Positions 1-64,000 are shown, numbered from the stretch's first letter. The stretch: DNA of 64,000 nucleotides from an uncultured Acidobacteriota bacterium (GCA_963777605.1 CAVZRV010000027.1:224001-288000), one strand, 5' to 3'. Numbers and translations are program-made. Notes: a model not told the origin generated them from the letters alone.

Positions 1-833
1 CCAACCGCGCTACCCGGAAATTCTCCCTTGGTCTTGAAGTCAATCTTGATCACTCCGTTGTTCACCGAAACTCCCGGTGTCTCAATGTACTCGGAAGGTT
101 GATGGGTGGACTGATATGGGTCATAGAACGGAATGAGGTGATCGACCATTGTCAGGCGCTGTACCGGCTTCGGGATGACCCTTACCTCCCAATCGTTTTC
201 ATTGATGCCGCCGGGTACGTTGACCTTCAGGTAGTACGCCACGGAGTCCCCACCGTCGCTCAGAGTGGTTTTCGCCTGGCCCCCGCTGCTGTAGGGATTG
301 AATGTGGCACCCACCTGGTCACCGGCCGCGTCCCACCAGCGCCGCACCGACCCGTCTTCATTGGCCCAGTACAGCTGCGTCCCCCAGACGCTGAGCGAGA
401 CAACCGCACTGGCCTCGCCTTCTCCACCGCTGCCGGTGGCTCTGATCTTCGGCGAATCGGACAATGAAAATGTCCCCTGATCCCAGTTCTCCTCTGGAAT
501 GACGCTGTCGGCGGCCGTGACGCTGAGCACGGTGCTGGTCCCGCTTGAAGCACTGTACGAACTGGCCTTGAAAAGCCGGGTGCTGGGCTTATCCCCGGTC
601 CACTGGGCAGCCTTGGCCTGGCTGCCGACACGGAATTCAGCGGTGGTAGTGCCGGTCTCTCCCTGGACCAGGTTCAGCTTCGCACTCGAAAGCGTTACCG
701 CAACCGTCTGCTCCTCCTCGCAGTCGCAGCCCGGGTCCGCTCCGGTCAGAAATCCTCCGAGGCCGTCAGAGGCCAGATTGCTGAGGGCCAGTAACCCGAG
801 CAGAAGCAAAAGCCGTAGGTCTTTGATGTTCAT
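1..833 (-). CDS. Exported protein of unknown function, 3' end runs off the window (missed by the ORF track)
   Basis: Manually translated open frame from ATG at 833 to the window edge: MNIKDLRLLLLLGLLALSNLASDGLGGFLTGADPGCDCEEEQTVAVTL... It has a signal-peptide-like N-terminus and starts 4 nt after the TAA of the 1007-aa gene, implying an operon. Confidence 0.85.
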   Translation of the reverse strand, partial: MNIKDLRLLLLLGLLALSNLASDGLGGFLTGADPGCDCEEEQTVAVTLSSAKLNLVQGETGTTTAEFRVGSQAKAAQWTGDKPSTRLFKASSYSASSGTSTVLSVTAADSVIPEENWDQGTFSLSDSPKIRATGSGGEGEASAVVSLSVWGTQLYWANEDGSVRRWWDAAGDQVGATFNPYSSGGQAKTTLSDGGDSVAYYLKVNVPGGINENDWEVRVIPKPVQRLTMVDHLIPFYDPYQSTHQPSEYIETPGVSVNNGVIKIDFKTKGEFPGSAV

Positions 834-837
834 TGCG

Positions 838-3800
838 TTACTCCGTCCCCGTCTGGAAAAAGGTTGAGAAGTCAGACGGCAAACCTTGGGACGAACCCGA
901 GTTTGGAGACGAAAGAATATTGCCAGAGACGTGGACATAGCTTCCTGCCGCCGGCAGAGTGATGGGCACTCCGGTCAGACTCCAGTCGAGCTTCAGACGA
1001 CTTGTGATCAACTGCGGCCCACCAGGCGGTTCCAGCACCCGGAATATCAGCCCGAGACCGGGCAGGTTCTCTTCCGGTTGAGCGTCCGGGAAGCGCTGGA
1101 GGGTCAACTCTCCAAAAGGATCTGAACTTCCCTCCTCGATCACATCGACGATGACCTCGGCCGGTGCGACTGTCTTGACCGTCAAATTGTAGGTATCGTT
1201 TGCGTAGGATCCCGTTCCAATGTTGTCTCCGGCCTTCAGACCGCCGAAATCGGATGTCACGTTGAAGAAGCCCACCTGGAACCAGGCCAGCGCGAGTTGA
1301 CCCTCGGCCTGGTCGAAGGAAAAGGAGACGTTGGCCGCCTCCCCTCCTGTAGTCGTGTCGAAAGAGGCCCTGAAGCCCGGGGCAAAGTTCATGCCGCACT
1401 CGTACGTGTTGCCGCCTCCCGAACCGTTGTCGACTTGAATGCTCTTGAGCTGAAGGTATCCCCGGGTCGGCACTGATCCGGAAATTCTCGGAACCCGTGC
1501 CGTCCAGCCTTGTGCACCCTCTGAGGCGATCACCGGAAAGGCGATTTCCGAATTCTGGTTGGTCTCCGTGTCGAACTGCTGAAAGTTGAACACCACCAGA
1601 GGGTTGTCGCCAAACCGGGTCCCCTGCAGACGGACGTTCACACCCGGGCGCAGGAAGATCGGCGAGACGCGGAAGAGATTGGCCAGCGATGCGGAAGGGG
1701 CACCAAATGTCAACTGTTCGGTCGTCCGCCTCGTCAACCGTCTGTCCCTCTCGGGGGACGTCGAAACGGAATTGAACTCCGTAGTCACGGCGACTTTGCC
1801 CGGGTTTGCCGGCACCGTGAGCAGGCCCGGAACCAGCCAAAACTCGGTCTGAACTTCCGATCCGACGTAGGTAAAAGGCTGTTTGCCGAAGAACTGGATC
1901 TCCATAGCCAAGTTACCGTTGGCACTGCCCGCAATCGTCCCGTCGCCTATTGCAGCCGTTCGCTCGGGACCAAACTCGATCAGGTCAAAGGTCCCCCCTC
2001 CAGCCGCGCGGGCGATCAGTTCATACGTCCTGCTCTCATCGTCGCGGATGAAATTTCCAAATCCGATCCGGTCCCCGACTAAAATTCCGGAACCGTCCAC
2101 CCCGAGTCCCGCCGACTCGAGTCGAACGGTCTCCAGGGCGAAGTCTCCGCTCTTCTGGATCAGGCGCCAGTTTGCCGTGGGCGAGACCGTTCCTGCCAGG
2201 CTTTGGGCAAACTTGAGGCTCGAGGTCGGAGCGAACCCGTTCGTCTTTCGGAAATAGGGCATCGAAGTCAGCTTGGTATCCGCCTGGCGAAGGCTCAGGA
2301 ATGTCGCATACTGGCCGGCCGAAATATCGATCCTGCCGTCGAATTCGTCAATCCCTTCGACGTCGGGAAACAGTTCGTGGAGGAACTGCGCGTTGTGCTC
2401 GAAGTTTTCCAGCGAGATTACGGTGGAAGCTTTCCATGAGCCGGTCCGATCATAGAGCGTCATGGTCACCGAGTTGGTGCCAGCCACATCGGAAGGGATC
2501 GGATATGCAACGGCGATCCCAGTATTGTAGCGGTCAAGACTGTCCGCAATCACAGAAAGAGTCTTCTGCAGCGGCGTAGTTCCGACGCCGGCCTCGGAAT
2601 CGAGGATGCCTTTATTGAAGATGGAGAACAGTGCCGTCCCATTGATCGGCTCGTCCATGCTGACGACTGCGTATCCGGTCTGGAGCTCGCCCGTTCCGCT
2701 CGTGACAAACCGCGAGACAGCATTGGGATCCAAACCGAAGTTGAACTGGGCCGCCCGGGTCCCGCTGATCGTCACCTCCATCGGCGTTCCGTCCGAGCGG
2801 TAAAACTCGATCGTGCCTCCGGCCCGGCCTTCCAGGTTGTTCATCAAGACGATCGTAGACTTGATCGACAAGTCCCCCGCAGCGCCGTCTCCCATGTGCG
2901 CGAAGGCGATCTTGGTCCAGGTCGCTCCTGGGGCCGGCGCCTTGAGCATCGGCATCGAGGTCAACTGATCGCTCGTGGAACGCAGAGTGACGCCGTAGAA
3001 TTCCCTGGTGGAGCTCAGAACCGCAGAACCCTCGAACTCCTCAATACCGGGAACCGACGAAAAAAGCTCATCCAGAAACTGTGAAGCATGCCCCCAAGGC
3101 GGAAGCGCCACTTGCGCGGTTTTCTTGGAGTTCCCGTTCCGGTCGAACAGTTCGACCTGGACAGTCACGTTTTCGTTGCTGGGGTTGGACAGTGCGATTC
3201 CGGTCCGACTCGCGCCGATCATGTCCGCAAACAACATGAACTCGGTTCCTACCGGAGACTCTTCGACTCCGACGTCGGTGTAGATGCGGCCACTGCTATC
3301 CCGAATTCCAAATGTCGCGGTCCCGCCGATCGGCTGATCCGAGTGAACGTGGGCCCAACCCACCTTAACGTTCCCGGTACCTGCCGTCTGAAAGCGTTTC
3401 GTCTGGCGGGAACCCAGCGCAAACGGGAATGAACTGTTCGCAACTCCGTCGATCGTGACCACGAGCGGCAACCCGTCATTGTCAAAGAATTCGATCGTTC
3501 CGCTGGTCTCGTTCCTGGTCTGGTTGATCAAGATCAGGGTGGTCTGAAAAAACTGCTGGGTACCCGGGATCTGCCCATCTCCGATTTGCGCGAACACAAT
3601 TGCAGTCCCGAGATCGACGATCGACAGGTCGGGCTCAGAGAATCCTCCTACCGATTCGGAGACGACCGGACTGCGCAGCCAGCCTCCGTTCCCCTTCCTG
3701 TCCTCGGCAAGTCGCACCAACTGCTCGGCTCGAGCGGGGTCCTCCTGGAAGTAACGATAGACCAACTGGGGTGGAAGTTTGGCTCTGCCTGCAACCAGCA

Positions 3801-3861
3801 AAAGTACGGCGGCGCAGAAAACCAGGCCAGGAAAAAGTCGTGTGAAGATCAGACGGAACAT
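838..3861 (-). CDS. Large exported beta-rich protein with two tandem copies of an unnamed ~220-aa module, plus a second repeated domain and an IPT/TIG-like stretch
   Basis: 1007-aa ORF with AGGAG SD and a hydrophobic N-terminus. Repeats FAQIGDG..TTLILIN..GTIEFFDNDGLPL and FAHMGDG..STIVLMN..GTIEFYRSDGTPM, both ending LTSMP. Confidence 0.85.
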   Translation of the reverse strand: MFRLIFTRLFPGLVFCAAVLLLVAGRAKLPPQLVYRYFQEDPARAEQLVRLAEDRKGNGGWLRSPVVSESVGGFSEPDLSIVDLGTAIVFAQIGDGQIPGTQQFFQTTLILINQTRNETSGTIEFFDNDGLPLVVTIDGVANSSFPFALGSRQTKRFQTAGTGNVKVGWAHVHSDQPIGGTATFGIRDSSGRIYTDVGVEESPVGTEFMLFADMIGASRTGIALSNPSNENVTVQVELFDRNGNSKKTAQVALPPWGHASQFLDELFSSVPGIEEFEGSAVLSSTREFYGVTLRSTSDQLTSMPMLKAPAPGATWTKIAFAHMGDGAAGDLSIKSTIVLMNNLEGRAGGTIEFYRSDGTPMEVTISGTRAAQFNFGLDPNAVSRFVTSGTGELQTGYAVVSMDEPINGTALFSIFNKGILDSEAGVGTTPLQKTLSVIADSLDRYNTGIAVAYPIPSDVAGTNSVTMTLYDRTGSWKASTVISLENFEHNAQFLHELFPDVEGIDEFDGRIDISAGQYATFLSLRQADTKLTSMPYFRKTNGFAPTSSLKFAQSLAGTVSPTANWRLIQKSGDFALETVRLESAGLGVDGSGILVGDRIGFGNFIRDDESRTYELIARAAGGGTFDLIEFGPERTAAIGDGTIAGSANGNLAMEIQFFGKQPFTYVGSEVQTEFWLVPGLLTVPANPGKVAVTTEFNSVSTSPERDRRLTRRTTEQLTFGAPSASLANLFRVSPIFLRPGVNVRLQGTRFGDNPLVVFNFQQFDTETNQNSEIAFPVIASEGAQGWTARVPRISGSVPTRGYLQLKSIQVDNGSGGGNTYECGMNFAPGFRASFDTTTGGEAANVSFSFDQAEGQLALAWFQVGFFNVTSDFGGLKAGDNIGTGSYANDTYNLTVKTVAPAEVIVDVIEEGSSDPFGELTLQRFPDAQPEENLPGLGLIFRVLEPPGGPQLITSRLKLDWSLTGVPITLPAAGSYVHVSGNILSSPNSGSSQGLPSDFSTFFQTGTE

Positions 3862-4059
3862 CTCACGCCTCTCCTTTCGGGAACTCCTTTACTTGGCTAA
3901 GATGGGGCAGCATGGCGTCGCTGTCAACCCATCGAGAGCGAATACTTTGCCACCTATTTCAAAATCTGAGCGATGCCCGATAGTATGACTGCGATTTACT
4001 TCAAAGCTTGAAGCGTTCCAGACTCGATATCGAGATTTGAGAGATTGAGGAGCAGATTC

Positions 4060-4899
4060 ATGAGGGAGGTCATTATTCAGGCCCTCGCCGGTACGGGGAT
4101 CCCGGGCTGGTTGGTTCCCGACTATTGGTTTATGCTGACAACGGCCATCATCGCGGGATCGCTGGTGACATTGGTCATGAGCCGCCATGCCAAGCTGTCC
4201 GCTCCCGTCTCGGATCTTCTCTTCTTCGGGATTCTCGGGCTTTTCGTCGGATCGAAGATCCTCTACGGCCTTCAGTACTGGGACTCCTGGTCCTGGGGAC
4301 GAATGCTCCAACCGGCGGGCTTTGCCCTCTATGGGGGGCTGCTGGGTCTGCTCACAGCATGGCTGGGCTACTACCTGGTCCGGCCATTTCCATTGTGGTC
4401 GTTTCTCGATTCGGTTGCCCCTGGGCTGGCACTCGGCCTCTTTTTCGGCCGGATCGGATGCTTTCTGGCCGGATGCAATGGCGGAATCGCCTGTGGCTGG
4501 CCGTGGGCCGTCTCATTTCCTCCCGGCACTTCCTCTTTCGAACAACAGGCGGCGTTGGGGTACATTCCACCTGGTGCCGACCTGAGTCTTCCCGCTCACC
4601 CCACTCAGCTTTACGAGTCTTTCTTCGGCCTGGCCTCTTTCTTCCTCCTCTGGCGATTGCTCCGCTCACGACGGTGGGAAGGAGAGGTCTTCCTGACCGG
4701 GATGATTTGGTATTCGGCGTTCCGGTTTCCATCCGAGTGGCTGCGGGCCGACGGAGGCGGCTTTCGGCCGTCGGGGGTTCTCTCCTTCGCCCAGGCTGTT
4801 TCCCTGATCGTTCTCGCTGTTGCCCTGGCCGCCTACTATCGACGGTCAAAGTCCAATTTCCAGGCCAATGCCGGAGGTTCTCCCGGTCTTCGAATGTGA
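4060..4899 (+). CDS. lgt: Prolipoprotein diacylglyceryl transferase (Lgt) family protein
   Basis: Multi-TM protein with motifs GFALYGG, LDSVAPGLALG..GRIGCFLAGC and HPTQLYE, and Y..FRF..E.LR. GAGGAG SD precedes ATG 4060. Confidence 0.8.
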   Translation: MREVIIQALAGTGIPGWLVPDYWFMLTTAIIAGSLVTLVMSRHAKLSAPVSDLLFFGILGLFVGSKILYGLQYWDSWSWGRMLQPAGFALYGGLLGLLTAWLGYYLVRPFPLWSFLDSVAPGLALGLFFGRIGCFLAGCNGGIACGWPWAVSFPPGTSSFEQQAALGYIPPGADLSLPAHPTQLYESFFGLASFFLLWRLLRSRRWEGEVFLTGMIWYSAFRFPSEWLRADGGGFRPSGVLSFAQAVSLIVLAVALAAYYRRSKSNFQANAGGSPGLRM

Positions 4900-5127
4900 G
4901 CGAGCCCCGAGTTCACTGCACGCCGCCTTCTTCATCAGTCCCTGCTCCCGTTACCGGTCCGTTCCAGACTCAAGGGGAACGGTGACTTGACGACTGGCCT
5001 TACCTCCGCAATCATTCTCGGTACCGGCCCGACTGTGGCGGCGGGCCTTGAGTTTAAACCAGTTGCGGCGGGACCCCGCTCTCCGCTGCCAGCCTGTCGA
5101 GGGTCAAAAGGAATCGGAGGATTCGAG

Positions 5128-6438
5128 ATGAAAGCTCCCTTTGGTACAACACGCCGGGGTTTTATTCGCAAATCGGTCACTGCCGGAATTGCAACTGCCG
5201 CTCCGTCAATCCTTCCGTCCCACGTTCTCGGGCGGGGAAAGTCGGTGGCTCCCGGAGACAAAATCTCCCTGGGAGTCATTGGAATCGGCCCGCGTTGCCG
5301 GTACGTGCTGAAATCCATGCTCGGCCTGCCCGACGTCCGCTGCGTCGCCATCGCCGATGTGCAGGCAAACCGACGCGCCGAGGGCAAGGCCATGGTGGAC
5401 GAGTACTACCAGAATCAGGATTGTGCCACCGTTCGCGATTTCCGAGAACTGCTCGCGCGCCCAGACATCGACGCGATGCTCATCGCGACCGGCGACCGCT
5501 GGCACGCTTCCGCGTCGATCATGGCCGCAGAGGCCGGGAAAGACGTCTACAGCGAAAAACCGTGCGGGCTGACCATCGACTACTGCCAGCAGGTTTCAGC
5601 CACCATGGAAAAGACAGGACGGGTCTTTCAAGCCGGAACGCAACGGCGAAGCATCGTCAACTTTCAGCGAGCCGTGGACCTGGCTCACAGCGGGAAACTG
5701 GGCAAAATCCACACCCTCTACGCGTCCGTCTACACTCCCGAGATCCGGACCGCCTGGCTTCCCGGCGAACCGACTCCGGCGCCGCAATCGGTGGATTGGA
5801 ACCTGTGGCTGGGACCCGCGCCCTGGCGGCCCTACAACAGCCGGTACGTTTCGGGAGGCTGGCGGGGCCACTACGACTTCGACTCCGGCTGCAAGCTGCT
5901 TGACTGGGGTGCCCACACCCTCGATCTGTGCCAGTGGGCCAACCAGGCCGACGACACCATGCCGATCGAGTTCGAGCCGGGTGAGAGACGAATCACGGCC
6001 CGCTACGCCAACGGAGTCAACCTGATCCTGGACTTCCTCGAGACGCCTTTCGGAGAGCGTCCCGGATGGATCCAGCACCTGGGAACCTGCCCGGTCCGTT
6101 TCGTCGGCGACGCGGGATGGGTGGAGACCGGTGACAGCGGGGAGATTGAAGTGGATCCTCCCTCGCTCAAGAAAGAGGTCCCCGAGCTGGCCGAGAAAGC
6201 GAACGGTCTCGACGTCACCGCCCACGCCCGGAATTTCTTCGACTGCATGCGCACCCGGGGAAAGACGGCGGCGAATCCGACCGTGATGCGGCGTTCTCAC
6301 ATCGCCTCCCATGCTGCAGCGCTGTCCTGGCTCCTCAACCGGAAACTCAGGATCGACCCGGCCAGGGAGGCGTTCATTGACGACAGCGAGGCGAACAGCC
6401 TGCGCTCCCGCCCGGCCCGGGATCCGTGGAACGTTTGA
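5128..6438 (+). CDS. Tat-exported Gfo/Idh/MocA family oxidoreductase
   Basis: TRRGFI twin-arginine signal, GVIGIGPR Rossmann motif, DVYSEKP, QAGTQRRS, DWGAHTLD. GGAGG SD. Confidence 0.9.
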   Translation: MKAPFGTTRRGFIRKSVTAGIATAAPSILPSHVLGRGKSVAPGDKISLGVIGIGPRCRYVLKSMLGLPDVRCVAIADVQANRRAEGKAMVDEYYQNQDCATVRDFRELLARPDIDAMLIATGDRWHASASIMAAEAGKDVYSEKPCGLTIDYCQQVSATMEKTGRVFQAGTQRRSIVNFQRAVDLAHSGKLGKIHTLYASVYTPEIRTAWLPGEPTPAPQSVDWNLWLGPAPWRPYNSRYVSGGWRGHYDFDSGCKLLDWGAHTLDLCQWANQADDTMPIEFEPGERRITARYANGVNLILDFLETPFGERPGWIQHLGTCPVRFVGDAGWVETGDSGEIEVDPPSLKKEVPELAEKANGLDVTAHARNFFDCMRTRGKTAANPTVMRRSHIASHAAALSWLLNRKLRIDPAREAFIDDSEANSLRSRPARDPWNV

Positions 6439-6455
6439 GGAGGGGAACTCGATTG

Positions 6456-7928
6456 ATGCCGACACGACTGTGTTTGTTTTCGTGGGTGATTCTCCTTCTG
6501 ACGGGATCTCTTTCCTTCGCGGCACCCGGTCCCGGCAAGCCCAACATCGTCTGGATCGTCGGCGAGAACCTCGACCTTGACCTGGGCTGCTACGGCGAGC
6601 ACGTGCGGACGCCCAACCTCGACCGCCTGGCGGCGGAAGGGGTTCGCTACACGAACGTCTTCGCCACTTCCCCGGTCTGCGCGCCGAGCCGGTCGGCATT
6701 CATGACCGGAATGTACCAGACGTCGACCGACACCCAAAACATGCGCAGCCACCGCGACGACGACTTCCGGCTGCCGCCTGGGGTCCGGCCGACTGACCCA
6801 CCGGCTTCAGGATGCGGGCTACTTCACCGCCAACATCATTCGATCGGCGACCGCGTCGTCGGCACCGGCAAACTGGACCTGAACTTCGTCAACGAGGGCC
6901 CGATCTACCAGTCGGACGACTGGTCCGCGTTGAAGTCTCACCAGCCTTTCTTCGCCAGGTCAACCTGCCCGAGGCGGAGTACGACATCTACGACCGGAAG
7001 TCCTGGGAGAAACCCCGCGTCAAGTGGGTCGGAGAAGATTGGCATCCCCGAATCGCCACTCCCGGGAACGTCTCTCCACCACCTTACTATCCCGATCACA
7101 CGCTCGTTCGTGAAGAATGGGCCCGCTACCTCAACTCTGTCTCCGGCATGGATGTCCGCGTCGGCTGGATCCTCGATCAACTGGAGCAAGAGGGGCTGGA
7201 CGAGGACACCGTCATCATGTTCTTCGGGGACAACGGCCGGCTGGAGGCTCGCGGCATCCACTGGTGCTAGGATTCGGGGCTGCGCGTCCCGATGATTCTC
7301 CGCTGGCCGAAGAACTTTCCGGCGCCACCTCAGAATCAGCCGGGCACCGCCAGACGCCCAGGTGATCAGCCTGCTCGACGTCACGGCCACGACCCTCTGG
7401 ATCGCGGGCATCGAGCGCCCGACGCTGATGCAGAGCCGCGGTTCCTCGGCGAACATGCTCGATCCCCCACGAACCTATGCCTTCAGCGCCCGCGATCGCA
7501 TCGACGAAACCGTCATCCGCCAGCGTTCGGTCCGCGACAATCGCTACCAATACGTGCGCAATCTCACGCCCGGCACCGGCTTTCTGACCCTGAACCGCTA
7601 CAAGGAGAAGTGTTTCCTGGTGATGCCTCTGATGCGACGGCTGCTCGCGGAGGGGAAACTGACAGGACCTCCGCTTGAACTCACCAAGCCATTCCCTGGT
7701 GAGATGCTTTACGACACGCTGGAGGACCCCTACGAGGTCAGAAACCTGGTCGGGTCGGCGAACCCGGAACACCGGTCGGCGCTGACGCGGCTGCGGGCCG
7801 CCCTCGACACCTGGATGGTCGAAACCGGAGACCGGGGCGATGTACTGGAACCGCCCGAACTCGTCGCACCATTCGAACAGGAGATGGACCGCTGGTTCGG
7901 GACCCCCGACTGGTACCGCAAGGACTGA
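6456..7928 (+). CDS. Sulfatase (Cys/FGly type), split by several indels and one in-frame TAG
   Basis: Signal peptide, PNIVWI, TPNLDRLAAEG, SPVCAPSRSAFMTG, FFGDNG, ARDRIDE, LYDTLEDPYE. These lie across ORFs 6426-7295, 6812-7270, 7292-7678 and 7362-7928. Confidence 0.85.
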
Positions 7929-7931
7929 CCG

Positions 7932-9788
7932 TCAGGGATAGCTTGACATCTGCAGCCCGTCGCGGGTTCGCAGAACCGTCATCAGGAACGGCTGACTGTT
8001 GTCAGAGACAGCAGTCACCGAGGCGGTCACCAGCTCAGGATATTGCTCGCTCGTCAGGAAGAACGCCCGGTGTGCGCCGGGTCCGAGATCCACGTGAAAG
8101 CGCTCCTTCACATATCCCGGATTTTCCCCAACCAGTTCAACGTCCACCGAGATTGGTTGTGAATGGGGGTTCACCAGGGCAACCGCCGTTTCAAACCGGT
8201 CCACGCGATTGATGTAAGATGCGTGGCGGTTGGAGGGTCTTGAGGGAGCCACGCCGGCCTCGTAGCGCTTCTCGCCGGCACGATAGCGGAAGATGGAACT
8301 CCCCTCCAAAACGCGGTCCGATTCCACGCTGACCCAGCCCACCTGCAAGGTTTCGCCGCCAGACGTCTCCACGGCCCGGGACTCTCCTGCCGCAATCACC
8401 AGGTCGACATCCGAAGCACTCTCACGCCCGACCAGGGGAACCTTCAGTGGACTGCCGTCTTCATCCAGGAAGTGCACCGTGGCTTGAGCCGCCTTTCTCC
8501 CCGGATTTGAAAGTACCAGGAGAGTGCTCTGTCCCTGACCGTTCGCGAGTTGCGCGAAGTTGAGCCGAAGATCCGGCACGAAGACCGCGATGGAATCACC
8601 GTCCCGGACCAGAAGCCGCCCCTGCGAAGCGGAAAGGCTTCCGCCAAAGACTTGGCCGTCGAGCCAGACCGCCTCCCCCGATGTCGCCTTCCACGCGAAA
8701 AGCCCCAAATCAGTGGTAGTGAAAATGGTGTCGTTGATAACGACGCTGTCCCAAATGGCAAGGTCGAAAAGAGTGCCGTAGCTTGTGTATCCGTCTTCCC
8801 AGAGCACTTCACCCGTCTCAGGTGCTCTTGCCTGGAGGCACGGGTAACATCCTCCGCCGAGGGTCCGATCAGCGCCGGTTCGAAAGAAAAAGAGCCGGTC
8901 CCGTGACAGTGCCATCGCATTCGTTTTCGCATCCGCGCCCTGCCAAAGGACCGTTCCGTTCGCTGCATCGAGGACAGCGAATCGGGATGGCTCGAGCGCA
9001 AATCCAACGTAGGGAGAAATGGCCTGGTCAAGGAGGTAGACTCTGCCCTCGGACGCCATCAGATCGGTAACGGAGAAGACCTCCACAGACCAGACGATCT
9101 CCCCGTTCGAGGGATCGATCGATACCAGCCTTCCGTCGGCCAGCGAGACAAACAGCTGTTCACCCGAGAGAACGAGAGGAGCCTCCGCGGTCTCCGCCTC
9201 GATGGACCAGAGCAATTCCCCGCTTTCCACCGCAACAGCCCTGATCCCGGAAGTGCCGTGATAGTAGGCCCTCCGCCCGGTGACGATCGGGCTCCTCCAG
9301 CGCGGTCTCCCCGATTCCAGAATCCTGCCAGAGCAGTTCGCCGGTCGAGGCACGAACCATCGCGACGCCGGCGGCCGAACCACCCAGGAGCAGGTGATCA
9401 TGCGAGTAGGAAGGGGAGTAGTAGAGTCGTGAGTTCTCCGTTGGAAACTGGTGCTCCAGAGGAGTTTCGCTTCGAGGTCATAGAGCGAGAAAGCATAGAG
9501 GCGGTGCTCATAGTCCCAGGCACCGACCAGGACTCGGTCCTCGAACGACAACAGGGGAGTCCCCGATATCGGCAGTGAGGCGACTTTCTTGAGCGGAGCT
9601 TCGAAGTCGCCCATCTGGGTGGCCGCGCCCATCCGTTCGAACCCGTATCTCCCCGTGAAATGGTCCGCGAGGGCCTGGCCTGCAACGGGCAACACGCTGA
9701 GGCCGATCATGCACGGTATGAGCAGGATCCAGCAAGCATCGGGACGCAGCCAGGGCGAAGCCGCCCGGATTCTCTTTAAAGTATTCAT
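7932..9788 (-). CDS. Exported PQQ-like beta-propeller protein with a C-terminal copy of the unnamed ~220-aa module
   Basis: Repeated A.d..sGe.lW propeller blades. C-terminus reads FAQLANGQGQSTLLVLSNPG...LRTRDGLQMSSYP. A compensating frameshift pair lies near 9290-9430 (true frame in ORF 9160-9360). Confidence 0.8.
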   Translation of the reverse strand: MNTLKRIRAASPWLRPDACWILLIPCMIGLSVLPVAGQALADHFTGRYGFERMGAATQMGDFEAPLKKVASLPISGTPLLSFEDRVLVGAWDYEHRLYAFSLYDLEAKLLWSTSFQRRTHDSTTPLPTRMITCSWVVRPPASRWFVPRPANCSGRILESGRPRWRSPIVTGRRAYYHGTSGIRAVAVESGELLWSIEAETAEAPLVLSGEQLFVSLADGRLVSIDPSNGEIVWSVEVFSVTDLMASEGRVYLLDQAISPYVGFALEPSRFAVLDAANGTVLWQGADAKTNAMALSRDRLFFFRTGADRTLGGGCYPCLQARAPETGEVLWEDGYTSYGTLFDLAIWDSVVINDTIFTTTDLGLFAWKATSGEAVWLDGQVFGGSLSASQGRLLVRDGDSIAVFVPDLRLNFAQLANGQGQSTLLVLSNPGRKAAQATVHFLDEDGSPLKVPLVGRESASDVDLVIAAGESRAVETSGGETLQVGWVSVESDRVLEGSSIFRYRAGEKRYEAGVAPSRPSNRHASYINRVDRFETAVALVNPHSQPISVDVELVGENPGYVKERFHVDLGPGAHRAFFLTSEQYPELVTASVTAVSDNSQPFLMTVLRTRDGLQMSSYP

Positions 9789-9868
9789 TTCAAGCGCCTT
9801 GTGCAGCCAGATTCCCCAGGTTTCCCTGCCGGAGTCGCTGCCGTTCACGCTCCCGGAAGGAAACCCGA

Positions 9869-11515
9869 CTACTCGGGTTTCTTTTCCGACAGTCGTTCCA
9901 GGAAAAGGTATCGATCCCGGTGGGCGGCCGGTTCGGCATGCGATTCCACGTCGATCCGCATCATCATGGACTGGGCGTCCCGGCCGCTCGCTGCGGCAGG
10001 CCAGTCCGGCAATCCGTGCCCGTTGGGATCTCCAGACTTGATGAAGTTCGCAAAGTAGCCCTGCAGGGTCTTCGACACCCGGTAATCGTCTTCCGTCCAG
10101 GCAAAGACCGGGTTGGTCGACAGGTTGCCCATGGCGTATTCGATCTCTGCCGAGTGAACCGCTCCGGGAGGCACCGGCGGAACTTCCGACTGGTCCCCGC
10201 TCGAGGCATCGCCTCCCGCCTCTGACTTAACCGGGGGCCGCGGATGCGCGTAGAGAGTAGCGGTAAACCGGCTTTCCCGCCAGTCTGGCGCTGCAGGTCG
10301 AACCACCGCCAGGTGCTGAATCCGATGAACCGGTCCCCGGCCAGGTCGGTGGCCGACTGAATCGTTTGCTCGACGGTGGCCGACGGATACAGTCTCAGGA
10401 TCTCGTCGGCATCGCTGCCGTAGAGTTCCCGGACCGCCTTGGCGAAATTCTCCGGGGTGGGGTCATTTCTGCCGAAAATGGCCCGGTAGTTTGATTCCTC
10501 CGAGTTCCAGCCGACCAGCAGCGGCACATGCGCCTGCTCCCCGTTGCGGTAGATTTCCAGCGGAGGTTTCGGAAAGAAGTAGCCGTCCACATTCCAGGAG
10601 AACCGGGGCGCGCCCGGACTCGCGGAAGCCTCGAGCAGTTCCATCGCCGACAGGGCCCGCAGCTCCTTCAGCGATGAGGCTCCCAGTTGCTCCCCGAACT
10701 TCAGCCCGGACCGCTCGGCGTCGGCAAGAGACGTCGCAGGACGGGAACCGAGGACCGATCCGCTCTCACCGATCGCACCCGCAATCAGGTCCCGGGACTG
10801 AGGGGAGGCCATTTGAGCGCTCACCGCGAAGGAACCGGCAGACTCCCCGGCGATCGTGACTTTGCGGGGATCCCCTCCGAATGCCGCGATGTTCTCCTGG
10901 ACCCAGCGAAGGGCCTGGGCCTGGTCCATCAGGGTGTAGTTCCCCGAAGCGTGATGGGAGGACTCGCTGGTCAACTCGGGATGGGCAAAAAAGCCGAAAA
11001 TCCCGAGCCGGTAGCTCATGGTTACGACGACGATTCCGCGCTGTGCCATGCTCTCACCGTCGTAGCGGAACTCCGATCCGTCACCGGCGACGAAGCCTCC
11101 TCCGTAGTAGTAGACCAGACACCGGCAACTTCCTGTCGGGCGAAGTGGAGGGAGTCCAAACGTTCAGGTAAAGGCAGTCTTCGCTCATCCCGCTGTTGCG
11201 GAATCTCATGTCGTCGAAGATTCTCCGCTGCATGCACTGAGGCGCGAACTCGTCGGCACGCCGGACCCCGTCCCAATCCAGCGGAGACTGCGGCGGTTGC
11301 CAGCGCAACTCACGCACGGGCGGAGCCGCATAGGGAATTCCCCTGAACTCCAGCACCCCGCTTTGCTTGACCAGTCCTTCAACGATCCCGTTGGCAGTCC
11401 GAACCTGCGGTGATCCGGGGGAAGCGGAGGATCCGGCCCCGGGAGCCCCTGACCGGGCGATCGCAACCGGCGCCAGCAGAAAGGCAGCGACAGAGAACAG
11501 CAGTAAGAGTTTCAT
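9869..11515 (-). CDS. Type-B carboxylesterase/lipase family protein (frameshifted)
   Basis: FRGIPYAAPP..LRW, SEDCLYLNVWTP, YRLGIFGF, GESAG nucleophile, AVHSAEIEY and GDPNG, spread over three ORFs. Confidence 0.9.
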
Positions 11516-11735
11516 GTCCACCCGATAATATGCCAGCAGGTGCCCAGGGAATAGAACAATCTTCCCCTGAGATCCCGCTGCGGCCGCTCGTCAGGATCTC
11601 ACCGGAATTTCTGCCGGGAGGACATTCCACCCCCTCAAAGAGAAACCTCCACCCCCCTTATTGGATCTTTAAATATGAATGGACAAATTGAATAAGAGCC
11701 CAACTGGGGTGGGATAGAAAGTTGAGGGTAATGCA

Positions 11736-12206
11736 ATGAAAAGCATAAAGGTCGGAATACTGATACTGAGCGTGTTCCTGATGATGGCAGTTCCTGCTAC
11801 TGCGGCCGACCATGACGACCATTTTGAAGGGCACGAACATGAGCATTTCGGGCGTGTCTCACCCGGCTTCGGCGGGTTTGGCTGGTATAGCCCGTACTTC
11901 TTTGGACCCGGACTGGGCTGGTACGGAGCCTACGGGCCTAATCCCTACTATTACCGTCACCAGGCGGATACGGGCCACCTGAAGCTGAAAGTCAACGTGA
12001 AGGATGCGGATGTGTACATAAACGGAGCCTACGCCGGAAAGGCGAAGGACCTCAAATCACTCTGGTTGCGACCGGAATCCTATGAGATCCAGGTACGGGC
12101 GGACGGTTATGAGACCTATGCCACCCAGATCTACCTGCTCCGGGGCAAGACCATGGAGGTGAAAGCGGACCTGGTCCCCATTCCGCAACCGCAAACCCAG
12201 CCCTGA
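11736..12206 (+). CDS. Exported PEGA-domain protein with Gly/Tyr/His-rich N-terminal region
   Basis: Signal peptide, then GHLKLKVNVKDADVYING.YAG...LRPESYEIQVRADGYE, which matches the PEGA pattern. Confidence 0.75.
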   Translation: MKSIKVGILILSVFLMMAVPATAADHDDHFEGHEHEHFGRVSPGFGGFGWYSPYFFGPGLGWYGAYGPNPYYYRHQADTGHLKLKVNVKDADVYINGAYAGKAKDLKSLWLRPESYEIQVRADGYETYATQIYLLRGKTMEVKADLVPIPQPQTQP

Positions 12207-12297
12207 TCTGATTGCCCGATCGCTGTCCGCTCGCCAGGGCACTCTCGCCGGGGCACTGAAGTGCAAACTGCAGCGCCCCCGGGAGCAAGTCCAACCA

Positions 12298-13736
12298 CTA
12301 GGAAAGTTCCAGCACTACGAACCTCAGTTGGTCTTTACGCTGAATCTGAAGTACCGCCGGACTGCCGGGCTGCAGCTTATCGAGGATCTCCCGTAAAGAA
12401 GCCAGGTTGAAGATCGGGTTCCCGTTCAGTGAAATGATCAAATCACCAGGGCCCAGTCCGTCTTCCGCCCCCGGTTCCCCGGCAACGCTGGCGGCCACCA
12501 GGACACCCGCAGGTTTCCGCAACTCTCCGATCAGGTCCAGAACGGAATCATCGATATCGACCGCCAGAATTCCAAGCCGGGAGACCAGATTGGATTTCTC
12601 CGTGACCATCTCCAGAAACCGGTTGGGATCGTCCGTCCGATTAGCCACAGTCACGTCGGCCTCGACAGTCTCCGTCCCCCGCAGCGCATGTACCTTAATA
12701 ACGTCGCCGATAGCGTGCCGGTCAATGATCATCAGGAGTTGATGCAGGCTCCGAATCGGCTCGCCGTCGATGTCGGCCAGGAGATCTCCGGGATCGAGCC
12801 CGGCCTTCTGGGAAGGCCCATCCGGAGCGACATCTTCCAGAATCACCCCCCAGTCCCGAGGTAACCGCAGCCCGGCAGCCAGTGACGGAGTCACGGAAAT
12901 CGGAACCACTCCGATCCGGCCGTGGTGAATGTGCCCGGACTCCCGCAGCTCCAAGTAAATCCGCTTAACCAGGTTCGACGGAATCGCGAACCCAATCCCT
13001 TCACTCCCCCCCGACTGGGAGAGGATGAACGCGTTCATCCCCACCACTCCGCCCTCGGCATCGACCAGGGGGCCGCCGCTGTTGCCCGGATTGATCGGGG
13101 CATCCGTCTGGATGTACACGTAGGGATCCCCGACTGTCAGTTGACGTTCAGGCGAACTGACCACTCCCATTGAGACCGAGTCCTCAAGCGCCATCGGGTT
13201 GCCAAACGCCAGCACAATCTGACCCTGGCTGAGCTGGTCGGAGTCGGCCAGTGTCAGCGGAGCAAGTCCAGCCCGATCAATCTTGATAACCGCCAGATCT
13301 GTTTCCTGGTCCATTCCAATCAGCTGTGCCGCTACCGAACGCTTGGCCGGCAAGCCGGCGGAACCGCTGACTGCGGTCAGGTTGGTCTCATCCAGTCGCA
13401 CCTGGATGTGCCGGGCGCCGCGAACCACGTGAGCATTGGTGACGATGTAGCCTTCGCTGTCGAGAACGAACCCGGAGCCCGTTCCCTGCTCAGAGGTAAC
13501 CTGTCCCTGAGGCTGTCCTTCCACGGGACCGAATCCCACCGTTCGAATCTGAACCACGGACGGCCGCACTTGCTGACCAGCTCTGCCACGGAAGCACTCA
13601 GGCTCTGAATCGACGATGCCGTTTTTGAAGCTGGGCTACGCTGCGCCGTAGCCTGGGCCCCGAGAAACGCAACCGAAGTGAACAGAAGTACGGGGAAAAT
13701 CAATAACTGTCTATTCATATCCTGGGAAGACTCCAT
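12298..13736 (-). CDS. HtrA/DegP-type trypsin-like serine protease with two PDZ domains (frameshift near 13570)
   Basis: GSGFV, TNAHVV, DLAVIK, IQTDAPINPGNSGGPL and two PDZ domains. The signal peptide is in ORF 13377-13736. Confidence 0.9.
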
Positions 13737-14105
13737 GGCTTTCGATCGTCATCCTCGACTCGAAACGGCCGCTGACACCGACTCATGAATGACGAAAAGA
13801 CACGCCCTGCAGCTGCGGTCATCCGCGGCGGTCAAATCCATCGCCAGTTTCCCATCCGGGTCAACGAAATTCAATGCCGGTGACAATAGCCCGGTTCCCT
13901 TCGATAGTCTCAGATCGGGGCCACTCGTGAAGACAAAAACGCCCACGGCCGACACTCCCCCTCAGTTTCCGGCAGTCAATTTCTGTATGGACAGGGACCG
14001 AGAAATAGTTTAGAAATAGGTTTTTCACCAGGGGTTCCAAGCCCCCGGTCTGTTTCTCCATGGGTGGCGTGGACCTCTAACTCGCAAGAAGGGTGGCGGC
14101 AGGTG

Positions 14106-14574
14106 GTGGAGAGTCACGAGGAGCAGCGCTGCGAAGAGACCGGGTTGTTCACTTCCGTGTTCGGCAGCAGGACGATTCAGCTTGTTTCCTTCAGCCTGGT
14201 CGTCGGGTTGATGAGCAACCTCAATGCGATGGTGGATCTGGTCCTTCACCCGGATATCCCCTACTTCGACCCGGAACATCTCATTGTGGGAGGTGTAACC
14301 GGGCTGGTCAGTGCCCTGCTTTTCGGTTCGTTCTTTCTTGCGCGCGCGCCGACTCGCGCTGGCCCTGACGAAGATCCGCACCCTCGAGCAAATTCTTTCA
14401 TCCTGTTCGAACTGCAGGAAGATTCGAAAACCGGGTGAGGACCCCAAAGCACCCGATTCGTGGGTTCCGCTCGAGGACTACGTCTCCCAGAGAACGGCCA
14501 CATCTTTCAGCCATGGGATCTGCCCGGAGTGCGTTTCGAAGCTCTACCCGGAGCATCGCGATCTCATAGCCTGA
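14106..14574 (+). CDS. Small two-TM membrane protein with C-terminal CxxC...SHGICPEC tail (frameshift near 14340; start uncertain)
   Basis: ORF 14064-14438 gives TM-HPDIPYFDPEH-TM. ORF 14311-14574 gives CSNCRKIR...W..LEDY...FSHGICPECVSKLYP. Confidence 0.65.
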
Positions 14575-14613
14575 AAGGGCCCGACAGCAAACCTTCCTGA
14601 AACGGAGGTTGAT

Positions 14614-17600
14614 TCAGGCTCCGGGAGGAGGGCTTGTGGTATGCGCTGGCAAGGAACCGGGCCTGACTGGAGAAGACTGCTCTGCCTGCATGCCGTTCCC
14701 TGTCATTTCTCCACGAAGACACCCGAACGCTCCATGCAGGTCCGCGAGCAACCCGGTGACTTCCTCCAGTTTGCCCTCCCGGGCCGCCTGCTCGATCCGT
14801 GCCGCCACTTCGCACATCGACTCCGCACCCAGGTTCGCGGCGGCGCCTTTGATCGAATGTGATTGCCGTTCGATCTGTGACAGATCGGAATCGTCAAGGT
14901 AGTTCTGCAGGCTTTCAAGTTGGAGTGGCAGGTCGTCCAGTGCCACCTTGACCATCTGCGACAGAAAATCTTCGTCGTCCATGAGACGTTTGAGCAGGCC
15001 GGCGCGGTCCCATACAGGAACGGAAGAATGGCGGTGCTCGCTCTCTGGAACTTCGGATCGAGGAACCTGGTGAGGATTACCAGGCTTGTCCAGGCCGCTT
15101 CCGGCCCCGGGCGGGCGATTCCGTTCCCGGGGAGTTTCCGGAAGCCAGCGTTCCACAATTTCCAGCAGGGAAGAAGGTTGAACCGGCTTGGAGATGTAGT
15201 CGTCCATGCCATTCGCGAGGCAACGTTCCCGATCACCCCGCATAGCGTGGGCAGTCATCGCGATGATAGGAATGCGGGGATGAACTCCCGCGGCGGCGTT
15301 GGAGCGAATCATTGCGGTGGAAGCGAACCCGTCCATGACCGGCATTTGGATGTCCATCAGCACGAGGTCGAAAGATCCTTCCTCGAGTGCCTTGACCGCT
15401 TCCTCGCCGTTGGATACTGCGGTTACACGATGCCCCATCTTCTCGAGCAGTTTGATGGCGACCTTCTGATTGACCCGGTTGTCCTCCGCGAGAAGGATTC
15501 GGGAGCAGGCACGGCGGCCGGTCGTTGCTTTACCGCCGCCGGTCGTGCCATGAACCGGCCTCGACGGGAGTGAGGCCTGGCCGCTTCCCCGGAGGATCTC
15601 CGCCAGACAATCATAAAGTTTAGACTGTTTAACCGGTTTCACCAGGTGGGCAGAGAATTCGACGTCGTCAGAATCTCGGAATTCGTTCTGGCTGCCAACT
15701 GAAGACATCATGACGAGCCTCAGACGTTCCCAGTTCAGGATCGGCCTGAATTGAACGTCCCAGTTCCACACCGTCCATGACAGGCATCTGCATGTCCAGT
15801 ATAGCCAGGCGAAACGGGTCTCCTTTTTCTGTTGCCGCCCGCAACTTGGCGAGCGCCGTCGATCCTCCATCAGCCTCTTCGTGCCGTACGCCCCAGGAAC
15901 TGAGCATCGCCCTCAGGACCTCGCGGTTGGTCGGGTTGTCATCAACGATAAGCACCTTGGTTCCCTGAAGCGGGCACGGCTGAAGATCGCTTGTTTTCCT
16001 GACAGTATCCGACCTCTTCAGCCGGACTGTGAACCAGAAGGTGGAGCCTCGGCCTTCTTGACTTTCAACCCCGATCTGGCCGTCCATCAACTCGCACAGA
16101 CTCTTTGAAATCGCCAGGCCGAGACCGGTGCCCCCGAATTTCCTGGTTGTCGAGGCATCCACCTGCTGGAATGCATTGAACAGGAGGCCGATCTCGCTTT
16201 CCGGAATACCGAGCCCGGTATCACGCACCTCGAATCGCAGGGTAACCCGATCGGCGGATTCCGATTCGAGGGACACTCGCACCGCCACTTCTCCCTCGCC
16301 GGTAAACTTGACGGCATTCCCGGCCAGGTTGATCAGAACCTGGCGCAAGCGTCCCGCATCGCCCAAAAGCCAGGTCGGTACTCCCGGGTCGATTGCGGAG
16401 ATGAACTCAAGCCCCTTCTGCTGGGCTCGAAACGCGAGAAGTTCCGCAGTGCCGTCGAGGACTTCGGTCAGGTTGAATTCGACTTCCTCCAGTTGCAGCT
16501 GGTCGGCCTCGATCTTCGAGAAATCGAGAATGCCGTCGATCAAGTTGAGCAGGGCGTCCCCACTGGAGCGTACGATTTCGGCATAATGCCTCTGTTCCTC
16601 CGAGAGATCGGTTCCGAGAAGCAGGCCGGTCATTCCAATGACACCATTCATCGGGGTCCGGATCTCATGGCTCATATTGGCCAGGAATTGACTTTTCGCG
16701 ATGGTTGCAGCCTCTGCCTGCACCGTCATCTCATTGGCCCGATGGATCGATTTCTCCAGCGCCAGGTTGGTCCGCTCCAAGTCCTCCCGTGAGTGTGCCA
16801 GTTCAATCTCAGCCAATTTCCGGACGGTGATGTCTCGAAGCACCCCGACGCAATGACGGCTCCCTCCGAGTTGAATGGCGGCAAGGGAGAGTTCCACCGA
16901 GATTTCCCGGCCATCCTTTCGCACGCTCTCCAATTCGAGAGTCTTACCAATGGCGGCTCCTTCGCCGGTCGCTTGAAAATGCGCGAAGGCAGCTTGGTGT
17001 GCTGAGTGGTAGCGGGACGGTGCGATCAGACGGTGCAGGTTCTGGCCGATCACCTCGTCCGATGAGTAGCCGAACATCCGCTCTGCTGCAGGGTTCCAGA
17101 AGGAGACATGGCCCTCTGGATCGAGAGTGATGATCGCGTCATGGGCCGATTCGGTAATCGCCCGCATCCGGGTTTCACTGGCGATCAGCGCGGCCTGCTG
17201 CCTTCGGATGCCGATATCGGTCCGCCTGAGGGCCACGTAAGCGTAGCTCACCAGGAGGAAGAGCAAGACACCTCCTCCGACCGCGACCGCCGTCAGATTT
17301 CCGGAAAACGAATGCCGGAGATCCGACATATCGCGCATCACCAGAAATTCTCCCACGACGGTTCCGGAGATGTCTCGAAAGGGGACAACTGCGCTAAGCC
17401 AGTGCGCATCGCCGATACTCACTTCCGATTCGGTGAAATCGTTGTGGTCGGACGCCCGAGCCACCCTCACGAAGTCGTTGGACAAGGACTCCATGGAACT
17501 GTAGACGGGAGCCATGTCGGAAATGTGCACCCATTCTGCATCAAGGCCAGACCGCCGGATCGCAGTTTCCCAGCTTTCCCGGCTCAGGAACTGCTTGTCG

Positions 17601-18847
17601 ATCAAGATTGCCAGTTCGATTTCGGGCGCCGCGTGGAGGGACTTCAAGACCTCGTTGATATCTTTACCCAGCTCGATGTATCCGACAATTTCGCCGTTCC
17701 AGAATGCCGGCTCAATCACTCGTAAGGTGATCCCGCCTGACTGATCCATTTCCAGTCCGTGCACCGACCTTCCCCGCTTCGCCGCCTGAATCGCGATCGT
17801 CGGGCCCACTTCGTCGCCCCGTCTCGACGGGTCGTGAAGGCGGAGAAGGCAACTGCGGTCGGCTTTCAGGAAGGAAAACCGGGTCACGCCATGATTCTCG
17901 CGCATTTCCTCAAACGGAACCCTCCAGGAGGACCGCAGTCGCTGCGCATCGTTCTTGGCAAGAGCCTCTCCGACGAATGGGTCCGCCGAGATCAATTCGA
18001 GCGCCATTTCCAAACCCGTTGTCTCTCGATCCAACAGCAGATCCAGGTTTTTGGGCACTTCACGCAACGCATGAGAGGCCTCACTCTTCAATCGGTATTG
18101 TTCGTACCACCACTCGAAGGCTCCCAGGCAAAGGCCCAGCAGTACCAGGGCGCCAATTAGGGGAGGCATCAGGCGGCGGAGGACAGGCTTCGGGAGCGCC
18201 TCGACCGGCCTCTTTGCGAGCAGCGCACCTACGATCCCGATGACCAGGACCGCCAACAACCCCAGTGGCAGGGCGGAGCGTAGCACCACGTCCCCTTGCC
18301 AACTACGGGCATTGACATCCATCCTGAACATCGCCACGAGGGCGCCGGTCTGAGGATCTTTGATCGGAATCAACGACGAAATCCAGACTCCCCGTCGATC
18401 GCCAACGGGCCCCTCCACAAGTTCGCTTTCGGACTCAAACGCCTGCATCAGGCCGGGCGAGATCTCCTGATAAATCTCTCCGGGCTGGGATTCATCTGGC
18501 GATCCGACCGGCTCGCTGTCCAGGAAAAGATAGACATGTCCATCCCGGCGGCGTCCCATCAGGTAGATGAAACGGCATTCGGGATTGGCGAGGCGAACCG
18601 CTGCAAACTGTTTCTTGAGGCGGAGGTAGAACGGGTTTTCAAGATCGGCTTCAGTGCCTGAGAGTGATCGGATTGAGTCCAGGCTGACGCTCCGTGCAAC
18701 AAGTCGGGCCTCCATCAGGAAGTCGGCCCTCATACGCTGATCGGCCTCTCTCAGCGTCCACCAGCAGAGGGACAAACCGACCAGCAAAAACAACCCAATT
18801 CCGATCAAGGGCGTTCTTGTTACAAACCATCGCCTGGAAAACGGCAT
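14614..18847 (-). CDS. Hybrid sensor histidine kinase: 4 TM, two extracytoplasmic sensor regions, PAS, HisKA, HATPase, REC, REC, HPt (frameshift near 15725)
   Basis: FLANMSHEIRTPMNG, NLAGNAVKFT, DTGLGI, GGTGLGL, two DxQMP receivers, SHSIKGAAANLGA HPt. Confidence 0.9.
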
Positions 18848-19129
18848 CCGGAGCTCCAACTCTTTCGTAGTGCCAGTGCGCTCTCATCAGCGGGCAAGCC
18901 TTCGTGCCGCACATTGGCCAGACCTTTTGAAAGCCTGGATACGTAATCGACGGGATAAGACAATTCCCTTATAGCCGGCTGCCTGGAGTGCACTCCCATA
19001 TTCACGAACCCTTGACCGGGATGTGCACAAATCTTTATCGTTGTCCGGAGGATTCTTTTCTCCGTGCCGTTGTCGATCGTCTCGGTGACGGCCGTGGCAA
19101 TTGGTCTTTTACTGTACAGAGGGAGAGTT

Positions 19130-21367
19130 ATGTCATCGGCAAAGATCATCTGGACCAAAATTGACGAGGCTCCGGCACTGGCATCCTATTCATTACTTCC
19201 GATAATTCGAGCTTACGCAAAGGGATCAGGCATTGAGATCGAGCCGAGCGACATCTCCCTCGCCGGCCGGATCATCGCAAATTTCCCGGATCGACTTCGG
19301 GAAGAGCAAAAAATCGACGACCAACTGGCTCGCCTCGGCAAGCTCGTAAAGCGCCCCGAAGCCAACATCATCAAACTGCCGAACATCAGTGCATCGCTCC
19401 CTCAGCTGCAGGCTGCGATCAAAGAACTGCGGCAGCACGGATACGACATCCCCGAGTACCCGGAAGAGCCGAAGAATGACGAAGAACGTGCCCTCCAGAC
19501 GCGATTTGCCAAGGTTCTCGGATCGGCGGTTAACCCGGTCCTCCGGGAAGGCAATTCCGACCGGCGGGCAGCCACGTCCGTCAAGGCTTTTGCCCAGAAG
19601 AATCCCCACCGAATGATGAAGGATTGGCCGGCGACCGGATCGAAGACCCGGGTTGCCCACATGACTTCGGGCGACTTCTACGGCAGTGAGACCTCGGCAA
19701 CAATGGCCGAGGCAACCGACGTCAGAATCGAGTTCGTTGGTGCCGACGGGTCCGTCACGGTCCTGAAACCCGACTTCCCCATTGAGAAAGGGGAAGTGAT
19801 CGACAGTGCGGCAATGAATGTAGCCTCACTCCGCAACTTCTACGCCCAGCAGATGGAGGCCGCCAAGCAGGCTGACGTACTCCTCTCGCTCCATCTCAAG
19901 GCAACCATGATGAAGGTCTCCGACCCGATCATGTTCGGACATTGCGTATCGGTCTACTTCAAGGACGCGTTAGAGAAGCACGCTGATTCTCTGGCCGCGA
20001 TCGGCGCAAACGTGAATAACGGTCTCACCGATGTGCTCGACAAGCTGGAGCGACTCCCCGCCGGAAAGAAAGCCGAGATCGAGGCCGACATCTCCGCCTG
20101 CTACGAAAACGGCCCAGCCCTGGCCATGGTGGACTCGCGCTATGGCATCACCAACCTGCACGTTCCCAACAACATCATCGTGGACGCCTCGATGCCGGTG
20201 GTGGTGCGAGACGGAGGCCGAATGTGGAACAAGGACGATGCGCTTCAGGACACCATCGCAATGGTTCCAGATCGCTGCTACGCAACCATGTACCAGGCAA
20301 TCATTGAAGACTGCCAGAAGAACGGCCAGTTCAACCCCGCGACGATGGGGAGCGTGTCCAATGTCGGGCTGATGGCCAGGAAGGCGGAGGAATACGGCTC
20401 CCACGACAAGACTTTCACAGCCCCCGGGACCGGTGTGATCCGGGTCGTCGAAAAGAGCGGCAACACGATCCTCGAACAGTCCGTCGAGAAGGGGGACATC
20501 TTCCGCATGTGCCAGGCCAAGGACGAGCCTATCCGGGACTGGGTCAAACTGGCCGTCACGCGCGCCCGCGCAACCGGGGTTCCGGCCATTTTCTGGCTCG
20601 ATGAGGACCGCGGGCACGATGCGGAGATCATCAAGAAAGTCAACGTCTACCTGACGGATCATGACACCAGCGGTCTTGACATTCGGATCATGAAACCGGT
20701 GGACGCGATGAACTTCTCCGTCGAACGGATTCGGCGCGGCGAAGACACGATTTCGGTTACCGGCAACGTACTGCGGGACTATCTGACCGACCTTTTCCCT
20801 ATCCTCGAACTGGGCACCAGCGCGCGGATGCTCTCCATCGTTCCCCTGCTCAACGGAGGAGGACTGTTTGAGACCGGCGCAGGCGGATCAGCCCCCAAGC
20901 ATGTTCAACAGTTTCTGAAAGAAGGCCACTTGCGCTGGGACTCCCTGGGAGAGTACTGCGCCCTGGTTCCTTCCCTGGAATGGATCGCGGACCAGACCGG
21001 CAACCCGAGGGCAAAGCTGCTGTCAGAGACTCTCGACGAAGCGATCGGGAAATATCTTGAAAATGCCCGCTACCCATCCCGGAAAGTGAACGAGATCGAC
21101 AACCGGGGCAGCAGTTTCTATCTGGCGCTCTACTGGGCACAGACCCTGGCCGCCCAGGATGAGGACGCAGAACTGAAGTCCCGCTTCACCGGGATCGCCG
21201 AGGCACTTGAGAAGAACGAGGCGAAGATCGTCGAGGAACTCCTGGCCGCCCAGGGGTCAAGCATGGATATCGGCGGCTACTACGATCCCGATCGGGCGCT
21301 TTGCGAGAAGGCCATGCGGCCCAGTTCGACATTTAATCAGGTCATCGACGCGGCGCTGTCGAATTGA
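19130..21367 (+). CDS. icd: Monomeric NADP-dependent isocitrate dehydrogenase
   Basis: 745 aa with [61 protein letters not shown]. Confidence 0.97.
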
Positions 21368-21374
21368 TTAGTGC

Positions 21375-21438
21375 GGCCCCGTTTCCCTCTCTGAACGATC
21401 CGCACGGAGCCCGGGGGCGGGGCTGAACTGAGACTTCG
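21375..21438. repeat. Copy of dispersed GC-rich intergenic repeat
   Basis: gtttccctctctgaacgatccgcacggagcccgggggcggggctgaactg matches 53964-54011 in the same orientation, and 51869-51907 and 52019-52075 in inverted orientation. Confidence 0.75.
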
Positions 21439-21481
21439 CTCCCGTCAGGCCTTTCCTTACTGCACTGACCGAGAAATTCAT

Positions 21482-21510
21482 TTGCGCTAGGTACTCGAAC
21501 GGCCTATCCT
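21482..21510 (+). promoter_or_regulatory. Putative sigma70 promoter for the M14 pair
   Basis: TTGCGC-17 nt-TATCCT, 85 nt upstream of the start codon. Confidence 0.45.
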
Positions 21511-21595
21511 TTGACTCCGAATGTCAACTTGGACCCTGGCGAGGTTCCTTCAGGCCGGCCGATAACAGCAGCCGGCTTGAGATGAGGGGGAGACG

Positions 21596-23557
21596 GTGAA
21601 CAGACTCCGATGTTGCAGTAGATGGTCAATTTTCCCTGTTGTCACGATTGCTTTCCTGTTATTTACCGCTTCCTTGCAGGCGGTCGATTTTTCCGGCTAC
21701 CTGAACTACGACGGGCTGACCAGCTCGCTTCGTGATTTGGCCGGCCGGCACCCGGAACTGGCTCGACTCTCCGAAATCGGCAAGACCGCGGAAGGCCGTT
21801 CCCTGTGGCTGATGGAACTGGCAAACGCGTCAGGAACACCGGTCGCCGAGCGGCCCGCGCTGTTCGTCGCCGCCAACTTCGAAGGGAATCAGGTTATCGG
21901 CAGCCAGTTGGCCCTCAACTCGATCGAGCGCATGCTGGACGCTTACGGTTCGGATGAAGGGGCCAAGCAAATCCTCGACCATTACGTCGTTTACGTGCTT
22001 CCTCGGGCCAACCCGGACGGGGCAGAAGCCATGTTCGCAGCGGTCAAGACCGGCTCCACCACCAACACCAGGCCCTTCGATGACGACAACGACGGGCGAA
22101 TCGACGAAGACGGTCCGGAAGATCTGAACGGGGACGGGTTCATTTCAGTGATGCGGGTCAAGGACCCCGAAGGCCGGTACATGGTCCATCCCGACGACCC
22201 CAGACTCATGAAGAAGGCGGACCCGGCCAAGGGAGAAGTGGGCGAGTACCAGATCTACTGGGAGGGCACCGACAATGATGGTGACGGTTTCTTGAACGAA
22301 GACCCTCCCGGCGGCGTCGATCTCAACCGCAATTTCCAGCACCAGTATCCCTACTTCCAGAAGGACGCCGGGCCTCACATGGTCAGTGAACCCGAGGCTC
22401 GCGCAATCCTTGATTGGATCATCACTCATCGGAACATCGGGATCATCCTGACCTACGGAGAGAGTGACAACCTGATCAGCCCACCCGACGGGAAAGGGAA
22501 GCTCGGTCCCGAGTCACTGGTCGATCTGGAGCGGTTTGCCGATCAGAGTGTCGTGGAAGCCCGCAACGTGGGGATGTTCGACATCGAACCCCGCAGCCGC
22601 TTCCGGTTTTTTGGCAGATACCGCGATCCAGAGGCGCCCCAGCACGGGTCCGAACGCACGAGGCGACCTCCGCGACGCCCGGAGGTGACGGTCAATTCCG
22701 ATGACATCCCCTACTTCAAGAGTGTCTCCGACAAGTACCGTGAGATCACCGGGCTGGAGAAGACTCCCGAGGTAAGGACGCCGTCGGGAGCGTTCTTTGA
22801 GTATGGCTACTTTCAGTTCGGAGTCCTTTCCTTTTCGACCCCCGGTTGGGGGCTGTCGAGTTCCGGTGGTGAACCGTCGGATTCAGAACAAGCCTCCAAG
22901 TCGGGAGAGCGGACTGCGACCGGCAGAGGTGAAGCCCGTGGCCGCAGACCGGATGGAGACGCGTCTTCCCGGTCAGGACCTCCGGCCGGCCCATCGAAGG
23001 GCAACGACACGGGCTCGGCGAACTTTGATCTCGAGTTACTCCGATGGATGGACGGTCAAAACGTCGAGGGATTCATCCCCTGGGCCGAATACGACCACCC
23101 CGAAAAAGGCAAGGTCGAGATCGGCGGGTTCAACGCCTACGCCGTTGCCAACCCTCCCGGGGATCAAATCCAGGCTCTCGGTGAAAAGCAGTACGAGTTT
23201 CTCTGCTATCTGGCCAGTCTTTTTCCGAAGGTGACGATCGCCAAGACGAGTGTCAGCAATCTCGGCGGTGGACTTTTCCGGATCCAGGCGGAAGTTGAAA
23301 ACAGTGGGTTCCTCCCCACGGCGCTGGCCCACGGAGTCGTTTCCCGGTCAGTGAAACCAACCATGGTCCAGTTGGGGATAGAGCCCGCCAACCTCGTCTC
23401 GGGCAGTCCCAAGACCAGCTTCTTTCAGGCTCTCGATGGTTCGGGACACCGCCAGAAGTACGACTGGATTATTCGGGGCGAACCCGCGTCCGAGATCACA
23501 CTCCGCGTCGTTTCTCAAAAGGGCGGCAGCGAAACCGCAACGCTCAGGCTTCAGTAA
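21596..23557 (+). CDS. M14 zinc-carboxypeptidase homolog, predicted catalytically dead
   Basis: M14 fold motifs (IGKT.EGR, P.ANPDG, DLNRNF, SEPE) are present. The HxxE site reads EGNQ, the third His is replaced by G and the catalytic Glu by P. Has DDDNDGRIDED Ca-binding-like inserts. Confidence 0.85.
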   Translation: MNRLRCCSRWSIFPVVTIAFLLFTASLQAVDFSGYLNYDGLTSSLRDLAGRHPELARLSEIGKTAEGRSLWLMELANASGTPVAERPALFVAANFEGNQVIGSQLALNSIERMLDAYGSDEGAKQILDHYVVYVLPRANPDGAEAMFAAVKTGSTTNTRPFDDDNDGRIDEDGPEDLNGDGFISVMRVKDPEGRYMVHPDDPRLMKKADPAKGEVGEYQIYWEGTDNDGDGFLNEDPPGGVDLNRNFQHQYPYFQKDAGPHMVSEPEARAILDWIITHRNIGIILTYGESDNLISPPDGKGKLGPESLVDLERFADQSVVEARNVGMFDIEPRSRFRFFGRYRDPEAPQHGSERTRRPPRRPEVTVNSDDIPYFKSVSDKYREITGLEKTPEVRTPSGAFFEYGYFQFGVLSFSTPGWGLSSSGGEPSDSEQASKSGERTATGRGEARGRRPDGDASSRSGPPAGPSKGNDTGSANFDLELLRWMDGQNVEGFIPWAEYDHPEKGKVEIGGFNAYAVANPPGDQIQALGEKQYEFLCYLASLFPKVTIAKTSVSNLGGGLFRIQAEVENSGFLPTALAHGVVSRSVKPTMVQLGIEPANLVSGSPKTSFFQALDGSGHRQKYDWIIRGEPASEITLRVVSQKGGSETATLRLQ

Positions 23558-23571
23558 CTGGGGTAAGCAAG

Positions 23572-25362
23572 ATGGAAGCAGCAAATCGGAAACTCATGGT
23601 CTCAACTGGTTGGGGAGCGTTGATCGTCGGGTGCGCGATGCTGGCGCTGGTCGGGTCACCGCGTGTGCTGGCACAGGAGGCTTCGGACCCTCCCTTCAAG
23701 GTCAAGCTCGAGTTCAACCGCTGGCATGACTACGACGAACTGAAGGCTGACCTTCTCCGCCTGGAAAAGGCCTTCCCCAAGTTCCTCAAGTACTCGTCCA
23801 TCGGCAAGAGCTACGAGGGCCGGGACATGATGCTCATGACGATTAACAACCCCGACACGGGCCCGGACACGAGCAAGCCGGCAATGTTCATAGAAGCCAA
23901 CGTCCACGGCAACGAGATCCAGGGGGGTGAAGTCTGCCTCTACACCATCTGGTACCTGATGGAAAACTACGGGCACATCGACCAGATCACCCGACTGGTG
24001 AACGAACGGGTCTTTTACATCATGCCCACGGTCAACCCGGATGGGAGGCAGTACTTCCTTGAAGGGACCGGAATGGGAGCTCGAAGCGGTCACGTGCCGG
24101 TGGACGACGACAACGACGGCCTCTACGATGAAGACGACGTCGACGACCTCAACGGCAATGGAGTGATCGAACAAATCCGCAAGTACGTTCCGGGACAGGG
24201 CAACCTTCGCAAGAGCGCCCTTGATCCCCGGGTTCTGGAACCGGTGCCTCCGGGCACCAAAGGGGACTACGTGTTCCTCGGCTACGAGGGCATTGACAAC
24301 GACGGCGACGGCGACGTCAACGAGGACGGTCCCGGGGGATACGATCCGAACCGGAACTACGCGTCTGACTGGCAGCCGGACTACGTCCAGGGCGGCGCCA
24401 TGGATTACCCCTTCGAGTTGCCGGAAGCCCGAGCCACCAACGACTTCTGGATATCCCACCCCAACATCGCCGGGCTCCAGACCTACCACAACTCTGGAGG
24501 GATGATCCTGCGCGGCCCGGGGTCGGAAGATCAGAAAGAATACACGCGACAGGACCTGACCGCCTACGACGAACTGGGTCAACAGGGGGAACGAATCATC
24601 CCCTTCTACCATTACTACACGATCTGGAAGGACCTCTACACCGTCCACGGCGGCTCGATTGACTGGACCAATGACGGACTGGGGATCATTTCCTTTTCCA
24701 ACGAACTCTGGAGTGACGGGCAGTATTTCACCAGCGAGGAACTGAAAGAACAGCAGAAGAACCCGCTGGGGCCGATCAGTCCCGCTGCCGCTCGCTACTA
24801 CTTCAACGATTACCTCGATTTTGGGAGCGAATTCATCGACTGGGCCGAGTTCGATCACCCGCAGTTCGGCAAGGTTGAGCTGGGGGGATGGAAGAAGACC
24901 TCACGGCGCGTGCCGCCACGGTTCATGAACGAGGAACTCTGTCACCGGAACATGGCCTTCACCCTGTTCCAGGCTGACCAACTGCCCCAGATCAAGCTTG
25001 GGGAGACAACCGTGGAGTCCCTGGGCGATCAGGTTTTCAAAGTCCGGGTTGAGATCAACAACGACAAACTGGCCCCCACGATCCTGGCGGCAGCAGCCCA
25101 GAACAATGTTGTCAGGCCGGACCTGCTCACGGTAACTTCCCCTGCCGAAGTCCTCTCGGCCGGATGGGTTCGGGACCGCTTCCGCCCCGATGCCACCATG
25201 CTGATCGATCAGCAAGACTTGAAGCGGATCCTGATCCGAAACGGGCATCCCGGAAGGACGACCAGGCTGATCGAGTACATCGTTCGTGGAAGTGGGGACT
25301 TCACGGTACGTTATTCAAGCCTGAAGGGCGGCAGTGACTCCACCACGATCTCATTGCAATAG
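23572..25362 (+). CDS. Exported M14 zinc carboxypeptidase (intact active site)
   Basis: NVHGNE, PTVNPDG, DPNRNY, TYHNSGG, SFSNELW and DDDNDG inserts. Starts 14 nt after its paralog. Confidence 0.9.
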   Translation: MEAANRKLMVSTGWGALIVGCAMLALVGSPRVLAQEASDPPFKVKLEFNRWHDYDELKADLLRLEKAFPKFLKYSSIGKSYEGRDMMLMTINNPDTGPDTSKPAMFIEANVHGNEIQGGEVCLYTIWYLMENYGHIDQITRLVNERVFYIMPTVNPDGRQYFLEGTGMGARSGHVPVDDDNDGLYDEDDVDDLNGNGVIEQIRKYVPGQGNLRKSALDPRVLEPVPPGTKGDYVFLGYEGIDNDGDGDVNEDGPGGYDPNRNYASDWQPDYVQGGAMDYPFELPEARATNDFWISHPNIAGLQTYHNSGGMILRGPGSEDQKEYTRQDLTAYDELGQQGERIIPFYHYYTIWKDLYTVHGGSIDWTNDGLGIISFSNELWSDGQYFTSEELKEQQKNPLGPISPAAARYYFNDYLDFGSEFIDWAEFDHPQFGKVELGGWKKTSRRVPPRFMNEELCHRNMAFTLFQADQLPQIKLGETTVESLGDQVFKVRVEINNDKLAPTILAAAAQNNVVRPDLLTVTSPAEVLSAGWVRDRFRPDATMLIDQQDLKRILIRNGHPGRTTRLIEYIVRGSGDFTVRYSSLKGGSDSTTISLQ

Positions 25363-25491
25363 GGACAAGGCCTCTTCGAAACCAGTGTCCCTGAAGTTCC
25401 CTGAAGTTCGCCGGAGGCGACAAATTGATTTTTCTGTTGACATCGCCCGAAGCCTATTCTCTAAATGGTGGCTTCATTGCACGGAGGGACC

Positions 25492-26238
25492 ATGAAGTCA
25501 CAAATGAACGTGCTTTTTCACTTGACCCTGGCTTTCGCAATGGGGTGCGGACTCGCAGCACAGACGCTGAACGCGGAACCGATCAAGTGCCTGATGATCG
25601 GCAAAGAGGCCCACGGCGATCCCGGCACGATGGTGGACGCTGTCAAGGCGATTAATGCCGACTACCCCGGCATCCAGATCAACCTCGTGGACAAGTCGGA
25701 TCTTGAAGCGCTTCGATTCGAGAACCTGTCGGCGTACGAGGTCCTGGTCATTGAGCAGATTCAGGCTCCGGAAGGCAATCCGCCGGAGTTCGTCAAGGAA
25801 GGAATCCTCGAGTTTCTCAAGGGCGGCGGCGGGCTGGTCGTCAGCCATTTCGCGGTTGCCAACGTCCAGCAATGGAGAGACTCCATCGACATTTTCGGAG
25901 CCATGTGGGTAAATGGGAAGTCGACGCACGGACCCTACCACGAGTTTCGGGTGGACATGAAGGACGAAGCCCATCCGATTGTCGCCGGTGTGCGGCCGTT
26001 CACTACGACGGACGAACTCTACTACAACCTGCTGATGCGCCCCGATGTTCACGTGATCGCGACCGGAAGTGAAGAGCGCTTCGGTCACACCGTGGCCGAA
26101 CCACTGCTGGTGACCCATTACGTCCACAACGCCCGCTGCGTCTACTTCGCCCTTGGCCACGATCCCGCCTCGGTCAATCCACCGGAGTACCGCCGGATAC
26201 TGGCGCAGTCCATCGAGTGGGTTGCGGGCCGCAGGTGA
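25492..26238 (+). CDS. Exported ThuA-like (trehalose utilisation, class I glutamine amidotransferase-like) domain protein
   Basis: Signal peptide, GGGLVVSH, HPIVAG..FTTTDELY, YFALGHD. Confidence 0.8.
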   Translation: MKSQMNVLFHLTLAFAMGCGLAAQTLNAEPIKCLMIGKEAHGDPGTMVDAVKAINADYPGIQINLVDKSDLEALRFENLSAYEVLVIEQIQAPEGNPPEFVKEGILEFLKGGGGLVVSHFAVANVQQWRDSIDIFGAMWVNGKSTHGPYHEFRVDMKDEAHPIVAGVRPFTTTDELYYNLLMRPDVHVIATGSEERFGHTVAEPLLVTHYVHNARCVYFALGHDPASVNPPEYRRILAQSIEWVAGRR

Positions 26239-26530
26239 TCCTGCGGAGGGCCTGGAAACCGGCGGCCAGGTGTCCGATCTTTGGCTCCAGCCTGGGTCGG
26301 GGGAGGATCGCGTCCAACTCCAATTGATCGTTTTCAGGGGAAGCGCTCGGGGGCAGTGTCTACGATCGCCGGTTGCATTCGGTCGGGGACCTGCGGGTGG
26401 ACGCAATCATGGCAGCCCTCGGTGCGGGCGTAAAAATCTGCTGCTGGCTGCTCTTCTTCCTTCCGGACTGGAGCAAATGAGCAGAATTCCGCAGGAAAAG
26501 AACGCATCAGGAGAGGGGCGGCTTCTCCGG

Positions 26531-26908
26531 CTACTTTTTCAGCAGGGCTCCCAGTTGGGCAAATGGCTTGTAACTGGAAACGCTCTCCTGTTTCCCCGTC
26601 GGCGCAGCACTCGCATAGGCATCGGCGGCCTCCATCCTGGAGTGCTGGTTATCATGACAATAGACGCAGAGGAGTTCCCAGTTGGTCCCGTCGGCCGGAT
26701 TGTTTCCGTGGTTGTGATCCTTGTGATGAACGGTTAACTCCCGCAATCTCTTTCCGCTGAACTCCCGCTCGCAGTGGGCGCATTTCCAGGGAAGAACCTT
26801 GAGCGCCTGAGCCCGGTAGCCCCGCTCCCTTTCTTCCTGATCGCGCCGAGCCTCGGCTACCACCCGGTCAAGTCGCTGGCTATCAGACAGAGTCTTACTT
26901 TTCGACAT
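26531..26908 (-). CDS. yajD: YajD-family HNH nuclease
   Basis: GYRAQALKVLPWKCAHCEREF...LRELTVHHKDHNH.NNP.DG.NWELLCVYCHDNQH. Confidence 0.9.
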   Translation of the reverse strand: MSKSKTLSDSQRLDRVVAEARRDQEERERGYRAQALKVLPWKCAHCEREFSGKRLRELTVHHKDHNHGNNPADGTNWELLCVYCHDNQHSRMEAADAYASAAPTGKQESVSSYKPFAQLGALLKK

Positions 26909-27099
26909 TCGGGGGTTACCTCCAGAGCCTCAAACAGCCGCCGTTGGAACTGATTTCCATCCACTAATTGTTGCCGATCACGACCACTTCCACAAACTAC
27001 TGTGAGCACTGGGCATGAACGAGAACGAGACTGGCTCTTTCTCCAGATGATGGGTGATCGCAAAGTCAGTCATCTCATCGCGCAAACGGCAGTGACGGG

Positions 27100-29026
27100 T
27101 TAGGCCACCATATCCAGGGTCCCCTGGGTGATTCGTTCGATGTCCACCAGGAGCTTCACCCCGCCGTGGACTTTTGCCATCGCCAGGATGAACTCCGCGT
27201 CCTCCAGCATGGGGGGTGCATCCTCGACATTCGAGGCATCGATATCGACGATTTCCGCGACCGATTCGACCAGGATCCCGATTCGGCGCAGGCGACCTTT
27301 CCGATGGATCTCGACGATGATGATTGTTGAGCGCTCGTCGTAATCGATCGGCGGTAAGCCGAACCAGACGCGCAAATCAATGACCGGCATGATCTCGCCA
27401 CGCAAGTTGATCACTCCCTTGAGGAACGGGGGGGTCGCAGGAACCGGGGTAATCTCTCGGATCACGATGATCTCCCGCATCTGGTTGATTCCGATCCCAT
27501 AGTCCTGCTCCCCCACCCGGAAAAGCAGGTACTTCCCTTCCTTGTCGAGCATCATCTTGGCCGTCGATCCCTGTGCCCGGGCCTTCTGAATCCTTTCGGC
27601 AACATTACCCAGGTCGAGCTTACTCCTGACTGCTTTGGCTTCAGGCTGAGCCTGGTAGGCGGCGTCCGCAAACCTGGTGTCGATAAACGTATCAAGGTCG
27701 ACCTTCTGTCCGACACCCATCCGATCGACCATGTAGTCGAGCATCCGCCCAAGGTCCTCTCTGACCGGGTAAAGATTGACCGTCTTGATCCCGGCCGGTT
27801 CGGTGAGGACGTTCTTCAGAACCGCGCTGGTAAGGCCAAGTTCGCCCCTGGGATCGAGAAATCTGACCCCGATCTCGGCACTCCGGCCGGGATCCTTATC
27901 CACGAAGCGGCCCGCCGTCGTGAGCATCGACACAAACTCCTGGACCGCCTCCGGGTGTGCATCCACAATTTCCTTGCGAAGCGTGACCACACAACAGGGG
28001 TGATTGTCCCAGGCTTCACTGGAAAGGAACTCGAGGCGGGCGACGTTCGAAGAGATCGCTTTTGTCCCGAGAGGCTCGGCGACCATGAACCCGGCGGCGT
28101 CGGAGTTCGAGTCGAGGAGTTCGGGCATGCGGGCAGGCGGCACGACCTCAAAAGCGACGTTTACGTTCGGCTCTCCGGGAACTCCGGGGTGAAGCCCCAG
28201 TTCCGACAGGTAAAGGTGTGCGAGCATGTGGTGAACTGAAAGGCGATGGGGGAGGTAAAGGACCCGGTCCCTGAAACGCCTCCTCCGGCCGTGCTGATGC
28301 GAAACGCTTGCTGCGCACGAGGATGCTCCCGTTCCGATGCGCCAGAAGTACCATGCGCAGTGGAGCGCCGTGGCCAAACAGGTCCATGCTGATCGGAGCC
28401 AGGATGAAAGCACCATCCACTTGCCCCTGCTGGAGCGCTTTCGAAACCGGGTTCCAACTGCTTTCACAACGGGTGGTAAGAGCAAAGTGACGGGGTTCGA
28501 GCTCTCCGTTGGCGATCAACTCCTGGAGCACGCCCAAGAGGATGTGGTCGGTTATCTGGATGTGCGAGATCGTCAGATTGACTCTGCCATCCGGCAGGAC
28601 TTCCGGCTCGCGTACCGACGGCTGGTCATCCTCAGAGGCCTCCCCTGAAAAGACCGCTTCAATCTGCTTGAGCAGGTCATCCGGCGTGAACGGTTTTGGC
28701 ACGAACCCGCTGACTCCGGCATTCTTGGCGGCCAGTGTCTCGCTCTGTTCTCCGCGCGCTGTTGCCATGATGAACGCCAGCGAGGCACTTTCCTCTCGGC
28801 TTCGGACCCATTTCAGCAGTTCGAGGCCGCTCATTTTCGGCATGTTCCAATCGCTGATAATGAGGCCGATCCCGGGTTCGCGCTCGAGCAGCGCGACCGC
28901 TTCGGTCCCGTCCCCTGCTTCAGTCACGTTCGTGAAGCCCAGCTTCGCGAGAATTGATCGCTCCATCTTCCGCATGGCACCGGAGTCCTCCACAAGGAGG
29001 ACCTTGAGATTTCTGTCGATACTCAT
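27100..29026 (-). CDS. Fusion protein: CheY-like REC, NrtA/CmpA/NasS-like solute-binding domain and CheW (single frameshift near 28275)
   Basis: REC: VED, ISDWNMP, TA, KPF. Binding domain: ITDH, SW, LAP, HRNGS, SVHH, VPP..MP, AEP, W..HPCC. CheW: KYLLF..YGI..REII..ITPVP..P.FLKGVINLRG..PVIDLR. No signal peptide. Confidence 0.85.
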
Positions 29027-29163
29027 ATTTCAGCTCAACTCCCGACTTGACGAATTGCCTTCGGAGCTTCGAAGATCCGAAGATAGGATGAATCTGCTCT
29101 CTTCTGATCGGCCGTTGAGACCTCGGGGATTAGGGAAACACCGAAACAAATTGAGGGATTGCG

Positions 29164-29904
29164 CTAGAAGGTGAAGGCTCCTTCGAACTGCATGTCTTTC
29201 GGCTTCATTTTCAGGTCGACCGTCTCAAACGACGTCTCCATGTGAAGGAGGATCTGAGACTCGCTCCCATCGAAATAGGGCTTATCGGAATCGTCAGTTC
29301 GGGGAAAAAACAGCAAAGCACCAGGTTGATTTGCACCCGGCGGAACATATCGGCCAATCGGGCAATAGGCATTCGACGAACTCGACGACAGCCAGACTTT
29401 ATTCTTCAGCGTGTCGATGGTCGAGGTTCGCAGGAAATTCTGAACCGTCTGGAGAGCCGGATGTCCAGCAGGTTCGGAATAGAACGTCACTTCAGCGATC
29501 ACTTCATCGCCGGGAGGCTGTTCGATGTAGTCCGCAACCGCCTGGGCCAGTTCCTTGTTGTCCGGCTGGGCAAGGAGCCGGGATTGGCCGATCGCCGCCT
29601 TGACAGCCTTCGAAGTCACAAAACGGAACCGGAGATAAATGTGCACTTCCCGATCACCAACTCCTCCCGCAATTGAACCGACGTCCGTCCTGCCGACGAT
29701 ATCGCCGTCGCTCCGCATAAACCCGGGCAAGCTGATCCCCGTTGTCGCATAGGGGTATGCCCAGGGCGAGTTTGAGAGAATCTTGACGCAATCCTTCTGG
29801 CTCCACTCCGAATATGGTTTCTTTTGCCAGAACGGTGCGGACAGCACCATGGACGCAAGTAGAAACAGAACCGACAGGGCAATCAAGACTCCAGAACGCT
29901 TCAT
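29164..29904 (-). CDS. Exported protein of unknown function
   Basis: GAGGAGG SD, signal peptide, N-terminal WQKKPYSEWSQKDCVKILSNSPW motif. Confidence 0.8.
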   Translation of the reverse strand: MKRSGVLIALSVLFLLASMVLSAPFWQKKPYSEWSQKDCVKILSNSPWAYPYATTGISLPGFMRSDGDIVGRTDVGSIAGGVGDREVHIYLRFRFVTSKAVKAAIGQSRLLAQPDNKELAQAVADYIEQPPGDEVIAEVTFYSEPAGHPALQTVQNFLRTSTIDTLKNKVWLSSSSSNAYCPIGRYVPPGANQPGALLFFPRTDDSDKPYFDGSESQILLHMETSFETVDLKMKPKDMQFEGAFTF

Positions 29905-30030
29905 GGTTCCTCCTCGGCTGATGAGTTCAACAGCAGCCTCAGTTTTCCGAAACATTTACATTCTGCTAGTCCGAAGGGAATTTCACCAGAGGGCTGCGCC
30001 TCGGATTGTCGGTCAGTTGACTTCTCCGGA

Positions 30031-31543
30031 CTACATGAAAAGGGCCCTGAACTCCTCCCTCAGTTGAGCCTTCTGGACCTTCGCCATCGTGTTTCGGGGG
30101 AGCATATCGACAAAGAGTACCCGTTTGGGAACTTTGTAATTGGCCACATTGCCTTTGGCTGCTCCAAGGATGTCCGCCTCGCTGATTGCGGCCCCGTCCC
30201 TGGCCACCACGACGGCTACCACGGCTTCCCCAAAATCGGGGTGAGGAACCCCGATCACCGCCGACTCCTTTACTCCCGGCAGTTCGTCGATAAACAGTTC
30301 CAGCTCTTTTGGGTAGACGTTCAGACCACCGGTAATCACCAGGTCTTTTGCACGGCCGGCGATGCTGACGTATCCATCCCGGTCGATACTGGCAAGGTCT
30401 CCCGTGTTGAAGAACCCATCGCTCGTGAAGTCCTCCGCCGTCTTGTCGGGCAGTTTCCAGTACCCGATAAATACATTCGGGCCGCGCACCTGGAGATTTC
30501 CAATCTCGTTCGGCCGGAAGCATCTCGCCCTGATCGTTCGTGACCCGAGCCTTCACGCCGGGAAGCGGCAACCCGACCGTACCCGGCTTGCGGACACCGT
30601 GCAGTGGGTTGGACGTATTCATGTTGGTTTCGGTCATCCCGTACCGCTCCATAATGCGATGGCCGGTTCGTTCCTCGAATTCCGAGAAAGTCTCTTCCAG
30701 AAGCGGCGCAGAGCCCGAAATGAAAACACGCATGTTCCTGCAGACGTCGGCTGTGAACCCACGGTCCGCGAGCAGCCTGGTGTAGTAGGTCGGAACACCC
30801 ATCATTACAGTACATTCAGATAGATGGCGAACGACCTCCGATGTATCAAAAGATGACAACCATCGCATGCTGGCGCCGCTCATGAGCACGCATCCGACTC
30901 CAACAAAGAGGCCGTGAACGTGAAAGATGGGCAGGGCGTGAAGCAACCGGTCGGCAGGAGTGAACTCCCATGAGGCGACCAGAGCCTGGGTATTGCTCAG
31001 CAGGTTCCCATGAGTGAGCATGATTCCTTTCGGGACCCCGGTCGTTCCCGATGAGTAGAGCAAGGCAGCGAGGTCGTCCTTGTCGCGAGAGACTGGGCTC
31101 GCCTCTTCCTGCGAATCCCTTGAACCATCGATCAAAGTCCCAGACCCTGCTGCATCCAGAGTGAAGACAGGCTGTCCCGTGAGGGCGCGGATCGACGACT
31201 CCCGCGCAGGGTCGCAGACCAATGCAGCAGGTTCAGCGTTGTCCAGAAAGTAGCTCAACTCACGCGGTTGAAAGGCGGGATTCAAGGGGTGATAGACAAA
31301 GCCGGCGCGCAGGCACGCCAGGTACAGGCAAAGCGCCTCAGGAGATTTGGCTGCCTGCACCGAGACCCGGTCACCAACTCTTACTCCGGCATTTCGAAGA
31401 AAGTTCGCCAGCCTTGCTGACTGACGCTCCACCTCGCCGCAACTGTATGATCTGCCGCCTTCGGTGCAGAGCAACTCTCTTCCGGGATCGTTCTCCAGGC
31501 CAGCCTGGAAATGTGAGAACAAATTGCATTCCTGGTCCAACAT
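30031..31543 (-). CDS. matB: Malonyl-CoA synthetase (MatB-type acyl-CoA ligase; frameshift near 30500)
   Basis: YSSGTTGVPKG, HALPIFHVHGLFV, MGVPTYYTRLL, SGSAPLL, ERYGMTET, PRNTMAKVQK. Adjacent to malonate transporter genes. Confidence 0.85.
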
Positions 31544-31614
31544 CGTCTTTCCTCTCGATTCGGCAAATGATAAGACGATTCATCACACCCTTTCGAATAA
31601 TAGGAGAGTTGGCA

Positions 31615-31989
31615 ATGGTGATCTACGGTGTTGCACTTCTGTCGATCTGCATGCTCGCGGGAGTGCTCGTCGGGGACTTGCTGGGGGCCCTCATCGGCGT
31701 GAAGGCAAATGTTGGCGGAGTCGGCATCGCGATGATCCTCCTCATCCTGCTGTCGAATCTTTCGCATCACCGGTTTCGGCTCACTCCCATGACGGAATCG
31801 GGAGTCGGATTCTGGAGTGCCATGTACATCCCGATCGTGGTGGCGATGGCGGCACGGCAGAATGTCATCGCCGCGGTTTCGAGCGGCTGGCTCGCGATCA
31901 TCGCGGGCACGGCTGCGGTGGCAGCCGGTTTTCTCATGATTCCGGTCTTGGCACGAATCGGCAGGGGGAATAGCCAAAGTGATCAGTAA
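31615..31989 (+). CDS. madL: Malonate transporter subunit MadL
   Basis: MVIYGVALLSIC...GVKANVGGVGIAM...FWSAMYIPIVVAMAA.QNV. AGGAG SD. Confidence 0.9.
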   Translation: MVIYGVALLSICMLAGVLVGDLLGALIGVKANVGGVGIAMILLILLSNLSHHRFRLTPMTESGVGFWSAMYIPIVVAMAARQNVIAAVSSGWLAIIAGTAAVAAGFLMIPVLARIGRGNSQSDQ

Positions 31990-32742
31990 TGCCCTGCCCG
32001 CCGCCTTTACTCAAAACTCCCTGATTACGGCATTCGCTTTCGTCGGAGTCCTGGTTTGGGTCTCCTACCGGATCTCGGCCAGCTTGACCCGGGGGCACAT
32101 CCACGGCTCGGCGATCGCGATTGCGATCGGCCTGGTGCTCGCGTACGTCGGGGGGGCCGTAACCGGCGGAAGTAAGGGCCTCGCCGACATTGAACTGTTC
32201 GCCGGGGTCGGCATCATGGGCGGTGCGATGTTCCGCGATTTCGCGATTGTGGCCACGGCATTCGGCGCGGATATCAGGGTGTTGAAGAAGGCCGGCCTTG
32301 TCGGAGGACTGTCGGTCCTCATCGGCGTCGTCCTCTCGTTCGTTGTCGGAACGGTCGTCGCACTGATCTTTGGTTACACCGACGCCGTTTCGATCAGCAC
32401 CATCGGCGCCGGGGCTGCCACCTACATCGTCGGCCCGGTAACGGGAACGGCACTCGGTGCCGGCTCTGAGATTATCGCTTTGAGCGTGGCGGCCGGCCTG
32501 ACCAAGGCAGTCCTGGTCATGATCGGGACCCCGCTGGTGGCCTCCCGGATCGGTCTCGACAATCCTCAATCGGCGCTCATCTACGGAGGTTTGATGGGAA
32601 CAACGAGCGGCGTAGCCGGTGGGCTGGCGGCTACGGACCCCAAGCTGGTCCCCTATGGAGCGATGACCGCAACCTTTTACACCGGGCTGGGCTGTCTGCT
32701 GTGCCCATCACTCCTGTATTTGATCGTGAGAGCGTTGACTAG
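31979..32742 (+). CDS. madM: Malonate transporter subunit MadM (true stop probably the TAG at about 32740, lost to an indel)
   Basis: HGSAIAI..GL, GGAMFRDFAIVAT, IGAGAATYIVGPVTG, GTTSGVAGGLAATD.KLVPYGAMTATFYTGLGCL. Overlaps the madL stop. Confidence 0.88.
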
Positions 32743-32792
32743 TCCCGGTCTCGGGACACGCTTTACTGGTCACCGTGCCCGGATAGACTTGG

Positions 32793-35609
32793 ATGGTCAC
32801 TCGGGAGATTTCCAGCTTGCAGCAGATGCGCAAGAACTTTACGGGATTATGTCTGCTGCTGACTCTCATCGGTGTCCCGGCGCTCCGATGCTGGACCGGA
32901 TTGGGGCGTCCCATCTGGGACTCCAGGATCTTCAAACCCGCCGATGGGCTTGCTCACCAGGTGGTCCGGGATATCACGATGGCCCCCGACGGGACTCTCT
33001 GGATGGCTACCTGGGGAGGCGGAATTTCCCGCTTTGACGGTTCGAAATGGGAGACCTTCAACGCCGAGAAGACGCTTTCCGATTTCATGATTCGTTGCCT
33101 GGCGTTCGACCGGGACGGCGCACTGTGGGTGGGCACTCCGGAAGGGATTCGCCGCTACGACGGCCGGAACTGGAGCACCTACACCACCGACAACACCCCG
33201 GGGCTCAAAGAAGATTCCGTCTTCGTGATCCTGCCGTTCAACACCGGAGAGATATGGTTCGGGATGCTGGACGGCTACCTCTACTCATACGACCAGCGTC
33301 GAGCGGATGGACAACGCTGGAAACTGGTCCAGAACCCGGAGTTCTTTGCCACCGGAGCGATTCGTAGCCTGCTCGAACTGGACGACGGCACGATCTGGGT
33401 CGGAGGGGAGCACCTCTACCACTTCGACGGAACGAGGTGGACCGGTTATCCCATGAACCAGGTGGCCTTTTCGATCTGCAGGACTGACGATGGACACATC
33501 TACGCTGCGGAAACGAACGGGCTGTACCGCCTCGACGGAACCACCTGGAAAAGGATTCCCGAAGCCGGGGAATCCCCTCGAAGCCTTGGGCTCACCTCGG
33601 ACCGATCCCTCCTGGTCGGCACGGAGGCCGGAGTCAAGATCTTCGCGCATGGAAACTGGGCGGACTTCCTTCCGGACCTGAAGGAATCTGCACAGTACGT
33701 CGAAGTCATCCGAACCTTTCCTAACGGATCAACCTGGCTTGGGACTCGCGGCGGCGCCTACCTGGTCCGCCGGTCCGACTGGTCGATCTACCCGCCCCCG
33801 GGCCGGGATTCTCCGGTCACGGACGGTCTGTTCCATTCAGCCCCCGATTGCGCGCCTACTGTGATCTCTCCCAAGGGTGCGATCTACCAACTGGAAGGCG
33901 ATTCCTGGCGTCTCGTTGGGGACATCCAATCGGGAAATGACCCGGTAGTCCAAATCCTGTTGTATGAGAAGGACCGACTCGTTGTCCGCAGAGATCACAA
34001 CATCGTCGAGTACGACACCAACGGCTTCAAGATCAGGCAGGAGATCAGTGTCCCCAGCGCTGAGGAGTGGTCAATGCTCTCACTTTCAGGAACTCGTGAG
34101 TGGGACCGGATCGCCTTGTCATCTGATGGGACGTACTGGTGGAACAGGAATAGGGAAGAGCAACTCTATCACTGGAACGGCTCCAGCTGGGAACTCTACC
34201 GGCAGGGAGATGGCGTGCATCTCCCCATCAGTTTCTTCAAGGAGACCCGCGACGGCCGATTCTGGATCGTCTCCAACTCCCAGGTTTCGGCGTCCGGTCA
34301 CCATATTCCCGAGTTGGACGCGCTGCGATCACCCCGCTACCGGGGACATCAGGTCACCGACATCAGCGTCTCAGATAACGACTCGGCCTGGTTCAGTACG
34401 AGCGGCGAGGGAATCCTTGTATACGACGGCCAGCAACTGGTTCACTGGGATGCGCGAAACGGTCTGCCCAGCAATTGGGTCCTCTGCCTGTTCCGGGCCT
34501 CCGACGGAACGATGTGGTCCGGCATGGAAGACTCGACCATGGCGTCTTTCAAAGACGGAAGATGGGTCTCGTTCAGCACCGCAGACTTTCAGGCTAAGGG
34601 GGGGGTGACCCGAATATCGGAAGGGCCAGGAGGACGAATCTGGTTCGTGCTAAGTACCGGCAACCTGCTGAGATACACGCTCTCCAAGGAGGCTCCCGAC
34701 ACCGCAATCGATCTCTACCCAAGGAGTATTCTCCCCCGCGGAAGTGCGGTGTTCGCCTTTCACGGCTGGGATTCCTCGCTGACCACTCTGCCAGCCGACC
34801 TTGTCTTCTCCTGGAGGATCCTGCCCAGGTGGGGCGGACGAGCAACCGTGCCTTGGACACCCTATGCCCCAGCCACAACCATTTCATCACCGCCTCTGGA
34901 CCCGGGGAACTACCTGTTTCAGGTAAAAGCCGCCGACAAGGAACGGAACGAGGACCCCACGCCGGCCGGGCAAGCGTTCTCCGTTGAAACGTACCTCTAC
35001 TTCAAACCGGAATTCTGGCTGACGGTAATCCCGACAATCCTATTAATGCTCTTCCTGGCCGTCCGATGGACAGAGGCCAGGCGCAACCTTCTGAAGCTTG
35101 CGCGAATCGACGGACTCACCGAGTTTTACAATAGGGACTATTTTGCTTCCCTGTTCGATTCCGAAATCCAGCGAACCAAACGCTACCAACACGACCTGTC
35201 CATCCTTCTTCTCGACATCGATGACTTCAAGCACGTCAACGATGGATTCGGCCACGACATCGGAGACCAGGTCCTCAGGACCGTCAGCAGGAAAATCGCT
35301 CAGGCCTGTCGCGCCACCGACTCCGTCGCCCGGTGGGGTGGTGAGGAATTCCTCATTTTGCTCCCGGAAACCAGCCTTCAAAAGGCAGCCATCCTGGCGG
35401 AGCGGATTCGGGCGGCGGTAGAGGCAACAACGGTCTCCACCGATCAGGGAAATGTGCAATGCACGGTCAGTGTCGGGGCTGCGGAATTCACCGAAGAAGC
35501 ATCGACCTCCGATCAACTGTTGAAACAGGCCGACCAGGCGCTTTACCGGGCCAAGAGAGCTGGACGAAATCGCATCGAGTTCTTCTCTCTTGCCCCGGGC
35601 GACCCTTGA
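32793..35609 (+). CDS. Membrane diguanylate cyclase with two-component-regulator beta-propeller and Y_Y_Y-like sensor region
   Basis: Repeated DG.LW.gT/GL blades, LDPGNYLFQVKA (Y_Y_Y-like), one TM, DIDDFKHVNDGFGHDIGD, RATD I-site and GGEEF. Confidence 0.9.
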   Translation: MVTREISSLQQMRKNFTGLCLLLTLIGVPALRCWTGLGRPIWDSRIFKPADGLAHQVVRDITMAPDGTLWMATWGGGISRFDGSKWETFNAEKTLSDFMIRCLAFDRDGALWVGTPEGIRRYDGRNWSTYTTDNTPGLKEDSVFVILPFNTGEIWFGMLDGYLYSYDQRRADGQRWKLVQNPEFFATGAIRSLLELDDGTIWVGGEHLYHFDGTRWTGYPMNQVAFSICRTDDGHIYAAETNGLYRLDGTTWKRIPEAGESPRSLGLTSDRSLLVGTEAGVKIFAHGNWADFLPDLKESAQYVEVIRTFPNGSTWLGTRGGAYLVRRSDWSIYPPPGRDSPVTDGLFHSAPDCAPTVISPKGAIYQLEGDSWRLVGDIQSGNDPVVQILLYEKDRLVVRRDHNIVEYDTNGFKIRQEISVPSAEEWSMLSLSGTREWDRIALSSDGTYWWNRNREEQLYHWNGSSWELYRQGDGVHLPISFFKETRDGRFWIVSNSQVSASGHHIPELDALRSPRYRGHQVTDISVSDNDSAWFSTSGEGILVYDGQQLVHWDARNGLPSNWVLCLFRASDGTMWSGMEDSTMASFKDGRWVSFSTADFQAKGGVTRISEGPGGRIWFVLSTGNLLRYTLSKEAPDTAIDLYPRSILPRGSAVFAFHGWDSSLTTLPADLVFSWRILPRWGGRATVPWTPYAPATTISSPPLDPGNYLFQVKAADKERNEDPTPAGQAFSVETYLYFKPEFWLTVIPTILLMLFLAVRWTEARRNLLKLARIDGLTEFYNRDYFASLFDSEIQRTKRYQHDLSILLLDIDDFKHVNDGFGHDIGDQVLRTVSRKIAQACRATDSVARWGGEEFLILLPETSLQKAAILAERIRAAVEATTVSTDQGNVQCTVSVGAAEFTEEASTSDQLLKQADQALYRAKRAGRNRIEFFSLAPGDP

Positions 35610-35732
35610 AATTTCGATCGGAAACTTCGATATAGACTGCAAAGATGCCGAAGGCCGCCAGGACTCATTTCAGGATCAGCGCAGCCAGAGCCTATTGCCT
35701 TTGCCCTTCGCTTCGGCAAAGATCAGAATGCT

Positions 35733-38337
35733 ATGCCGAGATCGATTGCCGTTCTCCTCTGCCTCTTTGCGATCTCCTGCGGATCGCTCACAACCAGCAA
35801 CTCTCCATCGAACCTGAGTGCGACTGAACTCCGATGTGAATACCTCGTTGACCCGATCGGAATTGACGTTGTTCAGCCCCGCCTGTGCTGGAAACTCGCC
35901 CCGGCCACACCCAATAACCAGCCGGAAGAGCAGGCCGCTTTCCAGATCGTGGTTTCATCGAGCAGGACACAGCTCCAGGCGGACCTCGGTGACCTGTGGG
36001 ATACCGGCAAGGTCACTTCGAACGAGACCCTTCATCACGTCTACGGAGGCGAACCGCTTGCCTACGGCGACTCTTGCTGGTGGAAAGTCCGAATCTGGGA
36101 CGACCGGGGCTCGGTATCGGACTGGAGTTTACCAGCCCGATTTTCCATCGGTCCGCTCGACTCATCCGACTGGTCGGCAAGCTGGATTGGGCCCGTGAAT
36201 GCCACCCATGAGAAGCAGGATGATCCCGGGGACAGTTTCGAGTACACATTCGAAAAGGAGTTCACGCTTGAGGTGCCGGTGGAAACCAGTTACGCATTTG
36301 TCGCCTCGATCGGCTTTCACGAACTCTACGTGAACGGCAAGAAGGTCGGCGACGCGGTACTGGAACCCCAGATCTCGGATCTCAGCCAGCGGGCCCGCTA
36401 CGTCACCTATGACCTGAATGACTACCTCTCAGCCGGCCAGAACCGTTTGAAGATTGTTGCTGCAGCGGGTTGGGCAGGCTTTCCACGTTTCGGCGGCAGA
36501 AAAAATCCTCTGGTGCGGGCACAGGTCGAACTCCGCTACGGTGACGGGCGGCCGGATCAGATCGGAACCGATGTCTCCTGGACAACCTCCCGAACCCGGA
36601 ACAAGAGAACGGAACCCTGGCGGCAGCACTACTTCACCAGTGACTGGCAGGAGGAAGACGGAGCGGAAACCGTGTCAACGAAAGTGTTTGAACTCCCCGT
36701 CACAATCTCCGCGGAGGAGTTGGAACCAAACAGGTTGCAGGACACCCTGGATCCTGCTGCGATCGATCCGGTCGAAGGCGGCTGGCGAATCGATTTCGGA
36801 CGCTCCTTTACGGGCTGGCTCGACGTCCCGCTGTCGGCCAAACCGGGAACCGTCGTCGACATGTCGATTTCCGAACGCCCGGATCAGGAAGTGACCTACA
36901 ACCAGAAGGTGCATCTCGTCGTTCCTCCGGACGGTACCGGCCGGTTTCGGCATCGCTTCAACTACGTCGCGGGGCGCTGGCTCACGATCAATGGTCCGGT
37001 GGAACAACCGGAAGGTGTTCGGGCCTACCTCGTTCACTCCGATTACCCGAAACTCACGCGGTTTCACTGCTCGAATGACCTCCTGAACAGAATCCACGAC
37101 ACCGTCATGTGGACGTACCAATGTCTCAGCCTGGGCGGCTACGTGGTCGATTGTCCTCACCGGGAGCGATTGGGTTACGGCGGCGACGCCCATGCCACCG
37201 TTCCGGCCGGGCTCGCTCATTTCGGGCTGGGGGCGTTCTACACCAAGTGGATGCAGGACTGGCGCGACATGCAATCGCCCGACGGGGACCTCCCCTACAC
37301 GGCACCCACCTACGAAGGGGGAGGCGGACCGGCCTGGAGCGGGATCGTCATTCAGCTGCCCTGGCAACTCTACATCCAGTATGGAGATACTCGGATACTC
37401 GAGGAGAATTGGCCGATGATGATCCGGTGGCTCGAATTCCTCGACAGCAACGTCGAAAAGGGCCTTCTGCAACCTTACGGCAGCAAGGAGTGGGGTTTCC
37501 TCGGGGACTGGGTTCCGCCCGGACGGGGTCAATCGAAGGGCACGCGCGTCGATGACCGTTCCACCCTCTTCTTCAACAACTGCTACTGGCTCTGGAGCCT
37601 GCAAACCGCCGCCCGAATCGGAGCCGTCCTGGGCAAACCTGAAGAGGCCTCCCGCCTGCGGAACGAGGCAGCTCAAGCTCGCGTCGCGATCCACCGTTTC
37701 TTTTGGGACTCGGAACGAGGGGTTTACGCCAGCGGGGAGCAGCCCTACCTCGCCTTTCCACTGATGATCGGATTACCTCCCGAGGAACTCAGACCGCAAA
37801 TCGAAAAGAAACTCGAAGCAGACGATTCTCGAGGACGACGAGGGGCATATCAATGCCGGAATTCACGGTCACGCCCTGCTGCTCGAGTACCTGACCCGCG
37901 CGCGCCGGTCCGACCTGATCTACGAGATGGTGAGCAAGACCGACTATCCCAGCTGGGGCTACATGCTCGCAAACGGGGCAACCACGATCTGGGAACAGTG
38001 GGATGGCGAAAACTCACTCTGTCACAGTTCGTTTCTGGGAGTCGGTGCCTGGTTCATCCGAGGGCTGGCCGGGATCTGTCCCGACCCTGAACACCCGGGA
38101 TACGAGCATTTCTTCATCCGCCCCCAGGTCTGCGGTGACGTCACCAGTTGCGAGGCCTCTTATGACTCGATTCGGGGGACGATCGAAAGCAACTGGACGA
38201 TCGAAACCGGCAGGATCGACCTCTCAGTGGTCATTCCGGTCGGGACGACAGCGACAGTGATTCTGCCGGGCCAGCCTGAGCGCGAGGGCAAACGACTCGG
38301 ACCGGGACGACACCAGATCGGCGGAAGTCTCGAGTAG
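35733..38337 (+). CDS. GH78 alpha-L-rhamnosidase family lipoprotein (frameshift near 37820)
   Basis: Lipobox AISC, LRCEYLVDPIGID...PRL.W, DCPHRERLGYGGD, PSWGYM..NGATTIWEQW, SLCH. Confidence 0.9.
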
Positions 38338-38400
38338 ATTGTGCCAGCTCGGCAGGTCGTTGCGGCAGTGACACCGGATCCGGGAGACAGAGGGATCAAG

Positions 38401-38829
38401 TTAATGCCCCGGCACTGCGGCCACTCCAAGTTGCCTCCACATCCCCAGTAGATCCAACTGCTCCCAGGCTTCGGAGATCTTTCCGCCAGAAAAACGGTAG
38501 ATTGTAATCCCCGTAATCACAATCTTCCGTCCTGTCGGTTCCAATCCGGGCATCGGGCCGAGGTGAGTTCCAGTCGCGCGCCATCGCCCTACCACTGTCT
38601 CGCCACAGCCAATCAGTTCCTCAAACGTCACGTGCGAGTCCGGAAAGGCCTGCCTGTACATCGCAATCGCCCTCTTCCAATCGCTGCGGGCCCCCTTCCC
38701 GGCCGGCATGTGAGGCCCATGGTAAGCGGCCTCGGCCGCCATTACTTCATCCACAGCAGAGAGGATTCCCTGGTTCCAGATTTCGTCGGCAATTCGTGAG
38801 ATGAGGGTGCGCTTCTCCTGAGCCGTCAT
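38401..38829 (-). CDS. SnoaL-like ester cyclase family protein
   Basis: AFPD..VT.EELI..G..VVGRW..TGTH.G...G.EPTGRK...GITIYRF..GKI.E.W. AAGGAG SD. Confidence 0.85.
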   Translation of the reverse strand: MTAQEKRTLISRIADEIWNQGILSAVDEVMAAEAAYHGPHMPAGKGARSDWKRAIAMYRQAFPDSHVTFEELIGCGETVVGRWRATGTHLGPMPGLEPTGRKIVITGITIYRFSGGKISEAWEQLDLLGMWRQLGVAAVPGH

Positions 38830-38843
38830 ATGCGCTCCTTTGT

Positions 38844-39275
38844 TCAGGTGGCGGGAACATGGCCAAGCTGCTGCAGGGCGTTCAGATTGTCCCATTCGAC
38901 CCAGATCTCGGCGATTCGCCCATTTTCCACCCTGATGATGCTGATGTAAGGAAGTTCAAGCCGCTTGTTGCTGGGAGGAAAGGGGCCCCAACTGCCTCGC
39001 TGGGTACCTTTGTACAATGCCCGAACCGCAACTAAATCACCCTTTGAGAACATGACATCAATTTTCAGAATTGAGTCTGGAACTGCAGCGAAATCTTCCT
39101 GCAGGAAGGCCTTGAATTGGGCAAGATTCTCGATTGTCACTCCGGCAGTTGCGGCACTGTGCCGATGCATGTCCGCCGCCACGACTTCGTCAAGAGCGGC
39201 GAGATCACGCCGGTTGATCGCATTAACCATGATTTGAACGATGTCCTCGCTCGACTTACCTTTTGACTGCATCAT
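38844..39275 (-). CDS. SnoaL-like ester cyclase family protein
   Basis: AVPD..L.ID.MF.KGD.VAVR...GTQRG..GPFPPSNK.....ISIIRVENGRIAE.W..WD. GGAGG SD. Confidence 0.85.
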   Translation of the reverse strand: MMQSKGKSSEDIVQIMVNAINRRDLAALDEVVAADMHRHSAATAGVTIENLAQFKAFLQEDFAAVPDSILKIDVMFSKGDLVAVRALYKGTQRGSWGPFPPSNKRLELPYISIIRVENGRIAEIWVEWDNLNALQQLGHVPAT

Positions 39276-39340
39276 TTTTCCTCCTTCGAATCGCTGGTCC
39301 GGCCCTGCAGCGAACCCTGTTTTCAGAAAGCGAAGAAGAA

Positions 39341-39485
39341 CTACTCAACGGCTGGCCCGAAGATTGTGCTTTTCACCGAACACTTTCACGTCCCGTCCGG
39401 CTGCTTCTTCCAGATCCACACATCAGAAAGGGCATCCGATCGCGGTTTGCCGATCCCGAGTCGAGGAGTTGACCTGAGTTCATCG
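39341..39485 (-). pseudogene. 3' remnant of an NTF2-like/DUF4440-type gene
   Basis: Minus frame reads DELRSTPRLGIGKPRSDALSDVWIWKKQPDGT*KCSVKSTIFGPAVE*. TGA (39386-39388) sits where WKKQPDGxWK has Trp, and there is no N-terminal half. Confidence 0.45.
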
Positions 39486-39546
39486 GACGCTACGATTCAG
39501 GGCCGGCCAGCGGCTAAGCCTCAGGACAAAAACCCGAGGGCAAATC

Positions 39547-39563
39547 AATAAATCTGATTTATT
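39547..39563. promoter_or_regulatory. AT-rich perfect palindrome, putative operator
   Basis: AATAAATC-T-GATTTATT, upstream of the SnoaL-like genes in an otherwise GC-rich background. Confidence 0.45.
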
Positions 39564-39712
39564 TACCCAAACTGTAACTCAGGCGGGACCGATATGCACG
39601 GGAAATCTGCCATGCAGAGAGATCGGTTCTGGACCTCAAGTACACGGTTTCCGGTCCAGTGTCGGCCAAAATCGGGTCAGATTCGCGCGGATTTCCTGGG
39701 AATGAGCGGACC

Positions 39713-40445
39713 TCAGCAACCGCCGCCGGCAGCCTTTCTGCCGCCGAAAACGGCCAGTTCGAAAATCTTCAGAAAACAGTCGACATCCTCAAATGTGAGT
39801 GCCCGCAGCCATTCACACTGGTCTTCAACCGGGGCAAGGATGTTCTCTTCCTTGTCCGGGCGGTTGTAATAGGACTCGGCGACCTCAGCACGGCTCTTCA
39901 TTCCTTCCGCAGAACGATGAAACTCCCACAGGGAATCGACGAACTGTTCGTCAAACAGTTCGGTCACCGCCTTCGACGACGAGGAAACGTGCTCTATGTT
40001 CAGGAAGACCCCGGCCGGTGCCAGAAGCTGGTAGATCTCACCGTAAAGCGCCTTCTTCCTGGAATCGGGCTGGTGGTGGATGGCAAACCCTGACACAACG
40101 ATGTCAAAGGGGCCTTCGCCAACTACGCTGTCGACCCAGCCGGGTTCCCCAAAGTCGGCCGTGATGAAGACGGGAGAGGATTTGCCGGACAGTCTCTTCC
40201 GTGCCGCCGCCAACATCGGTGCAGAAAAATCGACTAGAACCAGTTGGGCCTTCGGGAAACAGCGAAGAAAGTAGATCGCCGAGGATCCCGTCTCCGCAAC
40301 CCAGGTCAAGAATTCGTGCGGGTTCCGGACTCCACTTTCTTACGATTCGGTTCAGAACGTCAAATTGCAGTCGGGCGCCGGGGATTGCCCCGCGAACGTC
40401 CCGAATAAACGTCTGTGCCAGTCTTTCGGTCTTCCATCCACTCAC
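39713..40445 (-). CDS. Class I SAM-dependent methyltransferase (frameshift near 40270)
   Basis: RILDLGCGDG motif I in ORF 40104-40445. LVDFSAPML, FDIVVSGFAIHH and LAPAGVFLNIEH in ORF 39713-40309. Confidence 0.85.
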
Positions 40446-40494
40446 GCACTCGATTATCCCACGGAGGGGCCTGCTGGGGACGACGTGCCGGGAT

Positions 40495-42846
40495 TCAAGG
40501 TCGGACCAGGAAGTTCCCTTTCAAGCGGATGTCCAGACTGGACGCTCCGACCTGGACTTCAAAACGGCCCGGCTCAACCACTCGCTCCAAGTCGCGATCC
40601 AGCAACGAAAGTTGCTCCCTCGCCAGCGTGAAGCGCACCTGGCGACTCTCGCCCGGATCCAGGAAGATTTTCGCCAGGCCCTGGAGGGCCTTGACCGGCG
40701 TCACGACAGAACTGATTTCGTCATTCAGGTAGAGCTGCACCACCTCGTGACCGGCATCGCTCCCGACATTGGTGACCGTCAACCGAACCTGGACCTCCCC
40801 CTCCGGGCCGACTTCCTCCGGTTCAATCTCCAGATCGGAGTACTCGAAGCTCGTGTAACTCAGGCCAAAGCCGAACTCCCAGAGTGGGGTCGCCGGCAGG
40901 TCGATGTAGCCGGTGCGCCCCAGGCTGAATGCCTTGGACGGCTTGTAGTTGTAATAAACCGGCAACTGACCCACGTGACGCGGAACCGTAATCGGGAGCC
41001 GCCCACCGGGATTGAACATCCCAAAGAGAACCTCGGCAACGGCCCGGCCCCCGTTCTCGCCCGGAAGCCAGGCTTCGACAACGGCCGGCACGTGCTCCTC
41101 CGCCCAGCGCACGGCGAGCGGCCGCCCGTTGATCAGAACCAACACGGTAGGCGTCCCGGTGGCATGGACCACCTGAAGGAGCCTCTCCTGCATTCCGGTC
41201 AATTCCAGGGTCGCCGAATCCTTGTGCTCTCCGTCGGTTCCGAGGCCTCCTTCTTTGAATCGTTCATTCTCCCCCAGCACGACTACGGCCACGTCGGCGG
41301 CCGCAGCCGCAGCGGACGCCTCCTTCAGTTGGTTGAAATCGGTTCCGATGACGTCACAGCCCTTGACGTATTCGACGACGGTAGCGGGCGAGACCTGGGC
41401 GCGGATTCCGTTTAGAACGGTTACGATATCCTGCAGAATGACGTCGGAGATATAATCTCCCAACTGATTCCGGGGATCGTCGGCGTTGGGCCCAATCACT
41501 GCAACGCGCTTCAGATCCCGGCGCAGTGGAAGAAGCCCCCCCTCGTTACGCAGCAACACAATGCTCTCCCGGGCCGCCTGAAGGGCCAATTCCTGGTGCT
41601 CCGAAGTGTGGCTGACCTGCTCGGCGCGGTCCGAGTCCACCTGTGGAGACTCAAAGAGCCCGAGCCGGAACTTCTGCTCCAGGACTCGCCTCACTGCACG
41701 GTCAATCAAACTCTCCTGGACGCGACCCTCACGCACGTTCTCGATCAACGGAAGCATGAAGGCCGGTTCAAAGGTGATCCCGACGTCCACTCCGGCTCTC
41801 AGGGAGAGTGCGCCGGCCTCCTTCTGGGTAGCGACAACCCGCCGCGTCAGAAGTGTCTCAAAGCCGTTACCCTCACTCAGCACAACTCCGCGAAACCCCA
41901 ATTTGTCACGGAGGATTCCGGTGAGAAGGTTCGCGGACCCATGCGCAGGAACTCCGTCGACGGCCGGATAGGTGGCCATGACCCCCATCGCTCCCTGCTC
42001 TGTGATTCCCGCCACCCACGGGGGGAGGAATATTTCCCTCAGCATCCGCTCCGAGATCTCCATCGCGCCCTGTTCCATTCCACTCACCGGCTGGCTTTGT
42101 CCGGGGAAATGGCAAAGTCCCGCGACCACCTTGTCAGGCGCGGCAAGGTCCTCTCCCTGGACCCCTCGAACGATCTCCCCGGCGATCAGTGAACAGAGGT
42201 AGGGATCTTCGCTGAAGGCCTCCTGGTTTCGACCCAGCCGGGGGTCTCGAATCGGTTCAACGACCAGCGTAAAGAGTTGGTGGATTCCAACGCCCCGGGC
42301 CTCGCGGGCGGCAGCGGCGAAAATCTGCCGGATCAGTTCCGGGTTCCAGGTGCTTCCCAGACCCGGTCCTTCGGGGAAAACCGTTCCACCGGAACACATC
42401 AGGCCGTGCGTTCCCTCCTCGACCTGTATCAGTGGGATGCCCAGGCGCGTCCTTTCCCGGGCAAGCTGCTGCAGTTCGTTAAAGAAACCGGCCTGTTGCC
42501 GGGGACCTTCGTGGAGGATGGTGTTGGCAAGAGTGAAGAATCCGCCACCGGGACCCAAGCCGTCAACCAGGCTTCCGGTCGCGAACTTGCGACAGGCCTC
42601 CATCTTCGAGGGGATGTCTTCCCCCATTTCACGAACATAGAGGCAAGGCCAGTTCAGCTGGCCGACCTTCTCTTCGAGCGTCATTCGGCCGAGCAGGTCC
42701 TCGACTCGCTGATCCACGGGCAACTCTGGATCCCAGTACGCGGGCCGGTCTGGGCTATCGGTCGAGCAGGCCGACAACCCGGTCAGAACCAGGAATATAC
42801 TCAACACCGCTCGGCGCGGTGCGGAAGACATCAATCCGGTCATCAT
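40495..42846 (-). CDS. GH3 beta-glucosidase/xylosidase lipoprotein with C-terminal Fn3-like domain
   Basis: Lipobox LSAC, RMTLEEKVGQ, RLGIP, RDPRLGRNQE, SIVLLRN, FGFGLSYT, EVVQLY. The nucleophile region reads VLSEG. Confidence 0.92.
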   Translation of the reverse strand: MMTGLMSSAPRRAVLSIFLVLTGLSACSTDSPDRPAYWDPELPVDQRVEDLLGRMTLEEKVGQLNWPCLYVREMGEDIPSKMEACRKFATGSLVDGLGPGGGFFTLANTILHEGPRQQAGFFNELQQLARERTRLGIPLIQVEEGTHGLMCSGGTVFPEGPGLGSTWNPELIRQIFAAAAREARGVGIHQLFTLVVEPIRDPRLGRNQEAFSEDPYLCSLIAGEIVRGVQGEDLAAPDKVVAGLCHFPGQSQPVSGMEQGAMEISERMLREIFLPPWVAGITEQGAMGVMATYPAVDGVPAHGSANLLTGILRDKLGFRGVVLSEGNGFETLLTRRVVATQKEAGALSLRAGVDVGITFEPAFMLPLIENVREGRVQESLIDRAVRRVLEQKFRLGLFESPQVDSDRAEQVSHTSEHQELALQAARESIVLLRNEGGLLPLRRDLKRVAVIGPNADDPRNQLGDYISDVILQDIVTVLNGIRAQVSPATVVEYVKGCDVIGTDFNQLKEASAAAAAADVAVVVLGENERFKEGGLGTDGEHKDSATLELTGMQERLLQVVHATGTPTVLVLINGRPLAVRWAEEHVPAVVEAWLPGENGGRAVAEVLFGMFNPGGRLPITVPRHVGQLPVYYNYKPSKAFSLGRTGYIDLPATPLWEFGFGLSYTSFEYSDLEIEPEEVGPEGEVQVRLTVTNVGSDAGHEVVQLYLNDEISSVVTPVKALQGLAKIFLDPGESRQVRFTLAREQLSLLDRDLERVVEPGRFEVQVGASSLDIRLKGNFLVRP

Positions 42847-43013
42847 CTTCCCCCATCTCCTCTGCCGGGTCGGCGGGAGAAAACCCGGGGAACCAGCGGC
42901 TATCCATCGCCCAGGCTCCCGCTTCCTGCCTGGATCAACGCCCGCGCTGTCGGAATGGCTCTCAACTAAACCTCTAAGACTTGGGCCGCCGTCACCCCAC
43001 CGGGCGGTCCGAT

Positions 43014-44426
43014 TCACCACCAGACGTCGTCACCGAGTGTTGGAAATGCAAGCGGTTTCAATTGTTTAGCCCACTCCTCCCACCGCTGCATCATTTCGGT
43101 GATCGGATAGGCGTCCGCTTTGGGGCGGACCTGCGATGCGGTGGGTTCATAGGGGTACCTTCCGAGCTGATTGTGCTCCCCGATATCCACGGACAGATCG
43201 TACAGTTCCATTTCCTCGGTAGAGGGATCGGTATCGACCAGCTTGTAGTCGCCGAGCCGGACCGCTCGACTCCGGTCGGCGTACTTCCGCCAGAACAGTT
43301 GGGAGTGAGGCCGTCCAGGATCCGCACCGTTCAGATACGGAATCAGATCCACCCCATCCAGGGGGCGTTCTTCGTCGAGCGGCGCGCCGGCAAGAGATGC
43401 AATCGTAGCCATGATGTCCAGGGAAATGACGGGACGATGATAGTCCACTCCGGAAGGAAGGGACCCGATCCATTGGGCAACGAATGGCACGTGAATACCG
43501 CCCTCATAGAGCGATCCCTTGTGGGCCCGCAAAGGTGTATTGACAGATCCGTTGTTGGTAGCCCCCCCGTTATCCGAAAGGTAGAAGATCAGAGTGTCCT
43601 CCTCAAGCCCGTGCTCCCGGACTTTGGCAAGCAGCCTCCCGACCCCGTCATCGACAGCCGCCAGCATCGCAGCATAAGTCTTCCGCTTGCCGCTCAAATT
43701 CGGAAACCGGTCCAGGTAGCGCGGGGGCGCCTGCATCGGTGTATGGGGTGCGTTATAGGCCAGATAGAGGAAAAACGGGTTCTTGTCGGAATGATGACGC
43801 TCAACGAACGACACCGCTTCATTGCTCAATTCATCAGTCAGGTACTCGTCGGTCTCGACGGGAGTCCGGTTGTGGAGAATCTTAGTCCGATACCAACCCC
43901 ACTGTTCAGTGACCTCGCTCAAGTCGTTCAGGGTCAGATCTTCCGGGAAGTAGTCGTGACCTCCCGACAGGAAGCCGTAGAACTCGTCGAAACCCCGATT
44001 GAGGGGATGGAACCGGGGGTGGGTACCCAGGTGCCACTTGCCGATGGCCATGCTGGTGTATCCAACGCGGTGGAGCACATCTGCAATCGTCTTCTCCTCC
44101 AGCGGTAAGCCGGCCCGTTCCTCCTTCGGATCGATCGTCGGGTTGGTCGTGAAACCAAAGCGGTCCTGATAGCGCCCGGTCATGAGACCCGCCCGACTGG
44201 GAGCACATACCGCGAACGACACATACCCATTCGTAAACCGAATCCCGTTGGTGGCAATCGAGTCGAGGTGAGGCGTCAGAATATCGGGGCTCCCGTTGAA
44301 CCCAACGTCGGCGTACCCCTGGTCGTCGGTCAAGATGATAATCAGGTTGGGACCCTTGGCGCAGACGGCGGTCGTCAGGACACCAAGCGCCAGACTCACG
44401 CGGAGGAGCGTCCGTATGTTCTTCAC
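43014..44426 (-). CDS. Sulfatase (Cys/FGly type)
   Basis: PNLIIILTDDQG, CAPSRAGLMTGRY, GKWHLG, YNAPHTP, SDNG, KGSLYEGG. Confidence 0.93.
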   Translation of the reverse strand: MKNIRTLLRVSLALGVLTTAVCAKGPNLIIILTDDQGYADVGFNGSPDILTPHLDSIATNGIRFTNGYVSFAVCAPSRAGLMTGRYQDRFGFTTNPTIDPKEERAGLPLEEKTIADVLHRVGYTSMAIGKWHLGTHPRFHPLNRGFDEFYGFLSGGHDYFPEDLTLNDLSEVTEQWGWYRTKILHNRTPVETDEYLTDELSNEAVSFVERHHSDKNPFFLYLAYNAPHTPMQAPPRYLDRFPNLSGKRKTYAAMLAAVDDGVGRLLAKVREHGLEEDTLIFYLSDNGGATNNGSVNTPLRAHKGSLYEGGIHVPFVAQWIGSLPSGVDYHRPVISLDIMATIASLAGAPLDEERPLDGVDLIPYLNGADPGRPHSQLFWRKYADRSRAVRLGDYKLVDTDPSTEEMELYDLSVDIGEHNQLGRYPYEPTASQVRPKADAYPITEMMQRWEEWAKQLKPLAFPTLGDDVWW

Positions 44427-44639
44427 CGCACCATTCTCGCCAAATCGTTCCCGGGGCGCCACAGGCAATTGTCACCTCCCCGGAAAGGGACACTCACCGA
44501 GAGCTCCTCTCGGGTTCGAGAACTCCTAGCCGGTTGAACCAGGAATTCTTCAAGGGGAGTCCGTCAGGCTTCGATTTTTGGGGGAACCTCACTGTTTCCA
44601 GGGCTCCCCGTCTATTTGGACGGGAGTATACTTTGCGTC

Positions 44640-45497
44640 ATGCGAACCGCAATTAGCCTCGGACTGAGTTTGCTCGCTACGACGATTTGCTGTGCTGCCC
44701 AACCCCTGGTGATTCCACTCTATGACGGACCTCCCCCGGGGACGGAATCGTGGAATTGGCCGGAGGTCGTACAGCCATCTACTGATGGGATTCGCCGCAT
44801 CGCCAATGTGACAAAGCCCAGCCTGACGGTGTATCGACCGGAGAAGGGGAAGGCGAACGGCACCGGCCTGGTCGTGGCGCCAGGAGGTGGATTCCGGATT
44901 CTGGCAATCAACCACGAGGGCGAAGACGTCGCGGCGTGGCTGACCGCACGCGGAGTAACCGTGTTCCTTCTCAAGTACCGCCTGATGCGGACCGGAGACG
45001 CGGCCGCTGGCGAGCGGGCGGAGATGGCTCAACGCCGGGCCGAGGTGATACCGCTGGCCGTGGCCGACGGACTCCAGGCAGTAAGAGTAGCGCGGCAACA
45101 AGCACCACGATTCGGTGTCAATCCTGAACGCATCGGCATCCTGGGTTTCTCGGCAGGAGGCTGGGTGACGGTAGGCGTGGCGATCGAAGGGCGAGGAGAC
45201 AGCCGGCCCGATTTTGCCGCGCCCATCTACGCGGCGATGCCCGACGACGTCACGGCGCCACCAAACCCGATGCCGCTGTTCCTGGTGCATGCCGACGACG
45301 ACGACACGGTGAACCCGCGGCGGACGAGCATTCGCCTGTACGAATCGTGGAAGAAAGCAGGCGCTCCGGTGGAAATGCATATCTATTCCCGAGGAGCCCA
45401 CGGCTTCGGAATGCGAAAGCAGGGCCTGCCTGTGGACAGCTGGATTGAACGTCTTTGGGACTGGATGAAAGCTGAAGAGCTGGTGCCCGAGCGATAG
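44640..45497 (+). CDS. Exported alpha/beta hydrolase (acetyl/feruloyl esterase-like)
   Basis: Signal peptide, PGGGF oxyanion loop, GFSAG nucleophile, DD.V, GAHGFG. Confidence 0.85.
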   Translation: MRTAISLGLSLLATTICCAAQPLVIPLYDGPPPGTESWNWPEVVQPSTDGIRRIANVTKPSLTVYRPEKGKANGTGLVVAPGGGFRILAINHEGEDVAAWLTARGVTVFLLKYRLMRTGDAAAGERAEMAQRRAEVIPLAVADGLQAVRVARQQAPRFGVNPERIGILGFSAGGWVTVGVAIEGRGDSRPDFAAPIYAAMPDDVTAPPNPMPLFLVHADDDDTVNPRRTSIRLYESWKKAGAPVEMHIYSRGAHGFGMRKQGLPVDSWIERLWDWMKAEELVPER

Positions 45498-45574
45498 CGA
45501 GGCGCCCCGCCGTTGCCCTCCGCTGGGGGCCCGACTCTCCGGCGTGATTGGTTTCGTCCGCCGGGTTCTGCTAG

Positions 45575-46570
<996 letters not shown>

Positions 46571-46972
46571 AAATCGCTCTCGGGTTGCTGGTTGGGCAGA
46601 GGGGGTGCCGAATTCGCTTATGGACCCGACTCCGGTTCGTCTCGCCCTCCCCAACCCGGCAGCGGGCGCACGACGCCCCCGGGCAAAGCCGGCGGCGGCG
46701 GCCAAACCCCAATCCCCACTTACTAATAACGAACGTGTCGGGAAAAGTGCGAAGAGATCCCGGGAAATAGTGAGAAAGGTGTCGTTTGAAAGGGCGAAAT
46801 CGGAAGGAAAGGCACCGTTTGGAGGGAGCGCAAGCGAGAGGGCCCCAGGGGAGAAGGGGCGCAGAGGCGATCCTGGGAGAGCCGGTTTCCCCTCCGAGGT
46901 TCGGCAACGCACCCTGCGAGTTTCGGGTTATTGTTGCACGAGTCTGCTTATGACGCGATATTCACGGGCAAC

Positions 46973-46981
46973 TGCTAGAAT
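46973..46981 (+). promoter_or_regulatory. Extended -10 promoter of the putative TA operon
   Basis: TG-C-TAGAAT, 9 nt before ATG 46991. Confidence 0.5.
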
Positions 46982-46990
46982 CTCCGGAGA

Positions 46991-47176
46991 ATGGCTTCAG
47001 AGGACAAAGGGCAGGCAGTGGTTCCGTCAGAGATACTGTCTTTGCGCTCGGCCCACGGGGTGGATCGGACGTTGATTCAGTGGATGCTTTCACTCTCCCC
47101 AGCGGAGCGGCTTGCAATCCTGCAACAGGCGGTCGATTCGTTGAACAGGCTGAAAGATGGTCAGTCCCAAGCTTGA
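46991..47176 (+). CDS. Small helical protein, putative antitoxin
   Basis: 61 aa containing GVDRTLIQWMLSLSPAERL. Overlaps the downstream nucleotidyltransferase by 20 nt. Confidence 0.65.
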   Translation: MASEDKGQAVVPSEILSLRSAHGVDRTLIQWMLSLSPAERLAILQQAVDSLNRLKDGQSQA

Positions 47177-47645
47177 TTTCCGCGAGCTTTTGCGCGTTCT
47201 CGTTCGGTTCGATGTTGAGTTCATCGTGGTTGGAGGTGTGGGCGCCGTGCTTCGCGGAGCCCCTGTTGCCACCTTTGATCTTGACATTGTGCACAGTCGA
47301 ACCTCGGAGAACGTGACTCGACTGAAGGCTGCACTGGCTTTTCTCAATGCTCACTATCGGGGGCAGGGGGATCGACACCTGCAGCCGCAGGACTCCCACC
47401 TCCTCTCGGAGGGGCATCAACTCTTGATGACTGATCTGGGACCTCTTGACGTCCTGGGCAGCGTCGGTAGAAAGCGGGATTACGATTCCTTGTTGCCGTA
47501 TGCAGGAGAAATGGAGGTTGGCGACGTCAAGTTTCGAGTTTTGAGTCTGCCGGCACTGATCGAGGTCAAGGAAGAGGTTGACCAGCCGAAAGACCGAGCG
47601 GTTCTGGAGACATTACGGGCAACGCTTGAGGAGATCGGGGAGTGA
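47157..47645 (+). CDS. Pol-beta superfamily nucleotidyltransferase, putative toxin
   Basis: VEFIVVGGVGAVLRG...TFDLDI, LDVL, LIEVK...KD. Confidence 0.8.
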   Translation: MVSPKLDFRELLRVLVRFDVEFIVVGGVGAVLRGAPVATFDLDIVHSRTSENVTRLKAALAFLNAHYRGQGDRHLQPQDSHLLSEGHQLLMTDLGPLDVLGSVGRKRDYDSLLPYAGEMEVGDVKFRVLSLPALIEVKEEVDQPKDRAVLETLRATLEEIGE

Positions 47646-47652
47646 CGCCTGC

Positions 47653-50393
47653 ATGGAGCGAACGATTGATCAGACGAGTTTTGGCGTCCGTTCCGGGGTT
47701 GCGCGTTCCGCAAACTGGGCAACCCTGATTATTCACGTTTCTCCGATCGCCGGCCAAGGGCAATGCGGCAGAATCGAAGGACTACCAGCAATACCAGGGG
47801 ATCCATCTGAAGCAATTGCGGGTTCCCATCGGGGGCATCGGAACCGGCGACATCCTGATGGGTGGGCGCGGAGATATTCAGCACATCGAGGTGTTCAACC
47901 GGCCGGACCGGGTTCGAAGGCCCATCAAGTCTTTCTTTTCGATCTGGGCCCGGGAAGGAACCTCAACTCCGGTCGCCAAAGTGCTGGAGCGGGAACTGAT
48001 ACCTCCCTTCACCCAAACCACCCACGCCTACGCCTGGGGACTCCCGCGATTCAGGAACGTGACGTTCGCCAATCATTTTCCCATTCCCTCATGGACCTTT
48101 CAGGATGAGGACCTTCGTGACCTGGACATTCAGCTGGAGGCATTCAATCCGTATATCCCGCTGGATCTGGATTCAAGCTCTTACCCGATTGCCGCTTTTT
48201 ACTGGGAGATTGAGAGTCGCTCCGATAAGCCGATTTCCCTGTCAATCGCTCTGAACCTGGAGAATCCAATCAAAGCCGAGCAGATTGTCACTGAGAGCTA
48301 CGAAAATGGTTCGGTCAAAGGCTTGCGATTCGCCGCTCTCGGAGGCATGAAAACAGACTATGACGGCGGAATGATCATCGCGACGACAGCCGCGAAGGCG
48401 ACGGTTCAAACCCACTGGTATCCAGGTCGGTGGCGGGACGACTCCCAGATCTTCTGGGACGACTTCAGTGATGACGGTAACATCCCCGAGGTTTCCGAAC
48501 GGTGGCTGACGACCTACAAGCCGATGGAATATGACCAGGTCTCGGGTCGAAACTGCTCGATCCTGGTCTCGCTGCAGCTGGAACCGGGGGAGAAAGCCAG
48601 AATTCCCTTCTACATCAGCTGGTACTTCCCCAAGCGGGTATTCACGACAGGCGAGACCTTTGGAATCCGGGAGGCGGCCGGCAGGACATTCGAAAACTAC
48701 TACGCCAACAACTTCTCGAGCGAGCAGGATGTCCTGGCTAACTTCCTGAGCCACGAAGATGGGCTGTTCGAGAAGACCCTGAAGTTCACCGACATCCTGC
48801 AGTCCTCGTCAGTACCCGGGTTCGTCAAGGAATCCCTGACGACTCAGGCGGCCACACTCAAGTCGCCGCTCATCCAGGTCACGCGGGACGGCGACGCACA
48901 CGGCTTTGAAGGAGTCGGCAATTCAGGCTGGTGCTGCCCTGGGACCTGTACCCACGTCTGGAACTACGAGCAAACCCTGGCTTCCCTCTTCCCTTCCCTG
49001 GAGCGAAGCATGCGCGAAGTCGAGTTTCGACACGACACCTTCGACAACGGTTTCCAGGCCCACCGGGCGGTGTTTCCACTGGGGGATTACTGGTTCGACG
49101 AACCCCCGGCCGCCGACGGTCAGATGGGAAGCATCGTCCGGGCCTTTCGCGAGTGGAAATTTTCGGGAGACACGGACTGGCTCCGCTCCATCTGGCCCAA
49201 GGTGAAGAAGGCAATCCAGTTCGCCTGGCATGGGCCGGGCCGGGTGGCGGATGAGCGGTTTCGATACCAGGAGCGGCAGAAGGCCTGGGATCCCGATCGA
49301 ACCGGCCTGCTGACCGGACGGCAGAACAACACTTACGACATCAGCTTCTTCGGGCCCAACTCGATGACCGGTTCGCTCTATCTGGCGGCTTTGAAAGCCT
49401 GCAGCGAAATGGCCAGTGCGATGGGTGAACCAGACTCCGCCAGGGAGTTTGATGTCGTCTATCAGCAAGGGGTGAAGGCCTTTGAAGAGCGGCTCTGGAA
49501 CGGTGACTACTTCATTCAGATCATCACCAGAGATCCTGACGCCGGCAGGGAAGACGACTACGAACTGGCTCCACCGCGCCGCCGATGGTTCAGCTATTCC
49601 CAAATACCAGTACGGCGACGGCTGCCTGGCCGACCAGTTGCTGGGGCAGTACCTTGCCTTTGTCTCCGGGCTCGGGTACCTCCTGGATCGATCCAAGGTG
49701 GACCACGCCATTGGAGAGATCTACCGGAACAACTTCATCACTGAGATGCGCACCCTTCCGAACGTTCAGCGGGTCTATGCCCTCAACGACGAGGCGGGGC
49801 TGGTTCTCTGTTCATGGCCCAGAGGAGACCGTCCCCTGCTCCCATTCGTCTATTCGGATGAAGTGTGGTCCGGGGTGGAATACCAGGTTGCCGCCTCCCT
49901 GATCTATTCCGGCCACGTCGACGAGGGCCTCGCGGTGGTGAAGGCGGTCCAGGATCGCTATGACGGCTACCGGCGCAACCCGTTCGAACAGGAAGAGTCG
50001 GGCGTCCATTACGCCAGGGCCATGTCGAGCTGGGCTGTCCTTCTCGCTCTGTCCGGGTTCCAATACGACGGTGTGAACCGGTTCATGAGCTTTGAGCCGA
50101 AATTGAACCGGGATAATTTCTTCGCCTTCTGGTCAACCGGGACGGCCTGGGGAAGCGTCGAGCTTGGGGAACGCGAAGCTCGCCTGAAGGTCGACTTCGG
50201 CAGGCTGGAGTTGACCCGACTGTCCGTCGGTCAACCGGTCAATCTTCCACCGAGCCGAAGCGGGGTCACCGCATCCGGAAACGAACTCACATTCGATCCG
50301 CCCCTTGTCCTCGGCGAGGGTGAAAGCCTGAGCCTGACCTCTCAAGGGAATTCGAATGACATCGGAGAGATCCTTTTCGGCAAACGACCTTGA
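47653..50393 (+). CDS. GH116 glycoside hydrolase (frameshifts near 47730 and 49575)
   Basis: PIGGIGTG, GFEG....CCPGTCTHVWNY, AADGQMG, NTYDI.F.GPN, DQLLGQ, YSDEVWSGVEY, RRNPF.Q.ESG.HYARAMSSW. Confidence 0.9.
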
Positions 50394-50565
50394 AATGGAC
50401 TTTTCAGGCAGGTCTGGACTTGGTTCGAGCGGCAGCCTCTTCAAGGAAGACCGGACGAACTTACCAGGGTCCGGCAACCGGACTCCCCGAGCCGATACGA
50501 GAAGGTCGAGTCAAGAATCCGATCAGAGACTTGGCTCGATTCAAAGCTCTTCGCCCGCGGCCCGG

Positions 50566-51687
50566 TTATTGACCTTGCCACCAGCGGCCGGCCTCTTTCG
50601 TCGATCGCTTGCCTGCCGTGATTTGAACATTCGTTCGGCCTCTCACCTCGGAAAACCACCTCGGATCGCTCACTCGATCCCTGACGCTCCCGGCTCAAAG
50701 GCAATCAGGTAGGAGTGCTCGAGGGTGGCTCGAAGGCGATCGATCTTGCCCGGCAATCGTCCTTGGCGGAAAACTCGGCGCCACCCGTACTGCGGACGAG
50801 ATCCTTGCGGGCGGACCGATCGGAGCCGAGGTCGAGAAGATTCCCCAGCTTGTCGCTGAAACCGACGCCGAAAAAACTCGCCTCGGCATCCTCCAGATGG
50901 TCGAGCGTCCCCTCTCCAAGATTTGAGAAACCCGGTCGAAATGACCAGCACAGCCCGAGTTTCAAGCGGAAGCCTTTCGCAGTCGCAGCAGCGCCTCATC
51001 GACGGCCAGACCGGTCACGCTTTTGCTCGAGGAGAAATCAATACCCAGCGCGGCCGCCGGGCCTTCACTGCCCGGGGGAACGATCGTCCGCCCGACGGCA
51101 CCGGTCCGTCCCGGCCGATCTCCGATGGTGATGTTTTCGATTGCCCGAAGGAGCTTGATGCGATCCGAGGTCAGCGGGGACAGAAAATCCACGTCTTTGT
51201 CGGTGCCGTAGAAACGCTTCATGACCTCGCTATTCGAGTCCTGGGTGATATCGGAATAGATCCCGATCAAGATCTCGTCCTCACGGTCGAGTGCGTGGAT
51301 CAGATTGAAGATCATGTCTTTGCCGGTTTCCACGTTGGCCCGGGACATTCCCGATCCCACATCGAGCAGCACAGCCAGGCTCATGGGCCGGTCCTTCAAC
51401 TCGTTGAAGTAGACGATCGGCCGCGATTTTTCATTCTCGGTAACTGAGAAATCGTCCTTGGGCAACCCGGTCACCGGGGCTCCCTGCTGGTCGGTGACCC
51501 GAACTTCGTAGAGGGCGGCCTTCACATCGACCTGAAACCGCGCTTGGCCCTGACTGTCGTCCTGGGCGCCCGGGGCCTGCATTCCCTCGGCCCACACACC
51601 CATCCCGACAAGAATCGAGAGGGCAAGGACCCCAATGGGCACCCCGCGGAGGGCAACCCGGAATCTGGGGGAATTGAGTTCAACCAT
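50566..51687 (-). CDS. Exported VWA-domain protein (VWFA-related type), several frameshifts in the 3' half; ends approximate
   Basis: F.VDV....VRVTDQQG.PVTGL.KDDF.VTEN...I.YF, LLDVGSGM MIDAS-like site. The continuation RAVLVIS..., TGG.EF, HSYLIAF lies in other frames. Confidence 0.7.
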
Positions 51688-51868
51688 AAACAACCATCTT
51701 TTGAAAACTGACTCAGAGAGCCAGACGCAAGAGGATCGCAAAACGGCAGCAAGACTGCAAACCCTCGGAATAATCATCATTACTATTCATATCCCAGGTC
51801 CGTGCCCGGTTCCAGTCAAGCGGCCCATCCCCTCCTTGGCCAGCCCCAAAGAACGGTTTCCGGTCGGT

Positions 51869-51907
51869 CCGGCCCCCGCGCTCCCCGCGGATCATTCAGA
51901 GAGTGAA
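51869..51907. repeat. Partial copy of dispersed GC-rich repeat
   Basis: ccggcccccgcgctccccgcggatcattcagagagtgaa closely matches the reverse complement of 21383-21421. Confidence 0.65.
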
Positions 51908-51926
51908 GTTGCCACGGCATGGGTTG

Positions 51927-51999
51927 AACCGCCAAGACGCGAAGATCTTCCTTTGTTTTCAACACCAACGACCCTTGGCGGCCTTCGCGACTTGGCGTT
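51927..51999. repeat. Imperfect palindromic element of the cgccaag...cttggcg type
   Basis: aaccgccaagacgcgaag ... cttggcggccttcgcgacttggcgtt. Confidence 0.55.
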
Positions 52000-52018
52000 G
52001 CAATTCGAAATCTCCAAA

Positions 52019-52136
52019 TGAAGTTTCAAGTCACCCCGGCCCCCGGCGGCGCCGGACCATTCGCAGAGTGAAACTGGGTCCGTGAACCCGGGGGCGCGGC
52101 TTCGCCTTACCCCCGGCTCTGTGTCCGTGCCATTCC
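52019..52136. repeat. Composite REP/BIME-like repeat (left copy)
   Basis: The 5' half matches the reverse complement of 53958-54011. The 3' half, ccgtgaacccgggggcgcggcttcgccttacccccggctctgtgt, matches the reverse complement of 53773-53817. tgaagtttca(a/g)gtca recurs at 52171-52185. Confidence 0.8.
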
Positions 52137-52203
52137 ACGTTTCAAATGGACCCAGGGTCCAGGCTTCAGGTGAAGTTTCAGGTCATCTGAATCCGGTCGA
52201 GGC

Positions 52204-53490
52204 TCACTGATCCCCTGGAGTCCCGGAGGGGAGGCTGGCGAACGGTTCTCCGTTTACGGTTTCCAGCGCAGTGACGCCGAGATCCGTGTCACTGTAAATC
52301 AGCAGCCTGCCTTCGAGATCGCTGCCGGATGGAAGATCGAAGAGTTCCGTGACGAAGCGCGCCGTCTGATTATGGGCAGTCAGGCTTAACGGATCGGCGG
52401 CCAGTTCGCCGCCGGCATCGGGTTTGAGGAGCAGCCTGATGTGCGCGTCTGCGTCAGTAGGATTGACGATTGCAAAAGCGGTGTTGAGTCCGTTCTGGAA
52501 GGAATTGACCCGAAGTACATGGCGGGTGTCCAGTTCACTGCTCGAGATCCCCGCTTCCGTATTCAAACGGGCCCCACTCACGGCCTCCGGGGCGGCCCCG
52601 CCGGCAGCCGGAGTGTTGGCCGAGAAGATAACCGCAGACCGAAACGTCAGATCGCTCAGGCTCGTCAACAACATCCAGCCCACCGAGGTGTTTCCCCCGA
52701 CACTTGAGATCAGAGACTGGAGACTGCCCCGGCCGGAGACTGTGAACACCTTTTCGCTGACCACCTCGCCGTCAACCTGCACTTGCAGCGGGCTCCCGTC
52801 CTGGCCGAAGAAACTCACCTGAACCTGGTTCGTCTCCCCGTTCGGGTTGTTCAGCACGAGACGGGTCACCAGTTCGAGTTCCGACAGGGCGGCGACCCCG
52901 AAATGCGGGATTACCTGACTTCGGATCAACAAGAGCTTGTTCAAAGTCACCTGCGCACCAGGAAATGTGATTCCGGCTGAAACGTTGTGGGCGCCTGCGT
53001 CCAGGGAGAAGACCCCGGGAAGGAAATTCATCGTGTAGAGTCCGGCGGGGATCTCGGGCAACGGGGAGCCTGTAGCTGTGACATTCAACCTCCCCGAGTT
53101 CACACTGAACTGAGCGGCGCGGGGCAGGTTGAAGTGCCCCTGTGTGGCACTGCTCCAGAAAAGTGGAGCACCCTTTTGGGCACTTTCGGTGTAGAGCCCG
53201 GCGATGCCCAGAAAGGACTTGATCCCTCCGTCCGTAAAGCTGTTGAACATCTCGGACGGGAATTGGATCGTCGCACTCGTCGGCGCCGGAATCGCGGCGT
53301 CCGACCTCATCGTCACCGTCAACTGCCTGCCGTCTACGGCGAACTGGGCACTGATGACGTCCTTGATTTCGGAGGCCGGCACCACCTGATTGTCAGAAAA
53401 TGACGCGATGGAGTCGGCGCTAGTGCATGACGAAAACGGGACCGCGGCCGCCAGAGCGAAAACGACCCAGGTGAGGCGACATGCCTTCAT
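52204..53490 (-). CDS. Probable lipoprotein with C-terminal copy of the unnamed ~220-aa module
   Basis: AGGAGG SD, MKACRLTWVVFALAAAVPFSSC lipobox-like signal, and IPHFG...TRLVLNNP...VSFFGQDGSPL...EAGI...ARFVTELF...FASLP. Confidence 0.85.
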   Translation of the reverse strand: MKACRLTWVVFALAAAVPFSSCTSADSIASFSDNQVVPASEIKDVISAQFAVDGRQLTVTMRSDAAIPAPTSATIQFPSEMFNSFTDGGIKSFLGIAGLYTESAQKGAPLFWSSATQGHFNLPRAAQFSVNSGRLNVTATGSPLPEIPAGLYTMNFLPGVFSLDAGAHNVSAGITFPGAQVTLNKLLLIRSQVIPHFGVAALSELELVTRLVLNNPNGETNQVQVSFFGQDGSPLQVQVDGEVVSEKVFTVSGRGSLQSLISSVGGNTSVGWMLLTSLSDLTFRSAVIFSANTPAAGGAAPEAVSGARLNTEAGISSSELDTRHVLRVNSFQNGLNTAFAIVNPTDADAHIRLLLKPDAGGELAADPLSLTAHNQTARFVTELFDLPSGSDLEGRLLIYSDTDLGVTALETVNGEPFASLPSGTPGDQ

Positions 53491-53761
53491 GATTTCCTCC
53501 TTAGGAGTTGGTGACATTTGATGCTCGGCAGGCACTATCAGAGAACGCGATCAAATGCCGCATTATCGATTTTGATAAAAGCCTAAGTGAAGGTGACAGA
53601 AATGGCAACCGTGAATTTGGTGCAAGTTTCCGATTCAGAGCGATCGAGGAAAGCCCGGGTTCTGAGTTCTGCACTGAAACTCCATCTGGATGCACTCGAG
53701 GACCTGGATGAACTGGTTTTGGAAAATCGGTTCGATGCTGGGAAAGGGGTGAGTTCGCAAG

Positions 53762-54011
53762 GATGGCGCAGCACACAGAGCCGGGGGAAAGGCAAAGCCG
53801 CGCCCCCGGGTTCACGGCCCGGCGCCGGCCCGGCTGTTCGGCAGAGAGCCGTGGACGCAGGCCCGGTGAGGGCCTGCCTCTGTGTGCTCGACGGCCGTGA
53901 AATCGGCGCCCGAATACAGAGCCTGGGGAAGGCGAAGCCGCGCTCGCCGGGCACTTCGGGCCGGTTTCACCGTCTGAATGATCCGGCGCCGCCGGGGGCG
54001 GGGCTGACCTG
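53762..54011. repeat. Composite REP/BIME-like repeat (right, longer copy)
   Basis: Three agagcc-led GC hairpins (about 53777-53810, 53845-53880 and 53918-53951), followed by the conserved end shared with 21375-21438. Confidence 0.8.
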
Positions 54012-54014
54012 TCA

Positions 54015-54535
54015 CTAGCGTTCGACTCGCCGCAGGATCAGCGGTTCCTGGGGCCGCCCACGGCCGCCGCCAAAGCCGGGACCGAAGGAGGGGTCGGTGC
54101 CGTCGGGTGGAGGGCCGACCGCGGGACGCGGGCCCGCCGGTTCACGGCTCGGAATCGCGCCGGGCAGCCTGAACGGTGGCGTCTCCCGGTTCAACTCGAT
54201 GCGATCGCCGAACACCCTTCCCGTGTACGTCGTCCTTCCCGCGCGGAAGGAAACCCGGTCGCCGAGGTCAGACCGGGCGATTTTGCCTCCACCGTAATCA
54301 TTCCGGCCGTTTTCGAAACCGAAGTCCTTCGCGGGATCGTCGGCATTGCCCAAGTGGAATCGCCATCCGAAGTCGAGGAGCAGTCGCTCCCGCAAGCGCG
54401 AGTTTTCGCCATTCGATTCTCCCTGCGGCCCGGGCTCGGCTGCGGCCTCAGCCCCTGCAGCCATACCCGGCAAACCCATCCGGGCGGCAACTGGAAGAAC
54501 CACGCTACTCTTCAGCACATCCCGACGTAACCAGC
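54015..54535 (-). pseudogene. Internally deleted remnant of a Tat-exported GH2 beta-galactosidase-like gene
   Basis: RRDVLK Tat motif and RERLLLDFGWRFHLGNADDPAKDFGF (GH2 N-terminus). Then KTAGMITVEAKSPGLTSAT in another frame (GH2 C-terminal Ig-like domain), then a Gly/Pro-rich tail. The catalytic domain and start codon are absent. Confidence 0.6.
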
Positions 54536-56343
54536 GGGAGACCCTGATCATCGAACAGCTCGAGGCGGCCCGACACGCTCTCGATCCAGGAGGGATTCGA
54601 CAGAACGAAATCGGAGCTGAGACCGCCCCCGTTGCCGAAATGGGGGATCTGGATCTGCCGGTCACCCTCCTCCAGGACAGCCACTCCCTCGAGAGTTGCA
54701 GCCAAGAGCGTTCCGGATAGTTGAGGATCCTCCAAAACGCCGGGCACCTCGATGCCATCGAGTCCGATCGGCTCCCACAGGGACCCGCCGTTGACGGTCT
54801 TGAACACCCCATCACCGGTTCCAACATACAGCGTCTGGGAATCGTCGGAGGCAATTGCGAGTGAGCGGTAGGTCGTGCTGGTCAGCCCGGCCACGATCTT
54901 TTCAAACGTCGCGCCTCCGTCCGTACTCTTGAAGACCCATCCACTGCCCGCATAGACGATGGAGGAATCGTACGGATCAACCGCGATGCAGGAAATCGAC
55001 CCCTCGAGCCCATTTCCGGTTACCGTCCAGGTGGTTCCGCCGTCCACGCTCTTGTAGAAATAGGGAGGACTCCCGACCCCGGCGTAGAGCGTCGTCGGGA
55101 CCTGGGGGTCCGCCTCAATCGCCCGAACGTCACGAATCGAATCCCCGGAACTGACCTTCGCCCAGGTGGTTCCGCCGTTGAGACTTCGATAGATCCCGTT
55201 GTCGAGGGTCCCCCCGACCAGGATCGTGCTCGGGGTGCCCGGGTCGATCAGTACAGACTGAACGCCGTCCTTGTCAAAGACGCGAGTCCAACTGGCGCCC
55301 CCATTCGGACTCTTGAACAGCCCGACCAACGTTCCCGCATAGATTGTCTCAGGGCTCTGCGGATCGGCCGCCAATGCAAAGACCTTTTGACTGAAGAGTC
55401 CAGGATATTACCTGCTGCCAAGATTCCCCCCTGTCAGTCGATTTCAGAACGCCGAAACCCCAGGTGCCCGCATAGTAAACGGGTGGCTCGGTTGAAGTGG
55501 CAACAATACAGATAACGATGTATTCCGGCAGATTCGAGAATTTCCAGCCTCGGTCCCGTCTCGCGACGACCGGCAATGCCGTGAACTGGCCCGCCACCGG
55601 CCCCAGTTCGAGGGCTGTCGCGGCAACTTCTCTCGAGTATCGCACCTCTACCGCGGCGGTTCCCTCAAACACTTGGGCGGTTACGGTGGGAAAGAGTTCA
55701 TTGAAGAAGCGGGCAAGGTGTCCTCCAGCGGGAAGTTCGATTGAGTCGCCCGTGGCGACCTTCCGGCCCTCGCTGTCGGACAGGATCAGATTGAAATATA
55801 CCGGCCACTCGAAAGGATTGGAAAACGCGATTCCGGAGTTAAGACCGTCGCTTCGCTTCCGGACGGGGACGACCAATGCCTGGGCGGGCACACTCGTCCC
55901 GACTCCCGCGATCCCGATTTCCGGGATCCCAAAGCGGACGACCGCTCCCGGCAGAAGGCTGGCGTGGATCACTGCTGACCCAGTCGCAAGCTCCCCGCTG
56001 CTGTCGGTCTGAATCGTCACCGCACCCAGGGGTTGGATTGTGAAATCGACCGAGCTTCGAGGGCCCAGGCCAACGATTTCGAGCTCTTGCTCCAAGCCGT
56101 CGTCATCCCGAAACTCGACGAAACCCGTCAATAATTCAGAGGTCGAAGGATTGGTGAGAACGATGTCCGAGCTCAAGCCCTGGCCGGATCCCAGGTGGGG
56201 AAGGTAGGAAACCGGATCAGCGACGACTCGGTCTCCCCGACCGCGGCCGTCTCAGGGCGCCGTTCGATTCCAGGTTCGGACAAGACGCTCACCGCCAAAA
56301 CCAGAACCGACATGGTGAGCACGCCCAAGACCAGCTTCTTCAT
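54505..56343 (-). CDS. Exported protein: unnamed module, BNR/Asp-box beta-propeller, truncated second module (frameshifts near 56205 and 55380; 3'-truncated)
   Basis: MKKLVLGVL signal at 56343 with GGAGG SD. YLPHLGSGQGLSSDIVLTNP module, repeated KS.DGG.TW Asp boxes. Ends IPHFGNGGGLSSDFVLSNP...DDQGLPLV, then stops abruptly. Confidence 0.75.
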
Positions 56344-56570
56344 GGCCCCCTCCGTTCCCGCCTGGAATCGTTTCCCAGAACAGCAACCAAAATACCCCTA
56401 AACGGGAAGTGACATGTCAGGTGAACGGTTCCAGTCGAACCGCTGCTCCTCGTTGGACTTCGAGGCAACCCCCTGCTTACAATCAAGTCACCCTATAACG
56501 GTGAGATGGAATTGACCACCGAAGCGTTCAATCGTCGAGGTGATGCACGATTTCAGGCCGCTTCCAGACG

Positions 56571-57233
56571 TCACTGCTCCAGATCGACGTTCTGGATAGT
56601 GCAAACGACGTCCTGGAAATCATCGTTGGTCGAGTATTCCCATCCGATGAGGTAGGTCGAGTTCCGATTCGGTAGCGCGTAGATCATCGCTTTGTAAGGC
56701 TGCGGAGCCAGCCTGGTGTTGAATCGCGCAACCAGTGCGGGTTCCGAGAATACCCCGAAATCCGAACTGAAACTGTCGTTCAACACCCAGACACCGAAGG
56801 CCTGATCACCCGGATCGAATTCGACTCGGGACCCCGTTTTCAGCACGGGTTTCCGGACTGGGCGAGATCTGATTTCTTCAGGCGTGTTCCTGTCGGTGTA
56901 GACCCAGAGTTCTTCCTTCACCGGGGGGCTTGATTCTTCTGTTTTGAGGTACCAGCCGCCATGGGTGGGATTCTCGGTGCCAAGCGCGATAACGGGCTCA
57001 AAAACAACCATGCCGGGGCCGGCTTTCTTGAACAGGCCCGGTGTCGCAACCTCCGGTGACTTGACCGGGTTGGCCAGGTCTTCATACATACCCAGGCCAT
57101 AGACATCGCGCAGGACATCCCACCAGTTCGGCTCATCGGGACCCGGAGCAACCTTGGGCTGATGGGGAGTTTGAAGCATCGCAAGCGAGGACACTGCCAA
57201 AACGGCACAGAAGAGAAAACGGCCGATTCCCAT
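56571..57233 (-). CDS. Exported protein with DUF4114-like C-terminal motif
   Basis: Signal-like MGIGRFLFCAVLAVSSLA and C-terminal YLIGWEYSTNDDFQDVV. Confidence 0.65.
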   Translation of the reverse strand: MGIGRFLFCAVLAVSSLAMLQTPHQPKVAPGPDEPNWWDVLRDVYGLGMYEDLANPVKSPEVATPGLFKKAGPGMVVFEPVIALGTENPTHGGWYLKTEESSPPVKEELWVYTDRNTPEEIRSRPVRKPVLKTGSRVEFDPGDQAFGVWVLNDSFSSDFGVFSEPALVARFNTRLAPQPYKAMIYALPNRNSTYLIGWEYSTNDDFQDVVCTIQNVDLEQ

Positions 57234-57360
57234 GATCGCGAGTGTAGAGAAAGCTTCGATACAACGCAATCCCTCCAGCCCCTTCAACCGCGTCTGTCCC
57301 TTTCTTGTTCCAGGATGGAACCTTGTCATTCCACCAGATTTCGGAGATGATCCATTTGAT

Positions 57361-58632
57361 ATGGACAAGCTCGCGATAATTGGTGGACCGAAAAGTGTGG
57401 TCAACGAACTGGTAGGCTGGCCCCAATTCAGCGAGGAGGCCATTAAGAGCGTCACCGAGGTGCTGCGTTCCGGGAAGGTCAATTACTGGACCGGGCCAAG
57501 GGGAATGGAGTTTGAAAGGAAGTTTGCGGACTGGCAGGGCAGCAAATATGCCGTTAGCGTGAATAGCGGCACCTCGGCGCTTCACGTTGCGCTGACGGCT
57601 CTCGGTATTGGCCCCGGAGACGAGGTCATTGTCCCCAGTTACACCTTCATCGCCAGTAGTTTCTCAATTCTTCAGGCCGGGGCAATCCCCCGTTTCGCCG
57701 ACGTGAACCTCGAAGATCACTGCCTCAGCGTCGCTTCCGCCGAGCAACTCATCAACGAGCGCACCAAGGCAATCATGTGCGTGCATCTATACGGCAATGT
57801 TTGCGACATGAATCCCCTCATGGGGCTGGCGGCGAAACATGACCTGTTCGTGATCGAAGACAATGCTGAAGCACTCGGAGGGGTCTACAAGGGTCGAAAG
57901 ACAGGAACCATCGGGCACATGGCGGCCTGCAGCTTCTGTCAGAACAAGACGTTCACGACCGGCGGCGAAGGCGGCATGGTCACCACCGACAGCGAGGAAC
58001 TGGCCTGGCTGGCCCGCAGTCTCAGAGACCATGGTTACGATGTCGCCCAGCGGTTGAACTTGCTGGAACTGGAACAAAAGTTGCCCTATATCCATAACAT
58101 GCTCGGCTGGAATTACCGGATGACTGAGATGCAGTCTGCCATTGGACTGGCCGAACTGAAGCGGATGGACAGCTGGAACCTTCCGAGTCGAAAACGCAAT
58201 GCTCGTATCATCATCGATGCCGTCAAGGACCTGCCGCAGGTCAGATTTGTCCCTGTCGACACCCCGGAGCGTCAAAACGGCTGGTACGTGTGTGCCTTTT
58301 CGCTCGATATCGAGAACATGAATTGCGACATCGACGAATTCGTCAAGACGGCTGCGGCTGAAGGTGTCCCCTGCTGGAGGGTCTTCTGGCCTCAGTGCCA
58401 CACAGAGGCAGCATATCGAAAACACAACGCATTCGGCCGGAGCGGCTTTCCCTTCAAGTCGGCCGAATACACCGCCCCTTCCAGCGTCGACTATAGCCTG
58501 GTCCAGGTGCCCCATGCCGAATGGCACCAGAGCCATACCTTTACGTGCTTTGCCTTTCCGACATTTACCGGGGAAGACTGTCACCAGATCGGCAGTGGGC
58601 TGGTCAAGGTCATCAAGGCGTTTGCGAAGTGA
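57361..58632 (+). CDS. DegT/DnrJ/EryC1/StrS PLP-dependent sugar aminotransferase
   Basis: NSGTSALHVAL, GPGDEVIVP..TF.AS, VHLYG, IEDNAEA, SFCQNKTFTTGGEGG, G.NYRMTEMQ. Confidence 0.93.
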   Translation: MDKLAIIGGPKSVVNELVGWPQFSEEAIKSVTEVLRSGKVNYWTGPRGMEFERKFADWQGSKYAVSVNSGTSALHVALTALGIGPGDEVIVPSYTFIASSFSILQAGAIPRFADVNLEDHCLSVASAEQLINERTKAIMCVHLYGNVCDMNPLMGLAAKHDLFVIEDNAEALGGVYKGRKTGTIGHMAACSFCQNKTFTTGGEGGMVTTDSEELAWLARSLRDHGYDVAQRLNLLELEQKLPYIHNMLGWNYRMTEMQSAIGLAELKRMDSWNLPSRKRNARIIIDAVKDLPQVRFVPVDTPERQNGWYVCAFSLDIENMNCDIDEFVKTAAAEGVPCWRVFWPQCHTEAAYRKHNAFGRSGFPFKSAEYTAPSSVDYSLVQVPHAEWHQSHTFTCFAFPTFTGEDCHQIGSGLVKVIKAFAK

Positions 58633-58684
58633 TCGGAACGGTGAAGAGTGGGCAGAAGCTGTTCCCAAATTTGGAGTTAGTCAC

Positions 58685-59731
58685 ATGTCAGAAGCCGTCA
58701 AATGGGGGGTGATCGGTTCCGGTGGAATTGCCCGGCGCCGAACCATCCCAGAAGGAATTCTGCCAGCCGGTAACGCGGTCCTGGCCGCCGTATTCGGCAC
58801 GAACTCGGCATCAAATCTCGAGGTCGCACGGCAATTCAGAGTTCGAGCGTGCGGGAGCCTCGAAGAGTTGCTCCTGTCGGACATCGATGCCGTCTACGTA
58901 GCGTCACCTGCGGGATGTCATTACGACCACGTATTGGCAGCGGCGAGAGCCAGGAAGCATGTCCTCTGTGAAAAGCCGCTTACTCTCGACCTGGAACAGT
59001 CCCGTCAAATGGTCGAGCTTTGTGAGCAGGACGGAATCACCCTCGGAACCGCCTTCATGATGAGGTTTCACGCCCAGCATCTGGCCGCGCTCGAAATGAT
59101 TCGAGAGGGCCGGCTCGGCAGCCCGGTCTTCGCCCGCGCGCAACTGTCTTGTTGGTACCCTCCGATCGAAGGAGCTTGGAGACAGACGCCCGAGACCGGC
59201 GGAGGAGGTTCGCTCATGGACATGGGCGGACACTGCATCGACCTCCTCGAGATGTTCTTCGGCCCTGTGAAAAGAGTTCACTGCGCGATCAATAGCACCG
59301 TTCAAGACTACCCCTCCGAAGACTCCGCAGTTGCGACTCTGACGTTCGAGAATGGGGCACTGGGCTCCGTCGATACGTTCTTCTGCATCCCCGACGCCGG
59401 GAGCAAGAATGCGCTCGAACTTTACGGGTCCTTCGGTTCGATTTTGGCCAGAGGAACGATCGGTCAAGGCGAAGCCGGTGAGATGACTGCCTATCTCGAA
59501 TCGGGCGAAGGAGGATACGATGCCGAACAGGGACGACAGAGCTGTGTCGGACTCGAAGTCGCCCCTTCTCCGGTCAACACTTACCGGGCGGAAATCGAAG
59601 AGTTCAGCCAGGCAGTGATCGAAGGTCGCCAACCGTCGATCAACGCCCAACTCGGAGTCAGGAGCCAGCAAGTCCTGGCAGCCTGCTACGAGTCAGCCCG
59701 GAGAGGCGAGACCATCGACGTTACGGGTTAA
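58685..59731 (+). CDS. Cytoplasmic Gfo/Idh/MocA family oxidoreductase
   Basis: WGVIGSGGIA, HVLCEKP, GGGSLMDMGGHCID. GGAG SD. Confidence 0.92.
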   Translation: MSEAVKWGVIGSGGIARRRTIPEGILPAGNAVLAAVFGTNSASNLEVARQFRVRACGSLEELLLSDIDAVYVASPAGCHYDHVLAAARARKHVLCEKPLTLDLEQSRQMVELCEQDGITLGTAFMMRFHAQHLAALEMIREGRLGSPVFARAQLSCWYPPIEGAWRQTPETGGGGSLMDMGGHCIDLLEMFFGPVKRVHCAINSTVQDYPSEDSAVATLTFENGALGSVDTFFCIPDAGSKNALELYGSFGSILARGTIGQGEAGEMTAYLESGEGGYDAEQGRQSCVGLEVAPSPVNTYRAEIEEFSQAVIEGRQPSINAQLGVRSQQVLAACYESARRGETIDVTG

Positions 59732-60033
59732 TCCAATCGGCAGCGTCGGCTCGTTGAGATGGTCAACTTGAAACTCATTCCTGCCAAAGCCGGGAACTCT
59801 CGGACTATCCAGCGCATGATCTCGGAAAATCTGTTGCCGGCACTTTTGGGTACAGCTGAACTTCTGCCTGAGGCGGCCTGCCACGGACCACCAACTGCGA
59901 CCTGGCCCACACGTACCCCATAGCTTGAACTCTTGAACCTCCCAACTGTATCCGGGACACTGGAGCGCCCGATCACGATCGGACCCCGCGACAACGCCAG
60001 GTCCAGAGAAGAGCTCAACCCGGTCCAAGGCCT

Positions 60034-61621
60034 CTAAAGTTCATCCGAAGATCGCACGAGTTGTGCCGAGAGGTCCGGATCCTTCATAGCCCTGTCCAGC
60101 GGGAACATGGCCGGTGAATTCTCTTGTAGGGCAGTCTTTCCAGGTCCTGGTCCACGCCGCCGGGTGTCAATGCCATGATCCAGTCCGCCTGCATGTCGTA
60201 GAGTTCCGGCTGCAGGTAGCCGATCTTCACGACTACGATTCCGACTTGCGCGGATTCAGTCCCAGTTCGGTGAAGTCCTTCTCGTAGTGGTAGGGCTTCC
60301 GCTTCTTCGTGACGATGACATGGATGCTTCCGACCCGAACCGACGCTTCCACCTCCGCATCTTTGTCACCCTTCTGGATAGATTCCACGGTTCCCACAAT
60401 GTGCACCGGAGGCGCATACCGGGAATCCACTTCGGCACCGGCATAACCATCCACGTGCCCTCCGACTCCCGCCGCAAGCACCTTCTCGATGAGGTTCGGC
60501 CCGGGGATGGAAGCATATATCAGCGAAGGTCCGTCTGGGGACTTGAATTCGGGGCGTTTCAACAGTTCTGTCAGGGTCCAGGTAACATCGCCCGCCCCAC
60601 CTGCTGTAGGATTGTCCCCCATGTCACTGATGAAAAACGGGTGCTTGTCACTCGCGAGAGCTTTTGCCAAAGCCTGTGCAAAAGGCTCGGTTGGCGCCAC
60701 GAAATCAAACTTCTGCCGGGCGTCCCAGAGCCTGCGCGCCAACTGTTCAGCGGTCTGGACGACTTTCTCTTTGTCGTCACCGGTCACCATCACCGCGGCA
60801 TGATTACGGGGTTCATCAGCCCACGCATACCCTATCCAGATGGACGCATTCACGATCCCGTCCTGAGCCGCCGCCGGGGCTACCGCCGCATAAACGCTTT
60901 TCCCGGGTTCGATCCGGGTGCTGGTCTTCTCTCCCGGCAACAGAATGGGAACCGCTATCAGGGCCTTGTAGGCAGGCTTCCCTTTTCCACTCTCGAGCCG
61001 CTCCAACAGCTTCTCAACCCCTCGTTCCCGGGTCTCGATCGCATCCTCATGGGGCGCCATCCGGTAGCAGGTGATGAGATCGGTGTTCTCCGCCAGCCGA
61101 GGTGAAACATTCCCATGAAGGTCCATCGAAGTGGAAACCACAGGCTTCTTCCCGATGACCTGGCGGATTCGGACCAGGAAATCCCCTTCCGGGTCATCGA
61201 GTCCCACCACACTCATTGCACCGTGAATATCGTAGACCAGCCCGTCATACGGGCCATTTTGCTTGAGCCCATCGAGGGTCTGCTGAACCAGTGACTCGTA
61301 CGCCTCACGGGTCACTGCGCCCCCTGGAAGCGCCTTTCCAAGTAGAATCGGCACCCACTCAGCTCTCTGACGGATCGGCGACCCGTCGGCGAAAAATGGA
61401 TACCGGGTGAAAATGTCGGCTCCGTACTTGGCGTGAAACGCTGCCTCATCGGTCACAGCAGGAGAGAAGGTACTCGACTCAATACTGAGCCCGGCGTATG
61501 CGATCCGGGGAAGCGCTCTTGTCTTGGCGTTCGCCGAGCCTGCTTCAGCTTTAAGCGGGAGAATCATTCCACAGGAAAGGACCAGGGTGAACAGGACTGC
61601 TAGAACCGATTGATGTTTCAC
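60034..61621 (-). CDS. Exported M81 (MlrC-like) metallopeptidase (frameshifts near 60240 and 60110)
   Basis: IESSTFSP, DIHGAM, DLHGN, YR.APHED, SDMGDNPTAGGAGD. The C-terminus IVVVKIGYLQPEL...TPGGVDQDL...MFPLD ends at TAG 60034-60036. Confidence 0.85.
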
Positions 61622-61947
61622 GGGCGACACCTCAAGAGCCATTCGAATTTCCGTTCGTTCGGGGCAACCAGCCGCTCGCGCCCGGAAAAGCCCTCCATTC
61701 GAAATCCGGACAGCCGGGTTCCACGGACAGTCTTCCAGGACACGAAACAGACCATCTCAAATTATAGGCCAAAACCGTCCCCAACGGCCGACACCGGAAG
61801 ATCGCAGACGCGCTGCATTCCACTCGTTCCTTTCACTCAATCGTCGCTATTCACCATCGATGCCCCAAGCAATTTCGGACTCGAAGCGGGCTCTCTGACC
61901 AAGCCGGCGGGCGACTCCAGAAGGCCATCCGAGCGAAACTGACCGCG

Positions 61948-62610
61948 TCAGGACAACACCCTGATACCGATCCTCGTGTCAATTTTGGCGACCAGGCGAG
62001 TCCGCGCAGACAAAGTCACTTCGACGTCTCCTTTGAGTACCCGCAGCAACCGCCGCAAACGCTCGGGCTCACTCTGCTCGATCCGGAAGCTGACCAACCT
62101 GCCGGCGCGGGGCAAGGTCCTGGCCGGGTGGGCGGTTTCGCCCCAATCGATCAGGAACGGAACGGTACCATTCGAGGGCACGGAATAGGGGTCGGTCAAG
62201 CGCCACTTCAGGACCTCTCCATCCAGAGTCTCACGACTCCCGGGCTGTACCGCGCCAAGCACGAACCCGGCTGCTGCAGCCTCCGCAACGACGACATTGA
62301 TCCGGTTCGTTCTGAAAGCCCACGCGGACAGTCTCGGGCTCTCAAGGTAACACTTCTGGAAAAGTCTCCCGCAGGCGGGTTCGGAGGTCTCAGGGTCGGG
62401 CGCGATCACCTCCAGATAGGTCGACTCACCGAGCGAAAGAAGTGCATTGTGCGTTCCCCAACTGGGATGACGACCGCCCGGCATGGGACGCATGCCAAGG
62501 ATCGCCTCCACATGGTCCATTCCAGCTTCGAGACTTGCGGCCGTCACCACCAGATGATCGATTCCACTTCTGATCGGCAGCGGACCCTTTCCGGTCATTA
62601 ACTCCTGCAT
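61948..62610 (-). CDS. VOC/glyoxalase-like domain protein (start uncertain)
   Basis: IDHLVV, PGGRH..WGTHNALL.LG..TYLEVIA.DP, L.W, PFLIDWG..HP. Confidence 0.85.
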   Translation of the reverse strand: MQELMTGKGPLPIRSGIDHLVVTAASLEAGMDHVEAILGMRPMPGGRHPSWGTHNALLSLGESTYLEVIAPDPETSEPACGRLFQKCYLESPRLSAWAFRTNRINVVVAEAAAAGFVLGAVQPGSRETLDGEVLKWRLTDPYSVPSNGTVPFLIDWGETAHPARTLPRAGRLVSFRIEQSEPERLRRLLRVLKGDVEVTLSARTRLVAKIDTRIGIRVLS

Positions 62611-62992
62611 CCAATAGCGCCTCTTCCCGGATGAGATTAGCAGAATCCGAGAGCAATAAGAATCAAGGATTGGAACACGATCAAGGGGAAACCCGGGTTC
62701 TTTCGAAAATGGGGCCACTGACTGGACAGGACACGCGACATCCTGAAGCCAGATTGGATATTTGCATCTTCGGATGTAATAATTAAGTCAAATCAGTCCT
62801 CGAATGCTGGTGAGTTCAATCCTCTCTCATGCGATTGAACGGCCTGATCCAAGATTCGAAGGCAGGTCCAAAGTTGGGCTCAAATCGAACCCGGACTCCG
62901 TCTGCCACGGAGAGTATTCACGTCGGAAAATCTACCGCTCGGACCCCTCAGCGTCGAGGACTTCAAACACACAATAGAAAGGATTCGCAACC

Positions 62993-63142
62993 ATGCTTTG
63001 GACGATATTTCTTATTCTTTTGATTCTTTGGTTTCTGGGTTTTGTATCCGCCTATACCATGGGAGGGTTCATTCACCTACTCCTCGTGCTTGCGGTCGTC
63101 GTGCTGCTGATTCAATTGATCACTGGGCGACGCGTCGTCTAG
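62993..63142 (+). CDS. lmo0937-family small membrane protein (49 aa, below ORF-track cutoff)
   Basis: MLWTIFLILLILWFLGFVSAYTMGGFIHLLLVLAVVVLLIQLITGRRVV*. AAGGA SD. Confidence 0.9.
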   Translation: MLWTIFLILLILWFLGFVSAYTMGGFIHLLLVLAVVVLLIQLITGRRVV

Positions 63143-63144
63143 AT

Positions 63145-63665
63145 CCAATCTCAACTTCCTCTCCGTCCCAATCGGAGGAAGTGGAGCGGCAAATGCCGAT
63201 CCTGGACACCCCGAAGATTGAGGACTACGCCACCCGGGTCGGGAACCGGCTCATTCGGTCAACTCCGGGGCCGGACTTCCCCTATCAGTTCAAGATCATC
63301 GACACTGAGGAAGTCAATGCATTTGCACTCCCGGGCGGATTCATGGACCTCAATCGGGGTTTGATCGAAGCCGCGGACAGCAAAGCCGAACTGGCGGGAG
63401 TGATGGCCCACGAGCTTTCACATGTGGCCCTTCGCCACGGAACCAATCAGGCGTCAAAAGCCTACCTGGCCCAGGCGGGTTTCGGAATCCTGGGCGGCCT
63501 CCTCGGTTCCGGCGGTACCCGACAGATCATCGAGGCAATCGGCGGATTCGGCCTCAATGCCTTGTTCCTGGAGTTCAGCCGCTCGGCCGAGACCCAGGCC
63601 GATGTCCTCGGAACACAGATCCTTGCAGGCGCCGGCTATGACCCAATGGCCATGGTTTCCTTCAA
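63145..63665 (+). pseudogene. Internal fragment of an M48 metallopeptidase
   Basis: EEVERQMP...VNAFALPGG...ELAGVMAHELSHV...FSRSAETQAD..G......AGYDPMAMVSF. The signal peptide and the C-terminal HP-containing region are missing. Confidence 0.7.
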
Positions 63666-63756
63666 CAGGGGATTTCCGGCAAGCACCGGAGCATCAGAAG
63701 TGGTAGATTCCTTGTCCAGAGTTGTGGGAATTGCGCTTGTGAAAGTGGAGGTAATA

Positions 63757-64000
63757 ATGTCAAAGCACTCTTTCAGAAATGCGGTCTGGATTGCATGTCT
63801 CGTATTGGCAATTGGTGTGCCGGCCTTTGGCCAAACGCTGCCGATCAATTCGCACCCGGATACCACCGGCTGGCAGGATCTCTTTTCCAGCGATCTCTCG
63901 AATGCCATCCTTGAGCCCGGAAGTTGGGCCATGGAGAACGGTGTCCTTCACGCCATCGGTCACGGGACGATCTGGACGAAGGCCTCCTATGGTGACTTTG
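63757..64000 (+). CDS. Exported DUF1080 (3-keto-disaccharide hydrolase family) protein, runs off the window
   Basis: GGAGG SD, signal peptide MSKHSFRNAVWIACLVLAIGVPAFG, then GWQDLF..DLSN...W.MENGVL...G.GTIWTK.SYGDF. Confidence 0.75.
   Translation, partial: MSKHSFRNAVWIACLVLAIGVPAFGQTLPINSHPDTTGWQDLFSSDLSNAILEPGSWAMENGVLHAIGHGTIWTKASYGDF

Follow-up and report, generated by a model that had tools for sequence, protein, structure and literature searches.

The minus-strand locus 29026..27100 is a single gene for a cytoplasmic protein of three domains, in which a CheY-like receiver is followed by a two-lobed binding-protein fold and a C-terminal CheW domain. It lies in a 64,000-nucleotide stretch of DNA from an uncultured Acidobacteriota bacterium (GCA_963777605.1, positions 224001-288000 of contig CAVZRV010000027.1, here C27), and this whole stretch is called the window below. 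The protein belongs to a large family that is annotated in databases but unstudied and that is a variant of the CheV/CheW kind. We lean, by a small degree, towards reading it as a CheV-like coupling protein, in which a CheY-type receiver and a His/Cys cleft like that of the zinc-bound protein 3UN6 would both tune the coupling of receptors to kinase through CheW. The coordinates of the gene, its domains and its motifs are collected in Table 1.

Table 1. Features of the three-domain gene, in positions of the window.
Feature	Position	Strand	Details
Whole receiver/binding-fold/CheW gene	27100..29026	-	about 641 codons across one +1 frame break
ORF A	29026..28148	-	292 aa; Response_reg at residues 9-122 (E 6e-25) and N-terminal part of NMT1_2
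ORF B	28485..27100	-	461 aa; NMT1_2 profile positions 129-245 (E 4.7e-20) and CheW
CheY-like receiver	28661..29002	-	ORF A residues 9-122; Pfam Response_reg 6e-25
VED(S)	28982-28993	-	receiver
SDWNMP	28838-28855	-	receiver
T in MATA	28757-28768	-	receiver
KP in PKPF	28688-28699	-	receiver
Middle domain, N-terminal lobe and hinge	28280..28609	-	frame A; HIQITDH, SWNP, AHRNGS
HIQITDH	28544-28564	-	middle domain
AHRNGS	28325-28342	-	middle domain
Frame break	28266..28279	-	inside CAGGGACCGGG; offset shifts +1 (one extra base or two missing)
Middle domain, C-terminal lobe and helical subdomain	27649..28265	-	frame B; Pfam NMT1_2 4.7e-20
VAEPLGT	28063-28083	-	middle domain
HPCC	27991-28002	-	middle domain; invariant in 112/112 family sequences
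CheW-like domain, C-terminal	27127..27534	-	ORF B residues 318-453; Pfam CheW 1.8e-34
Stop codon	27100-27102	-	

Two overlapping minus-strand ORFs together carry the Pfam domains Response_reg, a split NMT1_2 and CheW. The original prediction had joined them across one indel into a protein of about 640 aa, with an intact receiver, a canonical CheW domain and no signal peptide, and eight homologs agree with the joined protein. All of the receiver motifs it had named (VED, DWNMP, T and KP) were located within the Response_reg match, and its middle-domain motifs (ITDH, HRNGS, AEP and HPCC) are likewise present; the catalytic set comprises the acidic pair E13-D14, the phospho-acceptor D59 in SDWNMP, T89 and K111, and the last three residues fall on invariant columns of the homolog alignment. 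The top-ranking NCBIfam model for the receiver was CheY (PRK10610, 8e-31, below its cut-off), and the family profile matched CheY structures at 8e-37. At the other end of the protein, the CheW domain of ORF B spans positions 1-134 of the 138 in the Pfam profile and is complete; the C-terminus also matched the NCBIfam model of E. coli CheW (1e-22, below cut-off), and the family profile matched the E. coli CheW structure 2ho9 at 9e-36. The protein has no N-terminal signal sequence because it opens directly with the receiver domain, and it is cytoplasmic.

When the C-terminal 388 residues were used as a query, 738 proteins were found at E <= 1e-3. Among the best 120 of these, 113 carry PF00072, PF13379 and PF01584 together, and the length of all but one of the 113 (112) is 635-663 aa; PF00072 is lacking in the other seven, namely the 342-aa gene call of the window itself and six shorter proteins of 417-565 aa. 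The highest identity of any homolog to the window protein is 55%. In contigs representing one genome per species, 476 of 557 pattern-matched stretches were confirmed by tblastn. The best 80 loci came from Desulfuromonadaceae, Desulfarculaceae, Desulfobulbia/Desulfurivibrio, Desulfobacterales, Syntrophobacteraceae, Melioribacteraceae/Ignavibacteria, Latescibacterota, KSB1, Anaerolineales, Rhodothermaceae and Bacteroidota bins. The family is concentrated in anaerobes (Thermodesulfobacteriota, Ignavibacteriota, Latescibacterota and Anaerolineae), and its cultured members include Desulfarculus baarsii, Dethiosulfatarculus sandiegensis, Desulfurivibrio dismutans and Desulfonema magnum. The window protein has the three domains in the right order, split by one +1 break in the assembly, and keeps every family-invariant residue (61/61).

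With three domains in 113 of the best 120 homologs and 476 species-level loci, the architecture is neither rare nor unknown to databases. Some members already carry database names such as “response regulator receiver modulated CheW protein” (Desulfarculus baarsii DSM 2075) or “chemotaxis protein CheW”. The claim that no protein of this architecture has been characterised held in one respect, in that literature searches on combinations of CheW, receiver, NMT1, COG0715 and TauA, mostly by title, returned no paper characterising it, but the architecture itself is widespread and annotated in databases. The term NMT1 does not occur in the accessible portion of the preprints that classify CheW-like domains, where architectures with fewer than 40 sequences are left out, and neither “CheW” nor “NMT1” occurs in a review of solute-binding proteins (SBPs) in signalling.

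In the alignment with eight full-length homologs, the frame switches between ...RPEEAFQ in frame A and RVLYLPHRLSVHH in frame B, frame B being frame A moved by +1. The break is thereby placed at about 28266-28279, in agreement with the predicted position of about 28275. None of the steps GAGG, GCGT, TTTC and CAGG is unique in frame as a four-letter read-through step, and intact homologs were therefore used instead of a read-through protein. One could suppose that the two ORFs are genuinely separate genes, one for a receiver with half of the middle domain and the other for the second half with CheW, and the public gene call on the contig is indeed a 342-aa product. However, the break interrupts one fold midway, 113 of the best 120 homologs carry the three domains on one polypeptide, and ORF B has no conserved start, its frame being open for 210 nt upstream of the break by chance. 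The homolog alignment effectively refutes the two-gene reading already, and we give it hardly any chance.

The window copy retains all 61 columns that are invariant in the 112-sequence family alignment. Of the 177 columns with >=90% conservation it keeps 164; the residue lost at the break itself accounts for one of the 13 differences, and there is no second lesion. Two further genes of the window are frame-split: the adjacent AMP-binding synthetase (AMP-binding in 31543..29966, AMP-binding_C in 30489..30031) and a carboxylesterase (11521..11081 versus 11049..9964), with breaks near 30500-30520 and 11081-11120, respectively. These two further breaks point to an assembly error, and all three breaks need the same +1 offset. 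A genome-wide count of frameshifts by a calibrated GC3-GC2 frame score was dropped because ordinary adjacent genes meet the same geometry, and the argument rests on the three split genes of the window. The source genome is a bin of 53 contigs, 96.7% complete and with 5.7% contamination. We consider it likely that the frame break is an assembly error.

The phylogeny bears on a different explanation, namely that the break is real and that a horizontally acquired gene is now a pseudogene in this organism. The fusion was found in 0 of 40 relatives (15 of the same family and 25 of the same order, including the unpublished genome G018) and in 3 of 400 other sampled genomes of the phylum, a sample that includes the unpublished genomes G063 and G018. 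The three same-phylum copies are 42-45% identical to the window copy, compared with 55% for the best matches outside the phylum. A quick IQ-TREE tree covered the window copy, the three copies from the same phylum and 76 of the 80 loci, four loci with a stop or a missing anchor motif having been dropped. In this tree, the window copy and a Desulfuromonadaceae/Geopsychrobacteraceae clade are sisters (SH-aLRT 99). An AU test rejects the window and same-phylum copies as one clade (p 2.9e-62), with long branches involved and with a group that was named after the tree was seen and is defined by an outside label. From these sequence comparisons, the patchy distribution of the family looks like horizontal transfer, and a recently acquired gene may decay. 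The sequencing runs found share 0.07-0.10 of sampled words, with pieces at 85% likeness coming from relatives; among the pieces listed no read piece spans the break, and the nearest end among the contig pieces listed is 28216, short of it. Against decay stand the intact invariant columns without a second lesion, at least two other unrelated genes broken in the same +1 direction within the same 64 kb, and the number of contigs and the contamination of the bin; systematic indels in the assembly explain this pattern better than three separate decay events would. A pseudogene is therefore conceivable but doubtful. For the window alone the message is smaller: the organism probably carries an intact gene that an assembly indel has split.

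To describe the middle domain, an AF2 model was built for a homolog (P0002) from 112 sequences (pLDDT 90.0, pTM 0.78). The two ends of the model matched CheW and CheY structures in Foldseek (2qdl, 8c5v_E and 6s1k_C for CheW). The top match of the middle domain was 3un6 (E 2.5e-21, TM to target 0.90, 23% identity), followed by NrtA (2g29), then by the cytoplasmic C-terminal regulatory domains of CmpC/NrtC (9uai, 9uak and 8wm7_C) and, further down, by TauA, SsuA and Thi5. The E values for 2g29, 2i48, 9uai and 8wm7_C were 1e-16 to 1e-14, and the TM scores to NrtA/CmpC-type neighbours were 0.62-0.71, against 0.90 to 3UN6. A middle-domain profile of 36 sequences matched 3UN6 at 2.7e-23 and CmpC, NrtC and NrtA at only 1e-8 to 1e-7. 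A profile of the N-terminal lobe alone detected only 3UN6, with no NrtA/CmpC match, and an ESM Atlas look-up of the middle domain returned only generic NMT1-type SBP clusters. The C-terminal lobe bears the motifs PHRLSVHH, VAEPLGT, W..HPCC and RFADAAY. Aligned by profile, 3UN6 and the family have in common IT-H, the Trp, the hinge GH, PH..S.H, AEP.G and the vicinal CC. Across 112 family sequences, the two adjacent Cys never vary, and five His are invariant or nearly so.

The original prediction had described this region as a nitrate- or anion-binding domain of the NrtA/CmpA type. According to a study of CmpC (PMC13287603), nitrate is bound there by W319, H408, G452 and K481; H408 hydrogen-bonds nitrate, and K481, equivalent to K269 of NrtA and replaced by Glu in CmpA, sets nitrate specificity. 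In our CmpC alignment, H408 corresponds to the invariant family H266, G452 to A317 of VAEP and K481 to C346, the second Cys of HPCC, so that all 112 family sequences have Cys at the nitrate-Lys position. W192 is also invariant in the family; the printed CmpC alignment begins after it, and the counterpart of W319 lies outside that alignment. Compared with the NrtA/CmpA/NrtC type, the domain has the NMT1_2 class-II binding fold, the pocket His and, at the backbone position of G452, an Ala, but it has Cys in place of the specificity Lys/Glu.

A sensor of nitrate, nitrite or bicarbonate of the NrtA/CmpA/NasS type would fit membership in the NMT1_2 family, the structural neighbourhood of NrtA, CmpA and the nitrate-sensing domains of CmpC/NrtC, the conserved His that bonds nitrate in CmpC, and a protein (P0139) in which the same receiver and middle domain are joined to a nitrite/sulfite-reductase domain. 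However, the Lys or Glu that complements the charge of the ligand is replaced by Cys throughout the family, 3UN6 is much closer in both profile and structure searches, and 3UN6 is all that can be detected with the N-terminal lobe alone. We regard such a nitrate-type sensor as improbable, and the nitrate label should be dropped because the nitrate-specific Lys is replaced by Cys and 3UN6 is closer. The middle-domain pocket is, as judged from the alignments, conserved and of the 3UN6 Cys/His type rather than the NrtA type.

Two papers (PMC13592312, PMC6344411) describe 3UN6 as a zinc-binding protein of unknown function and model 3UN6-like SBPs with a metal coordinated by two Cys together with one or two His. 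In fold and sequence our domain is closest to 3UN6, and the vicinal Cys pair and conserved His are present; the flanks are cytoplasmic, with no signal peptide and no BPD_transp_1 permease on contig C27, which is not what is expected of a secreted ABC-importer component. By homology, the Cys/His cleft probably holds a metal such as zinc. Such a site could do without any diffusible ligand, serving as a structural zinc-thiolate or redox switch or as an oligomerisation scaffold controlled by phosphorylation, so that redox state or a kinase would be the only input. The Cys pair and the His residues would suit this role, as would the concentration of the family in anaerobes and the receiver always standing directly before the domain, the usual position for an effector domain. 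Yet the domain is a complete two-lobed binding-protein fold with a hinge, and the conserved residues align with the positions, in loops and at the starts of helices, from which the ligand cleft of NrtA/CmpC is built. A ligand-free role therefore seems unlikely to us, and we retain a binding cleft of the 3UN6 type.

The pairing of receiver and middle domain is found with other outputs. A HMMER scan of the middle-domain profile against 1.84 billion cluster representatives gave 135 at E <= 1e-30, and domains were read for the best 45 of the 135 (representatives of 50% clusters). A receiver is present in 36 of these 45 and CheW in 10, three of the latter also having H-kinase_dim and HATPase_c, that is, a CheA core. 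The other outputs among the 45 are SpoIIE/PP2C (6), STAS (5), HATPase_c_2 (6) and NIR_SIR (1, P0139). Among more distant relatives, the domain is joined to MCPsignal, GAF, a methyltransferase or an ABC permease, or forms a protein by itself. Where domain positions were read, in 10 of the close fusions, the receiver directly precedes the middle domain. Since other proteins attach further signalling outputs to this pair, its distribution argues that receiver and middle domain form a portable input module, with CheW as one of several outputs.

Whole-genome profile searches found no other CheW, MCPsignal, H-kinase_dim or BPD_transp_1 match inside C27:224001-288000, as the original prediction had it when it described the window as free of che, MCP and ABC permease genes. 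The neighbours in the window are an HNH protein, a 263-aa protein without a Pfam match, the split synthetase, MadL, M14 peptidases and ThuA. The best named matches of the window's isocitrate dehydrogenase, at 80%, come from Acidobacteriota and Calditrichia MAGs, a mixture that by itself does not settle on one phylum. The che genes of the genome, which remained to be located at the time of the prediction, were found outside the window: 1 CheA, 6 further CheW-domain matches and 6 MCPs. An MCP is found some 5 kb ahead of the window, the CheA and two CheW are about 245 kb away on the same contig, and three CheW-domain matches follow an MCP on contig C29.

Across the 80 loci, no che gene was seen among the ten most frequent annotated neighbour clusters, with 13 rarer clusters outside the annotation. 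The neighbours recorded were HDOD (16 loci), rhodanese (14), HtpG (12), DUF169 (6) and a DsrC-like aminotransferase-V gene (5). The rhodanese neighbours come in at least two arrangements, and in 5 loci of two clades DUF169 and then the DsrC-like cysteine-desulfurase-type gene lie directly downstream. CheA (PF02895) is encoded in 71 of 73 family-holding genomes, which stand for 70 of the 80 loci and the three same-phylum genomes, ten loci being outside the search. This co-occurrence weakly supports a role in arrays, since CheA is common in these phyla anyway. The two genomes in which no CheA was found are Anaerolineales MAGs. They encode 5 and 3 ordinary transmembrane MCPs together with CheB-CheR fusion proteins, and their sole CheW domain is that of the family protein. 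CheA therefore cannot serve every member of the family as partner or kinase.

Among known proteins, CheV is the natural comparison. Like CheV, the family combines a CheW-like docking domain and a phosphorylatable CheY-like receiver in one cytoplasmic protein, and both occur in genomes with CheA and MCPs. Unlike CheV, in which CheW is N-terminal and the receiver C-terminal, the window family has the receiver first and CheW last, with a binding-protein fold of 330 residues between them, and its gene is usually an orphan rather than part of a che operon. Single-domain CheW is matched by the C-terminal 135 residues, which cover the whole CheW profile and resemble E. coli CheW, but about 500 N-terminal residues with two potential inputs are added. 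The docking of CheW to CheA-P5 is a textbook pair.

For the middle domain, the closest likeness is to S. aureus 3UN6, a zinc-bound ABC-type SBP (TM 0.90, 23% identity, E 2.7e-23) that has the CC pair, PH..S.H, the hinge His and AEP.G in common with the window family. Both 3UN6 and the SBPs whose genes neighbour clade B CODH are parts of transporters, secreted or anchored by a lipid, whereas the fold in the window family is cytoplasmic and placed between a receiver and CheW; HIQITDH and the H-P before CC, both present in the family, are absent from 3UN6. The C-terminal regulatory domains of NrtC and CmpC (8wm7, 9uai/9uak) are likewise cytoplasmic NMT1_2-family folds with the pocket His conserved, and they act as allosteric sensors. 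However, their similarity to the family is weak (E about 1e-8), their nitrate Lys corresponds to a Cys of the invariant CC pair, and their output is an ABC ATPase instead of CheW. NasS is another cytoplasmic NrtA-like sensor with a periplasmic-binding-protein fold, and it has an ANTAR partner.

These comparisons suggest how a CheV-like coupling protein of this kind might work. Through its CheW domain the protein would dock into an MCP/CheA array whose genes lie elsewhere in the genome. CheA would phosphorylate the receiver, with another kinase taking its place in genomes that lack CheA. The cleft of the middle domain would bind a metal and/or a small cytoplasmic ligand, not nitrate in the manner of NrtA, and the two inputs would jointly alter the CheW-mediated coupling of receptors to the kinase. 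We infer array docking, ligand input and tuning by phosphorylation, as the original prediction did, and this combination is compatible with the presence of CheA in 71 of the 73 genomes. As a more tentative proposal, the receiver and the Cys/His fold could form an unrecognised cytoplasmic sensory cassette that holds a metal, senses sulfur species, another metal-binding ligand or redox, and acts through chemosensory arrays by way of CheW, through CheA-core kinases, through PP2C phosphatases or through STAS/anti-sigma partner switches. In the two Anaerolineales genomes the CheW form may then be all that links MCPs to a phosphorelay, with no CheA involved. The hint of sulfur comes from the rhodanese and DUF169/DsrC-like neighbours and the one NIR_SIR fusion.

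In chemotaxis arrays, inputs are thought to enter through the receptors. If the proposal is right, the CheW form would give arrays an internal input that is independent of receptors: a coupling protein with its own pocket and its own phosphorylation site would add a second, internal entry point for signals, of the kind in question for CheV-like proteins. With 476 species-level loci the family is large; it is concentrated in sulfate- and sulfur-cycling and other anaerobes, and has cultured members, and the proposal is therefore testable. The occurrence of the same cassette on PP2C, CheA-core and STAS outputs suggests that it may be a general, previously undescribed sensor module.

The receiver and the middle domain, the NMT1_2-type binding fold with the Cys/His cleft, form a cassette that is joined not only to CheW but also to other signalling outputs, and these proteins matched the family's middle-domain profile with E values of 1e-113 to 1e-153. 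The cassette was found with SpoIIE (P0124, P0129 and P0122), with a CheA core (P0126, P0134 and P0137), with an arrangement of HATPase_c_2 ... STAS (P0155 and P0156), with NIR_SIR (P0139) and with a HisKA-HATPase-REC-domain arrangement (P0141). P0122 carries two copies of the middle domain and matched the profile at E 1e-286, and the CheA-like kinase core among the cassette fusions was without a match to Hpt.

The neighbourhood of the family gene was compared among homolog loci in other genomes. HDOD is a neighbour of the family gene in 16 of the 80 best loci, from three phyla, and rhodanese lies near it in 14/80, in two arrangements. A DUF169 gene was found on the same strand, 20-105 bp from the family gene, in L031, L045, L057, L053, L075 and L077; it is upstream in L075 and downstream in the other five. 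After DUF169, a single gene of the DsrC-like + aminotransferase class V type is present in five loci (L031, L045, L057, L053 and also L051).

In the Anaerolineales bins G428 (L031/L105) and G439 (L057/L104), the CheA dimerisation domain was not found, and the sole CheW domain of each genome is that of the REC-binding fold-CheW protein. Ordinary transmembrane MCPs are nevertheless encoded, five in G428 and three in G439, with CHASE3, 4HB, PilJ or dCache sensors, together with several CheB-CheR fusion proteins. These bins may contain an MCP system lacking CheA, or they may be incomplete. The window's own genome has, on contig C29 (50582-53870), an MCP followed by three CheW-domain matches, two within a single 381-aa open frame and one within a 157-aa frame; the matches represent either a protein with multiple CheW domains or a further case of a split gene.

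Within the window, the protein upstream of the family gene has a hydrophobic segment at its N-terminus and gave zero matches in the Pfam search. A malonyl-CoA-synthetase-like AMP-binding gene, which adjoins the family gene and MadL, is also frame-broken, and a carboxylesterase in two pieces, the offset again being +1, is the third split gene within the 64 kb.

Features near the family gene and further split genes in the window
Feature	Position	Strand	Details
263-aa protein	29164-29955	-	directly upstream of family gene, same strand
AMP-binding synthetase	29966-31543	-	AMP-binding in one frame, AMP-binding_C in the 30489..30031 frame; break near 30500-30520, offset +1
Carboxylesterase, whole	9964-11521	-	
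Carboxylesterase, piece 1	11521..11081	-	COesterase profile 2-105
Carboxylesterase, piece 2	11049..9964	-	COesterase profile 128-329

Further relatives of the middle domain were also seen. L102 (G272) and L103 (G387) encode membrane-anchored cousins in which V-T-C-H replaces ITDH and S-C-V replaces PCC, so that the same positions of the cleft hold Cys and His in a different arrangement. P0249 (848 aa) is a chemoreceptor whose binding-protein fold is cytoplasmic: after MCPsignal it has, at the C-terminus, an NMT1_2 domain that is a relative of the family's middle domain, at E 2e-32.
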